Of a stretch of 64,000 nucleotides of DNA, positions 1 to 64,000 are shown one piece after another (the stretch's first letter is position 1; every line of letters begins with the position of its first letter). Source of the stretch: an uncultured Thermoprotei archaeon (lineage in GTDB: Archaea; Thermoproteota; Thermoprotei; Thermofilales; B15-G2); NCBI GenBank assembly GCA_965367815.1, contig CBDUKN010000002.1:96001-160000 (forward strand), read 5' to 3'. The translations under genes were made by a program, and so were the position numbers. The notes under the pieces were generated by a model. It did not search any database and was not told where the DNA came from. It saw nothing but the letters and a program-made list of their open reading frames with translations.

Positions 1-2
1 AC

Positions 3-65
3 TTTATCGACTGTTTGAGAGAAATCGTAGAGAGGTTTGAAAACTATGATTTTACCAATAAATGA
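3..65 (+). CDS. 3' end of an upstream gene (..FIDCLREIVERFENYDFTNK*), possibly Sep-tRNA:Cys-tRNA synthase
   Basis: Open frame from window edge to TGA 63-65, overlapping sepS start; amphipathic helix resembles SepCysS C-terminus; only 20 codons visible. Confidence 0.35.
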   Translation, partial: FIDCLREIVERFENYDFTNK

Positions 66-1557
66 AATCAAGAAAAGACTTAAAGAAAACGAGAACTTCG
101 AGGACCTATGGATAGAATACTCGAATATATATCCAGATAATACTAGAAAAATACCATTAGAAAAATCCATAGGAAAACCTCACCCTGTAATAGACCTAAT
201 ATATAGAATAAGAGAAGCTCTTCTTTCTCTAGGTTTTACTGAAGTAATAAATCCGATATTCATTCCCGCCGAAGATGTCTATAAACAGTACGGCCCAGAA
301 GCCCCAGTAATACTCGACAGAATATACTTTCTGGCAGGCCTCCCGAGACCAGACATAGGACTCAGCACAGAGTACATAAATAGGATAAAGAAAGAAGTAG
401 GTGAAATAGATTTCATTACACTTAAAAACGTTTTAAGAAAATATAGAGAAAGAGAAATAGAGGCAGACGAGCTTCTCGAAGTCTTAAAGAAAGAACTCAA
501 GATAACAGACAAACAGTGCTTAAGACTAATAAGTATTCTCAAAGACTTCTTCGACCTAAAGCCTACTCCTTTAGCCACTACTTTAAGAAGCCACATGACT
601 GCATCCTGGTTTATTACACTCAGCCACATACTAGAGTACCTAGATCCACCTCTAAGGCTCTTTTCAATAGACTGGGTTTTTAGAAGAGAACAACGAGTAG
701 ATAAAAATCATCTACGCTACTATCACTCAGCCTCCATAGTTGTAGTAGACGAAAACTTAAGTGTAAACGCTTCAATAGAATTAACTAAAACTATTCTGAA
801 CAAAATAGGTTTAAATAAAATAAAAATAGTTAAAAAACAAGATACCTCGAGATACTACGCATATAATAGAGAATTCGAAATATACGTAGAACTCCGCGGA
901 AAAATGCATGAAATAGGAACCTTCGGCCTATATTCTCCCATAGCACTAGCCAACTACGATATCCCCTACCCTGTCTACAATTTCGGCTTAGGTGTAGAAA
1001 GACTAGCACAAGTAATATACAATACTGAAGACATAAGAGTCCTAGTATTTCCTTACCTGTACTCAGTAATAAGCGACCAAGATATAGCTTCAAGAATAAA
1101 ACCTATTCTAAGTCCGTCTACTGAATACGGAAAACAAATAGAGAAAATACTCTTATCAAATATAGAAAAATATAGAAGCAAAGCAGGTCCATTTAAAGTA
1201 CACATCTACAGTGACGAAAAAATAGATATCTACTTATATGAACCAGATCCTAAGCCATATGCTGGACCAGCAACATTCAATAAAATTTACGTACACAATG
1301 GAAATATCATCAGTAGTGTAGAAGACCATGAAGGAATATACGTTGGACGCTATATAGACTTCATTGTAAAGAAGTTCGCTAAACTAATTGAAGACAGAAA
1401 AACAGGGTGGATGCGCGTAAGATGGGTTGAAGGCCCAGCCGACGCTAATATTAAGATTTCTCCTAAGATAATGAAATATATTCACGAGAAAAACAGAACG
1501 ATTGATATTAAGGGACCAGTTTTCGTAGATATTATTGTAGAGAAAAAGTCATCATAG
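37..1557 (+). CDS. sepS: O-phosphoseryl-tRNA(Cys) synthetase (SepRS)
   Basis: GKPHPV, GFTEVINP, YKQYGPEAPVILDRIYFLAGLPRPDIG, TLRSHMT, FRREQ, FGLGVERLA, IDIKGPVF motifs; start may be ATG at 46. Confidence 0.93.
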   Translation: MKTMILPINEIKKRLKENENFEDLWIEYSNIYPDNTRKIPLEKSIGKPHPVIDLIYRIREALLSLGFTEVINPIFIPAEDVYKQYGPEAPVILDRIYFLAGLPRPDIGLSTEYINRIKKEVGEIDFITLKNVLRKYREREIEADELLEVLKKELKITDKQCLRLISILKDFFDLKPTPLATTLRSHMTASWFITLSHILEYLDPPLRLFSIDWVFRREQRVDKNHLRYYHSASIVVVDENLSVNASIELTKTILNKIGLNKIKIVKKQDTSRYYAYNREFEIYVELRGKMHEIGTFGLYSPIALANYDIPYPVYNFGLGVERLAQVIYNTEDIRVLVFPYLYSVISDQDIASRIKPILSPSTEYGKQIEKILLSNIEKYRSKAGPFKVHIYSDEKIDIYLYEPDPKPYAGPATFNKIYVHNGNIISSVEDHEGIYVGRYIDFIVKKFAKLIEDRKTGWMRVRWVEGPADANIKISPKIMKYIHEKNRTIDIKGPVFVDIIVEKKSS

Positions 1558-1588
1558 CTCAGCGGCCTGTAGATTCGTCACTGCTCAG
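1549..1588 (-). ncRNA. C/D-box-like guide RNA with rearranged boxes (predicted tRNA-Tyr Cm32 guide)
   Basis: Minus strand CTGA-GCA-GTGACGA-ATCTACAGGCCG-CTGA-GCT-ATGATGA; guide complementary to CGGCCUGUAGA. Confidence 0.55.
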
Positions 1589-2209
1589 CTCCCTAATTGT
1601 ATTTTTGTCTTCTCGATTTATTGTTTTTGATTTAGCTACTTTAATTAAGTACAGTGTTTCGAAGAAAGGGCACTCTTTTTTAGCTACGATTTTTGCTACA
1701 AGTCCATGTTTTTTAATGCTTTTCATTACTTTGTCAATGTTTGTGTAGCTGGAGAAAATGAAATATAGCGGACATTGTCCTTTAAAGAGCTCACTGTACA
1801 TATCTATTAACTTAAGTATTACTTCGCACCCATTTTTTCCACCACACCATGTTATATCTTCCTGTGTTTCTGGTTCGCAGGGAAGATAGGGAGGATTACA
1901 TGCTATTATGTCTACTTTAGCTTCTTTTCTTATTGCTGAGAGGAGGTCTCCGCATACTACATCTATTTTGTCTGCAAGACTGTTTTCTTTGGCGTTTGCT
2001 AGTGTATTGTAACATGCCGTTTTGTTTACATCGATTGCTATAACGTAGGCCTTTTTGGACGCCAATTTAAGTGCTATGAGCCCTGTTCCACAACATACTT
2101 CAATACATATTTTTCCGGCGTCGTCTATGTTATCGTATAGTAAAAAAGTGTCTTCTGAAGGCGAATAAACTCCTTTAAATACTTTTATTTTAAATCCGTT
2201 TATTTCCAT
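1559..2209 (-). CDS. HemK/Mtq2-type release factor glutamine methyltransferase
   Basis: GVYSPSEDTFLL, EVCCGTG SAM motif, NPPY. Confidence 0.88.
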   Translation of the reverse strand: MEINGFKIKVFKGVYSPSEDTFLLYDNIDDAGKICIEVCCGTGLIALKLASKKAYVIAIDVNKTACYNTLANAKENSLADKIDVVCGDLLSAIRKEAKVDIIACNPPYLPCEPETQEDITWCGGKNGCEVILKLIDMYSELFKGQCPLYFIFSSYTNIDKVMKSIKKHGLVAKIVAKKECPFFETLYLIKVAKSKTINREDKNTIRELSSDESTGR

Positions 2210-3303
2210 TAGCCTAGAAGCTTTTCTAGTTTTTCTAATAGTTTTTTCTGGAGGCCTACTTTTTTGCTGAGTCTTTCTTTAAGCATTGAGATTGGTTTTA
2301 TTTGGGCAGGATCTCTTCCGTAGAGAAGTGCTAAATATATGCTTGCTACTCCTCCTAAGTGGCATATGTCGATTATTTTCGCTAGTTTTGTTTCTGCTCT
2401 GCTTTCGAGTTCTATTATTTCTGCGCCGTAGCTTTTCATGATATCTATTGTCGCCTCTATTCTCTCTGTGAGATATTCTTCTTCGTCTCTAAGAACTATT
2501 GCTGTGAATACTTTGGATAGCTCTGTGTCTTCCCATCCGACTATATCGTTGTGGTCTAGTTCTGGGAAGTCTTCGGCTTTAGCTGGTACTTTGCTGTTTT
2601 CATTGAATTCTTTTTTGAGTCTATGTGCTGTTCCTCTGTAGAATGAGTGCCCGTAGATAACAGGTATTTTTTGGTAGAGTCTTTTTGCTAGTTTCATTGC
2701 TTCGTTGTCTTTTTTATCTGGACTAAGGGATTCCTTGTTTTCTTCAAGTATCTTTATTGCTTCACTGTAGTCTATTTTAGGAACTATGTTTAGGCACTCG
2801 AGTATTCTTGTTACTGCGAAAAATAGCTGTGGTAGAGATGCTCTGGGCTGATACCCCGGTCTCAGCAGTATGTGTAGTCCGCCTGTTTTCTCTGCGAATG
2901 TCTTTAGGTATCCTCCTGAAGATATGCTAGCTACCATGCAGTTTTTCTCTATGGCTTGAACGTAGCAAGAAAGTGTTTCCTCGGTATTTCCTGAGTAACT
3001 AATCGCTATGACTAGTGTTTCTTCTCCGCTGTAAGGAGGTAGCGTATAGTCTTTAACTACTTCCATAGGGACTTTTATTTTCTCTCCTAAAGCATCTTTA
3101 ACTAAGTCTCCTGCTATACCTGATCCTCCTAAACCGCATATTACTATGTTCTTTGGAGGAGAGTATTCACGGCAGCCTTGCTTTACGCGGAATTTGCTTG
3201 GACAGGATATATCGAGGCTTAGAATGTAGTTGACTTGATCTACCCAATTTAAATATGTTTTGAGCATTCCTTGTTTATCTACTTTATAGTCGAAGTCTAG
3301 CAC
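2209..3303 (-). CDS. Bifunctional phosphoglucose/phosphomannose isomerase
   Basis: GLGGSG, SYSGNTEETL, QPRA, FNENSK, FPELDHN. Confidence 0.93.
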   Translation of the reverse strand: MLDFDYKVDKQGMLKTYLNWVDQVNYILSLDISCPSKFRVKQGCREYSPPKNIVICGLGGSGIAGDLVKDALGEKIKVPMEVVKDYTLPPYSGEETLVIAISYSGNTEETLSCYVQAIEKNCMVASISSGGYLKTFAEKTGGLHILLRPGYQPRASLPQLFFAVTRILECLNIVPKIDYSEAIKILEENKESLSPDKKDNEAMKLAKRLYQKIPVIYGHSFYRGTAHRLKKEFNENSKVPAKAEDFPELDHNDIVGWEDTELSKVFTAIVLRDEEEYLTERIEATIDIMKSYGAEIIELESRAETKLAKIIDICHLGGVASIYLALLYGRDPAQIKPISMLKERLSKKVGLQKKLLEKLEKLLG

Positions 3304-3363
3304 AAGAAGAAGTAGTATAAATAGATATTAAGTTTATTGGATTAGCTAAGACTATGAGCAAAA

Positions 3364-4068
3364 CTAGCGGCGAGCAGGTACTGTGAGCGCTTTTGCTAGT
3401 TTCTTTCTCCTCCATACTGAGTATTCGTGCATTACTAGGAATAATGCTACTATTACTAGTACTATTAGGACTATTAGCCCGATGAATTCTGGTAATGTGA
3501 GACTCCATCCCGCAATTGATATGAATATGTCTAGCTGCAGAGTTATTCTAGAAGTTTCCATGCCTTTTATAGTTACTTCAGCTGACGCCTCTTTTCCTCC
3601 ATATGTTGCTTTAACTTTATATGTTGCTTGGGGCAGTTCTGTGACGTAGAGGCCAGAGGCATCTGTTGCGCCTGTTTCTACTACTTTTTCACCGTAGATT
3701 ATTGTTACTGTAGCGCCTTGAATTTCTTGACCTCTTGCTCCTACTACTTTTACTTCAAGGCAGCCTATTTCTCTACACAGTATTACTGGGTTGTAGTATG
3801 TGACTGTATACGTAACACCTATTGGTACTCCTTTCCACTCGATAATAGTCACATTTGCTTTACCTAGAGGAACGTTTCTCAGTGTTAGTTGGCCGTTTGC
3901 GTCTAGTACTGCTTCAAAGCTTTCTCCCGTTACATAAGTTACTCTTACTTTTGCTCCAGCGAGTGGTTTTTTATGCGGAGTAGATATTGATGGCTGAGCA
4001 TAAGTAGTAGTGCCGAGTATTAAACAACACAGAGCCAATACTATTACAAGTGAGTTAATTCTCATCAA
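3364..4068 (-). CDS. Membrane-anchored protein with two carboxypeptidase-regulatory-like beta-sandwich domains
   Basis: Signal peptide, repeated GA(K/T)V.(V/I)..G..D..G motif, C-terminal TM and basic tail. Confidence 0.7.
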   Translation of the reverse strand: MMRINSLVIVLALCCLILGTTTYAQPSISTPHKKPLAGAKVRVTYVTGESFEAVLDANGQLTLRNVPLGKANVTIIEWKGVPIGVTYTVTYYNPVILCREIGCLEVKVVGARGQEIQGATVTIIYGEKVVETGATDASGLYVTELPQATYKVKATYGGKEASAEVTIKGMETSRITLQLDIFISIAGWSLTLPEFIGLIVLIVLVIVALFLVMHEYSVWRRKKLAKALTVPARR

Positions 4069-4107
4069 GAATAGAAGTCTTCAAAGAAAATAAAAACTTA
4101 TCTATGG

Positions 4108-5403
4108 TTAGAGACTAATTCTACCCTTCTTTACTCCAGCCTTCTCTCTTTCGGGAGCTGTTATCTCGAAGAGTTTCTTGATTAGCTCTTCTTCTTCTGG
4201 TGGTAAAGGCTGTTTTCTTCTAGCCTTCATTCTGCGCTGTGTTTCGACAACCGAGTCTACGTATAATTCCACTAGTACTCCTCCTAGAGACTTCGCGTAG
4301 AATGTGAATGAAGGGACATCTGAAGTAATGTAGCCGTGTACTTGTGATGCTAAGCCTATTCTTTTGCCTGTGTAGATGTATGTTCCTATAGCTGTTTTAG
4401 CCATGTCGCCTATAAAGCAGCCTACTTTCTTCATACCAGTGTCTATTTTCTGTCCTCTTATTGTTAGTCTGACTGTTCCGTAGGTGTTCTTTAAGTCGCT
4501 ATTAGTGGTCATAGCGCCTATGTTGACCCATTCGCAGACGTAAGCGTGGCCTATGAAGCCTGCATGGTACTTGTTTGAGAAACCGTGCATTACAGATTCT
4601 TCGAATTCTCCTCCTACTCTACATATGTCTCCAATGTTGCTTCCTTCTCGTATTTGAGCTCCGCCCACGATTATAGTGTCTTTGCCTATGTATGTTGGTC
4701 CCTCTATTCTGGCTCCTGCTTGGACTTTAGTGCCGTCTCCAATGTATACTGGTCCTGTTCGTGCTTCAATTACTACGTATGGCTCTATTTCAACATCTTT
4801 GCCTATGTAGACATTCTTCCTGTCGCCTGTTATTGTTACATCGACTCCGCTTTCCCATTCTTTGCCTACGAACTCTTTCAGGTCTTTGGCTATCATTTCT
4901 GAGTTTACTTTGATTATGTCCCAGGGGAATCTAGCTAAAGTGATGTCTGGGACTTCTATTTTCTCTACTTTTTCTTTAATTGCTTCGTATACTTCAGATG
5001 AAACTGGCTTCATGAAGTACTGTGAAATTTCTTTCGCTAGACTGGCTGAAGCCTTTATTGCTACTATATCTCTTTCCGACAAAACTATGCAGTCTCCTTT
5101 CCTTTCTTTTAGTTTAGATAAGAGTTCTTCGAATTTCTCGTTGAATACGACTTTTCCGTTAATAAATAGTGTTTCGTCGTCTACCTCCTTGTTAATATAC
5201 ACGTTGCTGTAGCCTTCGTGTTTCATTCTCCATTCAAAGTATTTTGCGAGATAATCTCTCATGTATAAGAAGACTTTATCGGAGATTTTTGTGGCTCTGT
5301 CTATTAAGGTATATACTCCTATTCTCAGTGCATAGGCTGGGCGCATATAGGTTAACGGGTATAGAAGATCGTAGTCTGCGTCTTCAAACAGAGCTATATA
5401 CAT
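4108..5403 (-). CDS. GlmU-related sugar nucleotidyltransferase/acetyltransferase with hexapeptide repeats
   Basis: LYPLTYMRPAYALRIG N-terminus, left-handed beta-helix repeats, SNKYHAGFIGH, NSDLKNTY. Confidence 0.8.
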   Translation of the reverse strand: MYIALFEDADYDLLYPLTYMRPAYALRIGVYTLIDRATKISDKVFLYMRDYLAKYFEWRMKHEGYSNVYINKEVDDETLFINGKVVFNEKFEELLSKLKERKGDCIVLSERDIVAIKASASLAKEISQYFMKPVSSEVYEAIKEKVEKIEVPDITLARFPWDIIKVNSEMIAKDLKEFVGKEWESGVDVTITGDRKNVYIGKDVEIEPYVVIEARTGPVYIGDGTKVQAGARIEGPTYIGKDTIIVGGAQIREGSNIGDICRVGGEFEESVMHGFSNKYHAGFIGHAYVCEWVNIGAMTTNSDLKNTYGTVRLTIRGQKIDTGMKKVGCFIGDMAKTAIGTYIYTGKRIGLASQVHGYITSDVPSFTFYAKSLGGVLVELYVDSVVETQRRMKARRKQPLPPEEEELIKKLFEITAPEREKAGVKKGRISL

Positions 5404-5521
5404 GTATTACTCACCCTCTTTAGCTTCTTTAATACTCCTTAAAAATCTTTCTTTCTAATATAAAATGGCTTAATGCCTGAAGGTTACCATATTCTTAAAT
5501 AGTGTTAGTTCTTATGGTTAA

Positions 5522-6898
5522 GTGATGGTTATTAAGAATAAAAAAGAGCTTCTGAACCACGGTGAAGTAGAGGCAAGAGAAAAAGTACTTGAAATTCTTG
5601 AAGAAGGCTTAAAGGCGGCTGATCCCGAAATAGCTATTAAAAGGAATGTTGTTTTGAGAAACAGTACTGCTGTTTTCGGCGGAAAAGTAGAGGTTGATCT
5701 GAGTCGATTTGAGAATATTGTGGTTGTCGGTGCAGGTAAAGCTTCTGGAGGAATGGGGCAAGCAATTGAAGAAATTTTCAGAGATAGGCTTACCTGTGGA
5801 GTAGTTATTGTACCGAGGGGGATCGCTTCTAAGTATGTTTGCAAGAAAATAAAATTGATTGAGGCAGATCACCCAGTACCTACTGAGAAGAACATAATGG
5901 CTGCCGAAGAAGTAGTTTCTATTATTGAAAAGTACTCGGGAGAGAATACCTTATTTATTTGCTTGATTTCAGGAGGAGGGTCTGCTTTACTCACTATGCC
6001 TCGCAGAGGGCTCACTATAGAGGATATGCAGGAATTGACTAGACTTCTGCTTAAATGTGGAGCAGATATCACTGAAGTAAATACTGTTAGAAAGCACTTA
6101 TCTGAAGTAAAGGGAGGGCTTTTAGCTAAGAAAGCTTATCCTTCGCGAGTTGTAAGTCTTATAATATCTGATGTAGTAGGAGACCCCGTCGAGTACATAG
6201 CTTCAGGACCTACTGCTCCTGACTCTTCGACATTTAGAGATGCTGTAGAAATACTCAGGAGATACAATGTGTGGGATAAAGTATCTGATAAGGTAAAGTC
6301 TATTTTGCTTAAAGGGTGCAGAAGAGAAATACCTGAAACTCCTAAGCCTGGAGACCCTATTTTTGCTAAAATATCGAACATTATTATAGCTAGCAATAAA
6401 TTATCGCTAGAAGCTATGAAGAAAAAGTGCTTAGATCTCGGATTAAAGCCTGTTATACTCACGTCGTTTTTAGAAGGAGAAGCTAGACACGTAGGCAGAG
6501 TTTTAGCTTCAATAGCTAAAGAAGTAGCGCTTCACAGAAGTTTAGTTAAACCTCCTTGTGCTCTGCTGGCTGGAGGAGAAACAACTGTGACTGTAAAAGG
6601 AAGTGGACGCGGAGGAAGAAATCAAGAACTAGTTTTAGGCTTTGCTTTAGCTATAAGTGGCTTTAGAAAAATGACTTTCGCGTCTATTGGCAGCGACGGT
6701 ATAGATGGGGTAACTGATGCTGCCGGAGCAATATGCGATGGATATACAATAGAGCGAGGGAGAGAATTATGTCTCGACCCCTATGTTTTCCTGGAAGACA
6801 ATAATACTTACGAGTACTTCAAGAAGCTAAATGACTTAATATTTACAGGCCCTACTGGAACAAACGTTAACGACTTATCTGTAGCAGTAATACTCTAG
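5522..6898 (+). CDS. Glycerate 2-kinase (MOFRL family)
   Basis: GAGKAS, HPVP, LISGGGSAL, GGETTV, GRGGRNQE, TGPTGTNVND. Confidence 0.93.
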   Translation: MMVIKNKKELLNHGEVEAREKVLEILEEGLKAADPEIAIKRNVVLRNSTAVFGGKVEVDLSRFENIVVVGAGKASGGMGQAIEEIFRDRLTCGVVIVPRGIASKYVCKKIKLIEADHPVPTEKNIMAAEEVVSIIEKYSGENTLFICLISGGGSALLTMPRRGLTIEDMQELTRLLLKCGADITEVNTVRKHLSEVKGGLLAKKAYPSRVVSLIISDVVGDPVEYIASGPTAPDSSTFRDAVEILRRYNVWDKVSDKVKSILLKGCRREIPETPKPGDPIFAKISNIIIASNKLSLEAMKKKCLDLGLKPVILTSFLEGEARHVGRVLASIAKEVALHRSLVKPPCALLAGGETTVTVKGSGRGGRNQELVLGFALAISGFRKMTFASIGSDGIDGVTDAAGAICDGYTIERGRELCLDPYVFLEDNNTYEYFKKLNDLIFTGPTGTNVNDLSVAVIL

Positions 6899-6899
6899 T

Positions 6900-7205
6900 T
6901 TAACCTTTTTTAAGCCCGAGAATAAGGCCTACTGAGAAGCTTGCTGCAAAAGGTATCTGCGACTTGATGTATTCTTGAAGTCCTGAAGCCTTGCTTGAAG
7001 CAATCTGAATAATACTGTAGATTACTTCAGCTAGTCTGTCGTAGTTTATCGTAATTATTCTGCTATAGTCCAGGTAAAGTAGTATAGCCATAAATATGCC
7101 CAATACTAGCAGTAAGAATTTGACTATTTTCTTGATAGTGTATCCTGTAGAAAATCCTAGTATTCCTCCTACCCCTATCTGAAAAACAAGCTGCTCTACT
7201 ACCAC
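6900..7205 (-). CDS. FUN14-family small membrane protein
   Basis: GVGGILGFSTGYTIKKIVK, three hydrophobic segments, GLKKG end. Confidence 0.8.
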   Translation of the reverse strand: MVVEQLVFQIGVGGILGFSTGYTIKKIVKFLLLVLGIFMAILLYLDYSRIITINYDRLAEVIYSIIQIASSKASGLQEYIKSQIPFAASFSVGLILGLKKG

Positions 7206-7220
7206 AGAAACTTCTAGCCT

Positions 7221-7964
7221 TCAAGTAATATATTGTTGGCGAGACTTTCCTTCAAGAGTATCTCTGAGTGATACTAGAGTATTTACTGCACTATCAATGT
7301 CTGTATAGAAAGTTGTCGCTTTTATAGAAGCTATACCACTTGAAACAAGATCTTTCACTATAGTGAAGCCTAGTTCACTTAATATTTTCTTTACTTTTTC
7401 GGCTTCGGATTCATCCCCTATAATGAACAAGTCTAGTGTTATTGTATTTTTATCTATATTTCCTTCAATTCTTAAAGTAGCTTTAGGTAAGCTGAAAACT
7501 TTTCTAAACTTTAATCTACTTTCGCTTCTATATACTAGGAATCCTTCTTTCATTAAGTTGCTTAAAAAATCAATTACTTCTACTTTAACTTTACTTACTT
7601 CTTTTCTTATTTCATCGAGAACTTCATCTATTCTATCTTCTAGTTCATTTACATCTGAGTATATTTCATCTGCTAGTAACATGACATCTATTCTGTCTTC
7701 ACGTCTAACTACAGCTGCATAGTCGCTAAATATTTCTTTAAGAGCTTTAGCTAGCTTTATTGAAGATGGCCTGAATACAAAGTACCTCAGTGAAATTTCA
7801 GGAGATTTTTCGTTAACTGATACTGCTACGGAGCACTTGTGTCCAAGTAGACTGTATTCTCTCATTAAGTATACTTCGCTTCCGGATTTATGGCTTAGTT
7901 TCCACCCTGATTTTTCTAGAGAGTCGAGTAATTCGTAGAACTTTTCTTCAGACATTTCGATCAC
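7221..7964 (-). CDS. Hypothetical protein (apparent tandem alpha/beta repeats)
   Basis: 247-aa ORF coupled to upstream ATPase by GTGA overlap; no recognised motif. Confidence 0.65.
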   Translation of the reverse strand: MIEMSEEKFYELLDSLEKSGWKLSHKSGSEVYLMREYSLLGHKCSVAVSVNEKSPEISLRYFVFRPSSIKLAKALKEIFSDYAAVVRREDRIDVMLLADEIYSDVNELEDRIDEVLDEIRKEVSKVKVEVIDFLSNLMKEGFLVYRSESRLKFRKVFSLPKATLRIEGNIDKNTITLDLFIIGDESEAEKVKKILSELGFTIVKDLVSSGIASIKATTFYTDIDSAVNTLVSLRDTLEGKSRQQYIT

Positions 7965-9652
7965 TTTCTTCTATATATTCTGCTACCCTTTATGTAAAAG
8001 TATTTTCTATATTTTTCTACTAGTTCCCTGACATACTTTTCATCCTTTTTGAGAAGCTTACAGACACTTCTAATGCTACGCCAGCTTTGTATGAAGTCAA
8101 GTAAAATGCTTAAGTAGTCTTCTTTAGGCACTTTAATAGCTTCTTCTACTTTTCTAGGAACTTCTATTTTTTCTTCTACTGGTTTTTCTTCTAGAGTTAA
8201 TTCAATTACTTCACTCTCCATTAATGAATCTAACTCCGTCACCGATCTAAAGAAGCTGGCGTACTCCCTGAATAGTTTCTCTCTTTCCGAATTGGTTAGC
8301 TGATCACTACATATTATTCCAACTAAAGGATATAGTATTTCTTCAAACTCTATATTTAGTGACGCTATTTTTGGATTATAACTGAAATCTTTTCCAATAA
8401 GGTTTATAACAATTATTTTACTGTATTTGCTTAGTAATTTATTTAATGCCTCAATATCGGTGTCTGAAGCTATAATTTTTACTGGAATTTTTCCCTTACT
8501 TAACTCGATGTAGCCTTCTGCAGAGTCTACCGGAGTACGAATAAATATTATTCCTGGAATTCTGTAAAGAACTTCACTTATAATGCCTTCTGCAGCTATT
8601 TCAAGTCCTTCTCCTGTTTTGAATTTCTCTTCTCCTATTTCAAACAATTTATATTTATTGAAGAGCATTATTTTTTCTAGAAGACTGATTACCATAAGGT
8701 TACATCTCCTAATATCGAGTGTAGTGTCTAGCTTCTTGTATGTTATTACTTTATATACGAGATTGAGTTCCTTCGGCGAAAACTTCGTTTCCTTTACTTT
8801 TTCTATTAATGCAGCTAGTTTCGCTACTGCATAATTCACTTTGTCTAAATACTTACCTGGCGACGCTACTGTAAATGCTCCGCTGAATGTCCTGTTCAAG
8901 AAAGGGTCTATAGCATTCCATTTTCTTAGTTGATAGTAAGCTTCTGTTGTAGTGTAAAATATGTAGAGTACTCTTGTGGCTCTATCGTATATTTCTCGGA
9001 ATAGTTTTCCATATTCCTTATATTTGCTGTAGTTCCCGTACCACAGGTCGCATTCATCTACTTGTATTAGAATAATCCATGATTTTTTATTGACAAGATC
9101 TATTAATGATGAAATGATAGGTAAAATTTCGTCAACTAAGCTTTCTACATGTTCTTTTTCCTCAGATATTTTTCTTTCAGCTAGCCTGTATTCAGCTAGG
9201 ATTTCTAGTAGCTGTTCTTTTTCGGGTTCAATTATTTTATTTGACGAGAGAAGTAGAGCAGATATTGTTAAAACTATTGTTTTTAGTAGCGAGAAGATTC
9301 TTGTTGATGCTGAGAAGGAAAATTCTATTATTCTGTGTGAACTATCTATTTTCTTTACTATCTCTTTAACATACTCAAATGTTTGTGACTTGGATCCTCC
9401 GAATGGCGCTATGTAGAATACTAGGTATTTTCCTTCATCTTTTTTCAAGTCCTCAAATAGTTTAGTTACTAGTTCTCTAAATTCTTTTAAGCCATGTATG
9501 TCTACGAGAATTTTAGATAAGCTTACTGGAGATACTTTAGAGTATTCTATAGGTGTAGAGCTTTTTAATTTCTGATAAATGTATTTACATATATCTAAAG
9601 GTATTGTAGTAAAAGTTTTGCGCTCTTCTTCGAGTAGTTCACTAATATTCAT
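7961..9652 (-). CDS. Divergent AAA+ P-loop protein with possible degenerate nuclease fold and C-terminal wHTH
   Basis: Walker A-like APFGGSKS, Walker B IILIQVDE; start set at ATG 9652 after SD GAGGTGA. Confidence 0.65.
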   Translation of the reverse strand: MNISELLEEERKTFTTIPLDICKYIYQKLKSSTPIEYSKVSPVSLSKILVDIHGLKEFRELVTKLFEDLKKDEGKYLVFYIAPFGGSKSQTFEYVKEIVKKIDSSHRIIEFSFSASTRIFSLLKTIVLTISALLLSSNKIIEPEKEQLLEILAEYRLAERKISEEKEHVESLVDEILPIISSLIDLVNKKSWIILIQVDECDLWYGNYSKYKEYGKLFREIYDRATRVLYIFYTTTEAYYQLRKWNAIDPFLNRTFSGAFTVASPGKYLDKVNYAVAKLAALIEKVKETKFSPKELNLVYKVITYKKLDTTLDIRRCNLMVISLLEKIMLFNKYKLFEIGEEKFKTGEGLEIAAEGIISEVLYRIPGIIFIRTPVDSAEGYIELSKGKIPVKIIASDTDIEALNKLLSKYSKIIVINLIGKDFSYNPKIASLNIEFEEILYPLVGIICSDQLTNSEREKLFREYASFFRSVTELDSLMESEVIELTLEEKPVEEKIEVPRKVEEAIKVPKEDYLSILLDFIQSWRSIRSVCKLLKKDEKYVRELVEKYRKYFYIKGSRIYRRK

Positions 9653-10269
9653 TGACTCACCTCGCAGGTGATTGCGCAAGAGTGTCTCCAAGGTTTTTTA
9701 ACTATAAGGAAACCTTTATCTAATCCCTTCTCTCTATCAGCTTCTATCCACATAATATTAGGATATTTTTCAGCTATTTCAGATATATTTGTTTTCAAAA
9801 TAGTTTTCGAAACTATTTCCGCTACTCTGTAGTCAAGTACTACTGGAAAACCGCTGCTTTTCACTTGGCTGTAAAAGCATGGCATGAGAGTAGATAGTTC
9901 TATTGGTATGTCGCTGATTTGTATATCGCCTAGCGCTAGCATTACTATTAGTGCTGAATCTACTTTATTTTCCGATAAACCTTTATTTCTTAAGGCTTCG
10001 TAAACTTCACCTAATCTCTTTTTCTTAAGACTTTTAATTACTTGAGCTACATAGAGTTCTTCAGCGAATATTAGCGGATTAGTCCAGTAGACTTTACTTC
10101 TACCTACTTTCTTTACTTTAATTTTATTCTCTTCGATCAGTTTATTTAATATGCTATTCAGAGTTTGCCTTTTAATACTAAAATATTTTTCTATCTCTTT
10201 TTTATTCAATGGCTCCTTTAATAGATATAACAATATTATATTTTCTATTAAATTATTTTCACTTATCAT
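9649..10269 (-). CDS. Winged-helix DNA-binding protein
   Basis: N-terminal wHTH (KEIEKYFSIKRQTLNSILNKLIEENKIKVKKVGRSKVY); ATGA overlaps at both ends. Confidence 0.7.
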   Translation of the reverse strand: MISENNLIENIILLYLLKEPLNKKEIEKYFSIKRQTLNSILNKLIEENKIKVKKVGRSKVYWTNPLIFAEELYVAQVIKSLKKKRLGEVYEALRNKGLSENKVDSALIVMLALGDIQISDIPIELSTLMPCFYSQVKSSGFPVVLDYRVAEIVSKTILKTNISEIAEKYPNIMWIEADREKGLDKGFLIVKKPWRHSCAITCEVSQ

Positions 10270-11003
10270 ATTTTTAGGCTATAAAATTTAATTGTATTAT
10301 CTAAAACCTTTTCCGCAACTTCCTCTATACTTATGTTCTTTACTTTAGCTAGTCCTTTTAGCGAGATAAGTGTGTCTGCTGGTTCAGCTATCTTTCCTCT
10401 GTAGTTTACAGGAGAGTCGCTTTCAACAAGAATACGGTCTAGCGGAAATTTTTCTACTGCTGCTATGTGCTTCCGCTGGTATTCTATTGCTGGTGTGACT
10501 GATATATAGTATCCCTTTTTCTCTATTTCAGTGAGTAAGTCTAGGGGTCCACTGTACCAGTGAAAGACTGCCTTTTGAACGCCTTCTTCTACTATGACTT
10601 CGAATGCTTTGCGCCAGGCGTCTCTAGCGTGTATTATCAATGGTTTATCTAGCTCTATAGCTAGTTTTGCTACCTCTCTGAAAGCCTTAATTTGAAGCTC
10701 TTTGCTTGTTTTAATTTTGAAATCTAAGCCTACTTCACCTATAGCGACTATTTTATCGGCTTCACTTCTTATCTGCTCTAAAACCTTTGAATAGTTTTCA
10801 TCGAGTTCCCAGGGATGAAGTCCTAGTGCTGGATAAACATAGTTTTTATACTTCTCCCAGATTTCGAGAACTTGAATATTTGATGAGTAATCTGAACCTA
10901 CTGCGACAACTGCTATTACTCCAGCAGCTTGGGCTCTTTTTAAGACTTCTTCGAGATTATCTATTTCCTCTAAGTGTGCATGCGCATCAATGACTTTTAC
11001 CAC
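10266..11003 (-). CDS. tatD: TatD-family DNase
   Basis: DAHAH, GLHPW, IGEVGLD, IHAR, FHWY, ESDSP. Confidence 0.93.
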   Translation of the reverse strand: MVKVIDAHAHLEEIDNLEEVLKRAQAAGVIAVVAVGSDYSSNIQVLEIWEKYKNYVYPALGLHPWELDENYSKVLEQIRSEADKIVAIGEVGLDFKIKTSKELQIKAFREVAKLAIELDKPLIIHARDAWRKAFEVIVEEGVQKAVFHWYSGPLDLLTEIEKKGYYISVTPAIEYQRKHIAAVEKFPLDRILVESDSPVNYRGKIAEPADTLISLKGLAKVKNISIEEVAEKVLDNTIKFYSLKI

Positions 11004-11019
11004 AAGTAAGTAGTTTCAT

Positions 11020-11280
11020 TTAAAACATATTACGGTAACTCTTGTTTCGCTTATCTACTACTACGTCGAGGATATCGTATATTTCTCCTCTTCGAACCAT
11101 TTCTTCATAAGTCTTCCATATTCTCTTGATAGTTAGATAGGAGCAGTCAAATCCTTCCTCCATTAATACTTCGTAGACTGCTTGCGGAAAATCATGTGGA
11201 TGAAGAATAACTTTTCCCAAAGCTTTCTTTATAGCGTTCATGAGATCTTTTCTACTGGGGTACTTTTTCTTTCGGGTCAT
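11020..11280 (-). CDS. Small conserved hypothetical protein
   Basis: 86-aa basic ORF heading the tatD operon; RIWKTYEEMVRRG..YD.LDVV motif. Confidence 0.7.
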   Translation of the reverse strand: MTRKKKYPSRKDLMNAIKKALGKVILHPHDFPQAVYEVLMEEGFDCSYLTIKRIWKTYEEMVRRGEIYDILDVVVDKRNKSYRNMF

Positions 11281-11343
11281 TTCGCGTCAATCTCAGTCAT
11301 ACTATAAATTTATTATCCTTTTCTGTAATGAGTACTAGAAAAC

Positions 11344-12717
11344 ATGCCAACTATGTGGTCGATCCTCTACTATCTCCGTAATGATCCCGAGAAACTGAAG
11401 TGGAATATGAGAATACGTGGCCTAGACGACGGTACTATCGACCGCGCTCTAGAACTAGATACTCTGTGGAGAAAAACTTTAACTGAGCTAAATGAGCTGC
11501 GTAGGGAACATAATAAGATTTCTAGAGAGATAGGTAGACTTAAAGGTGAAGAAAGAGAAAAGAAGCTTGCTGAGGCTAAAAAACTTTTAAAACTTATAGA
11601 AGAAAAAGAAAATAAATTAAAGCAAATCGAATATAAGAGAGAGAAAATCCTCCTCAGTATACCGAATATTGTCCACGAGTCTGTGCCCCAGGGCGAAGAT
11701 GAAGAAGACAATGTTCCAATAAAGTTCTGGGGGAAACCTAAAGTTTGGAAAGGCTACCTTGACCGCTTTAAGGAGCAAACTAAAGGATTTAATGTAGAAT
11801 ACGAGGTTCTCGACTGGAAACCTATTGGCCACGCCGACATGCTTGATGTACTTGGACTAGGCAATACTATGAAAGCAGCCGAAGTAGCTGGTTCAAGGTT
11901 CTACTACATTTTCGATGATTTAGTGTGGCTCGATATCGCTTTACTACTGTACGCGCTAGACTTCTTGACAAAAAACGGTTTTCGCGTAGTGATACCTCCC
12001 TATATGCTTAGAAGAAGACCTTATGAAGGAGTAACCGCACTCTCAGACTTCGAAGACGCTATTTACAAAATTGAAGGAGAAGACCTGTATTTAATAGCTA
12101 CTTCAGAACATCCTCTTGCAGCGTTACACATGAACGAAATACTTGAAGAAAAAGACTTACCTTTACTTTACGCCGGCATAAGCCCCTGCTTTAGAAAAGA
12201 AGCTGGAGCTCACGGTAAAGATACTAAAGGTATCTTTAGAGTACACCAGTTCCATAAAGTCGAACAATTTGTTTTCTGCAAGCCTGAGGAAAGCTGGGAG
12301 TGGCATGAAAAACTCTTAGAGAACGCAGAAAAACTGTGGCAGGGACTTGGAATACCCTATAGAGTAGTAAATATATGTACGGGGGACTTAGGTGTAGTGG
12401 CAGCTAAGAAATATGATCTTGAAGCCTGGATGCCTGCTCAAGGAAAATACCGCGAAATGGTTTCATGTAGCAACTGTACTGACTGGCAGAGCTATAGACT
12501 CAAGATAAGGTTTAGGAGAAGAAAAACAGGCGAAAGAGAATACGTGCACACCCTAAATAGTACAGCTATAGCTTCTACAAGAGCAATAACAGCAATACTC
12601 GAAAACTATCAAGAGCCAGATGGCAGTGTAAAAATACCCAAAGTATTAAGACCCTACTTAGAGCTATTTCCTCAAGCACCTAAAGACATTATTCTACCCC
12701 GAAAGAAAAAGAAATGA
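11344..12717 (+). CDS. serS: Seryl-tRNA synthetase
   Basis: N-terminal coiled coil, [33 protein letters not shown]. Confidence 0.97.
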
Positions 12718-13982
12718 AAATAGAGGACTTAATATCATTTGTATCGAGGCTTATTTACTATATTGAGGAAAAGAATACTTCATTTGATAAAGCATTCATA
12801 TATACTAGAAACTACTTTAAGACAAAGAGACCTCTTAAATTATATTTTTATATATCAAAGGACATTGTATCAAAGTATTATTTTTTAAAAATTATTTCAA
12901 AGGAATTTTTTGGTAGAGAAACTCGAAAAAATATTGTAAAAACATGGCTTATACTCTATGGCGAACAGTACCCGTCTCTTAGAGATGCTTCGTTGAGGCT
13001 TAAACGCAAAATTGCAAGAAGAGGAAAACAGGTAAGTATAGACAATATTATGTGCAGCTTACCTGATGAAGACAAAATAGCTTTTAAGTATTCTGTTCCG
13101 CCGTGGATTGTAAAGACTTTACGAAAATACATGTCTATAGGAGAGATAGAACTATTATTGAAGTCAATGCTCAAAGAGACTTTGTGGATTCGAGTAAATA
13201 CCTTGAAAATTTCTTTAAGTGAAGCTAAAAAGTATTTTGAAGAAAATGAAGTCGTAGCTGAGCAAGATTCTGATTACTGCTTCTTATTTAAAGTACTTAA
13301 AAGCAAAAAACCTATTCATATGCTAGATTACGTTAGAGAAGGCAAGATTATAATACAAGATAAAGCGTCTATTGTGGCTGTAGATGCACTTGAATTGAGT
13401 GAAAATGACGTTATATTAGACTTGTGTGCTGCCCCAGGCTTAAAAACATCTCTTATTTTTCAGTTTTTAGAAAACAAATGTCGTGTTGTGGCTTGCGACA
13501 TTTCATGGCAGCGACTTAAAAACATGAAAAAACTCTTAAAGTTATATGGAGTTGATTTAAGTAAAGTCGATTTAATTAAAATGGATTCAAGAAAAATACC
13601 TTTTAGAAAATTGATTAGAGTAACAAAAGTGCTAATAGACGCCCCCTGCTCTTCGAGCGGCGTTATGCTTAGAGACCCTGCTATTCGAATACAGCTTAAA
13701 GACTCTGACTCTATAGGAAGTTATATCATTGTGCAGAAAGGCCTTGTACAAGAGGCTGTAAAGCATTTTCGAGGAAAAGAAATAGTATATGCTACCTGTT
13801 CACTTTTTCCTCAAGAGGGAGAAGAAATAATTGATGCTGTGTTCAGTGAAGTGAAGCTCTATCCACTAAAAGTACCCGGGAACCCGGGGTATAGGGGATT
13901 TAAGTGCTCAAACTACGTTAAAAGACTATTTCCTCATGTACACGACACTAACGGCTTTTTTATAACAAAATTCGCTGCTTAG
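12714..13982 (+). CDS. RsmB/NOP2-family RNA m5C methyltransferase
   Basis: [32 protein letters not shown]. Confidence 0.92.
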
Positions 13983-13985
13983 CAT

Positions 13986-15614
13986 TCAACATACCCCGCA
14001 TTGAGTGCATTTTTCAAAGCATGCCGGAGTTATTTCAGCTGAAAGAAATTTCTCGTACTCTTTTCGCAGATATTCTTCTTTGACACCGGTTTCTACTACA
14101 CTCCAAGGCTTGAGTTCGATCATTTTCTTAAGATATTTCTGAGGATTTATACTGAAGCTCGATAAGGCTTTTCTCCAGCCACTTTTTCCTCCTCCTAGTT
14201 TAGCTGCATAGGTAATTACTTCACTTAAAGACGAATCTCCAAGAGATAAAATCGCTTGAATTTGCGCGTCAAATGGGCTGTAGCCCTCTACTCTTGAAAC
14301 CGGCTTGAGAATTTTTTCTAGAAATGCCCTTTTCTTCTGCAGTATTGATTTATCTTCAATTATTATCCACTGAAGTGGAGTATGTGCTTTGGGTATTAGA
14401 GGATTTATTGAAACTCTTATGTTTTCTCTAGACAACTTTAATCTAGTTTTTATCTCTTTAACTAATTCAGCTATTTCATTGAAGTCTTCTTTTTCTTCTC
14501 CTGGGATACCGTAAAGGAAATAGAGTTTAATATTTCGTATACCTAACTTTACTGCACTTAAACATTTATTTATAATTTCACTATTCTCAATTGGTTTATT
14601 TAATTTTAATCTAATTCTTTCACTACTTTCAGGCGCTATAGTTAGAGTTCTCTGACCGAGCTCCGCCATAAGCTTTAAGACGTCGTCCTCAACGGCATCT
14701 GTTCTGAGTGCAGGTAAAGATACTGAAAGTTCTTTTTCTTTGCAGTACTCTAAAAGCTTTAAAAGATTTTTATAGTCGCTTAGCGAAGAACCTATTAAGA
14801 CTATCTTGTCTACCTGACTATTTTCAATAGTCTTGTCTACAAGCTCTTTAATTTTAGTAAGGGATCTTTCTCTATATGGTCTAAAACAGTATCCTAAGAG
14901 ACAAAATCTGCAGCCTCTTCCACAGCCGCGAGTTACTTCGATTTGCGCTGCTTTTCCAAAAACAGGTTCTAGCTCTCTGTGCTCAGTTATCGGCAAAATT
15001 TGTCGAGTTGGATGAAGGACTTTGTCAAGGTCTTTTACCCATACTCTTTCTGTACGGTCGCTTACTCCTGGCACGTAAGTGCCATCGATTTCAGCTAGTT
15101 TAGGAAGACTCTCTCTATTTTGCTTTACTTCAGCTGCCTCATAGACTAGCTCTATTAAAGAAGGTTCTGCCTCTCCTATGAAACAAGCATCTGCTATGTT
15201 TTCTAGTGGCCGAGGATTTGCTGTAACTGGAGGCCCTCCTACAATTACCATTGGGTCATTCTCCTTTCTTTCATATCTGGAGGGGTTTATTCCGGCTGAA
15301 ATAAGTATTCGTGCAATGTTTACGTAGTCCAGCTCGTAGTGCACTGAGAATAGTACTACATCGAACTCTCGAAGTGGAGCAGACGACTCAATAGACTTAG
15401 GGGGAGGCTCCCTGCCAGAAAGCGTTGAGAGAACTACTCTCTCGCAAGCGATTTCGGGCTCAGAATTGAGTATAAAATATAGGAGCTGATATCCTAGACT
15501 AGAAATCGCTACCTTATAGATTGAAGGATAGCATAAAGCTACCTTTACTTTTATTCTAGAGAGCCTCTTCTTAACTACATTTCTTTCATCAAATTTTATT
15601 AGTTTATAGCTCAT
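13986..15614 (-). CDS. Radical SAM protein (B12-binding-like N-domain)
   Basis: RGCGRGCRFC (CxxxCxxC), C-terminal CxxxCxxCxxC. Confidence 0.88.
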   Translation of the reverse strand: MSYKLIKFDERNVVKKRLSRIKVKVALCYPSIYKVAISSLGYQLLYFILNSEPEIACERVVLSTLSGREPPPKSIESSAPLREFDVVLFSVHYELDYVNIARILISAGINPSRYERKENDPMVIVGGPPVTANPRPLENIADACFIGEAEPSLIELVYEAAEVKQNRESLPKLAEIDGTYVPGVSDRTERVWVKDLDKVLHPTRQILPITEHRELEPVFGKAAQIEVTRGCGRGCRFCLLGYCFRPYRERSLTKIKELVDKTIENSQVDKIVLIGSSLSDYKNLLKLLEYCKEKELSVSLPALRTDAVEDDVLKLMAELGQRTLTIAPESSERIRLKLNKPIENSEIINKCLSAVKLGIRNIKLYFLYGIPGEEKEDFNEIAELVKEIKTRLKLSRENIRVSINPLIPKAHTPLQWIIIEDKSILQKKRAFLEKILKPVSRVEGYSPFDAQIQAILSLGDSSLSEVITYAAKLGGGKSGWRKALSSFSINPQKYLKKMIELKPWSVVETGVKEEYLRKEYEKFLSAEITPACFEKCTQCGVC

Positions 15615-15626
15615 GGAGACTACTTA

Positions 15627-16226
15627 CTATATATCTGATAGCAGCCATATATAGCTCCGAGTCTCAAGACCCCTGAACATAACTTTCTTTAACTCAAATA
15701 AAAGGTCTTTAGTGTAGTCAAGCAGATAGCTTTTCATCGTCTCATCGGGTACATTTAGGAAGTACGGCCAGCTTTTTTCAAACATAGAGAGAGCTTTTAA
15801 GTAGAGAACCATTAGAGGCTTGTCTTTAAATGTTTTCTTTAGCTTCTCTAAATCGTTTACTACTTCGTCAGCTTTTCTAACAAGTACTTTACTTAATCTA
15901 ACATACTTTCCTTTCATTCCCTCAATTAACCTAAAGGCTATTCGCTTACCTCTATCAGTTAGCATATATTTTTTTACAAGCCCTCCTCCAGGACTTCTGA
16001 CAACATGACATTTAATGAGACCATCCATTTCCAGCTTTACTAGAGCTTTAGTTAGCTCGTGACTATAGGGCCCAAAAGTACCAAGACCGTAGTTGAAGTC
16101 TATGTACTTGTATATAAAGAACATTAGCTGAATTCTCGCAAAACCGTGAATAGGAGACGCGTTATCTACTGCGAGCAGTATTAATGGCCATACCTCTTTC
16201 GCAGGCTTAATGATGTCTTTGAGCAC
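15627..16226 (-). CDS. YwgA/SocA-like winged-helix protein
   Basis: I.G..R.Q...F ... FGPYSHEL...L..L...GLI ... YMLTDRG pattern. Confidence 0.6.
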   Translation of the reverse strand: MLKDIIKPAKEVWPLILLAVDNASPIHGFARIQLMFFIYKYIDFNYGLGTFGPYSHELTKALVKLEMDGLIKCHVVRSPGGGLVKKYMLTDRGKRIAFRLIEGMKGKYVRLSKVLVRKADEVVNDLEKLKKTFKDKPLMVLYLKALSMFEKSWPYFLNVPDETMKSYLLDYTKDLLFELKKVMFRGLETRSYIWLLSDI

Positions 16227-16317
16227 AGGAGGAAGGAATCAATAGGGAATTTAAGAATTTCGATAAAGCTCTACTGGTCGTTAAATCATTTATTTTGGAG
16301 AGAGAATAGAGTTAAAT

Positions 16318-17064
16318 GTGATTATAGACGTTCACGCACACATAGGATGCGACCACAGATTCGGTTTTAGGCTTTCAGCCAAAGACCTTGTAGCAGCCAT
16401 GGATAAATACGGCATTACTTGTTCTTTTATTTCATCTGTGAAGAGCCTGATTTACGACTATAGGGAAGGAAATGACGATGTAGAAGAAGCTTGCATAAAA
16501 TACCCCAAAAGGCTACTTGGATTAGCCGCCATCCACCCTTTGTATGGAGAAGAAGCGTTAAAAGAACTTAGAAAACGACTATCTAGAAAAGAATTTATTG
16601 GAATAAAAATACACCCATTTTACTTTAATACTCCGGCTAATAGCCCATTAATGTATCCTATTGTCGAGGAAGCTATCCGCATGAAAGCCCCGCTTTTCAT
16701 CCACTCTTATGATGGAGGAATTGAAGTAAGTGACTTAGCAGACAGGTATCCGGATGCCATAATAGTAATGTACCATATGGGTGGCGGAGACTGGGAAGAA
16801 GGAGTTTTACGTGTCAAAAAATACGAGAATGTTTACGTCGAGATGTCAAGCTCTTTTGTTGATATAGGAATGGTCGAAACAGCAGTAGAGATGTTAGGAG
16901 AACACAGAGTGCTGTATGGAAGCGATATCCCTTTTCAGACTCCCGCTATATCTATTGCCAAAGTGTTGGAGGCAAATATACCTGAATATGTTAAAGAGCT
17001 TATTTTCTACAAAAATGCTTTAAATTTATTTAATTTAAGGGGAGAATATGATAGATGTTTCTAG
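16318..17064 (+). CDS. Amidohydrolase_2-family metal-dependent hydrolase
   Basis: IDVHAH, GIKIHP, IHS, YHMGG, YGSD. Confidence 0.88.
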   Translation: MIIDVHAHIGCDHRFGFRLSAKDLVAAMDKYGITCSFISSVKSLIYDYREGNDDVEEACIKYPKRLLGLAAIHPLYGEEALKELRKRLSRKEFIGIKIHPFYFNTPANSPLMYPIVEEAIRMKAPLFIHSYDGGIEVSDLADRYPDAIIVMYHMGGGDWEEGVLRVKKYENVYVEMSSSFVDIGMVETAVEMLGEHRVLYGSDIPFQTPAISIAKVLEANIPEYVKELIFYKNALNLFNLRGEYDRCF

Positions 17065-17773
17065 TTTCATAGGAAGCCTTCCTAAAAGACCCGATAGACT
17101 CTCAGTAAACGGTATACTTAGTTTAGCTAAAAAACACGGAATAAAATACTTAATATTATCTCATACATCCGCTCATCTTAGCAAAAGTACTTTCTACGGG
17201 AACAGACTACTTCAATCAATTATCAAGAAATATACTCAACTGTATATGGCATATGTCTTTAATCCTTTAGCTCCCGAAGAAGAATATGTAGGAGAAAAAG
17301 TCAAGTTAGTTAGAGTAAGTCCACTTTATCACGGCTACTCTCTTACAGAAGACAAATTAGTCCGTAGAATACGTGACTTTGCTGAAAAGCTCTCAGTACC
17401 TATACATATCCCTCTACGTCTACATTTTTCGGAGCCGTATCAAGTAAAAGTGACCGCTGTAAGAGACTTTGTATTTAAGTGTGAAGACATACCCGTTATA
17501 GTCGGTGGATTCAATTATGATATCTTTCTAGAAGTATTGAGATACTTAGGTAAATTTGATAACGTATACTTTGAGATATCTTTGCTTCAAAGCTATAGAG
17601 CAGTAGAAACTCTTGTAAAAGAGGTAAGTGCTGATAGAGTTCTTTTTGGAACTAATATGCCTTTCAGCTATCCGTTGGCATCAATACTTAAAGTATCTAA
17701 AGCTGATCTTTCCGAAAAAGAAAAAAAGTTGATTTTCGAAGAAAATACTAAAAAACTTTTAAAATTTGATTGA
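17048..17773 (+). CDS. Amidohydrolase_2-family paralog lacking metal ligands
   Basis: Same fold pattern (NVYFEIS, DRVLFGTNMP) but IDVSSF replaces HxH. Confidence 0.75.
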   Translation: MIDVSSFIGSLPKRPDRLSVNGILSLAKKHGIKYLILSHTSAHLSKSTFYGNRLLQSIIKKYTQLYMAYVFNPLAPEEEYVGEKVKLVRVSPLYHGYSLTEDKLVRRIRDFAEKLSVPIHIPLRLHFSEPYQVKVTAVRDFVFKCEDIPVIVGGFNYDIFLEVLRYLGKFDNVYFEISLLQSYRAVETLVKEVSADRVLFGTNMPFSYPLASILKVSKADLSEKEKKLIFEENTKKLLKFD

Positions 17774-17774
17774 G

Positions 17775-20009
17775 CTACTTCTTTCTTTTTCTAAGTATTA
17801 TTATTGCTATTGCTGCAACGACAACTATAACGAAAACTGCTATTACTGCTGGAGTAAAGATTTCTGGTGGCTGTACTACCTCTATTGTTAATGTTTCGCT
17901 TATTTCAGGATAGTTATCTGCATAGGCTTTTACTTTGATTACAGCAGTTCCTGCTTTCACTCCCTCTATTTTTACCTCAATTTGTTTAGATCCTTTAGGA
18001 TCAATATTTCCAAGAATATATTTTGTCGCCTCTACTTCGATGTTTTCAGCTGTTACTAGTTCTACTATTACATTTCTTGCTACTCCATCGCCTACATTGT
18101 TCACTACTATGACTATTTTGTCCATTTTACCTTTCTCGACTTTCTTTGGTGCAGTGACGCTGAGCTTTAATTCTGGCTTTGCTAGGACTATTTCTAGTGT
18201 AGTTTCGTTAGAATTGCCTGCAAAGTCTGTAGCTTTAGCTTTTATGTATAGTACTCCGGCTTTCTCTATGTTTTCTTTTGACTCGGGAATCCAGACTATG
18301 TATACTACTTTACTGAATTCTGGATCTACTAAATCCATTAGTGATGGCTCGTGCCAAGTTTTTCCGTCGAGTGAATACTTTACTTCTACTTCATCGACGC
18401 CCCAGCCATGGTCTTCGGCTTTAACTGTAACTAGTGTCCAGGAGTCCTCGAAATTAAGTTGCTTCGATATAGTCACTTTAGGAGGCTCTTTGTCTTCTAC
18501 CGCGGCTACTGTGAACTTTACAACAGATTCAGGAGGCAGAGTCACATTGTGTAACACTATGTAGTAGCAGTCTTCTGCTTCAATAACCGTGTAATTTGGT
18601 GTGTATGGATACCACCTATACTCGGAAAGAGGCTTGTCTTTAGGCAGTTTAAATACTATTCTTATGTTGTAGAAGGCCTGCTTCAGCTCATTTTTGGCTC
18701 TAAATGATACTGCATAATGTTTGCCGTCATTTGCTGGCGCGTAGTAGTATTCAATTGTACCCACTTTATACGGTTTAATTCCCTCTCCTAAGTCTATTGG
18801 TATTGAGTTGGGGTACTTGAAAAGACCCGATGCAGCGTAATATAGTGTACTCTCATCTACTGTTCCGTTAGCATATATTGTTATGAACTTAAAGCCGCGA
18901 ATGTCTTTTTCTCTGACATCATATGCTACTGCTGCAGGACAGATGAAGTAGTGTCTATGTCCTTGAGCGTCCTCGATAACAACGTTGAGGTCTGTGTGTA
19001 TGTGCTCTGAGAGAATTAACCTTACATCGTATTTTATGACGAGTGTAAAGAGGTATCTTGCTTCTTCAATGTGATCTCTCCACGATGGGTAGAGATACTT
19101 TTTGATATAGTCAAAGTCGCTTTCATTAGTAATTTTCACTACTTGAGTTAAAACATCTTTCCACTCAGGTGAGAATAGTGGATGATGGAAAGCAAGTATT
19201 TTCACTTTACACTTTGTAGTAGCAAGTATTGACTCAGCCCACTGAAGGTACTTTTTGGGAATCCATCCGTCACTACCTGTGGGGAGAGCTATTATCAAGA
19301 AATCGCCTATAGTAACACTGTAGTTTTGTGGACCCATTATGCTCTCGTATGTTTCCGCGACCCAGCCGTAGTCATATTCATGGTTTCCTATTACAACATA
19401 GCATGGACACTCCAGCATTAAAAAGGATCCTAGAAACAGCTTCCATCCGCTTGAGCTAGTAGGTCTTTCAACTAGGTCTCCAATGAATATCGCTAAATCT
19501 GGATTAAGCAGATTTATTGTCTTTATAGCCTCGTAGAAGTATATTGCTCCTCCAGGAGTCTTTGTGTCAGCAAAGGCCAAGAGTCTCAACTTCTTAGGCC
19601 ATGACTCTAAAACCCAGACACTATGCGGCTCTTCAACTTTCTTTTTCTCTCCATCTTTAAACTCGAGTACTAAATCATATAATCCTTTAGGCACTTCATC
19701 TGGCAGCTTAAAGTGTACAGTCCATATTTTTTCATTTTTATTGAACGATGATGAAATATATTCAAGTGTGAATTTACCATAATATTTGCTGACAATATAT
19801 GCTGACCATTCTCCGGCATTTTCACTAGCCTTGACTACTACTTTAAGATTACTACCTTTTAAGACAGGCTCAGGTATTGATGGCAGCGGTCTTTTTACTA
19901 TCTGAGCATAGAGTACGACAGGAGCATAGGGTGGAGGCGCTACAGCGGCATATTGGATGCAAAGTACTGCTATTAGCAGCAGAGTAGCTAAAACTAAGTT
20001 GTGCCTCAC
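17775..20009 (-). CDS. Secreted membrane-anchored metallophosphoesterase with Ig-like/CARDB domains
   Basis: Signal peptide, GDLV, GNHE, HHP, HIH; C-terminal beta domains, TM, basic tail. Confidence 0.85.
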   Translation of the reverse strand: MRHNLVLATLLLIAVLCIQYAAVAPPPYAPVVLYAQIVKRPLPSIPEPVLKGSNLKVVVKASENAGEWSAYIVSKYYGKFTLEYISSSFNKNEKIWTVHFKLPDEVPKGLYDLVLEFKDGEKKKVEEPHSVWVLESWPKKLRLLAFADTKTPGGAIYFYEAIKTINLLNPDLAIFIGDLVERPTSSSGWKLFLGSFLMLECPCYVVIGNHEYDYGWVAETYESIMGPQNYSVTIGDFLIIALPTGSDGWIPKKYLQWAESILATTKCKVKILAFHHPLFSPEWKDVLTQVVKITNESDFDYIKKYLYPSWRDHIEEARYLFTLVIKYDVRLILSEHIHTDLNVVIEDAQGHRHYFICPAAVAYDVREKDIRGFKFITIYANGTVDESTLYYAASGLFKYPNSIPIDLGEGIKPYKVGTIEYYYAPANDGKHYAVSFRAKNELKQAFYNIRIVFKLPKDKPLSEYRWYPYTPNYTVIEAEDCYYIVLHNVTLPPESVVKFTVAAVEDKEPPKVTISKQLNFEDSWTLVTVKAEDHGWGVDEVEVKYSLDGKTWHEPSLMDLVDPEFSKVVYIVWIPESKENIEKAGVLYIKAKATDFAGNSNETTLEIVLAKPELKLSVTAPKKVEKGKMDKIVIVVNNVGDGVARNVIVELVTAENIEVEATKYILGNIDPKGSKQIEVKIEGVKAGTAVIKVKAYADNYPEISETLTIEVVQPPEIFTPAVIAVFVIVVVAAIAIIILRKRKK

Positions 20010-20113
20010 GAGATACCCCCAAGATATTTAACTGCCCTTTATTAATAATCTTCTTCTTGTGTACTAAGAAGACTATTTGAAAGGACCTCGGTAAGAAAAT
20101 ACCTTTAAAAGGC

Positions 20114-21184
20114 TCACTCTTTAGGCAAAATTATGACATACTCATAAGGTATATATACTTTTACTGTACTTTTAAGCGGTGGGTTAAACCACGGCTCTAC
20201 GTTGACAAGCAGACTTATGTTGCCTAGACTTATTCTCATTTGGTTAAACGGTCCTACAAACGATGTCCACTCAACAGTGCCTTCGAACTCGTTGGCTTTG
20301 CTTGGGTCATCTATCTGTAGTGCAAAGTCTTCGGGTTTGAGTACCGCATAGGCAGGCTCTCCCTTTTTTACTTTTATGTCTCTGTCTGGGATAATGCCCT
20401 TGATTTTGATGTTGTCTGTTACTAGTGTAACTAGGCCACCTTCAACTTTCTCTATTTTACCCTCTATTAGAGAACAGCGTCCAAGGAATGTTGCTACAAA
20501 CAAGTTCTTTGGTCTGCGGTAGACTTCATTTGGCTCTCCTACTTGCATTATCTTCCCTTGGTTCATTACGGCTATTCTATCGGATATCACTAAGGCTTCT
20601 TCTTGGTCGTGTGTGACATATATGGTGGTTATCTTGAGCTTTTTCTGCAATTTTTTAAGTTCCTCTCTCATTTCTATTCTCAGTCTGGCATCTAAGTTGC
20701 TAAGAGGCTCGTCTAGTAGCAGTACCTTAGGCTCTATTACGAGAGCTCTAGCTAAAGCAACTCTTTGCTGCTGTCCTCCGCTCAGCTGCGTAGGGTATCT
20801 GTCTTCAAGGCCTTTTAGCTTGACTAATTCTAGTACTTCGAGTACTCTTTTCCTAATTTCACTCTTAGAATACCCCCTTATCTTAAGACCATAGGCCACG
20901 TTCTCGAAAACAGTCATGTGAGGCCATAGAGCATAGTTCTGAAAGACCATTCCTGTGTTTCGCTTATAGGGGGGCAGGTCTGTGACGTCTTCGTCGTCGA
21001 AGAATATTTTACCTTCATCAGGATACTCTAGTCCGGCTATTACTCTAAGAGTAGTCGTCTTACCACATCCACTGGGACCGAGGAATGTGAAGAATTCCCC
21101 CTCTTTTATACTTAAAGTGACATTGTCTACTGCTACTACTTTCCCGAAGCGCTTAGTAACCTTTTGGAGCTTTACTTCAACCAT
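20114..21184 (-). CDS. ABC transporter ATP-binding subunit (FbpC/PotA-like)
   Basis: GPSGCGKT, LSGGQQQR, LLLDEP, VTHD. Confidence 0.95.
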   Translation of the reverse strand: MVEVKLQKVTKRFGKVVAVDNVTLSIKEGEFFTFLGPSGCGKTTTLRVIAGLEYPDEGKIFFDDEDVTDLPPYKRNTGMVFQNYALWPHMTVFENVAYGLKIRGYSKSEIRKRVLEVLELVKLKGLEDRYPTQLSGGQQQRVALARALVIEPKVLLLDEPLSNLDARLRIEMREELKKLQKKLKITTIYVTHDQEEALVISDRIAVMNQGKIMQVGEPNEVYRRPKNLFVATFLGRCSLIEGKIEKVEGGLVTLVTDNIKIKGIIPDRDIKVKKGEPAYAVLKPEDFALQIDDPSKANEFEGTVEWTSFVGPFNQMRISLGNISLLVNVEPWFNPPLKSTVKVYIPYEYVIILPKE

Positions 21185-21187
21185 ACT

Positions 21188-23029
21188 CTATACACCCAGG
21201 AAGGCTACTCTCTGTTTAAGGATATAGTTGGAGATCGATATAGCTGTTATCTGCGCTATAATCAACAGTACACCGAGAGCGGCTGCCACACTTACTGTTC
21301 CGACTGCCGCGCTTGCGTAGATTACTTGGCTCATATAGAATGTTATTGGGCCTTGGGATGGATTAAGGTTACTCAGTGTTATGCTTGTGCTCACTTCGTT
21401 CATTGAGTAAACGAAGGAAAGTATTCCTCCGCTAATAACGTTTGATACTATGAGCGGGAGAGCTATCGTGAAGAATACTTTAGCTCTACTTGCACCTAAG
21501 TTCATTGCCGCCTCCTCGAGAGACTCGTGGACTTGCTGCAGTCCAGCGAAAACTGTTCTCGCCGAGAAGGGCAGTCTTCTTACGCTATACGAGAATATCA
21601 GGAGGAGTCCGGGATTAAAGAATGGGTCGAAGGGTGTCTGTGAGAAGTATGTAGCGAAGAATAGCAGGTAGCCTACAGCGACGATTATTCCGGGGATAGC
21701 TATAGGCAGTGTCGATAAAGTGTCTATGAGATCTCTTCCAGGGATCTTTTTCCTAGCGACAATATATGCCGCGCTTGTTCCAACTAACAACATTATTGCA
21801 GTCGCTATTGACGAGTAAATCAAGCTATTCGTAATGGCTCTCGCGACCTCTCTGTTAGTCACTAGCGCGGAGATGTACTCGGTAGTGAACTTTGTTGGCA
21901 GAACTCCGCTTATAGCCCAGTTAGTGAAAGCCAGTATGACTACACCTATTTGAGGGAATGATGCTGATATAGCTAAAGTTGTTAGGAAAATGTATACTGG
22001 TATAAGTCCCATGATTCCTAGACGCCTAACTCTAGGCTTCCATCTTCCACCCTTGCTCAGCATAGCGTAACTGCGGAGACTTACATACTTCTTTATCGCT
22101 AAGAAAACTACTATAGCTACCAGCAGCATTATTACTGCCATAGCATAGGTTGATGCATGAACTTGTTCTATCGATCCTATTCCTCTTCTGAATTCATCGT
22201 ATATCTGGAAGCTCAATATTTTCTCGTGAAGTCCTCCCCCGAAAGCTCCACTCAGTCCTATAGGTGCTCCTAAGTCCTCCATACTGAAAATAAATACTAG
22301 CGCTGCTCCAGCTGAAATTCCAGGAAGTGCTAGCGGTAGGGTTATTGTTAGGAATAACTTAAGCCCCCTAGCTCCGAGATTCTCGGCCTGTTCCTCTAGC
22401 GTAGGATCAATGTTAATAAATGAGGAAAAAGCGTTGAGGTATACTATTGGATATAGGCTGAGCGTTTGGATAAGTATTAGTGCAGGTAAACCTGTTATCC
22501 ATATCCTGAAAGGAAGTACATGTAGGACATCACACATTAAGTAGTTGAAGAGGCCATCTACCGAGAGCACTTTACCTAAAACAAATGCATTTACGAAAGG
22601 CGTCGCAAGCATTGGTATAAGCAGTAGTACTTTGAAAACATTCTTCCCTGGGAAGTCATATCTAGCCATAATGAAAGCGGCTGTAGTCCCTATTATTCCT
22701 GCGAAAATCATAACCATAGTAGAAACGAAGAGAGAGTTCAGCAGAATTCCGAAATTAGGTCCTCTTCGACCTATTATCAGTATTTTTCCGTAGGGTGTTT
22801 TTGCTAGCTCAATCCATCTGAGTTCTGGCGGAATTTTAATGAAAGTTCCGCTGGATAATAGACTTTGGAAGTAGTGGAGAGAAAGAGAGCCTTTGTAGAA
22901 GAAAGCCCTGAGTATCATGAAAGATACTGGTAGTACAAGGAATACTCCTAGTATGAGGACAACAATTGAAAGCTGGACTATAGTGAGGCTGTCTAGTTCT
23001 CGCTTAAGTTCTCTTAAGGGCTTAAACAT
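21188..23029 (-). CDS. ABC transporter permease (Fe3+/thiamine type, duplicated)
   Basis: Two EAA-loop motifs (LEEQAENLGA, LEEAAMNLGA), about 12 TM segments. Confidence 0.9.
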   Translation of the reverse strand: MFKPLRELKRELDSLTIVQLSIVVLILGVFLVLPVSFMILRAFFYKGSLSLHYFQSLLSSGTFIKIPPELRWIELAKTPYGKILIIGRRGPNFGILLNSLFVSTMVMIFAGIIGTTAAFIMARYDFPGKNVFKVLLLIPMLATPFVNAFVLGKVLSVDGLFNYLMCDVLHVLPFRIWITGLPALILIQTLSLYPIVYLNAFSSFINIDPTLEEQAENLGARGLKLFLTITLPLALPGISAGAALVFIFSMEDLGAPIGLSGAFGGGLHEKILSFQIYDEFRRGIGSIEQVHASTYAMAVIMLLVAIVVFLAIKKYVSLRSYAMLSKGGRWKPRVRRLGIMGLIPVYIFLTTLAISASFPQIGVVILAFTNWAISGVLPTKFTTEYISALVTNREVARAITNSLIYSSIATAIMLLVGTSAAYIVARKKIPGRDLIDTLSTLPIAIPGIIVAVGYLLFFATYFSQTPFDPFFNPGLLLIFSYSVRRLPFSARTVFAGLQQVHESLEEAAMNLGASRAKVFFTIALPLIVSNVISGGILSFVYSMNEVSTSITLSNLNPSQGPITFYMSQVIYASAAVGTVSVAAALGVLLIIAQITAISISNYILKQRVAFLGV

Positions 23030-23119
23030 TCTGATATCCCATGTAGTAAGTAATGGGGAACTAAAAAAGTTTCTTAATACAAATAGAACAAAAGTATTTT
23101 CTTTCCTTAAGTAGAACTT

Positions 23120-24595
23120 CTATGACCCTGCTAAAGCTTTTACTTCGTTTATTACCTTCTCGTATCTCTTTATAGCAGCCTCTCTCCAGACCTCTATGAG
23201 CTCGTTTCTGTAGTCTACGTTCTGTATAATCTTCATCTCAATGCTCTGAGCAAATTCTTGTGTAAAAGTGACTTTCTTGCCTGTAGCAGGGTCTACGAAT
23301 TCTAGCTTCGTTGGGTCAGCTAATTCTTCTATTAGCTGCATAAACTTCTCTTTACTTATTTTACCTTCAAGTCTCGCTTTGGCCAATAAGCGCCAAGCTT
23401 CCTGTAGTTTATCATGAGGATCTGTTATGGTTGCATAGAAGAACCACCTCATGGCGTTTTCATAGGATAAAGCTAGTTCATCGCTGAAGTTTATTGGTAT
23501 TTTTCCTAAAGTAGACTCATATGCCTGTTTTAAGTCAGAGCGCTGCTTTCCTTCAGGAGTCTCGAATACCTTGGAGTTTGCCGGCAGACGGTTTATGTCT
23601 TTATCTAACCATACTTTTTGTCCTTCAGCGCTGAGAACCCATGCTATAAATGCTTGCGCTGCCTCGGGGTGCTTACTTGTAGTTAAGAGCGCAATGGGGT
23701 CTCCGTTTATTATAGTTCCATCAGTCGGTATGATATATCTACAGTTTTCCGGGTTCTGTATTTGCGCGGTGTAGCCATAGAAGTCTATAGTTATTCCCAC
23801 AGCTATGTCTCCTCTTATTACAGCGTCTCTCACTAGACCAGATTCTCCGTAAACTCTAGCGTTAGCGCCCATTAACGTTATTATAATCCAGCCTTTTCTC
23901 CATCCATAGATCTGGAGTATTATTTCATACATTCTTGTATTGCTTGTGCTTCTTGTAGGACAGGCTACACCTACACTTGGCACAGGTAGTGTTGATGCGA
24001 ATGTTTCGTTAGCTAAGTCGATCCACCTTGAAGGCATAGGGAGATTTAGCTTCTTGAGCACTTGAGTGTTTATAGTGAAGCCGAAAGATGATATAGCTGC
24101 AGCAACCCAAATGATTCTGCCCTCCTTGTCTTTTCTTACTAGAGGAGCTCCGTTTATTTCTTCAGGAATCTCCTTTAATATTTCCTCTATTAATGGACTA
24201 TCAATAGGCTTAAGAAGACCCTCTCTGGCAAGAAAATCGAAAAGAGTAGGACCCCCTCCCCATGCAACGTCTATTTCTTTTCCTGGTTTCTTGGCGCTCG
24301 CCTCAATTATATCGACCCATTGGCCTGGATCTATTGAAAGCCAGACTATGTCCACTATATTGTACTCCTTTGCGAGTTCACTTTGTAGAAACATTTCCTC
24401 TGCTTTATCTAATATGTCGTATCCATGACGAGTAATAACTCTCAGAACTATTTCCTCTTTAGGCTGTTCTTCTTCCGGTCCCGGCCCTGGCTGTGGCTTT
24501 AATACAAAAAAGTAGGCGACAATAGCTATGATAATTACGGCTATTGCAAGAATAGCTAGTACTTTCATCGAAATACTTCCACGAGACCTCATCAT
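23120..24595 (-). CDS. ABC transporter substrate-binding protein (AfuA/FbpA-like)
   Basis: N-terminal TM anchor, PG linker, IDVAWGGG, CPTRSTS, IDFYG. Confidence 0.88.
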   Translation of the reverse strand: MMRSRGSISMKVLAILAIAVIIIAIVAYFFVLKPQPGPGPEEEQPKEEIVLRVITRHGYDILDKAEEMFLQSELAKEYNIVDIVWLSIDPGQWVDIIEASAKKPGKEIDVAWGGGPTLFDFLAREGLLKPIDSPLIEEILKEIPEEINGAPLVRKDKEGRIIWVAAAISSFGFTINTQVLKKLNLPMPSRWIDLANETFASTLPVPSVGVACPTRSTSNTRMYEIILQIYGWRKGWIIITLMGANARVYGESGLVRDAVIRGDIAVGITIDFYGYTAQIQNPENCRYIIPTDGTIINGDPIALLTTSKHPEAAQAFIAWVLSAEGQKVWLDKDINRLPANSKVFETPEGKQRSDLKQAYESTLGKIPINFSDELALSYENAMRWFFYATITDPHDKLQEAWRLLAKARLEGKISKEKFMQLIEELADPTKLEFVDPATGKKVTFTQEFAQSIEMKIIQNVDYRNELIEVWREAAIKRYEKVINEVKALAGS

Positions 24596-24728
24596 TGTAT
24601 TCTATCGCATCTCTATGTATTTATTTTTATCTTTCAATAGTTTTTGTATTTCAAGACTTTATAGTAACTAAGCGCGATTTTTGACAATAAACCTTATATA
24701 GCTTCTTAAAATCTAACACTCGGAGACC

Positions 24729-25808
24729 ATGAATAGAAAAATATGTATACTGGTTTTAGCAGTACTAGCAATAACTCTTGGTCTATCAACTGCTTCCGCT
24801 AAGCCTATTGTAGCTGTATTTGCTAAAGGTATGCTTAAACCTGATCTACAGCTCCAGTGGCTCATGGGCAATATCACTAATGTTGAATGGAAACTGTTTT
24901 CAGAAACAATCACCTATGAAGACATTAAAGACTCGAAAATGCTCATAGTGGTCCTAGTAGACGTCGATGCTAACTTTACTCAAGAGGAAATAGACGCTAT
25001 CGTAAAGTGGTTTAATGACGGTGGCAAAACACTATGGCTCTGCGGAGACAGCGACTACAAGGGAGGAGACTTCAAGAGAATACCTGCGATGAACACTATT
25101 GCAGAAGCTGTTGGAACAGTGCTGAGAAATGAGCATACTGAAGCAGTAGACAGAGGCTCCAACTGCGGTGCACCATATAGAGTAGCTGCGCTAATCAGGC
25201 CAGACGATCCATTTGCAGTAGTAGCTTCAGGAATAACTAAGCCAGTACTGTTCCACGGACCAGGAATAATTGTAGCCTATAAAGATGGTAAATGGTATGC
25301 CTTAGAAAAAGAAGTACCGGAAAACGTCTATTGTATTGCCTGGACAAGCGACCAAGGCGCAATACAAGAGTCTGTTAAACCGCTGCCAGAAGTACACGAC
25401 ATAGGCTATGAAGGCAAACTAGTAATAATGGCCGCCGAAGTCTTCCCAGACAAAAAGAACATAGTACTATACTCCGCTGAAGCACCATTCGACCACTACC
25501 GCGGAATGTGGACATCAACATACCATGACGTAGAACTAGACGGCCCACAGTTTGTAGTGAACATTATTCAGCTAGGCGCATACCCAGATACATTCTGGAC
25601 ATACTACTCTAAACTCACAGCAGCAAACAAACAGATCGCCCAGCTAGAGTCACAAGTAGCCCAGCTAAAGTCTCAGGTATCACAGCTAGAATCGCAAGTA
25701 GCTAGCTTACAGAGCCAGCTCATAACATACCTCATCGGAGGCCTCGTAGTAGGACTAATTATAGGCATTGCAATAGGATTCGTAGTAGGAAAGAAGAAGA
25801 AAAGCTAA
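24729..25808 (+). CDS. Secreted cell-surface protein with heptad coiled-coil stalk and C-terminal TM anchor
   Basis: Signal peptide; GATase-like GGKTLWLCGDSD; (Q..QL.S)n repeats; TM plus KKKKS. Confidence 0.75.
   Translation: MNRKICILVLAVLAITLGLSTASAKPIVAVFAKGMLKPDLQLQWLMGNITNVEWKLFSETITYEDIKDSKMLIVVLVDVDANFTQEEIDAIVKWFNDGGKTLWLCGDSDYKGGDFKRIPAMNTIAEAVGTVLRNEHTEAVDRGSNCGAPYRVAALIRPDDPFAVVASGITKPVLFHGPGIIVAYKDGKWYALEKEVPENVYCIAWTSDQGAIQESVKPLPEVHDIGYEGKLVIMAAEVFPDKKNIVLYSAEAPFDHYRGMWTSTYHDVELDGPQFVVNIIQLGAYPDTFWTYYSKLTAANKQIAQLESQVAQLKSQVSQLESQVASLQSQLITYLIGGLVVGLIIGIAIGFVVGKKKKS
25633..25722 (+). repeat. Imperfect 21-nt coding tandem repeat (heptads QIAQLES/QVAQLKS/QVSQLES/QVASLQS)
   Basis: cagcta recurs at 21-nt spacing. 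Confidence 0.7.
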
Positions 25809-26007
25809 ATTTTCATAAAATATTTTTTACTTATTTGATATTTTAATAAATTCTATAAGCTAGTTCAGCTTACTCTTCTTAAAACTCTCAAACTTATAGC
25901 AGAAAATAAACTAGTTTAACAAGTTTAAACAGAAGCCCTTTTGCACTTAAAGATGTTTCACTCACTAAAAATATAAATCTTTAGCAATAGGAGTTTTATA
26001 GCAGATT

Positions 26008-26958
26008 ATGGGTCAAAATACTTCAACTGAAACTAAATTAACTCAAGAAAACATAAAGTATGTAATCTATTCTCTATTATCTAAAGACATTAAAATACTA
26101 AAACCAGTGGTGTCGATCAAAGAAATATACTACCCCGAACTAGGCGAATACTTCTCAGTAATAGATTTACTAGAAAATCTGGCTTCTGAAGGCTATGTCA
26201 GGAAAGTTAGATTTGAAAAAGTAATACTCTGTCCCAACTGCAACTCACACTTAGTGTTATCAAGATATTACTGTCCCAGCTGCGGGTCTTTCGACGTAGA
26301 AAGAATTAAGCTTATAATGCACACTCCATGCGGGCATATAGACATATTATCAGCATTTAAAGAAAAATGCCCTACCTGTGGTGAACCAATAAAAAGTGAA
26401 GATTTAGAGCTTCTAGGAGAAATAATGGAGTGTAACTCATGTAAAGCCAGATTCGATGAACCTACAGTAAAGCACTATTGTCTAAACTGCGGAATAGAAT
26501 TTACTCATAGAGAAGCAGTCTACGAAAAAATATTCGAGTATGAGATAGTAGAAGAGAAGTTTAGAGAACTAGAAGAGACACTCATAATGGACATAGTCAA
26601 GACCTTCTTCGAAGAAAGAGAATTTAAAGTATCAAGTAATGCTGTAGCACGAGGCGCTAGTGGACTTAATCATGTCTTCTCATTTCTTGCAATTAAAGAC
26701 AATACCGGACTTTACATTGACGTTAAATTAGCAGATGGCGAGAGCTCAGATGTATATGTTAGGACATACGCCAAGTACATAGACATAAGAGACGTCAATA
26801 CAATAAAAGACGTTCTTCTGGTGCTAAAAGGACGAGGTGTTAAAGAAAATTATGAATCTGGCTTTATGTGCATAACTTTCAGTAGCATAGAAGAACTAAA
26901 GGAGAAATTGTCTAGAGTCTACGGCTCTTTAATGGAGACTCCTAAAGAAACAGAGTAA
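26008..26958 (+). CDS. TackOD1-like multi-zinc-ribbon protein with C-terminal restriction-endonuclease-like domain
   Basis: CPNC, CPSC, HTPC, CPTC, CNSC, CLNC; RGASGLNHVFS motif. Confidence 0.75.
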   Translation: MGQNTSTETKLTQENIKYVIYSLLSKDIKILKPVVSIKEIYYPELGEYFSVIDLLENLASEGYVRKVRFEKVILCPNCNSHLVLSRYYCPSCGSFDVERIKLIMHTPCGHIDILSAFKEKCPTCGEPIKSEDLELLGEIMECNSCKARFDEPTVKHYCLNCGIEFTHREAVYEKIFEYEIVEEKFRELEETLIMDIVKTFFEEREFKVSSNAVARGASGLNHVFSFLAIKDNTGLYIDVKLADGESSDVYVRTYAKYIDIRDVNTIKDVLLVLKGRGVKENYESGFMCITFSSIEELKEKLSRVYGSLMETPKETE

Positions 26959-27016
26959 CTAAAACTCCTTGTACTGTAGAGCATTTTCGCTTTCAGAAAC
27001 ATTGGTAAATAGATCT

Positions 27017-27955
27017 CTAGGAGGGTAGAGACCCTTTAATTATTGACTCAAAGTATCCTCTCATAGCCAGACTTATTATGCTGAAAAAGAAAGCTACTGC
27101 TATGAGCATTATTATTACATGCTTTACTCCTTTAATCGCAGATCCGTCAACTATTTTTCCTGCAATAATTCCTCCCATTATTGACTGAACAAGCGAGCTT
27201 AAGAAAAACAGTCCCTCGTAAACTCTCTCATCAAGTGTTCCGAAAATAAATGTTCCTCCGACAACTTTTCCTATTTCGGCGGTTGGTCTTATAAACGACT
27301 CCATTATTACCACTGCGATAAAGCTGAAGAGAAAAACACTCATGTATATTATCCAGACATAGTGTTTTAGTCTACCTCTTTTACTGTGTTCGTAGTCTCT
27401 TATCATAGAATATATTCTTGCTGCAGAGTCTAGTACTTCTGTCATTCGTCCTCCGCTACGGTAGGCTTCTACTAGAGTTACATACGCTCTTTGAACAGCC
27501 GTAGTTGGAATTCTTTTAGCAAGACTTTCTGCAGCTTCTTCAAAGTCTGCTCTTAACTTATATCTTACAATAATTCTGTTTACTTCTTTTCCTAAAGCTG
27601 TGTCTTTTTCTCTCCTAGCATATTCTTCTAGTGCTTCGGGTAGGCTTACTCCAGCTCTAGTGCTTTCAGCGAGTTCTTTGAAAAAATCGGGAAGTTTGTC
27701 TTCGATATTTTTTACATATCTGTCTTCGAGGTAATTTATTAGAGCTACTGGTATACATATTATTATTAACCCGAAGACAATTGATGTATTAAAGACGAGA
27801 TCATAGGGCAAGGGTATTCCTATTGATGTAATTACTATACATTCATCGATAGTTTTAACTCCCGTAATTAAGGGAAAGAACATGATAAATATGCCTATTA
27901 CACACGAAGAAGTGTAAACTAGGTACCTTACTTCTTTTGGTACTAGTATACTCAC
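27017..27955 (-). CDS. Type IV pilus platform membrane protein (TadC/GspF family)
   Basis: LPDFFKELAESTRAGVSLPEAL, EAYRSGG, GIIAGKI. Confidence 0.9.
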   Translation of the reverse strand: MSILVPKEVRYLVYTSSCVIGIFIMFFPLITGVKTIDECIVITSIGIPLPYDLVFNTSIVFGLIIICIPVALINYLEDRYVKNIEDKLPDFFKELAESTRAGVSLPEALEEYARREKDTALGKEVNRIIVRYKLRADFEEAAESLAKRIPTTAVQRAYVTLVEAYRSGGRMTEVLDSAARIYSMIRDYEHSKRGRLKHYVWIIYMSVFLFSFIAVVIMESFIRPTAEIGKVVGGTFIFGTLDERVYEGLFFLSSLVQSIMGGIIAGKIVDGSAIKGVKHVIIMLIAVAFFFSIISLAMRGYFESIIKGSLPS

Positions 27956-28054
27956 GAGTTATTTATACGAGTGAGATTAAAACTTTTAAGTGCATCGAGT
28001 ATAGGAAAATATTCTAGTATTTATTAGTTTTCAAGTAAATTTTTGGTTTATAGG

Positions 28055-28924
28055 TTACGCTTGAGAAATAGTGCTGTCGTAGAGGAGGTACATTATCAGC
28101 GATGCAGATGGCATATAGATTAGTATTACTGCGACAGTAAGTACTATAGGATCTAGCCCAAATACGCCTCCTCCTATCATTGACATGAGAACGAATAAGA
28201 GAATAAATATTACAGGTGCAGCTACCATTGCTGCAATATATATTTCGGAGAGAAAACTAAGAGTGTCTACCAGCGTCTCAAGTTTTGTTTCTTTTTCTCT
28301 AATCATAGTTGATGTGAGGTAGTTTAAGTAGCTTCTTAAATCGCCACTAGTCAATGCTGTCTCTTTTAAACCTGTGAGAATTCTAGCGAAAATGGAAGAT
28401 GGAGACCTGTCAGCAGCTATTGTTAGTGCTGTAGGCAGATCGTATCCGAGAACCTTAACGCTTTTCACAATTCCCTCAAACTCATTTTTAATTTCCTTCT
28501 CAGGCTCTACTTCAGCTACTCTCTCTATGATATGCTCTAAGGACGCTCCTCCTGCCGCTAGAACAGTCATGTAGCTGACTGTGTATAGGAGATTTCTTTC
28601 AATTCGTCTTCTTCTCTCTGATACACGGTAGAGAGGATAAGCTATCATTGCCATTAGGCACGAGAGTGAGAGAACTAGTGAGAGCATTATGCCTAGTAGA
28701 ATTGAGAGAAGTAGAGGAGCTTTAAGGAAAATTACGTGTAGTACTATTAATACAGCAAGAGAAACTGCTAGAACTATGAAAGGTAAAGAGAATGCAAGCC
28801 CTATGTATGCTTTATAGTGCATTTTAATACGAGCCTTTATACAGAGATCTATGAATGACCTTAGTTTCTCTTCGTGTTCTTCTAAAAATGTTTTATAGAA
28901 TCTATACCCATATCCTTCTAACAT
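28055..28924 (-). CDS. Type IV pilus platform membrane protein (TadB/TadC/GspF family)
   Basis: YMTVLAAGG, GYDLPTAL..AA.RSPS, SGDL, LSEIY. Confidence 0.9.
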   Translation of the reverse strand: MLEGYGYRFYKTFLEEHEEKLRSFIDLCIKARIKMHYKAYIGLAFSLPFIVLAVSLAVLIVLHVIFLKAPLLLSILLGIMLSLVLSLSCLMAMIAYPLYRVSERRRRIERNLLYTVSYMTVLAAGGASLEHIIERVAEVEPEKEIKNEFEGIVKSVKVLGYDLPTALTIAADRSPSSIFARILTGLKETALTSGDLRSYLNYLTSTMIREKETKLETLVDTLSFLSEIYIAAMVAAPVIFILLFVLMSMIGGGVFGLDPIVLTVAVILIYMPSASLIMYLLYDSTISQA

Positions 28925-28928
28925 TGTA

Positions 28929-30437
28929 TCACACTGCCCTTAATTTAAGTGAAGTGTATGTTTCTCTTGGACTCCTATAGTATCTGCTTATAATTTCAGC
29001 TACTTCATCAAAGCTTCTCATTTTCTTTAAAGCGAGTATTCTGAGTATTTCTGCCCGCCTTCTCCACTCTTCCATTATTTCATTGAGAGACATAAAATTT
29101 CTTTCAGCTATGCGTTTAAGCAGCTCGCTTTCGCCGACTTTTATGAATATATCTCTTCTGGCATCCCACCTGAATACTTTCTGCATTTTTATTTCTCCGT
29201 GAACTCTATCGTAGCTGAGTACTTCGTAGACTTCGTAGACTCTTCTAACAGCTCTGTCTCCTAGTTTATGTCTAACCATTTGGACGAAGATATTAGCGAA
29301 CGGTATTAGCTCTGGCGGCACGTTCATAGGTCTGGCCTGCAGCCTCATTATTGCTGCTTCACAGCTTTCAGCGTGTATTGTACACATTCCGGCGTGGCCT
29401 GAGGCTATTGCCTGGAATAGTGTAAATGCCTCTTCTCCTCTAACCTCGCCTATAATAATGTAATCTGGTCTCTGTCTTAGTGCTGACTTCAGTAAGTCGT
29501 ATAATGTAATATTTTCGACTCCAGCTTCAGTCGATGGACGAGTTACAAGCGGAATCCAGTTCTCATGAGGTAGCCTTATTTCAGGTACTTCCTCTATCGT
29601 AACTATCTTTAATTCAGGTCTAATGAATGTGGCTACAGCGTTAAGCATCGTTGTTTTACCTGTTGCTGTAGCTCCGCTGATTATAATTGTCCTCATGTTA
29701 TCTACAGCTAGCCAGAAGTAGGCAGCTAGCTCCGGTGAGACTGTATTCAGTGAAATTAGGTCTATTATTGTGAACGGCACTGCTCTGAACTTTCTTATAG
29801 TAAATGTACCGCCTCTCATAGAGACTTCTTTTAGCGTCAAGTGTATTCTAAAGCCCTCAGGCAGAGATCCCTCGAGAATAGGCTTAGCTATCGATATGTG
29901 CTTTCCCGCTTTATAGGCTAGTCTATGTATCATAGCCTCTAGCTCTTCTTCTGTCTCAAATACTACGTTAGACGGTATTGATTCATAGTATTTGTGCCAA
30001 ACATAGACAGGTATGCCTACTCCGTCGCAGGAAATATCTTCTAGGTTCTCGTCCCTGATCATGGGATCTATCTTTCCGTAACCGAAGAAATCTCGCTCAA
30101 CATAGTAAGTTATTTTATGAATAGCTGGTCTAGGTATCTTTATTCTGAACTTTTCGATTATTTTGGCTACAGTTTCTCTAATAAAGGCTTTAGATTCGAC
30201 TTCGCTAGGCATTTTTTCACTTGTCTCAACAAAGTCCAGAAATATTCTTTTAATTTCTTCAAGAGCTTTCTTCTCTGCTTCATTTAAATATGGCTCTATA
30301 ACTAGGTATTTTAAAAAACCTTTCTTGTCTTTAACTATAGCTACATAGGCAAATGGAGGGTTAACTGCATAAAACTCTTTGAATATATATTCCCTAAACC
30401 TTGCAGCATGCTCTTTAAGCTTAAGTTCAGCTCTCAT
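28929..30437 (-). CDS. Type IV pilus assembly ATPase (FlaI/CpaF/VirB11-like)
   Basis: EDISCDG, FTIRKF, GATATGKTT, LRQRPDYIIIGEVRG, SGHAGMCTIH. Confidence 0.95.
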   Translation of the reverse strand: MRAELKLKEHAARFREYIFKEFYAVNPPFAYVAIVKDKKGFLKYLVIEPYLNEAEKKALEEIKRIFLDFVETSEKMPSEVESKAFIRETVAKIIEKFRIKIPRPAIHKITYYVERDFFGYGKIDPMIRDENLEDISCDGVGIPVYVWHKYYESIPSNVVFETEEELEAMIHRLAYKAGKHISIAKPILEGSLPEGFRIHLTLKEVSMRGGTFTIRKFRAVPFTIIDLISLNTVSPELAAYFWLAVDNMRTIIISGATATGKTTMLNAVATFIRPELKIVTIEEVPEIRLPHENWIPLVTRPSTEAGVENITLYDLLKSALRQRPDYIIIGEVRGEEAFTLFQAIASGHAGMCTIHAESCEAAIMRLQARPMNVPPELIPFANIFVQMVRHKLGDRAVRRVYEVYEVLSYDRVHGEIKMQKVFRWDARRDIFIKVGESELLKRIAERNFMSLNEIMEEWRRRAEILRILALKKMRSFDEVAEIISRYYRSPRETYTSLKLRAV

Positions 30438-30541
30438 TTTATGCCTTATGTAATTAGTTTCAGTAATCTATATTGGTTTTTCGTTTGAATAACTCTTTAC
30501 ATAAAGGTTTTAATATACCTCTACACTTATTTTCAGTAGCT

Positions 30542-30994
30542 ATGCTAAAAAAGAGCCTCGGTGTAAGCGAAGTAGTAGCATCTATTTTAATGCTTGTAAT
30601 CACTGTTGTCGTGAGCCTTCTCATTTATCTCTGGTATACGGGTTACCTTTCTACAGTAGAAAGTTCTGTGAATAAATTCTTGTTTGAAGAGGAGCTTTCT
30701 TTAAGAGAAAAAATTGAAATAGTGCATGTTTCTGTCGTAAAAGATTCTTCCTCCTCTTCTCTCAATATAACTGTATACGTTTTCAACTACGGAGATATTA
30801 TGGTTGCTATAGATGATGTAGCTTATGTGGACGGCAATATGGTTATTTTGTCTCGAGAATATACTGTTCTTCCTGGACAGTGTGTTAAAATAGAGTTCCC
30901 CCCGCTACCTTACAATAATTTGCCTTCGTTAGTGAAAATAAAGATAGTTAGTAAGAGGGGTAATTATGCAGAATACTGCGTCAAGAAACCGTAG
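30542..30994 (+). CDS. Type IV pilin
   Basis: Class III signal peptide MLKKSLG/VSEVVASILMLVITV; start moved to ATG 30542. Confidence 0.85.
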   Translation: MLKKSLGVSEVVASILMLVITVVVSLLIYLWYTGYLSTVESSVNKFLFEEELSLREKIEIVHVSVVKDSSSSSLNITVYVFNYGDIMVAIDDVAYVDGNMVILSREYTVLPGQCVKIEFPPLPYNNLPSLVKIKIVSKRGNYAEYCVKKP

Positions 30995-33900
30995 AGGTAT
31001 AGCTGTACCTATAGCAACGATGTTTATGATTCTGATAATAATACTGTCAATAGCCTTTATGATTTATTTACTGCACCGCGTCAGCGAGATAAGTAAAACA
31101 GGAGTACAAATAGTAAAAGAAGAAAGAGAAAAAATAGAAGAGAATGCCGAGCTTTTTGTAGCAAGAGTCTCTATAAGGAACCTTTCTTGTAATATCACTT
31201 TGGGTCTTCTCAATACAGGTTCAGTTACTTTAACTGCATCAGCTCTGTACGTATTTCTAGTTCAAGCAGGCAACTATACTGAATTATACTCTAAAACAAT
31301 ATCCCTGTCTTCTTCTCCGGGAGAACTTCTATTCATAAATATTACTGACTTACCTTACGTTACTCCAGCAAACACTACATATTATGTATTTAAAGTAGTA
31401 AGTACTAGGGGAAATGTTTACACAGCCTACTGGAGAATATCGACACCAATGGCATATCTCTTTATAAGTCCTCCTCTAATCTACAGTGGCTGTAGAGGAT
31501 CTGCTTGGCTAATAGTTATAAACAATTCGACAGAACCTCTCTTCGATTTAACTGCATCACTTAACTACTCGCCTTCTACAGCCAATATTACAATAAGCAA
31601 TGCTACCCCAAGTACTATAGAAAGACTACCGCCCGGAGCCACAGCTGTATTCTACTGGAACTTTACAGCGCTGTCGCTTGACACCACTAACGTTACATTC
31701 ACAGCTTCTCTTACTTCACTTAATGTTACCATAACATCTAATAAAACTGTAAGTGTTATAGAGACGCCTAAAATATCATCTATTTCAGTTAAAATATTGT
31801 TAAATGAAACATTGTGCCGCTCAGGTTCCTGGGTAACCATGTACATTAATGTAACGAACTTCGGGCCCAATCTAGTCGAAGACGTTTTACCCAAAATATC
31901 TATGATAGGCGTGTGGCCCAACGGCAGCCTCACAGTAAACTATACACTACTAGACACAAGACCACAAACAATAACTCCCAACAACTACACTCTATTTAGA
32001 TATAATCTATCGTGTAGCGGCGCAGGAAAAGCAGTAATATTTGCATATGCCTATGGTCGTGACAATGCTACAGGACACCGAGTAGTTTCAAGCGAAGCAT
32101 CCTCCCAGATACTTTTTGTTAAAAGAGGAGGACTTCTTTCATGTACAATAATCGCCCCTTCAACAGTAATAACTACCTCGACTCTTCCAGGCTACAACAT
32201 AACAGTACTAGTTAAAGTAAGAAATAATGGAGATGTCGAAGTATACAATATAACACCTACGCTGACTCTCTCAGCTTCAGGAGGCATAAATCCAGACGCT
32301 GATATAGTACTAGGTCCAATACCAGATAAAATAGACATACTTCCACCTAACAGCGAAGCAGTCTTCAAGTATATAGTAAATGTTACGGGATCAAGCAAGA
32401 CTAGAGTTACTGTAACGGCATCTATCTTAGGAAAAGACTATTTCGGGACCCTTGTATCTGCTTCAAGCTCAGAAGTACTTTATGTAAGAGAAGCTGCTGT
32501 ACTAGCGAAAATTTATGTAATTTACGAAAAAGGTATAGTACCTTATCCAAGTTCTGTCGATGTGATTAACGGTACTTATGCTTATGCCTCACTTTACGTA
32601 GAACCACCTCAGAATTATTTCAGAGTACCAATATCTATACGGAGCCTTTTCTCTCGAACAAACTTTCCGGTACCTGTATTCATCAATTTTACAGAATTAC
32701 TCCAGTCGCTAGGATATTCAGGAACACTAGATATAAACTCTATTAGAGTCGTAGATGCGACTACACTAAAAGAAATATCTTATAACTATACTTTAGCAGA
32801 AGGATACAATCCTCGGACAAACGCTTGTATGTGGATTGTTTTCCCGATGAATTTAACAGCGTATGTGTCGTCTCGAGTGTATATCTATTTTAATATACTT
32901 GAAAATATTGCCGCTCAAGCTCCCATTAAGTATTACGAAGTAGGGTATATTGATAAAAAAGGTAGGACGATATATGATGACAACTACTATATAGCGTTAA
33001 GAGCACCACATAACTTTTTTTCACCAAACACTCTTACACAGCTAGTATATGGTGACGATGAGGCTACATCAGTATATCTTTTGCTCCCTTTTCCCTTCTA
33101 TAGAAGATTTTACCCCAAAATTGGCGTATGCACAAATGGCTTTATTCAACCCCTAAGATTATTTCAATCACCTAGCACTGAATGGCGTACTGTTCCCTAC
33201 ACAACATACTTTATTCCTGAGAGACAAATAGCCCCCTTTAAGATGGATCTATACTCTAACTCTTCTATGGGAGCATTTTTCGGCGAAATTAATGTATACG
33301 GCTTAAACGGAATATGCTTCTATTATAACTCCACGTTCTACGCAGATAATGTCAGCACAGTGGAATTTGAGGCAATACTACTTTACTCAGGAGATATAAT
33401 TTTTTCATGGAATAGGACTGATAGATTTAACGGCTGGACCTACGACTGTCTTTACTACTATGCAGGAATTTCTCGAGGTGTAGCAAACAATTACATGATA
33501 ATATCGACTAACGACCCTAGCTTATATCCTCCCGTAAAACCCGAAGAATTAACTTCAGTTAACGTAATTTTTACATATAAAAGATCCCTATTAGTCACAG
33601 TAGGTGCTCCCGAAGTAACTTCAAACATACCGTTCTCTATAAACTATAGGGGGCTTTTTAGCTACGTAGTAGCAATAGTTAATAATGATCCAGTAAACAA
33701 GTGGCAAGTGCGTTTTACACTTGACCGCATAGAAACAACAGGACCTGTTCAAAACTTTACAGTAGTAGTCTATAACTCAACATACTCTCACAAAGAGATA
33801 GTATTCGAATATGACAAAATAATCAAATCTCTGTCATCATGGATTACATTAGCTCCTAAAAGCAAAGCCTACGTACTCATAGATATTTCTACTTCGAGCA

Positions 33901-33998
33901 AACTTAAAGTTCAACTATATCTAGAAACAAGAAAGGCTTATCGCGACAACCTATATGGATATATTTTACCATTTACAGTAATCGTAAATACTTCTTAA
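30966..33998 (+). CDS. Large minor pilin/adhesin with tandem Ig-like domains
   Basis: Class III-like signal RNRRG/IAVPIATMFMIL; repeated N.G...V..(P) beta-sandwiches; many N-x-S/T sequons. Confidence 0.75.
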   Translation: MQNTASRNRRGIAVPIATMFMILIIILSIAFMIYLLHRVSEISKTGVQIVKEEREKIEENAELFVARVSIRNLSCNITLGLLNTGSVTLTASALYVFLVQAGNYTELYSKTISLSSSPGELLFINITDLPYVTPANTTYYVFKVVSTRGNVYTAYWRISTPMAYLFISPPLIYSGCRGSAWLIVINNSTEPLFDLTASLNYSPSTANITISNATPSTIERLPPGATAVFYWNFTALSLDTTNVTFTASLTSLNVTITSNKTVSVIETPKISSISVKILLNETLCRSGSWVTMYINVTNFGPNLVEDVLPKISMIGVWPNGSLTVNYTLLDTRPQTITPNNYTLFRYNLSCSGAGKAVIFAYAYGRDNATGHRVVSSEASSQILFVKRGGLLSCTIIAPSTVITTSTLPGYNITVLVKVRNNGDVEVYNITPTLTLSASGGINPDADIVLGPIPDKIDILPPNSEAVFKYIVNVTGSSKTRVTVTASILGKDYFGTLVSASSSEVLYVREAAVLAKIYVIYEKGIVPYPSSVDVINGTYAYASLYVEPPQNYFRVPISIRSLFSRTNFPVPVFINFTELLQSLGYSGTLDINSIRVVDATTLKEISYNYTLAEGYNPRTNACMWIVFPMNLTAYVSSRVYIYFNILENIAAQAPIKYYEVGYIDKKGRTIYDDNYYIALRAPHNFFSPNTLTQLVYGDDEATSVYLLLPFPFYRRFYPKIGVCTNGFIQPLRLFQSPSTEWRTVPYTTYFIPERQIAPFKMDLYSNSSMGAFFGEINVYGLNGICFYYNSTFYADNVSTVEFEAILLYSGDIIFSWNRTDRFNGWTYDCLYYYAGISRGVANNYMIISTNDPSLYPPVKPEELTSVNVIFTYKRSLLVTVGAPEVTSNIPFSINYRGLFSYVVAIVNNDPVNKWQVRFTLDRIETTGPVQNFTVVVYNSTYSHKEIVFEYDKIIKSLSSWITLAPKSKAYVLIDISTSSKLKVQLYLETRKAYRDNLYGYILPFTVIVNTS

Positions 33999-34057
33999 TA
34001 AAGACAAGTAATACTATTTTAAATATATGAGAAAAAAGAAAAATAATGTTACCTACT

Positions 34058-34513
34058 TTATGGCCAAGTAAAGGCTAGCGATGCTTCAGTACCTTTCTTT
34101 GTAACGACTTTAGCTACATAAGTGCAGCCAGATGTATATGTGCCTGATACATCTACAGACACTATATTATCTTCATCAGTAGTTCCGCTAACCTCTCCAG
34201 GACCTAGTTCTACATTAAGATCTGTATTTGCATCAATTACTGTACCTGTAGTAGCATTGAGTATATACGCCGCCTGTATAACAACTCTTACAGATCCTAT
34301 GTTTCTTACGTAGATAGTTACAGTACCATCAGATACTTTAACTCCATCTATTTTGATTTTTTCTTCTAGTTGTTCTGGTTGTCCGCTTTTTTGTGCTGAG
34401 CCTATGTATCCTAGTACCCATAGGTATGTTAGTAGTGCTGCTGTTACTGTGATTACGATGAGTAGGAGTACTGCAATTATTGGGGAGACACCTTTCTTGT
34501 TTAAAACACGCAT
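34058..34513 (-). CDS. Type IV pilin (probable major pilin)
   Basis: MRVLNKKG/VSPIIAVLLLIVITV; SD GGTGA; TATA-like TTATATA upstream. Confidence 0.9.
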   Translation of the reverse strand: MRVLNKKGVSPIIAVLLLIVITVTAALLTYLWVLGYIGSAQKSGQPEQLEEKIKIDGVKVSDGTVTIYVRNIGSVRVVIQAAYILNATTGTVIDANTDLNVELGPGEVSGTTDEDNIVSVDVSGTYTSGCTYVAKVVTKKGTEASLAFTWP

Positions 34514-34595
34514 TTTTTCACCTTGATGTTAAGATTTTTCTAGGGTATATAAGGCTTTCCCTTAAGAATATTACGTCTTTTTCAGTGATGTTTTT

Positions 34596-35063
34596 ATGGG
34601 GAATATTCTTGAAGTTCCGAGGATGCATGGGGCGTATATCCTAGTTACTGCTATTAATTTTTCCTGTAAAGTTAGAGTAGGTTCTCTGGGCGAAGTTTTC
34701 TTAAAGAGAGGATACTATGCTTATGTTGGCTCAGCTATGGGTCCTGGCGGGCTTTTTTGCCGTATTAGAAGACACTTGAGCAGGGTTAAGCGCCTGAAGT
34801 GGCATATTGACTACGTGCTTGAAGTGGGGCGTGTTATATGTGTTGCTTATACAGTTTCTGATGTTAAGTTGGAGTGCGAAATAGCTTCACTTATAGCAGA
34901 GAAGTACTCTATTGTAGTAGAGAAGCTTGGTTCAACTGATTGTCGCTGTAAATCTCATTTCTTTTTCTTGGGCGAGGATCTTGATTCAGTTGAGGTCTTT
35001 TTAGATTTTTTAAAGGAAATTGAGTCTAGGCTCGGCGTTTCTTTTTCTGTTGTTTGGTGCTAG
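34596..35063 (+). CDS. DUF123 / GIY-YIG-family nuclease
   Basis: GAYIL, GYYAYVGSA, RIRRH, WHIDY, GSTDCRCKSH. Confidence 0.88.
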   Translation: MGNILEVPRMHGAYILVTAINFSCKVRVGSLGEVFLKRGYYAYVGSAMGPGGLFCRIRRHLSRVKRLKWHIDYVLEVGRVICVAYTVSDVKLECEIASLIAEKYSIVVEKLGSTDCRCKSHFFFLGEDLDSVEVFLDFLKEIESRLGVSFSVVWC

Positions 35064-35325
35064 GCTTCTTTTTGGCTGCCAGTAATATGCATCTTCCTCT
35101 TACTCCAAGAAGCCTAGCATCTACTTTTTGCGCTAGTTCTTCAGCGAATTTAAATCTATCGAAATTAGGTGCGCTTTCGGCGTAGTTTTTTAGTACTTTT
35201 ACTTTGATTACTTTTCTTGCTTTTAGCTGTGTTTTTATTTCATTTATTACGCTTTCACAGAGTCCTCTTTTGCCTATTCTAACTGTTGCTTTTAGTTCTG
35301 CCCATAGTTTTGATGCTCTTGGCAC
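35026..35325 (-). CDS. YhbY/CRM RNA-binding protein
   Basis: VRIGKRGL...VINEIK..L....IKVK. Confidence 0.88.
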   Translation of the reverse strand: MPRASKLWAELKATVRIGKRGLCESVINEIKTQLKARKVIKVKVLKNYAESAPNFDRFKFAEELAQKVDARLLGVRGRCILLAAKKKPSTKQQKKKRRA

Positions 35326-35363
35326 TTGATGTTTTGGTTTCCGGCTGTAATAAGCTTATCTAT

Positions 35364-35822
35364 TTAATAGAATCTTATGCTGTGTAGGCTCGGTTCTCCA
35401 TGTGCTATGAAGTATTTTACCTGCTTAACTACTTCCTTTACTCTAGTGTTTAAGGGTTTTCCGTATCCTATTCCATTGCATATTTTTTCTGCAGCAGGAT
35501 TTAGTCTCAGTTCAATAGTATTGGGCTTTTTTACAAGCTGTATTGGGAATAGTGAACAGTTCCAGGGATACCATTTGTGTCGGAGAAGAAGTCCGCACCG
35601 GTTTCCTTTTAGGAAGACGCATCCATGGCTATTAGTGTTCATGTAGAAGCATCCTTCTTCTATATGGTAGAAGTTTCTGTAGCCTATTTTTTCTAGGTAC
35701 TGTACTTCGTTGCTGTATAGTTCTAGCTTCCACTTAGTGTAAAGGAAAGCTTTACAGCAGTTTCCACATTTAACGCAGCGGAATTTTATTTTTCTCAGTT
35801 TATCTGATATTATTATTTTCAT
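35364..35822 (-). CDS. YkgJ-family cysteine-cluster protein
   Basis: FRCVKCGNCC, CVFL...C, PWNCSLFP, CNGIGYG. Confidence 0.85.
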   Translation of the reverse strand: MKIIISDKLRKIKFRCVKCGNCCKAFLYTKWKLELYSNEVQYLEKIGYRNFYHIEEGCFYMNTNSHGCVFLKGNRCGLLLRHKWYPWNCSLFPIQLVKKPNTIELRLNPAAEKICNGIGYGKPLNTRVKEVVKQVKYFIAHGEPSLHSIRFY

Positions 35823-35868
35823 TGATGGCTAGTAGTCTCTCAGCGAGTATAAAAGCATTTCTGCTATG

Positions 35869-36870
35869 TTACGTGAAATCTAGCAGACTTTTGCCCTTCT
35901 TGAGGCGCTTAAGGTGTTTTTCTACTCTCTCTTTATTAAATCCTCTCTCTACGAGGAACTCTACTACTTCTTTTTCATCAACAGATCTCCACTCGAAGTC
36001 GTATACCTTTTTGACAGGAGGATTTAAGTAAAATTTCTTTATTTCGAACAGAGCTGGGTCAAGTTTCCATCCATAAGCTTTGTATGCCTTTTCTATATTG
36101 CCGTATGTTTTGATTATTTTTACTGCTTTGACTATTCCTACTCCTTTTACTCCTTTGTTGTAGTCTGTTCCTACAAGGAGAGCTATATCTATTAGCTGCT
36201 CTAATGTGAGTCTATGTTTTTTCAGTACTTCATCTAAGTTGACTAACTCGGGTTCTAGTTCTTCTACTAGTCCTCTTTTAGGATAGTATTTTCTGCTAGC
36301 TACTGCGAAGTTTAGTACTAGTCTTGGTGCTCCAAAGAGAAGTGAATCGTAGTCTTGGCTTGCTACGCTGTAAGCTACTCCTTCCTTGACCATCCACGCT
36401 GCCTGCGCTTCTGCTTCGCTTGGAGCATCTATGTAGGGTACTCCCATTAAGTCAAGTAGCTTTTTAGCTTCCTTTACTATTCTTGGAGTTACTTTAGCAG
36501 TCATGACAGATCGTCTGAAAGCGAGTGCTATGTCTCCTGCTTTTAAGGCTTCTCTGTATTTTTGCTCGAATTCTACTTTAATTCTTTTTCTTTCCTCTAT
36601 AGCTTTCTTCTTGAATACTGGAGGCTCACCGTCGAAGACAAATATGGGTTTTATTTTGAGCTCTAGAAAGTTTACTAGTCTATAGAATAGTCCTACTAAG
36701 TGACTGGTGACGTATCCATCAGGCCCTGTTAGTGGTCTGCCGTCAGGGAGCCTTATTATTGAGAGAAATTGGTAGAGGGTATTGAATGCGTCTACTGCTA
36801 CTATTTTTCCGGAGAAAAAGGATAGAGGTACTCTATGTCTTACTAAAAGGTCTCCTATCTTAGAGCCTAC
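35869..36870 (-). CDS. fen: Flap endonuclease 1 (333 aa, apparent GTA start)
   Basis: Frame open 5' of the tracked ORF: xGSKIGDLL..VAVDAFNTLYQFLSIIR..TSHLVGLFYR..FVFDG; APSEAEAQ, SQDYD, GTDYN, C-terminal PIP-like SLLDF. Confidence 0.93.
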   Translation of the reverse strand, partial: VGSKIGDLLVRHRVPLSFFSGKIVAVDAFNTLYQFLSIIRLPDGRPLTGPDGYVTSHLVGLFYRLVNFLELKIKPIFVFDGEPPVFKKKAIEERKRIKVEFEQKYREALKAGDIALAFRRSVMTAKVTPRIVKEAKKLLDLMGVPYIDAPSEAEAQAAWMVKEGVAYSVASQDYDSLLFGAPRLVLNFAVASRKYYPKRGLVEELEPELVNLDEVLKKHRLTLEQLIDIALLVGTDYNKGVKGVGIVKAVKIIKTYGNIEKAYKAYGWKLDPALFEIKKFYLNPPVKKVYDFEWRSVDEKEVVEFLVERGFNKERVEKHLKRLKKGKSLLDFT

Positions 36871-36926
36871 GTTTTGTCACCTTAAAGAAAAATATTAATT
36901 TGAGTAAAAATATCTAGTGAGCAAGT

Positions 36927-38186
36927 TTAATACCATCCTCTTAGCTTCATTGCAACAGCTACTCGGCGAACAGCTAGGGCCATGGCAGCGTCTCTTAAGA
37001 CTACCTTTTTGTCTAGTCTTGTCCACTCGTCTACTACTCTCTTGAAGGCATCTACCATCTGTCTTTCTAATTTTTCTTTAACGTGGTCTTCGCTCCACTG
37101 AGTCCATGTCCAGTTCTGTACCTGTTCGAAGAAGGAAACTATAACTCCCCCAGCATTAGCCAGAAAATCTGGTATAACTAGAGCATTTTTCTCCTTGAAT
37201 AAGTATTCCTCTGCTTCGGGTGTTGTTGGACCGTTTGCTCCCTCTACTATGAGCTTTGCTTTAATATTCTTCATGTTCTTTGACGTTATTACGTTTTCTA
37301 GCGCTGCTGGTACCAGTATATCTACGTCTAGTTCAAGTAGCTCTTCATTAGTTATTGTCTTCGCGTCTTTATAGCCTACTACGCTTCTCGTCTTCTTCTT
37401 GTGCTCGAGTACTTTCTTGGGGTCAAGTCCATCTTTATTATATATTCCTCCTTTGGAGTCGCTTACAGCTACTATTTTGAAGCCCATTTCGTGAAGGAAT
37501 ATTGCTGTGTAGGAGCCTACGTTGCCGTAGCCCTGTATAGCTACAGTTAGTTCTTCTGGCGATTTTCCTTTAAGAAATTCTTTTACGGCTTCTCTTGTTA
37601 TTACAGCTACTCCATATCCCGTCGAATATACTCTTCCAAGAGACCCTCCGAGTTCAATTGGTTTACTTGTGACTACACCTTTTCTTGAAGCACCAACTAC
37701 TTTTTCGTACTCATCTAAGAACCATGCCATTACCTGCGCATCTGTTCCTACGTCTGGTGCGGGGACATCTACGTCTGGTCCTATGAAAGGAGCTATTGCT
37801 CTAGCATATCCTCGTGTGAGTCTCTCTAATTCTCCTCGACTTAGTTCCTTTGGATTAACTGCTACTCCTCCCTTTCCTCCTCCTAGTGGTAGTCCTGCTA
37901 GTGACACTTTCCATGTCATCCACATAGATAGTGCAATGACTTCCTCCATTGTGACACTAGGATGATACCTTATTCCTCCCTTGTAGGGTCCTAAAGCATT
38001 ATTATGCTGAGACCTATATCCAACGAATACTTTAACAGAACCATCGTCCATTTTAACTGGGATTGATACTCTAATTACTCTCTGAGGATATTTCAATATC
38101 TCTACAGCTTGAGGATCTATTTCAGCTATTTTCGCGGCTCTTTCAAGCTGCTCTACAGCTACTTGATAAGGATTTATTTCACTCAC
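36927..38186 (-). CDS. gdhA: Glutamate dehydrogenase
   Basis: GPYKGGIRYHP, GGGKGG, PAPDVGT, QGYGNVG, EGANGP; likely start GTG 38186. Confidence 0.95.
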   Translation of the reverse strand: MSEINPYQVAVEQLERAAKIAEIDPQAVEILKYPQRVIRVSIPVKMDDGSVKVFVGYRSQHNNALGPYKGGIRYHPSVTMEEVIALSMWMTWKVSLAGLPLGGGKGGVAVNPKELSRGELERLTRGYARAIAPFIGPDVDVPAPDVGTDAQVMAWFLDEYEKVVGASRKGVVTSKPIELGGSLGRVYSTGYGVAVITREAVKEFLKGKSPEELTVAIQGYGNVGSYTAIFLHEMGFKIVAVSDSKGGIYNKDGLDPKKVLEHKKKTRSVVGYKDAKTITNEELLELDVDILVPAALENVITSKNMKNIKAKLIVEGANGPTTPEAEEYLFKEKNALVIPDFLANAGGVIVSFFEQVQNWTWTQWSEDHVKEKLERQMVDAFKRVVDEWTRLDKKVVLRDAAMALAVRRVAVAMKLRGWY

Positions 38187-38372
38187 AATACTATGTGCTA
38201 GCTCAAGCTTATTAAAATACTGTGGCAATTAGAGATAAGACGCTCATAGATAAGCAATTTTTCCTTTTACTAAGTTCTAGTAGTTTATAGTCACTTAACT
38301 AAGCCGAAAGAAAAGTAAGGGCTAAAACGTGAATAAGATAGTCTCCTTCGTTGACATAAATATTAAATGAAA

Positions 38373-38422
38373 TCAGACGAAAATTCCTTCATCACGGCTC
38401 AAGAACCCAACCGCTTCATCAT
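38373..38422 (-). ncRNA. C/D box methylation guide sRNA
   Basis: ATGATGA-AGCGGTTGGGTTC-TTGA-GCC-GTGATGA-AGGAATTTTCGT-CTGA, intergenic. Confidence 0.85.
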
Positions 38423-38471
38423 TTCGGTGTTCTCTACTTTTATTTATAATAACTGCTTAAGTACTTTTCTA

Positions 38472-39266
38472 CTAGAGTTGTATTTTCTTTATAAGACTTA
38501 TTGTTCTCTCTATAGACTCTTCTGGCTGTACTCCGGGCGAAATGTGTTCGAGCGAAATGTATTCCGTATATCCGGCTTTTAGTACTTTAGTCACTGCTTC
38601 TTTTAAGTTAAGCGGCTTATAGTAGATATCTGGAATGTGCACATGTACTATCCAGCTCAAGTATTTTCTGAGTATTTCATCTAAGTTTTCATTTGAACGA
38701 ACTACGTGCATTAAGTCTACCATTACGCGGACATATTTAGACGATATTCTTTCAGCTAATTTTACTGCCTCTTCGGTGGTATTAATGAAATTTGTGTCTT
38801 CTGAGGGTAGAGGCTCTAGTGCTACGATTACTCCACGGTTTTCTGCATATTCTCCGGCTTTTCTAAAGAAGTCTACTGCCCATTCTTCAGCAGTTTTTCT
38901 GGGGACTTCAGGAGGTATTTCTCTTTGCTTAGGGCTTCCCACTACAATTATTTTTGCTTCTAAGTCGACCGCCAAATCAATCACATCAAATGTATGCTTT
39001 AAGGCCTCCTTTCTTTTCTCCTCTGACTTCGAGAAGAGTTTAAGCCCTGGCGGCGACGCGTAAATCCAGTGAAGAGCGCATATTTCAAGGCCCCTTGATG
39101 AAAAAACTTCCTTTATTTTTGCTCTCTCGCTTGTCGACAAGTCTGAGGGTTTTGTGCAGAAAGTGAAATGCGCTAATTCTACTCCTTGGCAGCCTACTTT
39201 CGACGCTACTTCAGCTGCTTTAGTTAAATCTCTTCCTATAATTTCATTACATATACTGAGCTTCAT
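38472..39266 (-). CDS. Sugar phosphate isomerase/epimerase (AP-endonuclease-2 TIM barrel)
   Basis: GSPKQR, ALEPL, DLMH, HVH, SLE; D-psicose/tagatose epimerase-like. Confidence 0.85.
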   Translation of the reverse strand: MKLSICNEIIGRDLTKAAEVASKVGCQGVELAHFTFCTKPSDLSTSERAKIKEVFSSRGLEICALHWIYASPPGLKLFSKSEEKRKEALKHTFDVIDLAVDLEAKIIVVGSPKQREIPPEVPRKTAEEWAVDFFRKAGEYAENRGVIVALEPLPSEDTNFINTTEEAVKLAERISSKYVRVMVDLMHVVRSNENLDEILRKYLSWIVHVHIPDIYYKPLNLKEAVTKVLKAGYTEYISLEHISPGVQPEESIERTISLIKKIQL

Positions 39267-40408
39267 TTTTTCACTTTTCCGATAAGTATTTTGACTGGCA
39301 GAGCGTACTCAAGATATTTTTGCGAGACTTTTGCTTCAATATAGTTTCCTCTATGTATGTATATTCTGTACTTCAGCTTCAGTGTTTCGTCTTTCTGTAG
39401 CTCATAGCATCCTGGGAAATCAGGGAATCTAGATGAGATATTTGGACAGAACATGCCGTAGTCTCTTACATGCCAATGACACGGGTGTCTAATATTATCA
39501 GGATGGTCAAATATAGCGTAGCCAGCTGTCACACCATCTATTATCCCGTAGTAATCGCACCAGTCAGCTCTTTTACCCCATACGTTTTTCTCGTATTCTC
39601 TTCCTTCTGAATCGACTATTTTTCCTCCATCTTTTACGTCTATTTCATCAGCTACTCTCGTCGCGAATATTCCTCCTTCTTTTGTGTCATAGAAGACTAC
39701 GATGTCTTGTAAAGCTTTGAGCATAATTGTGATATCGAGTATTCTGGCTTCAGGCGGTAAATTGTAGGCTTTTATTGTTCTATAGTCCTGAAGCAGGGGA
39801 GTTCCTTCAGGTGTAATCCATTTTGATTTTGTTTCAATATAAGCTAGTACGGGTCCTTCGCTTATTTTCAATACTTCTTCATGGACTATTTTACCGCAGC
39901 CTTCTTTTTCTGCCCAGAAATCATATCCATTTACGTCTCCGAAAGCTACCCATATTGACTTATGGTGAGGGTGGTCTTCTGGAGCAAGTTGAGTTAGAGA
40001 CTTGTCTACTGGCCCTAAGATGGGGTACAAGTATGGTTTGTATCCTTCTTTGTTGTAGACATATTTTGTGAAAAGCTTATCTTCTATTCTGACTTCAAGG
40101 CATTCACTGGTTTCTAGTATTTTGCAGGCACCTGGTGCTTTGAGTGAGGGCTTGTCGCTGTACTCGAACGCTAGCGTGTAGTGCTTTTCTTCATTTGGCT
40201 TAGCTTCATTTTCAATCCAATATATCTTGTACACTGAGTCTGCTAAATATACAGCTTGACATGGTAATTCTTTTCCAGTTTTCTTTTCAGTAAGTTTAAG
40301 TGAGCTTACATCAATGTACTTAGCAGAGGGGAGTTTGAGTAGTGCTTCTAACGGAGTATTTTCATACTGTGTTTTATCAAATTTTACTATAATATTTACT
40401 TCAGGCAA
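39263..40408 (-). CDS. DUF6807 (so-called PmoA family) beta-supersandwich protein
   Basis: KPYLYP, DHPHHKSIW, DTKEGG, WGKRADWCDY, FDHPDN, WHVRDYG. Confidence 0.75.
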   Translation of the reverse strand: MPEVNIIVKFDKTQYENTPLEALLKLPSAKYIDVSSLKLTEKKTGKELPCQAVYLADSVYKIYWIENEAKPNEEKHYTLAFEYSDKPSLKAPGACKILETSECLEVRIEDKLFTKYVYNKEGYKPYLYPILGPVDKSLTQLAPEDHPHHKSIWVAFGDVNGYDFWAEKEGCGKIVHEEVLKISEGPVLAYIETKSKWITPEGTPLLQDYRTIKAYNLPPEARILDITIMLKALQDIVVFYDTKEGGIFATRVADEIDVKDGGKIVDSEGREYEKNVWGKRADWCDYYGIIDGVTAGYAIFDHPDNIRHPCHWHVRDYGMFCPNISSRFPDFPGCYELQKDETLKLKYRIYIHRGNYIEAKVSQKYLEYALPVKILIGKVKK

Positions 40409-40412
40409 TTTT

Positions 40413-41519
40413 TCACCTTGATATGGCTTTCTTTTCTGATAATTCTTTTAATACTTCTTCGTATTCGTTTCGATCTACAGGAAGCGTTACTTCTTTTTTC
40501 TTTACGCTCGACAATATTATAGCATTTACTATTTCTAGAGATTTCAGAGCTTCTTCTCCTGTTACCATGGGTTCTTTGTCGAATAAAATTGCTTTAGCGA
40601 AATCTTCTAACACTACTTTATGTCCCCATTCGCGTTTAACTTCTTCTAGGCTTATTTTCTTTGAAGTATAGGTTGGTGACTCCCACTTGGCTAGTTTCTT
40701 TATTGACTCTTTTATTGGAATATTGTTGTAATAAATTGTGGCTACATCATTTTCGATTATTACAGCTTTTTCGTCTCCTCGTATTTCTATTCGTAGTTCG
40801 CCAGGTGTATCAATGCTACTTACTTGAATAGTGCCGAGTGCACCGTTTTCAAACTCTATTGCAGCCGAAGCAATGTCTTCTACTTCTATTTCATGAGCGA
40901 TAGTATTAATAAAAGCACGTATTCTTTTCACTGGAGTTTTTGTGAGCCATTGGAAAAGGTCTATGAAGTGTATTGCTTGATTTATTAGTACTCCTCCGCC
41001 TTCTGTTTTCCATTTTCCTCTCCAGGCAGCGCTTTGATAATATGACTGCGTTCTATAACATAGATAAGTTAGCTGTGCTCTCAGAAGCTCTCCTATGCCT
41101 TCTTCGTCTATAATTCTTTTTACCTCTTGGTAAAGAGGATTTGTTCGATTCTGGAATACCACAGCTAGTTTTACCCCCTTCTTTTTCGCCGCATTTATCA
41201 TTTCGTCTGCTTCTTTAACAGAAATAGCGATCGGCTTTTCGACCAAGACATGAGCTCCAGCTTTAATAGCATTTATTGTAATAGTGGCATGTAAAAAGTG
41301 CGGGACGCATACTGATACAGCATCCAGCTTTTCCTTCTCTATCATTTCGATATAATCGGTGTAAGTTTTTACTCCGTACTCTTCTTTAGCTTGAGCAAGA
41401 AATTGCTCGTTGACGTCAGCTACTGCCACAAGATCTAATTCGGGGATTTTCAGCGCACATTTGACGTGTTCTCTGCCTACGCCACCAATTCCAATTACGC
41501 CATACCTTATTTTACTCAA
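40413..41519 (-). CDS. Gfo/Idh/MocA oxidoreductase
   Basis: GIGGVG, VEKP, WRGKWKTEGGGVLINQAIHFID. Confidence 0.92.
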   Translation of the reverse strand: MSKIRYGVIGIGGVGREHVKCALKIPELDLVAVADVNEQFLAQAKEEYGVKTYTDYIEMIEKEKLDAVSVCVPHFLHATITINAIKAGAHVLVEKPIAISVKEADEMINAAKKKGVKLAVVFQNRTNPLYQEVKRIIDEEGIGELLRAQLTYLCYRTQSYYQSAAWRGKWKTEGGGVLINQAIHFIDLFQWLTKTPVKRIRAFINTIAHEIEVEDIASAAIEFENGALGTIQVSSIDTPGELRIEIRGDEKAVIIENDVATIYYNNIPIKESIKKLAKWESPTYTSKKISLEEVKREWGHKVVLEDFAKAILFDKEPMVTGEEALKSLEIVNAIILSSVKKKEVTLPVDRNEYEEVLKELSEKKAISR

Positions 41520-41567
41520 TGTTCTTCCCAGTAGTTGTCACACATAATACAAATAAATGACTTCTGC

Positions 41568-42212
41568 CTAAGAGGTCTTTTTCCTACATGGTTTGAAGAA
41601 ATATTTTTTCAAAAGCAGTTTTCCTGCCTCTATAAATCCTTCTTTTTTAGCTGTTTTAGCCACTTCTACCCAGTCTATTTTCGCTAATAAGTAGGTAGCT
41701 ATGAGACATAGTACTACGAGAATTATCGTTGACCACAAACTGTTTACACCCATATATTCGGTCATTAAATATAAATAACTTTTACTAAATATACATAAAC
41801 CTACGGTAAGGATGACTTTTCCTATAGTACAGGCAATAAAGTATTTTACTATGTCGTAGCCCATGAAGCCTACAGGAATATAGAGCAGATCATCGGGTAG
41901 AGGAGAAGCTGCAAAAAGTACTATTGCTAGGAAAAGGTATTTTTGTACAAGTTCTCTGAAAGCATCTAATCGGGCTTTCGTTTCCTTGCTAACAAATCTT
42001 CTAGTTAAGGAGGGAATCAAGTAGATTATTATTTTGCCTACAGCTGCACCTACGCCACTTATGATTCCCACTATTATGGGGTTTCCGCAGTTAGCTGCGT
42101 ACACAGCTACTACAAGGAGATAGGGCAAGCCTACGAAAGGTATTGAGTTGGCTATGAGTGATAGAATAAAGATTCCAAGTAGACCCATCTCTTCTAGTCC
42201 CTGTAAATACAC
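41568..42212 (-). CDS. VTT/DedA-family membrane protein
   Basis: NSIPFVGLPY, FAASPLPDD, GK motifs. Confidence 0.85.
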   Translation of the reverse strand: MYLQGLEEMGLLGIFILSLIANSIPFVGLPYLLVVAVYAANCGNPIIVGIISGVGAAVGKIIIYLIPSLTRRFVSKETKARLDAFRELVQKYLFLAIVLFAASPLPDDLLYIPVGFMGYDIVKYFIACTIGKVILTVGLCIFSKSYLYLMTEYMGVNSLWSTIILVVLCLIATYLLAKIDWVEVAKTAKKEGFIEAGKLLLKKYFFKPCRKKTS

Positions 42213-42314
42213 AAGTGGATTAGTGATTGGTTAAAATATAGCTTTCGAAAGACTTTTATTATATAATGAATCTAGGAAACCGTTAATACAATATTTTCTC
42301 TAATTTAGTTAAGT

Positions 42315-42968
42315 ATGAAGCCTATTATCATTAAGGTAGATCCTAAAAAGCCTAATCGAGATGCTTTACGTAGAGTTGCAAAAATTGTTAAAGCAGGAGG
42401 AGTTGTTGTTTATCCAACAGACACTGTTTATGGTCTTGGAGCAGATCCTTTTAACACTGAGGCTGTAGCTAGAGTCTATAGAGTAAAGAAAAGGAGCTTT
42501 CATAAACCTCTACCAGTGCTGGTTTCTGGCGTAGAGTATGCACGTGAAGTAGTCTATGTGTCTCCCTATGCCGAGAAATTAATGCAAGTTTTTTGGCCTG
42601 GGGCGTTAACTTTAGTTTTGCCCAAAAAAGAAAACGTACCAGATATAGTCTCCGGTGGAAAAAAGAATCTAGCTGTCCGCATGCCTAACCATATTGTAGC
42701 TTTAGCTCTAATAGAGCTTTGCGGAGGATGCCTTATAGGGACTAGCGCCAATATTTCAGGTAAAGAATCCCCTAGAACCCTGGAAGATGCCTTAGAACAG
42801 ATAGGTTCTGAAGTAGATGCTGCAGTTGACGCAGGACCCTGTCCTCATGGAATTCCTTCAACAATACTCGACTTAAGTAAGGAAAAACCGATTATTTTAA
42901 GAAAAGGTCCTATTTCTAAAGAAGAAATTGAGAAAGTTTTGAGAACTGAAATAGAGGTACTCAGTTAA
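42315..42968 (+). CDS. tsaC: L-threonylcarbamoyladenylate synthase (YrdC/TsaC domain)
   Basis: PTDTVYGL, K.R...KPL, WPGALT, VRMP, TSANISG, STILD. Confidence 0.92.
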   Translation: MKPIIIKVDPKKPNRDALRRVAKIVKAGGVVVYPTDTVYGLGADPFNTEAVARVYRVKKRSFHKPLPVLVSGVEYAREVVYVSPYAEKLMQVFWPGALTLVLPKKENVPDIVSGGKKNLAVRMPNHIVALALIELCGGCLIGTSANISGKESPRTLEDALEQIGSEVDAAVDAGPCPHGIPSTILDLSKEKPIILRKGPISKEEIEKVLRTEIEVLS

Positions 42969-43001
42969 TAAGACCCTAGTCGCTAGGTTTTTATCGCATT
43001 A

Positions 43002-43442
43002 ATGTTTCACTTTCCTGTGGACGCGCCGCAAACTCATTTAAAAGCAAACAGCGATCTTCTAGGAAAGCCTATAGAAATAGTAACTGAAGATCATTCTGTA
43101 GTAGAGCTGAAAACTTGCGAAGAAATGGTAGTTGACGAAAAAGGGCTTATTCACGGAGGCTTTATTTTCGGCCTTGCTGATTACGCTGCTATGCTAGCAG
43201 TAAATCACCCATACGTTGTCTTAAAGAAAGCTGAAGTTAAGTTTATAAGACCGGTAAAAGTCGGCTCAACTCTATTAGCTGAAGCTAAAGTTGTTGCGAG
43301 AACACTAAACACTAAAGGAAGAGAAGAAAGACTAGTTGAAGCTATTGTAAAGCGCAAAGAAGATGGAGTGAGAGTATTTGAAGGAAAATTTACTTGCGTT
43401 ATTCTACCTAAACATGTTCTAGACCTTGTAAAGGAAAAATAG
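43002..43442 (+). CDS. PaaI-like hotdog-fold thioesterase
   Basis: GLIHGGFIFGLADYAAM, KFIRPVKVG. Confidence 0.88.
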   Translation: MFHFPVDAPQTHLKANSDLLGKPIEIVTEDHSVVELKTCEEMVVDEKGLIHGGFIFGLADYAAMLAVNHPYVVLKKAEVKFIRPVKVGSTLLAEAKVVARTLNTKGREERLVEAIVKRKEDGVRVFEGKFTCVILPKHVLDLVKEK

Positions 43443-43947
43443 CTATTTTTCTATACCTATCTCCGGCCTCGTAGTATATTAATTCCTTAACTGTAGTTGT
43501 TACCGATATTTTTTCACAGGCTTTTAGTATTTTCTCAGCTATTTTTGATGCATAAACGTAGTCTTTACCTCTGTATCTAGCGAAAGTTGCGTGAGGTAGA
43601 AAGTTCTCTAAGTACTTGTCCGATATTTTTATTCCATGCTTATTACAAAAATCAATTAGAGCTATTCTAAGTTCTTTTATTTTTTCTTCACCATATGTAA
43701 TTTTCGCGGCAATTACTCTAGGCTTTGTGAGTGATGGTATTGGTATAGCTCCTTTTAAAACTACTTTAAATTGCTGAAAACACAGTAAGTATAGTGAAAG
43801 CTCCCTTAATAGGTACCGCGGTATTTTTGTTTTACCTAAATAGAGTAAAGTTATATGATGTTTTTCTACAGGCTCTTTAATAAAAGGAGGTTTTACTTGA
43901 CTGCAGAAAAGTGATAAATCTACTTCTATTCCTATGAAAAACGTCAT
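43408..43947 (-). CDS. thpR: RNA 2',3'-cyclic phosphodiesterase (2H family, ThpR/LigT-like)
   Basis: Two HxT motifs (HITL, PHATF); FFIGI; PRVI. Confidence 0.8.
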   Translation of the reverse strand: MTFFIGIEVDLSLFCSQVKPPFIKEPVEKHHITLLYLGKTKIPRYLLRELSLYLLCFQQFKVVLKGAIPIPSLTKPRVIAAKITYGEEKIKELRIALIDFCNKHGIKISDKYLENFLPHATFARYRGKDYVYASKIAEKILKACEKISVTTTVKELIYYEAGDRYRKIAIFPLQGLEHV

Positions 43948-43949
43948 CG

Positions 43950-45209
43950 TTAGGGTATAAGTCTGTGAATGTCTCGTGGAAATAGCACTACTTCTCTTAC
44001 GTTGTTGAAGCCGAGCATTTTTATCAGTAGTCTTTCGAGGCCTAGACCAAAGCCTCCGTGGGGAGGCATGCCGTACTTAAATGCGTTTAGATAGAATTCA
44101 AAGTCCTCGGGACTAAGTCCTTTATCTTTAATGTTTTTAACTAGCTCTTCGTATCTGTGTTCTCTTTGTCCTCCCGAAGCAATTTCTAGACCTTTATAGT
44201 CTAAGTCGAATGCTTCGCTAAGCTCGCCTTTCCTCATAATATAGAAGGGTTTTACTTCCCAAGGATACTCTACAATGAAGTATAGCTCGTGTCCCTCTTT
44301 CAGCATTTCTTCTCCTAGAGCAGCTTCCTCGCGGTCGCTGAAATCTTCGCCCCACTTCACCTCAATTCCTTTATTTTTCAATATTTCCAATGCTTCTTTA
44401 TATGTCAGTCTTTTGAAAGGCTTTGATGGTACATTAACTTTCACATTTAATATTTCTAATTCCTTTGCACACTCTTTTGATACCTTGCTTATTATGTAAT
44501 GCACTAGGTCTTCTAATACTCTCATTACATCTTCTTGAGATTCTATGAACGCTAGTTCGCAGTCTATGCCCCAGCATTCGTTTAAGTGTCTCGTTGTATG
44601 GAATTTTTCTGCTCTAAAATATGGTGTTATTTCATATACTCGTGGAATTCCAGCCATAAGCATTTGCTTATAGAGCTGAGGGCTTTGAGCTAGGAAAGCT
44701 TTTCTACCAAAATAGTCTAATGTGAATAGCGTAGCTCCTCCTTCAGCGCCAGCTCCACATATTTTGGGGGTGTGTACTTCGAGAAACCTTCTTTCTTCGA
44801 AGAACTCTCTGGCAAACTTTAGGGCTTTAGCTCTTATTTTGAAAATAGCTCTTTCTTTTAGTGTTCTTAGGAGAAAGTACCTGTACTCTAACCTGGTGTC
44901 AAAGAGAATTTCCGTTTTTCCGCTGGGGTCTACAGGCAGCACGTCCACAGGATTTGATACAATTTCTATTTCTCTTGCAAGGAGTTCTACTCCTTTGCGG
45001 CTTACTGCTTTTTCCGGAATAATTCCTGTGACTTTTATTGCCGCACCTAATTTAGCCTTTTTTGCAGTCTTCCAGGCGTCTCTAGAAAAGTTTTTCTTTG
45101 CTACTACTGTAATTATTTTTAGGTCTGTATTTGGAATTACTTCTAGGAAAACTATTCCTCCAATATCCTTTTTCTCATTTATATATCCAAGTATTTTCGC
45201 TTCAGACAT
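43950..45209 (-). CDS. aspS: Aspartyl-tRNA synthetase (archaeal type)
   Basis: AEGGA, LAQSPQLYKQ, FRAE, EIASGGQREH, GMPPHGGFGLG, FPRD. Confidence 0.95.
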   Translation of the reverse strand: MSEAKILGYINEKKDIGGIVFLEVIPNTDLKIITVVAKKNFSRDAWKTAKKAKLGAAIKVTGIIPEKAVSRKGVELLAREIEIVSNPVDVLPVDPSGKTEILFDTRLEYRYFLLRTLKERAIFKIRAKALKFAREFFEERRFLEVHTPKICGAGAEGGATLFTLDYFGRKAFLAQSPQLYKQMLMAGIPRVYEITPYFRAEKFHTTRHLNECWGIDCELAFIESQEDVMRVLEDLVHYIISKVSKECAKELEILNVKVNVPSKPFKRLTYKEALEILKNKGIEVKWGEDFSDREEAALGEEMLKEGHELYFIVEYPWEVKPFYIMRKGELSEAFDLDYKGLEIASGGQREHRYEELVKNIKDKGLSPEDFEFYLNAFKYGMPPHGGFGLGLERLLIKMLGFNNVREVVLFPRDIHRLIP

Positions 45210-45222
45210 AGTTTTACCTCTT

Positions 45223-46620
45223 TTATACCAATTTCTCAGATTTTAGCTTATTAACGAGTTCCTCAGCTATTTTAATTGCTTTCTCATATAGTTCCCTCGA
45301 AATCAAATTTTCTTCTAAATACATGTCGAGCTCCTTGCGGTCTATTATTTTGGGTTCGCTATCTCTTGTTCGAACAACATCTACTGCTAAGTCTATGTAC
45401 TTTATTTCATCGAACGAAATTTCTGGAGGTGTAGATATGCTTATGTATACCCCCTTAAGGTCTCCATTTTTCGAGAAATACTTATGGACAACATACCATT
45501 CTCTAGTATTTACTTCCATTAGATCATAGTCTCCCGGCTCTTTCGCTATATTTAAGCCGTCATATACTCCCTTCGATGTAAAGACTCTTTTCAATATTAC
45601 TCCGTTTTCTAGTACATCTACGACAATTCCAGGGGTTAATTTAATTACTTCTCCCGATAACTTTATGTGTTTTATTGATATTTTTCTTCCTCTCAAGAAA
45701 CTTATATGTAGTTTTTCTAATTTTTCTTCAATGTATTTCCTCAGATCTTCGTCGAGAGAAGCCATATGCTCTAGAAAGTCAGTTACTACCGAAGACACAG
45801 TACCACTCGACTTAAATGCGTGATGCCCATCTATTGTATAAAGTACTTCTTTTCGAGCTTTATCTAGTTCTCGTTTGGCCTGCGAAGCGAAGAGAACTTC
45901 AGCTATGCTTTCTCCTTCAGAAATTTTCGCCGGAGCTTCGGCATTTTTCGCAGCTTTTTCTAGCTCAAGAGCTTTTTCGTAAGCTTTTTTAAGAGCCTCA
46001 CTTAGCTGAAGCAAATCTGCGTACTGCGCCGAACTTCTCCATTTAACACAGTATCCTGATACATTCATTGAATACGCTAGAGTTAAGAGTTCCTTCCTTT
46101 TCTCAGGATCTCTTATGTGTTCACTTAACTTAATGCCGCCTCTCGGCAAAAGAGTCACGTATGGTTGTACTACAGCCACTCCTTCCGAAAGTTCTACATA
46201 CTCTTTTTTAGAAAATGTAGGCTTTCTCACATATACTGTTATTTCACTTCCAACAGGATAGAATCCTCTGAGCTTACCGTAGATTCCCGGAGAAATTTCT
46301 ACTATACTCTCATTTCCTTTAACTTCTCTAACTACGCCTCTAAAAGTAGACCTCAACTCTACTACAGCCTTTCTTGTAAAAACACCTTCTATCTCGCCTA
46401 TTTTTGTTAGAAAATCTTTCACAGCTTCAGGCCTACCAATAACTAATACACCCTCTTTATGATCTAGGTCCTTTACTGTTAAGTCGGGAGGAGCCCTGTC
46501 AAACTCTATATTGAACCTCTCTCTGATAGGCTCTGTTGCTTGCACTATTCTGTAACCCCATTTTTGAGCAAGATTTGTTAATGCAGTAGCGTAAATACCA
46601 CGTATCCTTATTTTAAACAT
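45223..46620 (-). CDS. FAU-1 AU-binding RNA-binding protein/RNase (DUF402)
   Basis: IRIRGIYATAL, WRSSA, GHH, GVYDGL, YIDLAVDVV; likely start ATG 46620. Confidence 0.9.
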   Translation of the reverse strand: MFKIRIRGIYATALTNLAQKWGYRIVQATEPIRERFNIEFDRAPPDLTVKDLDHKEGVLVIGRPEAVKDFLTKIGEIEGVFTRKAVVELRSTFRGVVREVKGNESIVEISPGIYGKLRGFYPVGSEITVYVRKPTFSKKEYVELSEGVAVVQPYVTLLPRGGIKLSEHIRDPEKRKELLTLAYSMNVSGYCVKWRSSAQYADLLQLSEALKKAYEKALELEKAAKNAEAPAKISEGESIAEVLFASQAKRELDKARKEVLYTIDGHHAFKSSGTVSSVVTDFLEHMASLDEDLRKYIEEKLEKLHISFLRGRKISIKHIKLSGEVIKLTPGIVVDVLENGVILKRVFTSKGVYDGLNIAKEPGDYDLMEVNTREWYVVHKYFSKNGDLKGVYISISTPPEISFDEIKYIDLAVDVVRTRDSEPKIIDRKELDMYLEENLISRELYEKAIKIAEELVNKLKSEKLV

Positions 46621-46750
46621 TGTCACTCCACCCCACCTATGCACTGTTAGTTCTCAGCTCACACTAGACAGGATACTCTATAATAGTCAATTGACCTCAA
46701 ATAAGCATTTTGAAGTAATTCAACCTTAACTAAACTAATATAACTCATTA

Positions 46751-46799
46751 TCAGCTGCCGACGTGACCTCATCTCTCGGGCTCGCAGATACTTCATCAT
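46751..46799 (-). ncRNA. C/D box methylation guide sRNA
   Basis: ATGATGA-AGTATCTGCGAGC-CCGA-GA-GATGA-GGTCACGTCGGCAG-CTGA, intergenic and GC-rich. Confidence 0.85.
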
Positions 46800-46953
46800 T
46801 AAATAGGCTACCGTACTACTATCGATTTTAAAATATATTTACCTATGATCATTTTTGGCTATAGTGCTTTGGAGGATTTCTATCAGAGCGAGCGATCTTG
46901 CTCTTGGGGTTAGTTTATAATTGCTTTCTTTTAGTCCACCAGTATAGGAATCT

Positions 46954-47253
46954 TTATGGTACTCTCCTTAAGCTTTCCTCTACAAGAACAATTACTGTGT
47001 CTCTTCTCCTATTAATCCACGAGCCAAGCACTCTACCCTCTACCTTATACTCCCTCGGTAACTTGTATTCAAGCCACTCGTCGCTTTCTGGCGGCGGAGG
47101 CTCCTCACCAAAAACATCAAACCAGTCTTCAAACGCATAAACACTCAGAGAGTACCCGCCACACTCGCACCTATACTCCTCGTCAAGAACCCATGCACCG
47201 TATACTCTAAATCTATGCACTGTACCACTAAAAGGCTCCACATACTCAACCAC
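46954..47253 (-). CDS. Hypothetical protein, possibly 5'-truncated remnant
   Basis: Frame stays open about 46 codons upstream (to about 47391) without ATG/GTG/TTG; G/T-rich codon usage unlike neighbours. Confidence 0.45.
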   Translation of the reverse strand: MVEYVEPFSGTVHRFRVYGAWVLDEEYRCECGGYSLSVYAFEDWFDVFGEEPPPPESDEWLEYKLPREYKVEGRVLGSWINRRRDTVIVLVEESLRRVP

Positions 47254-47503
47254 CCTACTACACTTCTCCCTAAGCCTCTCTATTTCCTCTAAATCAAAAA
47301 ACTCGTCACGATAACGCTCAGGAATACTATCAACTATTTTCGATAAAATTCTAGCAAGTGCTACTAGTATAGTTTTCAGTAAGTAAATACATTAACATTG
47401 CTTGGTTTTATGTCAAATATACTTTACTAGCACTTACTTTAACAGAAAGTATTACTAACGAAAGTAGTAGAATTAGTAGGAGGACTGCGTATCTAGCTAG
47501 GAA

Positions 47504-47639
47504 CAGAGGGGCTTACTTCTCAGCCACTAAAAGCTCCCGTGACGAAACCCCCAGCCTCCGGGATGAAGGTGGGTGTTTTCGATGAAACAGGGGGAATGAA
47601 CCAGACCCCCTCAGAGAAAACCCCACCCAAAAACCGGAG
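47504..47639 (+). ncRNA. Structured RNA with stacked K-turn/K-loop motifs (H/ACA-like or novel)
   Basis: Nested stems CTCCGG/CCGGAG, GGTGGG-G-TTTTC/GAAAAC-CCCACC, AGGGGG/CCCCCT with GATGA/CAGA internal loop and AATGA-ACCA-GA apical loop. Confidence 0.6.
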
Positions 47640-47641
47640 AC

Positions 47642-47697
47642 TCAGGACACAAGCGTTTTCTTCATCGATGTTTATCTGACGACCCAGCGCTCATCAT
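47642..47697 (-). ncRNA. C/D box methylation guide sRNA
   Basis: ATGATGA-GCGCTGGGTCGT-CAGA-..-ATGAAGA-AAACGCTTGTGTC-CTGA. Confidence 0.8.
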
Positions 47698-47786
47698 CGT
47701 TCTGTGTATTCTATTCATACGACAACTATATTTCTTACTTATATGGCTCGATTTTCGGAAAGTAATTTTCCGAATAGTACAATTTT

Positions 47787-49319
47787 TTGATGAATATTCA
47801 ATACTCTTCGTTGCCGAACATAACATCAATAGCATCCGATATACCTTGCGTAATTTACTGTACTTTAGCAGTCGCTTTTTGCGTGATTATAGTCTTGCTT
47901 TTAAATAAAGTGTTTAAGTGGTCACTAGTAGGCCGCTACTTTATTGTATCAGTAATTCCGTTTTTTACGATAGATTTATCTAAACACATATGTATACTCG
48001 GCTCTAGTGGTAGCGGTAAAAGTAATACTGCACGACTACTTGCATTAAAAATTTCAAAGAAATATCCTGTGCTTATATTAGATTGGCATGGAGAACATGT
48101 CGGATTAAATGGATTTAAGGTACTTATTCCTGGTATTAACTTTTTTATTAATCCTATAAAGATTAGAAGTAAAAATACTGTTGACGAGATAAATTTAATT
48201 ATAGATATAATAAGTGAAGTTTTCTATCTTACTGACCCTCAGCGATATATTTTATATGAAGCACTGAAAAATATTATAATTAATAAACAAGAACAAAATA
48301 TATATAATCTTATAAAATCTGTTGAAAATTATCAAATTAAAAGTATTAAGGAGAATGAAATAAAATTAGCTATATTAAGAAGACTAAAGCCGTTATCCGA
48401 GGGAAGACTTGGCTTAATGTTGTCCAAAGATATTGACTTTGAAAAAATACTTTCTGGAAATTTTATAATAGATTTAAGTGTATTTAAAAGTATATACTTA
48501 AGAAAATTGGTTGCATTAATTATATTAAAGACTTTGTATAATTATTTAATGCGAAAAGGTCCCTCTTATAGTACAAGACATATTACCATTATCGAGGAAG
48601 CTTCCAATATAATCCCTCCCCGAAGGCTAGAAGACCCTCCTTCAGTTGGAGAAAGAATGTATATTGAATTGAGAAAATATGGAGAAATATTGATTTCAAT
48701 AGCACAGAGTCCTGAGCTTATAGCACCTACGGTACTTGAAAATACGCACACTTTTATAATTCATAGACTACCTTTATTTTCTAAAAAATTAGGAAAAGAG
48801 AATATTGATGTAGACTCTCTGAAAGTATTTGAGGCATATTTGATTTCAGGTAGTCGATTAATCAAATACAAGTTTCCTAGAATCCAAGTAAACAATCTTT
48901 CAGTAGTTATTGCGAGAAATTTTGTAGATAATGCAGTACCTGCAGAGAACCTTGTTCAAGACACTGCTTCTAGTGAAGAGCCTAAGCCTAATTTTTGCAA
49001 TACTTCCACTTCGTCTAATTTAATTAAAAGTCAACCTGCTAAAAGCACCGAATTCACTAAATCTGAAAATATGGGAAAAAGCCTTAATGCTTTTAGCGAG
49101 CAGCTAAGAGTTTTAGCCGAACGAATAGAGCGAATAGAGCGCCGCGTTGCTGCTAATTCTTCTAGCTTTGAGAGAATATTCAGCTTAATTGAAGTTCTCG
49201 AAGGAAGAGTAAATGTCATTGAAAGTAAGTTAGCGAGAACTGAAAGAACTCTCAGGAAAATTGTAGACTACTTGGAGTACCGTGAGCAGCTTCGCTCGAT
49301 GCGTGGTGAGGAAGTGTGA
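47787..49319 (+). CDS. Membrane-anchored HerA/VirB4-like (DUF87, CedB-like) ATPase with C-terminal coiled coil
   Basis: N-terminal TM, KHICILGSSGSGKSN, LILDWHGE, IIEEA, ELRKYG, AQSP. Confidence 0.85.
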   Translation: MMNIQYSSLPNITSIASDIPCVIYCTLAVAFCVIIVLLLNKVFKWSLVGRYFIVSVIPFFTIDLSKHICILGSSGSGKSNTARLLALKISKKYPVLILDWHGEHVGLNGFKVLIPGINFFINPIKIRSKNTVDEINLIIDIISEVFYLTDPQRYILYEALKNIIINKQEQNIYNLIKSVENYQIKSIKENEIKLAILRRLKPLSEGRLGLMLSKDIDFEKILSGNFIIDLSVFKSIYLRKLVALIILKTLYNYLMRKGPSYSTRHITIIEEASNIIPPRRLEDPPSVGERMYIELRKYGEILISIAQSPELIAPTVLENTHTFIIHRLPLFSKKLGKENIDVDSLKVFEAYLISGSRLIKYKFPRIQVNNLSVVIARNFVDNAVPAENLVQDTASSEEPKPNFCNTSTSSNLIKSQPAKSTEFTKSENMGKSLNAFSEQLRVLAERIERIERRVAANSSSFERIFSLIEVLEGRVNVIESKLARTERTLRKIVDYLEYREQLRSMRGEEV

Positions 49320-50779
49320 GTCTTGTTCCAAGGATTTTCCCATATGAGTATCCTAGATTGGCTCAGATAGAAATTTGGAGTGTACTTAGAGAACTAGAGA
49401 AAAATAAGGCTATTTTCATTGAGGCACCAACCGGTGTAGGTAAAACTAGCGCTATTCTATCCTACTTGCTAGAAAAATATGATAGGGTGCTGTGGTTTTG
49501 CTATACGCACCGTCAGCAAGAAGTAGTACTAAAAGAAGCCGGAAGAATCGAAGAAAAAATTGGAGTACATTTAAATACGGTGCTTATAAGGGGGATAAGT
49601 AGTTTATGTTTATTTAAAGAGGTTCGAGAGTCTATTTTTCCCCATCAAGCTTGCCGATACTATAGCGCTATCCATGGATGTGCACACTGTCCCTATAAAG
49701 AACAGTTCTTGAAAGCTCTTTCATCGAGACTTGTAGTAGTTACTTATGCTTACTTAAAGGAACCTTATTTCAAAAAGATATCCTCCTTAATCGACTTAGC
49801 TGATGTAGTAGTTTTCGATGAAGCTCATCATTTATTACTGCCGCCTAGAATAGAAATACCTGTTCAGTGGGCGGAAAAAGCATATAATGAAATAAAATGC
49901 ACATTTTTCGAAAAAATGATTAATAGAGAAAAAATAATATTAGTGAGCTCTGCTCCTTCTATAACGAAATGCGAGGAAATTTTTTGGCGCAATGGCTTAT
50001 CCTATTCACTAGAAATAGTTCTTCAGTCTGTTCAAGCTTCTAAACTCTTTTTAAACAGAAAAACAAACAAGTATTTAGGTATAGATGAAAAATTTCATCG
50101 TAAACTATCAGATATTTTAAAAACAAAAGAAACAGTCATTACTAGCGCTACATTACCTAATAATCTTCCGACTGTATTACGTCACTTTAGTTACAGCTTT
50201 TATAAAGTAGAAAATCATGAATACTGCTTCAGAACGTTAATCTTCATAGGCAGTAGTTTACCTAAGAAAAAGTGGTATAATTCAAAGACTTTAAGTGAAG
50301 TGAGTAAAGTACTCGATATTGCGTCAAGGTACTACAGAAAAGTTTTAGCTGTTTTTCCATCACAAGACACTCTGAGAAACTATCTAAGACATTACTCTCT
50401 TTCACGTAACACCACATCTATTGTTGCAGGCTCTCGTGAAGCCGAAGGAATTGATGTAAATGCCAATATTTGTATTATTTTAGGTGTGCCGTATGACCGT
50501 GTAACAAGAATTACTATAGAGACAGTAAAATATTTTCGCCGATATGCTAGTAGACCTAAGACTTTAGGCTATACTATTCCCGCTGTTATTAAAGCAGTTC
50601 AGGCAGCAGGTAGAATACTGCGAAAACCAAATAGAGTAATAGTCTTCTATGATAAAAGATGGCTCGACCTAAAAAAATATTTTCCAGCGTGGCTTAAGAA
50701 CAAAAATATCAAAGCAATAAAAAATTCACATGAGCTTTATAATGAACTAATATTTTCTAGTATTATTTCTAATAGCTAA
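49316..50779 (+). CDS. XPD/Rad3/DinG-like Fe-S SF2 helicase (short)
   Basis: APTGVGKT, Cys cluster, DEAH, SAT, EGID, QAAGRILR; GTGA overlap with ATPase. Confidence 0.85.
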   Translation: MSLVPRIFPYEYPRLAQIEIWSVLRELEKNKAIFIEAPTGVGKTSAILSYLLEKYDRVLWFCYTHRQQEVVLKEAGRIEEKIGVHLNTVLIRGISSLCLFKEVRESIFPHQACRYYSAIHGCAHCPYKEQFLKALSSRLVVVTYAYLKEPYFKKISSLIDLADVVVFDEAHHLLLPPRIEIPVQWAEKAYNEIKCTFFEKMINREKIILVSSAPSITKCEEIFWRNGLSYSLEIVLQSVQASKLFLNRKTNKYLGIDEKFHRKLSDILKTKETVITSATLPNNLPTVLRHFSYSFYKVENHEYCFRTLIFIGSSLPKKKWYNSKTLSEVSKVLDIASRYYRKVLAVFPSQDTLRNYLRHYSLSRNTTSIVAGSREAEGIDVNANICIILGVPYDRVTRITIETVKYFRRYASRPKTLGYTIPAVIKAVQAAGRILRKPNRVIVFYDKRWLDLKKYFPAWLKNKNIKAIKNSHELYNELIFSSIISNS

Positions 50780-50821
50780 TATAGGTTAACTAATATAAAT
50801 GAGTACAGTACCTTATAGGCT

Positions 50822-51583
50822 GTGTTTCCAATAAGTGCTGAGAAAAGGCGGGGAAAACCTCCTCTAGTTACATGGAGTATAATAGTTATCAACGTAATAG
50901 CGTATGTTTTGTCATTAATTTTCGGCTACGAAAATATCGTTAACAACTATGGAATGATACCTGCATTTATTGTCGAAGGAAAAAGACTATATACATTAGT
51001 AACATCAATGTTTCTACATGGAGGACTTCTGCATTTAGGAGGAAATATGCTTTATTTATACATTTTCGGTCCTGGAATAGAGTCAAGATTAGGAAAAACA
51101 AGATATCTTATACTGTACTTCGCTTCTGGTATAGCAGCATCGCTTCTTCACATATTCATTGTCTACAACTTTTCTGAACCAATAATTGTTTACGGCCCAT
51201 TTGGCTACAGCATAATAGACTCAAGATTGATACCATGTATAGGTGCGTCAGGAGCTATATCCGGTATATTAGGTGCATACATGTTCTTAATGCCTAATAA
51301 AACAGTATACGTATTAACGTACCTCTGGCCAGGCCTCCCCTATATAATTAGAGCCCCAGCCTACCTCTTTATAGGCTTTTGGTTCGTCTATCAGCTACTT
51401 ATGGGCTTACTTTCATTAGCTATACCAGCTCCTTACTTTTCTGGTGTAGCCTTCTGGGCGCATATAGGTGGATTTATTGCAGGACTGCTTTTAGCATCTC
51501 CTCTCTCAAGAAAAGCAAAAAGAAGAAAAAGAATAATTATAGACTATACAGGAAGAAGATGGTATGAAATTCCCGTGGAGTAG
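50822..51583 (+). CDS. Rhomboid intramembrane serine protease
   Basis: SMFLHGG..H..GNM, GASGAISG, AHIGG. Confidence 0.93.
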   Translation: MFPISAEKRRGKPPLVTWSIIVINVIAYVLSLIFGYENIVNNYGMIPAFIVEGKRLYTLVTSMFLHGGLLHLGGNMLYLYIFGPGIESRLGKTRYLILYFASGIAASLLHIFIVYNFSEPIIVYGPFGYSIIDSRLIPCIGASGAISGILGAYMFLMPNKTVYVLTYLWPGLPYIIRAPAYLFIGFWFVYQLLMGLLSLAIPAPYFSGVAFWAHIGGFIAGLLLASPLSRKAKRRKRIIIDYTGRRWYEIPVE

Positions 51584-51632
51584 ATCCTTCAAAAGACTTA
51601 AGTGCCTCCACTTACGTACGTACGTAGACGAA

Positions 51633-51682
51633 ATGATTAAAAAGAACCCGTGCTGATGTGTGATGACCGGGCTAGACGATGA
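51633..51682 (+). ncRNA. C/D box sRNA, guides complementary to tRNA T-arm and D-arm
   Basis: ATGATTA-AAAAGAACCCGTG-CTGA-TGT-GTGATGA-CCGGGCTAGACG-ATGA. Confidence 0.7.
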
Positions 51683-51818
51683 TCTGCGAACATTAGAAAA
51701 GGCTTATTAATTTGATATAGTTCCTTTAAAAATCTAATTCATTTTCCAAGAATAACCTGAATAAGTAGAAAATGTAAGCACTAAAAATATAATTATGCTT
51801 CAGTAGAGAGAACAAGGT

Positions 51819-51869
51819 ATGATGAATAACCCTGGGATCAGATAAGGTGAAGAAGTGGTCCTCGGCTGA
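51819..51869 (+). ncRNA. C/D box methylation guide sRNA
   Basis: ATGATGA-ATAACCCTGGGAT-CAGA-TAAG-GTGAAGA-AGTGGTCCTCGG-CTGA; ends 4 nt before the next ATG. Confidence 0.82.
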
Positions 51870-51873
51870 AAAT

Positions 51874-52608
51874 ATGCTTCTACATATACATAAGAAATTA
51901 CACAGCTTAATTCTCAGAAAAATAATTCATTTAATGCTAGTTACTCTACTGTTCTTACCCTTTGTAGTAGATATTAGGATTTTTGGATTGACCACTTTGA
52001 CATACTACTCAATACTTCTTCTAGTTTCGGCTTTCATCAACTCTATTCAAGTAAAAAAACCTCCCTTAGTAAAAATTGTATTGGAGCATATAGAAGAAAC
52101 TCGAAATAAGTTTTTTGCAAAAATATCTTCTATCGAATCTAAAAGCGAAATAAATGCTTTTATTGTAAGCTTTCTAAGCGAAATAGAGCATACTTTAATT
52201 CCTCAAATCAACGCCGCTATAAGAGACTATGAACGTCTAGGTGGATACATAGGTATAACTTTTGGCGCAATAGGAGTCCTTGTGTCGAATATTCTGTTTA
52301 AAAATTATGTCTTCTATGGAGCCTTAGCTCTAGCCGTTGTCGATACAGTTACAGCACTAGTAGGAAAATTTTTAGGAAAAACTAGGATTCCTGGAACAAA
52401 TGCTACACTTGAAGGCAGCTTAGCAGGTTTAGTAGCATTCTTTGTCACCCTGTCTCTGATAAAAGTGAATGCTATAGCTGCACTTATAATATCAACGCTT
52501 ACGGTTATAGCTGAAGCCTACGGTGTTGAAGACAATCTAGCAATACCTCTAACGGCTTCATTTACAGCATATTTACTAAAAGCCCCTATACCGTCTTTTC
52601 CTTCATAG
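51874..52608 (+). CDS. Dolichol/phytol kinase-like (CTP-transferase family) membrane protein
   Basis: LRKIIH, DTVTALVGK..GK, TLEGSLAG, EDNLAIP; start moved to ATG 51874. Confidence 0.8.
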   Translation: MLLHIHKKLHSLILRKIIHLMLVTLLFLPFVVDIRIFGLTTLTYYSILLLVSAFINSIQVKKPPLVKIVLEHIEETRNKFFAKISSIESKSEINAFIVSFLSEIEHTLIPQINAAIRDYERLGGYIGITFGAIGVLVSNILFKNYVFYGALALAVVDTVTALVGKFLGKTRIPGTNATLEGSLAGLVAFFVTLSLIKVNAIAALIISTLTVIAEAYGVEDNLAIPLTASFTAYLLKAPIPSFPS

Positions 52609-53503
52609 CCAATAATCTGCAGAAACTACAGACTTCACCTTGTGAAGGCAAACCACATACCTTACATTTTTTAACACGCACTTCCGAAGAAATTTTCTCC
52701 CATAGAATTGGCTGAATATTCTTATACCAGCTTTTAACTAAGTTCAGTACAGATCCTGGATACATGGCTTCTAGGAGCTCTATTAGACTTTTGACTTTGA
52801 GTGAAGTAGCTCCTACTGAATAGGGACATTGTTCTTCAACATAGGGTAATCTATGTACTTTAACATAGGCTAGTGTTTCGTACTCATACATTCGATAAAG
52901 CGGTTTTATTTTTGGAGGAAGATTTCCTAAGGAAGATATGAAAGGACTTCTTTTCGCCAACGAAAGTATATCTGACCTAGTTAAAGCGGATAACAAGAAG
53001 ATAGCTTCATCCACTAGGTTATGCCCAGTAGCTATTTTAGTAGCTTTTAACTTCACAGCATAAGATGACATAATATACCTCTTTATAGTACCGCAAATAG
53101 AGCAGGGAGGGCGATTAGAGACCTTAGCGAGCTCAGGTAAAGTTATACCATATTCTCTTTTTATGTCTACAATTATTAAATCAACTCCTAGCCGAGAACA
53201 TACTTCTTCACATACTTTTCTAGAGACTTCACTGTATTTTCCTAAGCCTAAATCGATGTGCAATGATATTACCTCATAACTGAATTTTTCTTTGAGACGC
53301 CATAATGCATGTAGCAATGATATACTATCTTTTCCTCCCGAAACACCTATTAAAACAACATCTCCCTTTTTAAGCATTTTAAATGCTCTAATAGTTTTTT
53401 CTATTTTCTTCATAAAGTGTTTATCATAATGTTCACTGCAAAAGCTAACTCCTGCGTAATCTATTTTCACTACAGCAGGTTTTTTACAGACAATGCACCG
53501 CAT
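52586..53503 (-). CDS. tRNA 2-thiolation protein (TtuA/Ncs6 family)
   Basis: Zn fingers at both ends, SGGKDS PP-loop, CSICG, ATGHN, KIKPL, CPY. Confidence 0.9.
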   Translation of the reverse strand: MRCIVCKKPAVVKIDYAGVSFCSEHYDKHFMKKIEKTIRAFKMLKKGDVVLIGVSGGKDSISLLHALWRLKEKFSYEVISLHIDLGLGKYSEVSRKVCEEVCSRLGVDLIIVDIKREYGITLPELAKVSNRPPCSICGTIKRYIMSSYAVKLKATKIATGHNLVDEAIFLLSALTRSDILSLAKRSPFISSLGNLPPKIKPLYRMYEYETLAYVKVHRLPYVEEQCPYSVGATSLKVKSLIELLEAMYPGSVLNLVKSWYKNIQPILWEKISSEVRVKKCKVCGLPSQGEVCSFCRLLAMKEKTV

Positions 53504-53630
53504 TTAAGTTTTAGTTACTTTAATACCTTTTTATTTTTTCCTAGAATAGTACTTACACAACAACAAAGCCCTCTCCACTGCCTAGAATGCCACGGTAAGA
53601 TTTATTTTATATGTCAAGTTAAATTGATGT

Positions 53631-54563
53631 ATGGCTTCCGAAGGCTGGGAGACTTTTGCGTGGAGCGGTATAGTGTTTAGTAAACCTTATTCATGGGAGA
53701 TAGCTAAAGAGGAGTTTACTTCAAAAGTATATTATGTAGTGTTTGAAGATATTAAAATGCGTAGATTAGAACTTAAGGCAGAAAAAATTCCGTTTGATAA
53801 AGCTCCTGAAGCAAAAGATATTATAGAGAAATTTATTGAAACTGTTAAGGAAAAGTTTACAGATGTAAAAGTTATAAGCAAAGGAGATCTTTCTTCATTA
53901 AGTCATAAAGCTTATGAAGCTATAATGAGAACAAAAGACTATTGTCTCAAATGTATAGGATGGTACTGCGATGAAAGTGAAAGAGCATTTCTCCTAAACT
54001 TCATATACAAGATTGATGAGTCTGAAAAAGCTAAGCACACCATATCTAAGGTATTAAAAAGCTTTAAATGTCATTTAGATGGAGAAAAATATCCTTGGTA
54101 TTTTCAAGGAATTTTTTTGACACTGCCAAAAGAATATAAGCCTATAGAAAAGAAAACTACTACTGGACTTAGTTACTTAAAGTTTTATTACAAAGAAACA
54201 GTAATTTTACTCGCCTATAACTGTATGGCTTCAGTTCTTCTTGAAGAAGAAGATACAGAGACATGGTTCCAAAAAAGAGTATTTAAGCAATGCTTCAAAA
54301 AGTACGGCAAAATATCAGACTTAAAGAAAAAGGAAAGTATTAAATTAAACAATCACAGTATCGATATTTTCACATACAACATTAAGGTTCCATTTAGTCC
54401 GAGAAAGCGAAAATGCTACCTCTCCCTATGGGTTTGCGATCAGAACAATAGACTCATGTGTTTTACTGTAGTCTCAAAAGAATCAATTAGAATTAAAGAA
54501 AAAGAATTAAAGGAAATAGAAAATCTTTTCAATACAAGCCTTCGCTCAATTAAGTGCCACTAA
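53631..54563 (+). CDS. Hypothetical protein with two tandem PsbP/Mog1-like repeats
   Basis: Internal repeat F.W.GI...P..W / WYC...R / FKCH and WYFQGI...P..Y / WVC...R / IKCH. Confidence 0.6.
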   Translation: MASEGWETFAWSGIVFSKPYSWEIAKEEFTSKVYYVVFEDIKMRRLELKAEKIPFDKAPEAKDIIEKFIETVKEKFTDVKVISKGDLSSLSHKAYEAIMRTKDYCLKCIGWYCDESERAFLLNFIYKIDESEKAKHTISKVLKSFKCHLDGEKYPWYFQGIFLTLPKEYKPIEKKTTTGLSYLKFYYKETVILLAYNCMASVLLEEEDTETWFQKRVFKQCFKKYGKISDLKKKESIKLNNHSIDIFTYNIKVPFSPRKRKCYLSLWVCDQNNRLMCFTVVSKESIRIKEKELKEIENLFNTSLRSIKCH

Positions 54564-54614
54564 TAAACAGGAATTTAAGTATATACGCTCTATGGAACAA
54601 GTCTAAGGGACTAA

Positions 54615-54965
54615 ATGACTAAAGTAGAAGCTTTACTGGTAGTACTACTTGCGCTATCTATTGTACCTATAGTAGTCTTAGGTAAGCCAAAAAATAATGA
54701 AAATAAGTCTATAATTCCTTCAACAAATTTTCTAGAGACATTTGATAAAATATTAAGTGATATAGAAAGAATACTATGCTTAGCAGTCAATAGAGTTATG
54801 AAATTTATTATAAATGTTGTAAGAGCAATCTATATTATACTAGCTGTAGTTGGCGTAATATTATGGATTACTCACTGGAATCCTAGTAGAGGAAAGCACT
54901 ATATTCTGGCGGCTATAATTTTAATGCTTCTTGCAGAATATCTCTCAACAATTATTGGTGAATAG
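54615..54965 (+). CDS. VirB2/TrbC/CedA1-like pilin
   Basis: Signal peptide, amphipathic helix, two TMs separated by W...NPSRGK. Confidence 0.55.
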   Translation: MTKVEALLVVLLALSIVPIVVLGKPKNNENKSIIPSTNFLETFDKILSDIERILCLAVNRVMKFIINVVRAIYIILAVVGVILWITHWNPSRGKHYILAAIILMLLAEYLSTIIGE

Positions 54966-54983
54966 CTAGAGTATTCAGTAGAA

Positions 54984-55469
54984 TTATGCTTTTTTGGCCA
55001 TTAAGTAGGCATCTTCTCCATCTAAGTAATAGCCTTTAATCACTTTAACTATTTTATATCCTAGTTTTTTATACAGAGAGATAGCAGGCTTATTAGATAC
55101 TCTCACTTCTAGAAAGTATTCGTCGACATTGTATTCCTTTTTAAGGTTTTCCATAGCCTTTATCATTAAGGATTTACCGATACCTTTTCTTCTAGCGTAA
55201 GGCATAACAGCTATCGACACAATGTGTCCTTTTCTCGCTACTCCTATTCCGAAATTACTTAATCCATGTTCTACTCTACACATAATGTAGCCTACTATTT
55301 CATTATGCATTTCAGCTACTAAGAACGCTTTAGGACAATTGTAGTACTGCATCATGAAGAAGTATGGAGGATAATTTTCGGGCAAGCATTTCCTGTTAAT
55401 CTCGATAACTCTTTCTAGGTCTTCAGGTCTGAACTCTCTTATTATATATTCTTGCTTATTTTCTGTCAT
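54984..55469 (-). CDS. ard1: N-terminal acetyltransferase Ard1 (RimI-like)
   Basis: LPENYP, GYIMCRVE, GHIVSIAV, RRKGIG, LEVRVSN, YYLDGEDA. Confidence 0.93.
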   Translation of the reverse strand: MTENKQEYIIREFRPEDLERVIEINRKCLPENYPPYFFMMQYYNCPKAFLVAEMHNEIVGYIMCRVEHGLSNFGIGVARKGHIVSIAVMPYARRKGIGKSLMIKAMENLKKEYNVDEYFLEVRVSNKPAISLYKKLGYKIVKVIKGYYLDGEDAYLMAKKA

Positions 55470-55474
55470 ATTCG

Positions 55475-56078
55475 CTAAGTTACATATAGTACTCCTAGTT
55501 CTTTAAGCTTATTATACAGCTTCTTGATGGCTATTTCTACTTCCTCTTCCTTCTTTGCTCCAGTACATACACACTTTCCGCTAGAGAAAATTAGAATAAC
55601 TACACGAGGATCATCCATCCTATAGATTAGTCCCGGGAATTGCTCAGGCTCATACATGGAGTTTTCAAGTAAGAATGCTGCTTTTTCTAAGTTGACTTCA
55701 GCGTGAAGATTCGCGCTTGCGACTATATTCTGTATTTTTATTTGGGGCTGGCTAACTATTTCTATACCATGTTCCTTAAGAATCTTTATTATGTTTTTAA
55801 CTGCCTTGTATACCTCGTTTTCGGACTTTGCTCCAGTACATACCATTTTTCCGCTAGAGAAAATTAGAGTCGCAGTCTTAGGCCTACTAATTCTCAGGAC
55901 TAGCCCAGGGAACTCTCGGATCCCGAGGGTTTTAAGCCTCGGGATGTTCCGGATTATACTCCGCGTTAGGTACTCTCGACGCGATTAACTCTAAATCAAG
56001 CCGTTGGTCGAGAGTAACCGATGCAACTACGTTTTCTATACGGAAACTTGGTTCTGAGAACCTAACGACTCTTCTCAT
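55475..56078 (-). CDS. tbp: TATA-box-binding protein, two exons (55946-56078 and 55475-55914), 190 aa after splicing
   Basis: Exon 1 [27 protein letters not shown]; exon 2 [42 protein letters not shown]. Confidence 0.95.
55915..55945 (-). other. 31-nt bulge-helix-bulge mRNA intron in tbp
   Basis: CGGA/TCCG central helix, ACA and AGA bulges, 8-bp TCCCGAGG/CCTCGGGA stem; removal restores frame and Gln codon. Confidence 0.88.
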
Positions 56079-56124
56079 AATATTCCCGTTCTACCTTTAA
56101 AAAGCTTAAATATATATTAATCGG

Positions 56125-56643
56125 TCACTTTCGACTCTTAGACTTCTTTTCCTCCTCTGGAGAAAAGACTATCATAATGAGTAGCAGTATTACTACTAGA
56201 GCATAGACATAAGGATATTTTTCGGCGAACAGTTTAAGTACTCCAAGATAAGGTACGTCCAACATCACTATTCCCTTTACTTGACTTATTGAGACAGGAT
56301 AGTCTGGAATTAGATTAGCGTCTCCTTTAGTTACTAGCTTGTAAACATTACCTTCTCTTTCATAAACTTTTATTATTCTATGAACTGTTGGCTCGCTTCC
56401 AGCACTCCTCTTATATACAATTACTTTTCCTACTTGAAGATCAGAGGAAGATTGAACTCCTACAATTACTATCATGTCTCCAACTTGAAGTGAGGGTATC
56501 ATACTCCAGCTTGAAACTACCGCTAAGGGTATTTCTGTCGACAATATGGCTTTAAATAAGTAGTTTATAGTAATGTAAGCTAGCAGTACTACAACAATAA
56601 TTGTCACTAGTGTCTTTAATTTTCTATCAGATGACTTAGCCAC
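56125..56643 (-). CDS. Signal peptidase I (Sec11/S26B)
   Basis: VSSWSMIP..GD, VHRI, TKGDAN..PD, VPYLG. Confidence 0.92.
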   Translation of the reverse strand: MAKSSDRKLKTLVTIIVVVLLAYITINYLFKAILSTEIPLAVVSSWSMIPSLQVGDMIVIVGVQSSSDLQVGKVIVYKRSAGSEPTVHRIIKVYEREGNVYKLVTKGDANLIPDYPVSISQVKGIVMLDVPYLGVLKLFAEKYPYVYALVVILLLIMIVFSPEEEKKSKSRK

Positions 56644-56750
56644 ATTGAGAAAATGATTTAGCTAAAAATTAGTCTTTCGATAGATAGTATTTTCAATACT
56701 CTAACAGAAAAAATTATGTTAGAGAGAACTAAGGACTCTACTGAGAGAAA

Positions 56751-57242
56751 ATGTCCTATACTCCAGTAGTGCCATTCGTTCCTACACCAGAAATAGTTGT
56801 TAGAAAAATGCTTGAATTAGCTAAAGTAAAACCCGGAGAAATTGTTTACGATTTAGGGTGCGGAGACGGCAGAATTATAATAACTGCTGCAAAAGACTTT
56901 GGAGCGTACGCAGTCGGCATAGAAATACGTAAGGATTTAGTAGAACAGTGCATAAGAAAAGTAAAAGAACTCGGACTAGAGGATAGAGTCACAATAATTT
57001 ATGGCAACTTTTTTGAAGTAGATATAAGTGATGCAGATGTAGTTACTCTATATCTTCTAACAAGCGTTAATGAAAAATTAAAAACTAAGTTTATTAAAGA
57101 ATTAAAACCTTCAGCTAGAATAGTCTCACATGATTTTGAGATCGTCGGATGGAAGCCTCATTTAGTGAAAGAAGTTAAAGAAGACTGGAGAAACCATAAA
57201 GTATACTTATATCTAATGGAAGAAGTACTTTCAAGAAGATAG
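56751..57242 (+). CDS. Protein-lysine N-methyltransferase (aKMT/FAM173-like)
   Basis: VPFVPTP, DLGCGDGR, VTLYL, RIVSHDF. Confidence 0.85.
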   Translation: MSYTPVVPFVPTPEIVVRKMLELAKVKPGEIVYDLGCGDGRIIITAAKDFGAYAVGIEIRKDLVEQCIRKVKELGLEDRVTIIYGNFFEVDISDADVVTLYLLTSVNEKLKTKFIKELKPSARIVSHDFEIVGWKPHLVKEVKEDWRNHKVYLYLMEEVLSRR

Positions 57243-57244
57243 TT

Positions 57245-58282
57245 ATGAGAAACAGTATTAGGGACCAGCTGCTAAAGACCCCTGTTAAAGACTTACACTT
57301 ACGTAAAGATACAAAAATTAAAGACCTTATAGACTCCTTTAAAAGCATAGGCGGTTTTTCTGCAGCACATCTAGCTGATGCGTGCAGTATAGTAACAGAA
57401 ATGCTGGAAGACGAAAATTGTCTTGTACTTATGTCGATTACAGCAAATATTATAGCTACCGGAATTAGAGGCCTTGTTTCAGACCTAATCAAAAATAAGA
57501 TGGTAGATATTATATTTACTACTGGAGGAACTATCGACCACGATATAGCAAAAAGCTATGCTAACTACTACTGCGGAAGTTTTGATATCGACGACGAGAT
57601 GCTAAGAGAAGAGGAAATACATCGTCTAGGCAATATTCTCGTACCTAAAGAAAGCTATGGTCCCTTAATTGAAGAGAAATTACATACATTTTTAGAGAAA
57701 GTAATAAAAACTAAAGAAAAGTGGAGTTGTAGAGAACTGCTCTGGGAAATAGGCAAACAAATTTCAGACGAAAACTCTATTCTTCGTAGTGCCTACTTAA
57801 ATAAAGTACCTATTTATGTTCCAGGCTTTTACGATAGTGCATTTGGAACACACATCATTACATTTAATGAAAAACAGAGACTAAAGGGCGGAAAAATAAT
57901 ATCAATAGACTACTCAATCGATATGAAAGAACTTTCCAACATATTTTTCATAGCTAATAAATTAGGAGGAATAATAGTCGGAGGAGGAATAAGCAAACAT
58001 CACTTAATATGGTGGAGCCAATTCAGAGACGGACTAGACTACGCAGTTTATTTAACTGTAGCTGTAGAATGGGACGGCAGCCTTAGTGGAGCGAGACCCC
58101 GTGAAGCTATAAGCTGGAATAAAATAAAGCCACAATCTAAAAAAGCATTCATATACAGCGACGCCACAATAACTTTACCGCTAATATTTTATGCAGTATA
58201 CGATATAGTAAACGAAAATAAGCTTAACTTAAGAAAACAGAATGCTCAAAAAATAATAAATTCATCTATCTCTACTCTTTAG
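57245..58282 (+). CDS. dys: Deoxyhypusine synthase
   Basis: TGGTIDHD, RLGNI, GGGISKHH, DGSLSGA..EAISW.K. Confidence 0.93.
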   Translation: MRNSIRDQLLKTPVKDLHLRKDTKIKDLIDSFKSIGGFSAAHLADACSIVTEMLEDENCLVLMSITANIIATGIRGLVSDLIKNKMVDIIFTTGGTIDHDIAKSYANYYCGSFDIDDEMLREEEIHRLGNILVPKESYGPLIEEKLHTFLEKVIKTKEKWSCRELLWEIGKQISDENSILRSAYLNKVPIYVPGFYDSAFGTHIITFNEKQRLKGGKIISIDYSIDMKELSNIFFIANKLGGIIVGGGISKHHLIWWSQFRDGLDYAVYLTVAVEWDGSLSGARPREAISWNKIKPQSKKAFIYSDATITLPLIFYAVYDIVNENKLNLRKQNAQKIINSSISTL

Positions 58283-58634
58283 TGCTTTCAGAGTCCTTAG
58301 AATACTCAACGACCCACTTTACTTCTTTTGGCTTTAATATTTCTATTTTTCTAGCAACATCCTCTAAAACAGAGTTAACTCCTCTTAATTTTCTTTCAAT
58401 CTCTTCAAGCTTCTGTTCAAGTTTTTTCCTCTCATCGCTTATCTTCATTAAGTACAGTTCAAGCCTACTAGCCCTTATGTAATCTCTCGTTTTTCGCATT
58501 TCCTCAAAAATCTTACTCTCTTTTTCTTTAAGCTTCTTTATTTTTTCAAGAATTTCGTTTCTATTTTTTTCTAATTCATTCTTTAGATCTTCTAATTCTT
58601 TTTTCTTTTGTCTTAATTCCTCAAGGCTATACAA
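58272..58634 (-). CDS. Coiled-coil hypothetical protein
   Basis: K/E-rich heptads over 120 aa. Confidence 0.6.
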   Translation of the reverse strand: MYSLEELRQKKKELEDLKNELEKNRNEILEKIKKLKEKESKIFEEMRKTRDYIRASRLELYLMKISDERKKLEQKLEEIERKLRGVNSVLEDVARKIEILKPKEVKWVVEYSKDSESTKE

Positions 58635-58685
58635 ATTTATCTCCCTCTTATCTCCTTAAAAGTGATTGATAAAGTTTCTGCACAG

Positions 58686-59120
58686 TTAAATTAACTTCTT
58701 CCATATAGCTGTTGAAGAAAATTTTAATCCATTATCAGCTAAAACCCATTCAATTACATAAATAATCAGAGGCCTAAGTCCCCGCTCACGTCTAATGTCA
58801 TTCGCCTTAATCGCATTAATTAAGGTCTCTTGCGACACCACTATTGCTTCAATCTCGCTATCAAAAATAGCCGGACCATAGGGGTCGTCTAGCTTCGCTA
58901 TCTCATATTCAACGCCAAGGCTTGTCAGTAATTTCTCGACTCTTTGAGCCCTAATAGAAAAGTTTTCTACAGGGTGCTTCTTTTTAAGTTTCTTAATGAA
59001 ATTATCAGAAGTAATTCCAATTACAAGTTTTTTAGATAGCTCACCTGCCTTTCTAATAAGTTTTTTATGACCTTCGTGTAAAATAGAAAATGTTCCTCCT
59101 AGACAGACTTTCTTAAACAT
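58686..59120 (-). CDS. coaD: Phosphopantetheine adenylyltransferase (archaeal type)
   Basis: GGTF..LHEGH, DPYGPA, IVVSQET, SST. Confidence 0.9.
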   Translation of the reverse strand: MFKKVCLGGTFSILHEGHKKLIRKAGELSKKLVIGITSDNFIKKLKKKHPVENFSIRAQRVEKLLTSLGVEYEIAKLDDPYGPAIFDSEIEAIVVSQETLINAIKANDIRRERGLRPLIIYVIEWVLADNGLKFSSTAIWKKLI

Positions 59121-61972
59121 TACCAGAACCTCTTAGATAGAGCCTTTTTCTCAGCTTCTATTATTGCTTTTATTAAAGAATCATCTAGTTTGCTATGTTT
59201 TTCAACAATTCTTATTATCTCTTCTTTTTTCAATCCCCTGCCTGCCAAAACGACTGCACCTATACTATTATATTTTTCTATTATTCGTGATGAAAATTGA
59301 AGAAAATCTATTAATTTTATCTCTTGCTTACTTACAGCTTTGAAGTTTTTGTTAATAATTTTTTCTATTTCTTTCTCTTCAGCGTTAGCTACGCCTACTT
59401 TTCTTGACCCGCACTTGGGGCATTTTCCGTATTTAATGAAATCCTTTACTTTCATTAGCGAGTACCACTTGCAATTAAGACACACAAAGCAAAGAACTGT
59501 ATTTAAGAGCCTTGTTTTAGCTGACTCGACTATAATTTTCTCTAATCGTTCAGGAGGTATTAGCTCAAGCTTTTTAGCCATTTTGTTAAGAACTGCTGCT
59601 GTTACCGGCGATGCCTCTTCGCTCTCAATAACTATAACCTCTATTTCACCTCTCTGTATGCCTTCGATTATCTGCCAAGCTTCTTCAATGCTGACATCTT
59701 TCGCCATATACTCTTTCAGAGCTTCTTCGAAGATGACTGTACCTTCAAAAGCTTCTACTAGTTTTCTCATACTAAGTGTCGATGCCTCAACACCTTTAGG
59801 TAACGCACCAAACCTTCTCGCAACATGAATCAATCTCCTCTTGAATAAACCCTGCCTCGTGGCAGAAGTTACTACAGTGTTTCTAAAATCATCGTAGTCG
59901 CATTCAAGGAGCTTATTTTTTATTAAATTACCATCTACATTCGCTGACGTCACTACTATTATGGAATATGGATCTTGCTGGACTTTAACTCCATAGCCTG
60001 TAGCCTCAATTATTTTTTCTGCGAGATATCGAGAAAGAGCTCTATTAGCAAGGGTTCCTCCATGGACATGGACTACGATTCCCTCGGGACATTTTTCTAT
60101 AAGCACTCTTTTATCAGTGGGCAGCTTGTATCCCTTCTTTACATGCTCTGCAAAAAGCCTAAGGGCATTTGCTAAGCTTACTTTGTCTATTGGGTATTTC
60201 TGTACAAGGTCTTCCGCTACCTCTTCTATTTTAAGACCTTTACGTAGTTGCTGCTCTAGGTATCTTTTAATAGCACCCACTTCGAGAGCTACTTCTAGAG
60301 GAACAGGTATTTCTTCGCCTACCCATGAGGGGACTGCGCCCGTGGGATCTTTAGCGGGCTCTACGTAGATTCTATCTCTACTTATGTCCTTTATGATCCA
60401 GACACTTCCGCGGAACACAAACTTAACTCCTATTTCACCGTATTCAGCGACAAAAGCCTCGTCAAGAACTCCTAAAGGCTCGTCGTTTTCTATGTTTACT
60501 ACTAAGTACTGCTTTTCATCAGGTATTGTAGAAATTTGATTAAAGAAATATTCGTATATTCCTCTAGTGTTCTTTGGTTTAAGCACAATTTCGTCTTCAA
60601 AGCTAACCCATGCTAATCTTGGGTAACGATTATGCATATAGCTTAAGACTTTTACTAAATCTTCCTTACTCAAGTTTCTATAGGGGTAAGCTTTCGTGTA
60701 CAGATCTAATATTTCACTAAATCTCCAGCGTCTTTTGAAGAAAAAGAGTGCTACTATTTGGTGACATAAAACATCATATGGTTTTTCAGGCATTTTTGTT
60801 TCCTCTATTTTTCCTTCAAGAGCCCTCCTTGCTATAACTGCGGCTTCAAGTGTATCGTCTTCATCGTCAGTCACAATAATTCCCTTAGCGACTCTATCAA
60901 GAGAATGACCCGCTCTGCCCACTCTCTGCACAAGCCTCGTAACTTGACGAGGCGACATGTATTGTATTACAATGTCTATTCTACCTACATCTATTCCTAA
61001 TTCTAATGAAGATGTGCATACAAGGGCCTTAAGCTCTCCTGACTTTAGACCTCTTTCTGCAACAATTCTGCTCAATTTAGAAAGTGAGCTATGGTGGACG
61101 TCCAGAGGCACGTTTCTATCCCATATTCTAAAGCGAGATGCAAGCACTTCAGCTATAGCTCTCGTATTAGTGAAAACTAGCGCTGATCTATGTTTTTTAA
61201 TCAAATCAGCTATAATTCTTAGTCTTGCCGCTACTTCAGGTACTGTATACAGTTTCGCTGCAAGAACTTCATCTTCAGGCAAAGGCCTAGGGTAAATAAC
61301 TTTTATGTCCATTTGCCGGGTGACATCAGCTTCGACAACCTCTATTTTTCTTCCAATACCTGCAAGAAACTGGGCAACTTCTTTAGGCGACCCTACAGTA
61401 GCACTTAGGCCTATTATCTGAAAGTCTCTTTCTGCAAGATATCTGAGTCTCTCGAGTGCTAGAGATAACTGCGACCCTCTTTTGTCTTCAGCTATCTCGT
61501 GCACCTCGTCGACAATAACATACTTTACGTTTTTGAGAGCTTTTCTCAAAAGTCTTCCGTAGAGAAGAAGTTGAAGAGTCTCTGGAGTCGTTATTAACAT
61601 GTGGGGAGGATTCTTAGCTTGCTTTGTTCTTTCCTTCTGGTCGGTATCTCCATGTCTAACACCAATACTCAGACCCAGTTTAGAACACCACCACTCAAGT
61701 CTGTCCAATAGATCTCTGTTGAGAGCCCTCAGGGGAGTAATATAGAGTATATTTATTCCTTTTTCACCTACACCTTCGCTAAGCAACCTACTTAACACTG
61801 GTATTACCGCTGCTTCCGTTTTACCGCTACCTGTAGGCGCTACTATCAACACGTTCTTGCCTTCTAGAATCAGAGGAAATGCCTTCTCTTGTACAGGAGT
61901 AAGATACTTAAATCTACTTAAGAGAACTTCACGCACCTTAGGATGAAGCCTTTGCAAAATATCTTCTAGCAT
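59120..61972 (-). CDS. lhr: Lhr-like ATP-dependent helicase
   Basis: APTGSGKT, DEVH, SAT, LELGIDVG, QRVGRAGH, STIPD, PSWVGE, C-terminal Zn ribbon. Confidence 0.93.
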   Translation of the reverse strand: MLEDILQRLHPKVREVLLSRFKYLTPVQEKAFPLILEGKNVLIVAPTGSGKTEAAVIPVLSRLLSEGVGEKGINILYITPLRALNRDLLDRLEWWCSKLGLSIGVRHGDTDQKERTKQAKNPPHMLITTPETLQLLLYGRLLRKALKNVKYVIVDEVHEIAEDKRGSQLSLALERLRYLAERDFQIIGLSATVGSPKEVAQFLAGIGRKIEVVEADVTRQMDIKVIYPRPLPEDEVLAAKLYTVPEVAARLRIIADLIKKHRSALVFTNTRAIAEVLASRFRIWDRNVPLDVHHSSLSKLSRIVAERGLKSGELKALVCTSSLELGIDVGRIDIVIQYMSPRQVTRLVQRVGRAGHSLDRVAKGIIVTDDEDDTLEAAVIARRALEGKIEETKMPEKPYDVLCHQIVALFFFKRRWRFSEILDLYTKAYPYRNLSKEDLVKVLSYMHNRYPRLAWVSFEDEIVLKPKNTRGIYEYFFNQISTIPDEKQYLVVNIENDEPLGVLDEAFVAEYGEIGVKFVFRGSVWIIKDISRDRIYVEPAKDPTGAVPSWVGEEIPVPLEVALEVGAIKRYLEQQLRKGLKIEEVAEDLVQKYPIDKVSLANALRLFAEHVKKGYKLPTDKRVLIEKCPEGIVVHVHGGTLANRALSRYLAEKIIEATGYGVKVQQDPYSIIVVTSANVDGNLIKNKLLECDYDDFRNTVVTSATRQGLFKRRLIHVARRFGALPKGVEASTLSMRKLVEAFEGTVIFEEALKEYMAKDVSIEEAWQIIEGIQRGEIEVIVIESEEASPVTAAVLNKMAKKLELIPPERLEKIIVESAKTRLLNTVLCFVCLNCKWYSLMKVKDFIKYGKCPKCGSRKVGVANAEEKEIEKIINKNFKAVSKQEIKLIDFLQFSSRIIEKYNSIGAVVLAGRGLKKEEIIRIVEKHSKLDDSLIKAIIEAEKKALSKRFW

Positions 61973-62009
61973 TAGCTGTTAATAAGGAACGAAACAGACT
62001 AAAATAAGT

Positions 62010-64000
62010 TTATTGTGATTTTTCTACGTACATATTGGGTCCTATTACCTCGAATAGGTCTTTGTTCTCCGGAACTCCTACTTTGAGCTCCTTGATTCTA
62101 TGCATTGCCTTTAAGTCTTTTATGAAAGGCTCTAATTCTTTAGGCATATACACTGTGAGCTGTAGAGGCTCTTTGAGAGATAAGCCTTTATCTTTCTTGT
62201 ATTTCCATATACTGCTGTTAAACTCCATGAAAAGTTCGAGTGCTTTAACGTACTCAGTATCGTGTTCTGGAACTGGCTCTGGGAATAATTCTATGTGAAT
62301 GCTTGTTTCTTTGTAGAGTTTTCGCCAAATGTAGTCAGTTATGAATGGACATATGGGGGCGAGCAACTTTAGGATAGCTTCTAGTACTGTGTGCAGAGTA
62401 TACCATGCGCTTTTCTGCTCTTCTTCACTAAATATTCCTTCTAAGTTATATGCTCTCTGTTTAACTGCTTCTATGTAGTGTGCAGCGAATACTTTCCATG
62501 TGAAACTGTATATTTCATTAGCCGGCAAGAATACATCCATTTCCTTGTAAGCATCGACACATTTCCTTATTAAGTTATTAAGTTCACCTAATATCATAAG
62601 GTCTAATGGCACAATTTTACTTGGTTTTTCGCACTTAGGGAACTGTGATATAAATCTAGCGATATTCCATAGCTTTACAACAAAAGCTCGTCCTGTTGCA
62701 ACGTGGTGTTCTGAATAGCGGTAATCGCTTCCGAGTTTGGCTTCAGCAGCGCTCCAGAATCTTACTGCATCAGCACCGTACTTTTCAACTATAGGTATTG
62801 GATCAATGATATTTCCTTTACTCTTACTCATTTTTTCTCCTTTCTCATCTAAACCCATTCCAGTTATTCTCACATACTTGAATGGTGGTTTACCAGTCAG
62901 TAAGTATGATTTCAGCATAGTGTAGTAGAGCCATGTTCTGACAATATCTTTTCCCTGAGGTCTTAGTGAACAAGGATAGTTTTTCTCGAAGAAGTCTTTA
63001 CGATAGTAGTATCCACACACATAGAGAGGCGTATTACTTGAATCCATCCACGTATCGAATACTCTCTCTTCGCCTACAAATTCTGTGCAACCACACTTGC
63101 TACACTTCTCAAATGGAGCTTTTTCTGCCCAAGGCCTATAGTATTTTCCGGGCTCAGGTACATGTGGAGTCCCGCATTTTTTACAGTACCATATGGGAAT
63201 TTCTGTTCCATAGTACCGTCTCCTTGAAATAGGCCAGTCCGCAGTAATACTCTTTATCCAGTTCACTAAGATTTCTTTCGCTTCAGGAGGATAGAATACC
63301 ATTTGATCTGCTAGCTTCAATAACTCTTCCTTGAATTCTACCTGCTTAAGATAGTATTCTGGCATAGCGATAAACTCTATTGGAGTCCCACAGCGCCAGC
63401 ATACTGGTATTTCATGCTTAATAGGCTTCTTTTCAACTAAGAGACTTTCTTTTTCAAGATCCTCCGCTATTTTTTCACGGGCTTCTTTAACAGTGAGCCC
63501 CGCATATTTTCCTGCAACCTCATTCATTTTTCCGTCAGGATTAATCGCAATCTTGTACTTCAGACCAAGTTCTCTAAATATTCTTACGTCGGTTAAGTCT
63601 CCAAAAGAACATATCATGACAAGTCCAGTCCCGAACTCTGGTCTTGCAGCTGGATGCGCCCTTATCTCTACTTCTTGACCGAATATGGGAACTATAGCGT
63701 GCTTGCCTTCCAGCCTCTTATATCGCTCGTCTTCAGGATTAAATATCACAAGTGCACACGTGCAAAGAAGCTCAGGTCTTGTTGTAGCTATTATTATATC
63801 TTCACCCGTTTCTTTGACCTTGAACTTAATGTAATAGAGATATGCGTCTACAGTCTTGTATTCTAGTTCGGCGTCTGCTAGAGTGGTATTGCATCTAGTA
63901 CAGAAATTGTTTGGCCTTAAGTCTTCGTAAATAAGCCCTCTCTTGTAGAGCTCAATGAAAGTAAGCTGGGTTAAAGTACGGTACTTCTCGCTGTCAGTAC
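62010..64000 (-). CDS. valS: Valyl-tRNA synthetase (5' part outside window)
   Basis: ATTRPEL upstream of tracked ORF, DWPISRRRYYG, DTWMDS, PQGKDI, KMSKS; frame open to window edge. Confidence 0.95.
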   Translation of the reverse strand, partial: TDSEKYRTLTQLTFIELYKRGLIYEDLRPNNFCTRCNTTLADAELEYKTVDAYLYYIKFKVKETGEDIIIATTRPELLCTCALVIFNPEDERYKRLEGKHAIVPIFGQEVEIRAHPAARPEFGTGLVMICSFGDLTDVRIFRELGLKYKIAINPDGKMNEVAGKYAGLTVKEAREKIAEDLEKESLLVEKKPIKHEIPVCWRCGTPIEFIAMPEYYLKQVEFKEELLKLADQMVFYPPEAKEILVNWIKSITADWPISRRRYYGTEIPIWYCKKCGTPHVPEPGKYYRPWAEKAPFEKCSKCGCTEFVGEERVFDTWMDSSNTPLYVCGYYYRKDFFEKNYPCSLRPQGKDIVRTWLYYTMLKSYLLTGKPPFKYVRITGMGLDEKGEKMSKSKGNIIDPIPIVEKYGADAVRFWSAAEAKLGSDYRYSEHHVATGRAFVVKLWNIARFISQFPKCEKPSKIVPLDLMILGELNNLIRKCVDAYKEMDVFLPANEIYSFTWKVFAAHYIEAVKQRAYNLEGIFSEEEQKSAWYTLHTVLEAILKLLAPICPFITDYIWRKLYKETSIHIELFPEPVPEHDTEYVKALELFMEFNSSIWKYKKDKGLSLKEPLQLTVYMPKELEPFIKDLKAMHRIKELKVGVPENKDLFEVIGPNMYVEKSQ

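Follow-up and report, generated by a model that had tools for sequence, protein, structure and literature searches.

For the crenarchaeal gene cbf5, a bulge-helix-bulge (BHB) intron within the pre-mRNA was reportedly described by Watanabe in 2002, and the intron of the HVO_1309 mRNA of Haloferax volcanii is cut by a homodimer-type endonuclease. The first-pass annotation of the DNA analyzed here named cbf5 as the known mRNA case, and the portions of two later papers that deal with this point agree: in 2009 no gene other than cbf5 had confirmed splicing (PMC2738675), and in 2020 cbf5 was the only mRNA reported besides the 5'-UTR case of that paper itself (PMC7714728). Predicted introns in other protein genes, in a rudivirus and in a book chapter on Sulfolobus genomes, are cited in Yokobori 2009 (PMC2738675). 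As set out there, the cbf5 intron resembles the element that we describe below in its small size (about 20-40 nt), in lying within a coding gene and splitting a codon, in having been lost precisely in some lineages, and in being seen by gene callers as a frameshift or truncation (PMC2738675, passages on the intron). For tRNAs, the pertinent parts of two papers describe non-canonical introns in Thermoproteales and Thermofilum, with relaxed HBh' motifs and two-subunit endonucleases (PMC5829648, PMC2724299). We found no published intron in tbp, the gene for the TATA-binding protein (TBP), in the full-text literature; subscription journals lay largely outside that scope, and an earlier description is possible.

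The DNA analyzed here, referred to as the window, is a stretch of 64,000 nt from an uncultured Thermoprotei archaeon. The tbp gene lies on its minus strand, with exon 1, a 31-nt insert and exon 2 all contained in positions 55475-56078 (Table 1). Exon 1 matched positions 1-36 of the 85 in the Pfam TBP profile (E 5.9e-9), and exon 2 matched the profile in two stretches (E 1.4e-54), which in the genome's own profile matches covered positions 37-84 and 1-85. Removal of the insert gave a 573-nt frame of 190 codons and a stop, encoding a two-repeat TBP of 190 aa. The join reads GAA CAG TTC, and the protein junction is YNPE-QFPGL (the hyphen marks the join). Without removal, the frame ended at a TAA stop after 48 codons (ORF 55932-56078), and the first start codon in exon 2 is Met68. 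Both the 190-aa product and the TAA after 48 codons had been proposed in the first-pass annotation, and translation of the two frames reproduced them. Upstream of the gene, the AT-rich stretch TTAATATATATTTA is a possible candidate for the TATA box of tbp.

Table 1. Coordinates of the tbp gene, its BHB motif and two further BHB inserts of the same genome. Positions are those of the window unless a contig (C) and locus (L) are given.
Feature	Position	Strand	Remarks
AT-rich stretch TTAATATATATTTA	56107..56120	-	~30-40 nt upstream of the tbp ATG; read from sequence
tbp exon 1	55946..56078	-	133 nt: 44 codons and base 1 of the Gln codon
tbp exon 2	55475..55914	-	440 nt including stop; bases 2-3 of the Gln codon, remainder of repeat 1, whole of repeat 2
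BHB intron, 31 nt, AUCCCGAGGCUUAAAACCCUCGGGAUCCGAG	55915..55945	-	same-site inserts of 27-31 nt in 24/30 loci
Central helix, 5' strand, exon CGGA	55948..55951	-	within codons CCG GAA
Central helix, 3' strand, intron UCCG	55917..55920	-	UCUG where the exon has CAGA (G052, G053, G054)
5' bulge ACA	55945..55947	-	predicted cut 55946/55945, from the BHB rule and the junction of intron-free relatives
3' bulge AGA	55914..55916	-	predicted cut 55915/55914, from the BHB rule and the junction of intron-free relatives
Intron stem, 5' arm UCCCGAGG	55937..55944	-	8 bp; stem pairs covary across relatives
Intron stem, 3' arm CCUCGGGA	55921..55928	-	8 bp; stem pairs covary across relatives
Intron loop CUUAAAAC	55929..55936	-	8 nt; contains the in-frame TAA; one A fewer in some populations
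cbf5 BHB insert, 22 nt	C8:79198-79219 (L056:499-520)	+	after base 1 of the catalytic Asp codon
uS5 BHB insert, 24 nt	C8:62590-62613 (L055:591-614)	+	canonical hBHBh'

The only tbp gene very probably carries, in this insert, a genuine BHB intron, which the tRNA-splicing enzymes would have to remove from the pre-mRNA to allow synthesis of full-length TBP. This was also the first-pass reading, and it is supported by the single copy of the gene, the match of the spliced junction to that of an intron-free relative, covariation in the motif, constraint on the neighboring codons, and a stop or frameshift in 24/24 Thermofilales inserts.

The tbp pre-mRNA reads AAU C-CGGA-ACA-UCCCGAGG-CUUAAAAC-CCUCGGGA-UCCG-AGA-GUUC, and the intron reads AUCCCGAGG-CUUAAAAC-CCUCGGGAUCCGAG. 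The layout initially proposed, with a CGGA/UCCG helix, bulges ACA and AGA, an 8-bp stem and excision of 31 nt, proved exact on the minus strand. Two 3-nt bulges lie on opposite strands with a 4-bp helix between them, and the topology of the central helix is that of the tRNA motif, in which the bulge of each strand sits on its 3' side. Removing 55945-55915 corresponds to a cut after base 2 of each bulge. Because an A follows both cuts, shifting both sites one base 3' would give an identical product. Cleavage and ligation of the tbp pre-mRNA, and the positions of the cuts, are predictions from sequence. Outside the bulges, the helix between the exons is reduced to one C-G pair, present in 28/29 sequences, with mismatches beyond it. 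With only this one conserved pair outside, the motif is of the relaxed HBh' form and not the canonical hBHBh'. No Rfam family or tRNA matched over the tbp region, and no second copy of the 31-nt intron was found elsewhere in the genome. The minimum-energy fold contained the central helix in 9/24 homologues, and a 71-nt fold of the window's own sequence had a GGAAC/GUUCC pairing in its place. Energy minimisation alone does not reliably pick out the central helix.

We analyzed covariation in two sets of sequences, one of 24 from Thermofilales and one of 29 that adds G051-G054 and a second intron of G054. In the set of 24, 99.4% of cells were paired and 8/9 stem pairs changed on both sides; the values for the set of 29 were 97.5% and 9/9. 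Among the 29 sequences, none of 500 shuffles reached the observed covariation score, and slid registers were 6-51% paired. The bulges were 3 nt in all 29 aligned sequences, and the inner helix was 8-9 bp across homologues, with 9/9 pairs covarying. The central helix was paired in 29/29, with a GC to AU change in three and a G-U pair in one (G051). The three are G052, G053 and G054, where CGGA/UCCG has changed to CAGA/UCUG by compensatory substitution and the Pro codon is CCA. By the pairing and shuffle tests on the 29 sequences, the BHB structure is more than chance. The codons 5' of the insert are also constrained. All 24 intron-bearing genes have CCG GAA for Pro-Glu at this position, compared with 0/6 intron-free repeat-1 sites and 2/30 repeat-2 sites, the latter using eight different codon pairs. 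These exon bases are thus held by a constraint at the RNA level.

The first-pass annotation had proposed aligning tbp from relatives. We searched the DNA of 41 genomes of the order, including the genome of the window; 35 gave matches, and 30 loci were obtained. An insert was present at exactly this codon in 24 of the 30 and absent from six (G001, G007, G014, G024, G028 and G030). In G012, both TBP repeats are in one frame of 191 aa, and in six other genomes (G008, G018, G025, G026, G027 and G039) a single frame of 188-221 aa contains two full-length matches. The tally for Thermofilales is 24 genomes with the insert and 13 without it, among 37 readable genomes (excluding G021, G032, G034 and G036). 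Insert lengths in the 24 genomes were 27 nt (n = 1), 28 nt (n = 4), 29 nt (n = 12), 30 nt (n = 3) and 31 nt (n = 4). Every one of the 24 either breaks the frame or brings a stop codon into it; this is true even of the four with a length divisible by three, and the insert is therefore never translated as a protein loop. The BHB cut rule gives the same junction for all lengths from 27 to 31 nt, and the rule also works for the introns in repeat 2.

A natural control is G001, of the same genus as the window, which has an intron-free TBP of 190 aa that is 96% identical to the spliced product (tblastn) and reads YNPEQFPGLVLR across the junction. This protein is identical to the public record RLE81741.1. 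Its junction residues, YNPEQFPGL, are those of the window's spliced junction, letter for letter. The E-Q-F join predicted in the first pass is thus the one found in G001, and it is consistent with the five other intron-free loci.

Carriers are also found beyond the genomes of the order that we searched. Scanning 185,579 species genomes for the insert pattern gave 18 further stretches, labeled Thermofilaceae (9), Thermofilum (1), Infirmifilum (1), Thermoproteales (4), Thermoprotei (1), Thermoproteota (1) and 'archaeon' (1). These labels place the clade of carriers in the Thermofilum group. A survey of the class, covering 98 genomes at least 80% complete, found split tbp in 3/3 genomes of family f11 and 1/1 of f12 (together G051-G054); genomes of f9, f10, f13, f14 and f15 had two TBP matches each and no split tbp. 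G054, from f12, has two tbp introns (L062:1570-1644), one in repeat 1 at the window's site and one of 27 nt at the homologous site in repeat 2. The second has the junction YEPE-QFPGL, and the stem sequences of the two introns are unrelated. As a separate observation, the TBP repeats of G074 (f14, 81% complete; C10:67439-67953) occupy two distinct open frames (102 and 107 aa), with the break falling between the repeats and not at the window's site.

In a sample of 401 genomes from the phylum, we followed 10 genomes outside the class that had an odd number of matches, setting aside G325 (three matches) and genomes with even counts; carriers of a tbp intron beyond those found may exist. None of our conclusions draws on G406. 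In two of the 10 genomes, G204 and G274 (f42, in another class; L102 and L103), repeat 2 of tbp is interrupted by a BHB insert of 28 nt. It follows base 1 of the Phe codon, three bases downstream of the homologous site, and the BHB rule restores EQFPG. The motif reads AGCA AUA AGUUUGCG..CGCAAAUU UGCU AAU, and G274 has an A-G mismatch at one of the four pairs of the central helix. At the site in repeat 1, the intron is common to most families of Thermofilales and to two other families of the class. From this family-by-family distribution, the tbp intron appears to be old and to have been lost precisely several times. The precise losses in close relatives (G001, G012) argue that it is dispensable.

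The genome of the window has the enzymes that such an intron would require. It encodes two proteins of the EndA family (PF01974), scoring 102.4 and 46 bits. The first also scores 117.6 bits on TIGR00324 (cut-off 59.6) and, judged by these profiles, is clearly the predicted catalytic protein. The second falls below all cut-offs; its best likenesses are to N-terminal halves and beta-subunit models, so that it weakly resembles a structural half or beta subunit. RtcB is encoded by one gene (609.9 bits). A remark in the first-pass annotation that the weak outer helix suggests an endonuclease of relaxed specificity fits the single C-G outer pair and the presence of two EndA-family proteins. ARAGORN predicted introns in 19/44 tRNAs, one of them an obvious artefact. 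With about 19/44 tRNAs interrupted, the splicing enzymes are essential regardless of tbp.

We scanned the genome for other genes split by BHB motifs, as had been suggested at the outset. A loose pass gave 2870 hits, which were reduced to 548 candidates, mostly at gene junctions, and a strict filter left 25. Nine of these were translated, and four of the nine were checked against Pfam. The scan recovered tbp, together with cbf5 and uS5 (Pfam continuity). The position of the cbf5 insert is that of the published crenarchaeal cbf5 intron, as given in the relevant part of PMC2738675. At least 12 genomes of the order have similar inserts in cbf5, about 18-28 nt long, whose stems covary. In Thermofilum itself, the survey of 2009 found no cbf5 intron (PMC2738675). 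The uS5 motif reads CGCCAG ACGG AUA GCCCGC UUUAA GCGGGC CCGU AAG CUGGCG, with a 6-bp outer helix, CGCCAG/CUGGCG. The spliced uS5 frame reads ...VQRQTD-AGEISRF... (the hyphen again marks the join), as in intron-free homologues, and exon 2 begins at position 17 of the Pfam Ribosomal_S5 profile. The uS5 insert of G001 is 23 nt with a different loop, and the insert was absent from seven other genomes of the order that were read. We came across no published intron in uS5 in the literature examined for tbp.

Three other candidates came to our attention. Two, at C2:67655-67686 and C5:44259-44289, were dropped after inspection by eye, as an apparent antisense frame and an apparent gene junction, respectively. 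The third, at C3:128946-128976 on the plus strand (L057:647-677), is a BHB-like element of 31 nt with a 10-bp stem and a UUCG loop, located upstream of a 527-codon membrane-protein ORF. Its putative exon 1 had no Pfam match, and G001 gave no match to the region. The element may be an intron, lying either in the 5' UTR or close to the gene start, or it may have arisen by chance.

One alternative keeps the intron and gives it a function: the rate of the endonuclease and ligase would set the output of TBP, tying transcription initiation to tRNA-processing capacity. The retention of the intron across a clade at the level of an order speaks for such a regulatory valve, as does the truncated product of the unspliced message for all 24 Thermofilales inserts. 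The introns in repeat 2, which G054 has at the corresponding motif and the distant genomes G204 and G274 three bases downstream, point in the same direction, and the enzymes are essential anyway given the introns in about 19/44 tRNAs. However, the intron has been lost precisely, with no obvious consequence, in G001 (of the window's genus), in G012 (of the genus Thermofilum) and in several other genera, and its recurrence may simply reflect how easily a BHB can be built on coding GGAAC..GTTCC. A valve coupling transcription to RNA-processing capacity is speculation, possible in principle, and we consider it unlikely. We hold equally modest expectations for a related proposal, in which the PEQFPG motif would be a recurrent and possibly selected landing site for introns, and the tbp intron a checkpoint tying TBP to the endonuclease and RtcB. 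If there were such a checkpoint, archaea would have their own equivalent of HAC1/XBP1 splicing, and, with uS5 and cbf5, it would mean that core genes of transcription, translation and RNA modification are gated by one RNA-processing pathway.

A second alternative leaves the mRNA uncut. The ribosome might skip the 31 nt, as in bypass of the phage T4 gene 60 type, or shift frame. The stop codon soon after the break and the stable hairpin in the gap would suit such an event. The gene 60 hop also has a stop codon and a hairpin, and this type of bypass is characterized by matching take-off and landing codons. At the tbp insert there is no matching landing codon that would restore PEQF: a hop from GAA to the GAG before TTC drops the conserved Gln and gives PEF, whereas every intron-free homologue has PEQF or a variant of the same length. 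The CGGA/UCCG covariation (including CAGA/UCUG) and the pair of 3-nt bulges are marks of an endonuclease substrate and not of a hop, and inserts of 27-31 nt all yield the same junction by the BHB rule. We regard recoding of an uncut mRNA as highly improbable.

Third, the insertion could be disabling, the gene being in decay or split, with TBP supplied in some other way or as two polypeptides. Gene callers do see a broken gene. Public gene calls for the window's gene consist of a 123-aa ORF starting at Met68 alone. The exon-2 ORF of G017 (L009:1456-2066) is, letter for letter, ABL77703.1 / A1RWX3, the 142-aa 'TATA binding protein' of Thermofilum pendens Hrk 5 (GenBank/UniProt), and the RefSeq TBP of T. 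pendens is 149 aa, with its start inside the insert. These T. pendens records lack most of repeat 1 because the 29-nt insert is unannotated. Public data for other carriers contain truncated TBP calls of 72-137 aa, the 137-aa ORF of f42 being present on at least 30 public contigs; the TBP of Thermofilum adornatum is intact, at 189 aa. A homologue search with the G001 TBP, in which 8000 full-length TBPs were listed, was uninformative on how intron-bearing genes are annotated.

Several observations weigh against a gene in decay. The first-pass annotation had raised the case of an intact tbp paralog; the genome, 99.4% complete at 2.45 Mb in 37 contigs, contains one TBP locus, and no second one was found in it. 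Both exons are conserved as protein across the order, with tblastn identity of about 55-80% per exon, and 28 genomes keep the insert at the same codon, with compensatory changes. A TBP made as two polypeptides would be missing residues 45-67, which form core strands, as exon 2 has no start before residue 68. We judge decay or a split protein to be exceedingly improbable.

The insert is present in the DNA of independent sequencing runs. Of 23 runs listed for this stretch, none is recorded as RNA, and we compared positions 55400-56200 with contigs from four DNA runs belonging to four studies. The insert was present in all four; three runs had one contig across the whole of 55400-56200, and the contig of the fourth covered 55768-56200. 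No contig among the four runs joined the exons directly, and the prospect, entertained in the first pass, of reads lacking the 31 nt finds no counterpart in these contigs. An assembly or sequencing artefact in this genome is refuted by the contigs of these four runs, none of which joins across, and with homologous inserts in 27 other genomes its likelihood is negligible. A self-splicing group I or group II intron, with its ribozyme core of roughly 200 nt or more, and an intein, with its in-frame protein-splicing domain, were rejected from the 31-nt length, the in-frame stop and the lack of an Rfam match. At position 55930, within the loop's run of A residues, the contigs of runs X2, X7 and X8 were one base shorter than the window and that of X6 had the window's length. 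The shorter form of the tbp intron is 30 nt and retains the in-frame TAA. This difference between the contigs of different runs indicates that introns of 30 and 31 nt coexist in nature. A 1-nt indel in the loop is tolerable solely in untranslated sequence, and it thus counts in favor of an intron.

We return to the BHB intron as the preferred reading. In the pre-mRNA, the exon CGGA would pair with the intron UCCG, flanked by the two 3-nt bulges, and the 8-bp intron hairpin would close the structure. The tRNA-splicing endonuclease would cut inside both bulges, and RtcB would ligate the exons and probably also close the 31-nt intron into a circle. The ligated mRNA, ...CCG GAA CAG TTC..., would encode the normal 190-aa TBP, and the unspliced mRNA only a 48-residue fragment.

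TBP and uS5 would extend the set of archaeal protein-coding genes with BHB introns, which has so far consisted of cbf5 and one 5'-UTR case according to the relevant part of PMC7714728. Fragmentary TBP calls (72-137 aa, and 142/149 aa in T. pendens) imply that surveys of archaeal transcription factors miscount. Why archaea keep introns in mRNAs becomes testable in a cultured organism, as the type species Thermofilum pendens has the homologous insert of 29 nt, and pairs of close relatives, one carrying the intron and the other lacking it, provide natural controls. Both the overlap of codons with an RNA helix and the reuse of a single motif, in two repeats as well as in two classes, are relevant to the way such introns are gained.

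Among described systems, the HVO_1309 mRNA of Haloferax volcanii (Schwarz 2020) is like tbp in being an mRNA substrate of the tRNA-splicing endonuclease; its intron, in contrast, lies in the 5' UTR, leaves the reading frame uninterrupted and has a canonical motif (PMC7714728, in the parts describing this mRNA). The non-canonical tRNA introns of Thermoproteales and Thermofilum belong to the same motif class as the tbp intron, and the enzymes are presumably shared, by analogy with the systems treated in portions of PMC5829648 and PMC2724299. The tbp intron differs from them in that its substrate is an mRNA and its central helix is made of codons, so that constraints on protein and on RNA overlap. 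A more distant likeness is to HAC1/XBP1, as outlined in sections of PMC13149111. There too, a non-spliceosomal endonuclease (IRE1) cleaves a transcription factor's mRNA at small stem-loops, a tRNA ligase or RtcB rejoins the ends, and the active factor comes from the spliced form alone. However, the endonuclease is unrelated to that proposed for tbp, and HAC1/XBP1 splicing is a eukaryotic, stress-induced switch (PMC13149111, same sections). Compared with cbf5, the host gene of the tbp intron encodes a general transcription factor, and the clade that carries it consists of Thermofilales and their neighbors. The tbp site also differs from that of cbf5 in lying within a duplicated motif, of which repeat 1, repeat 2 or both are occupied, depending on the lineage.
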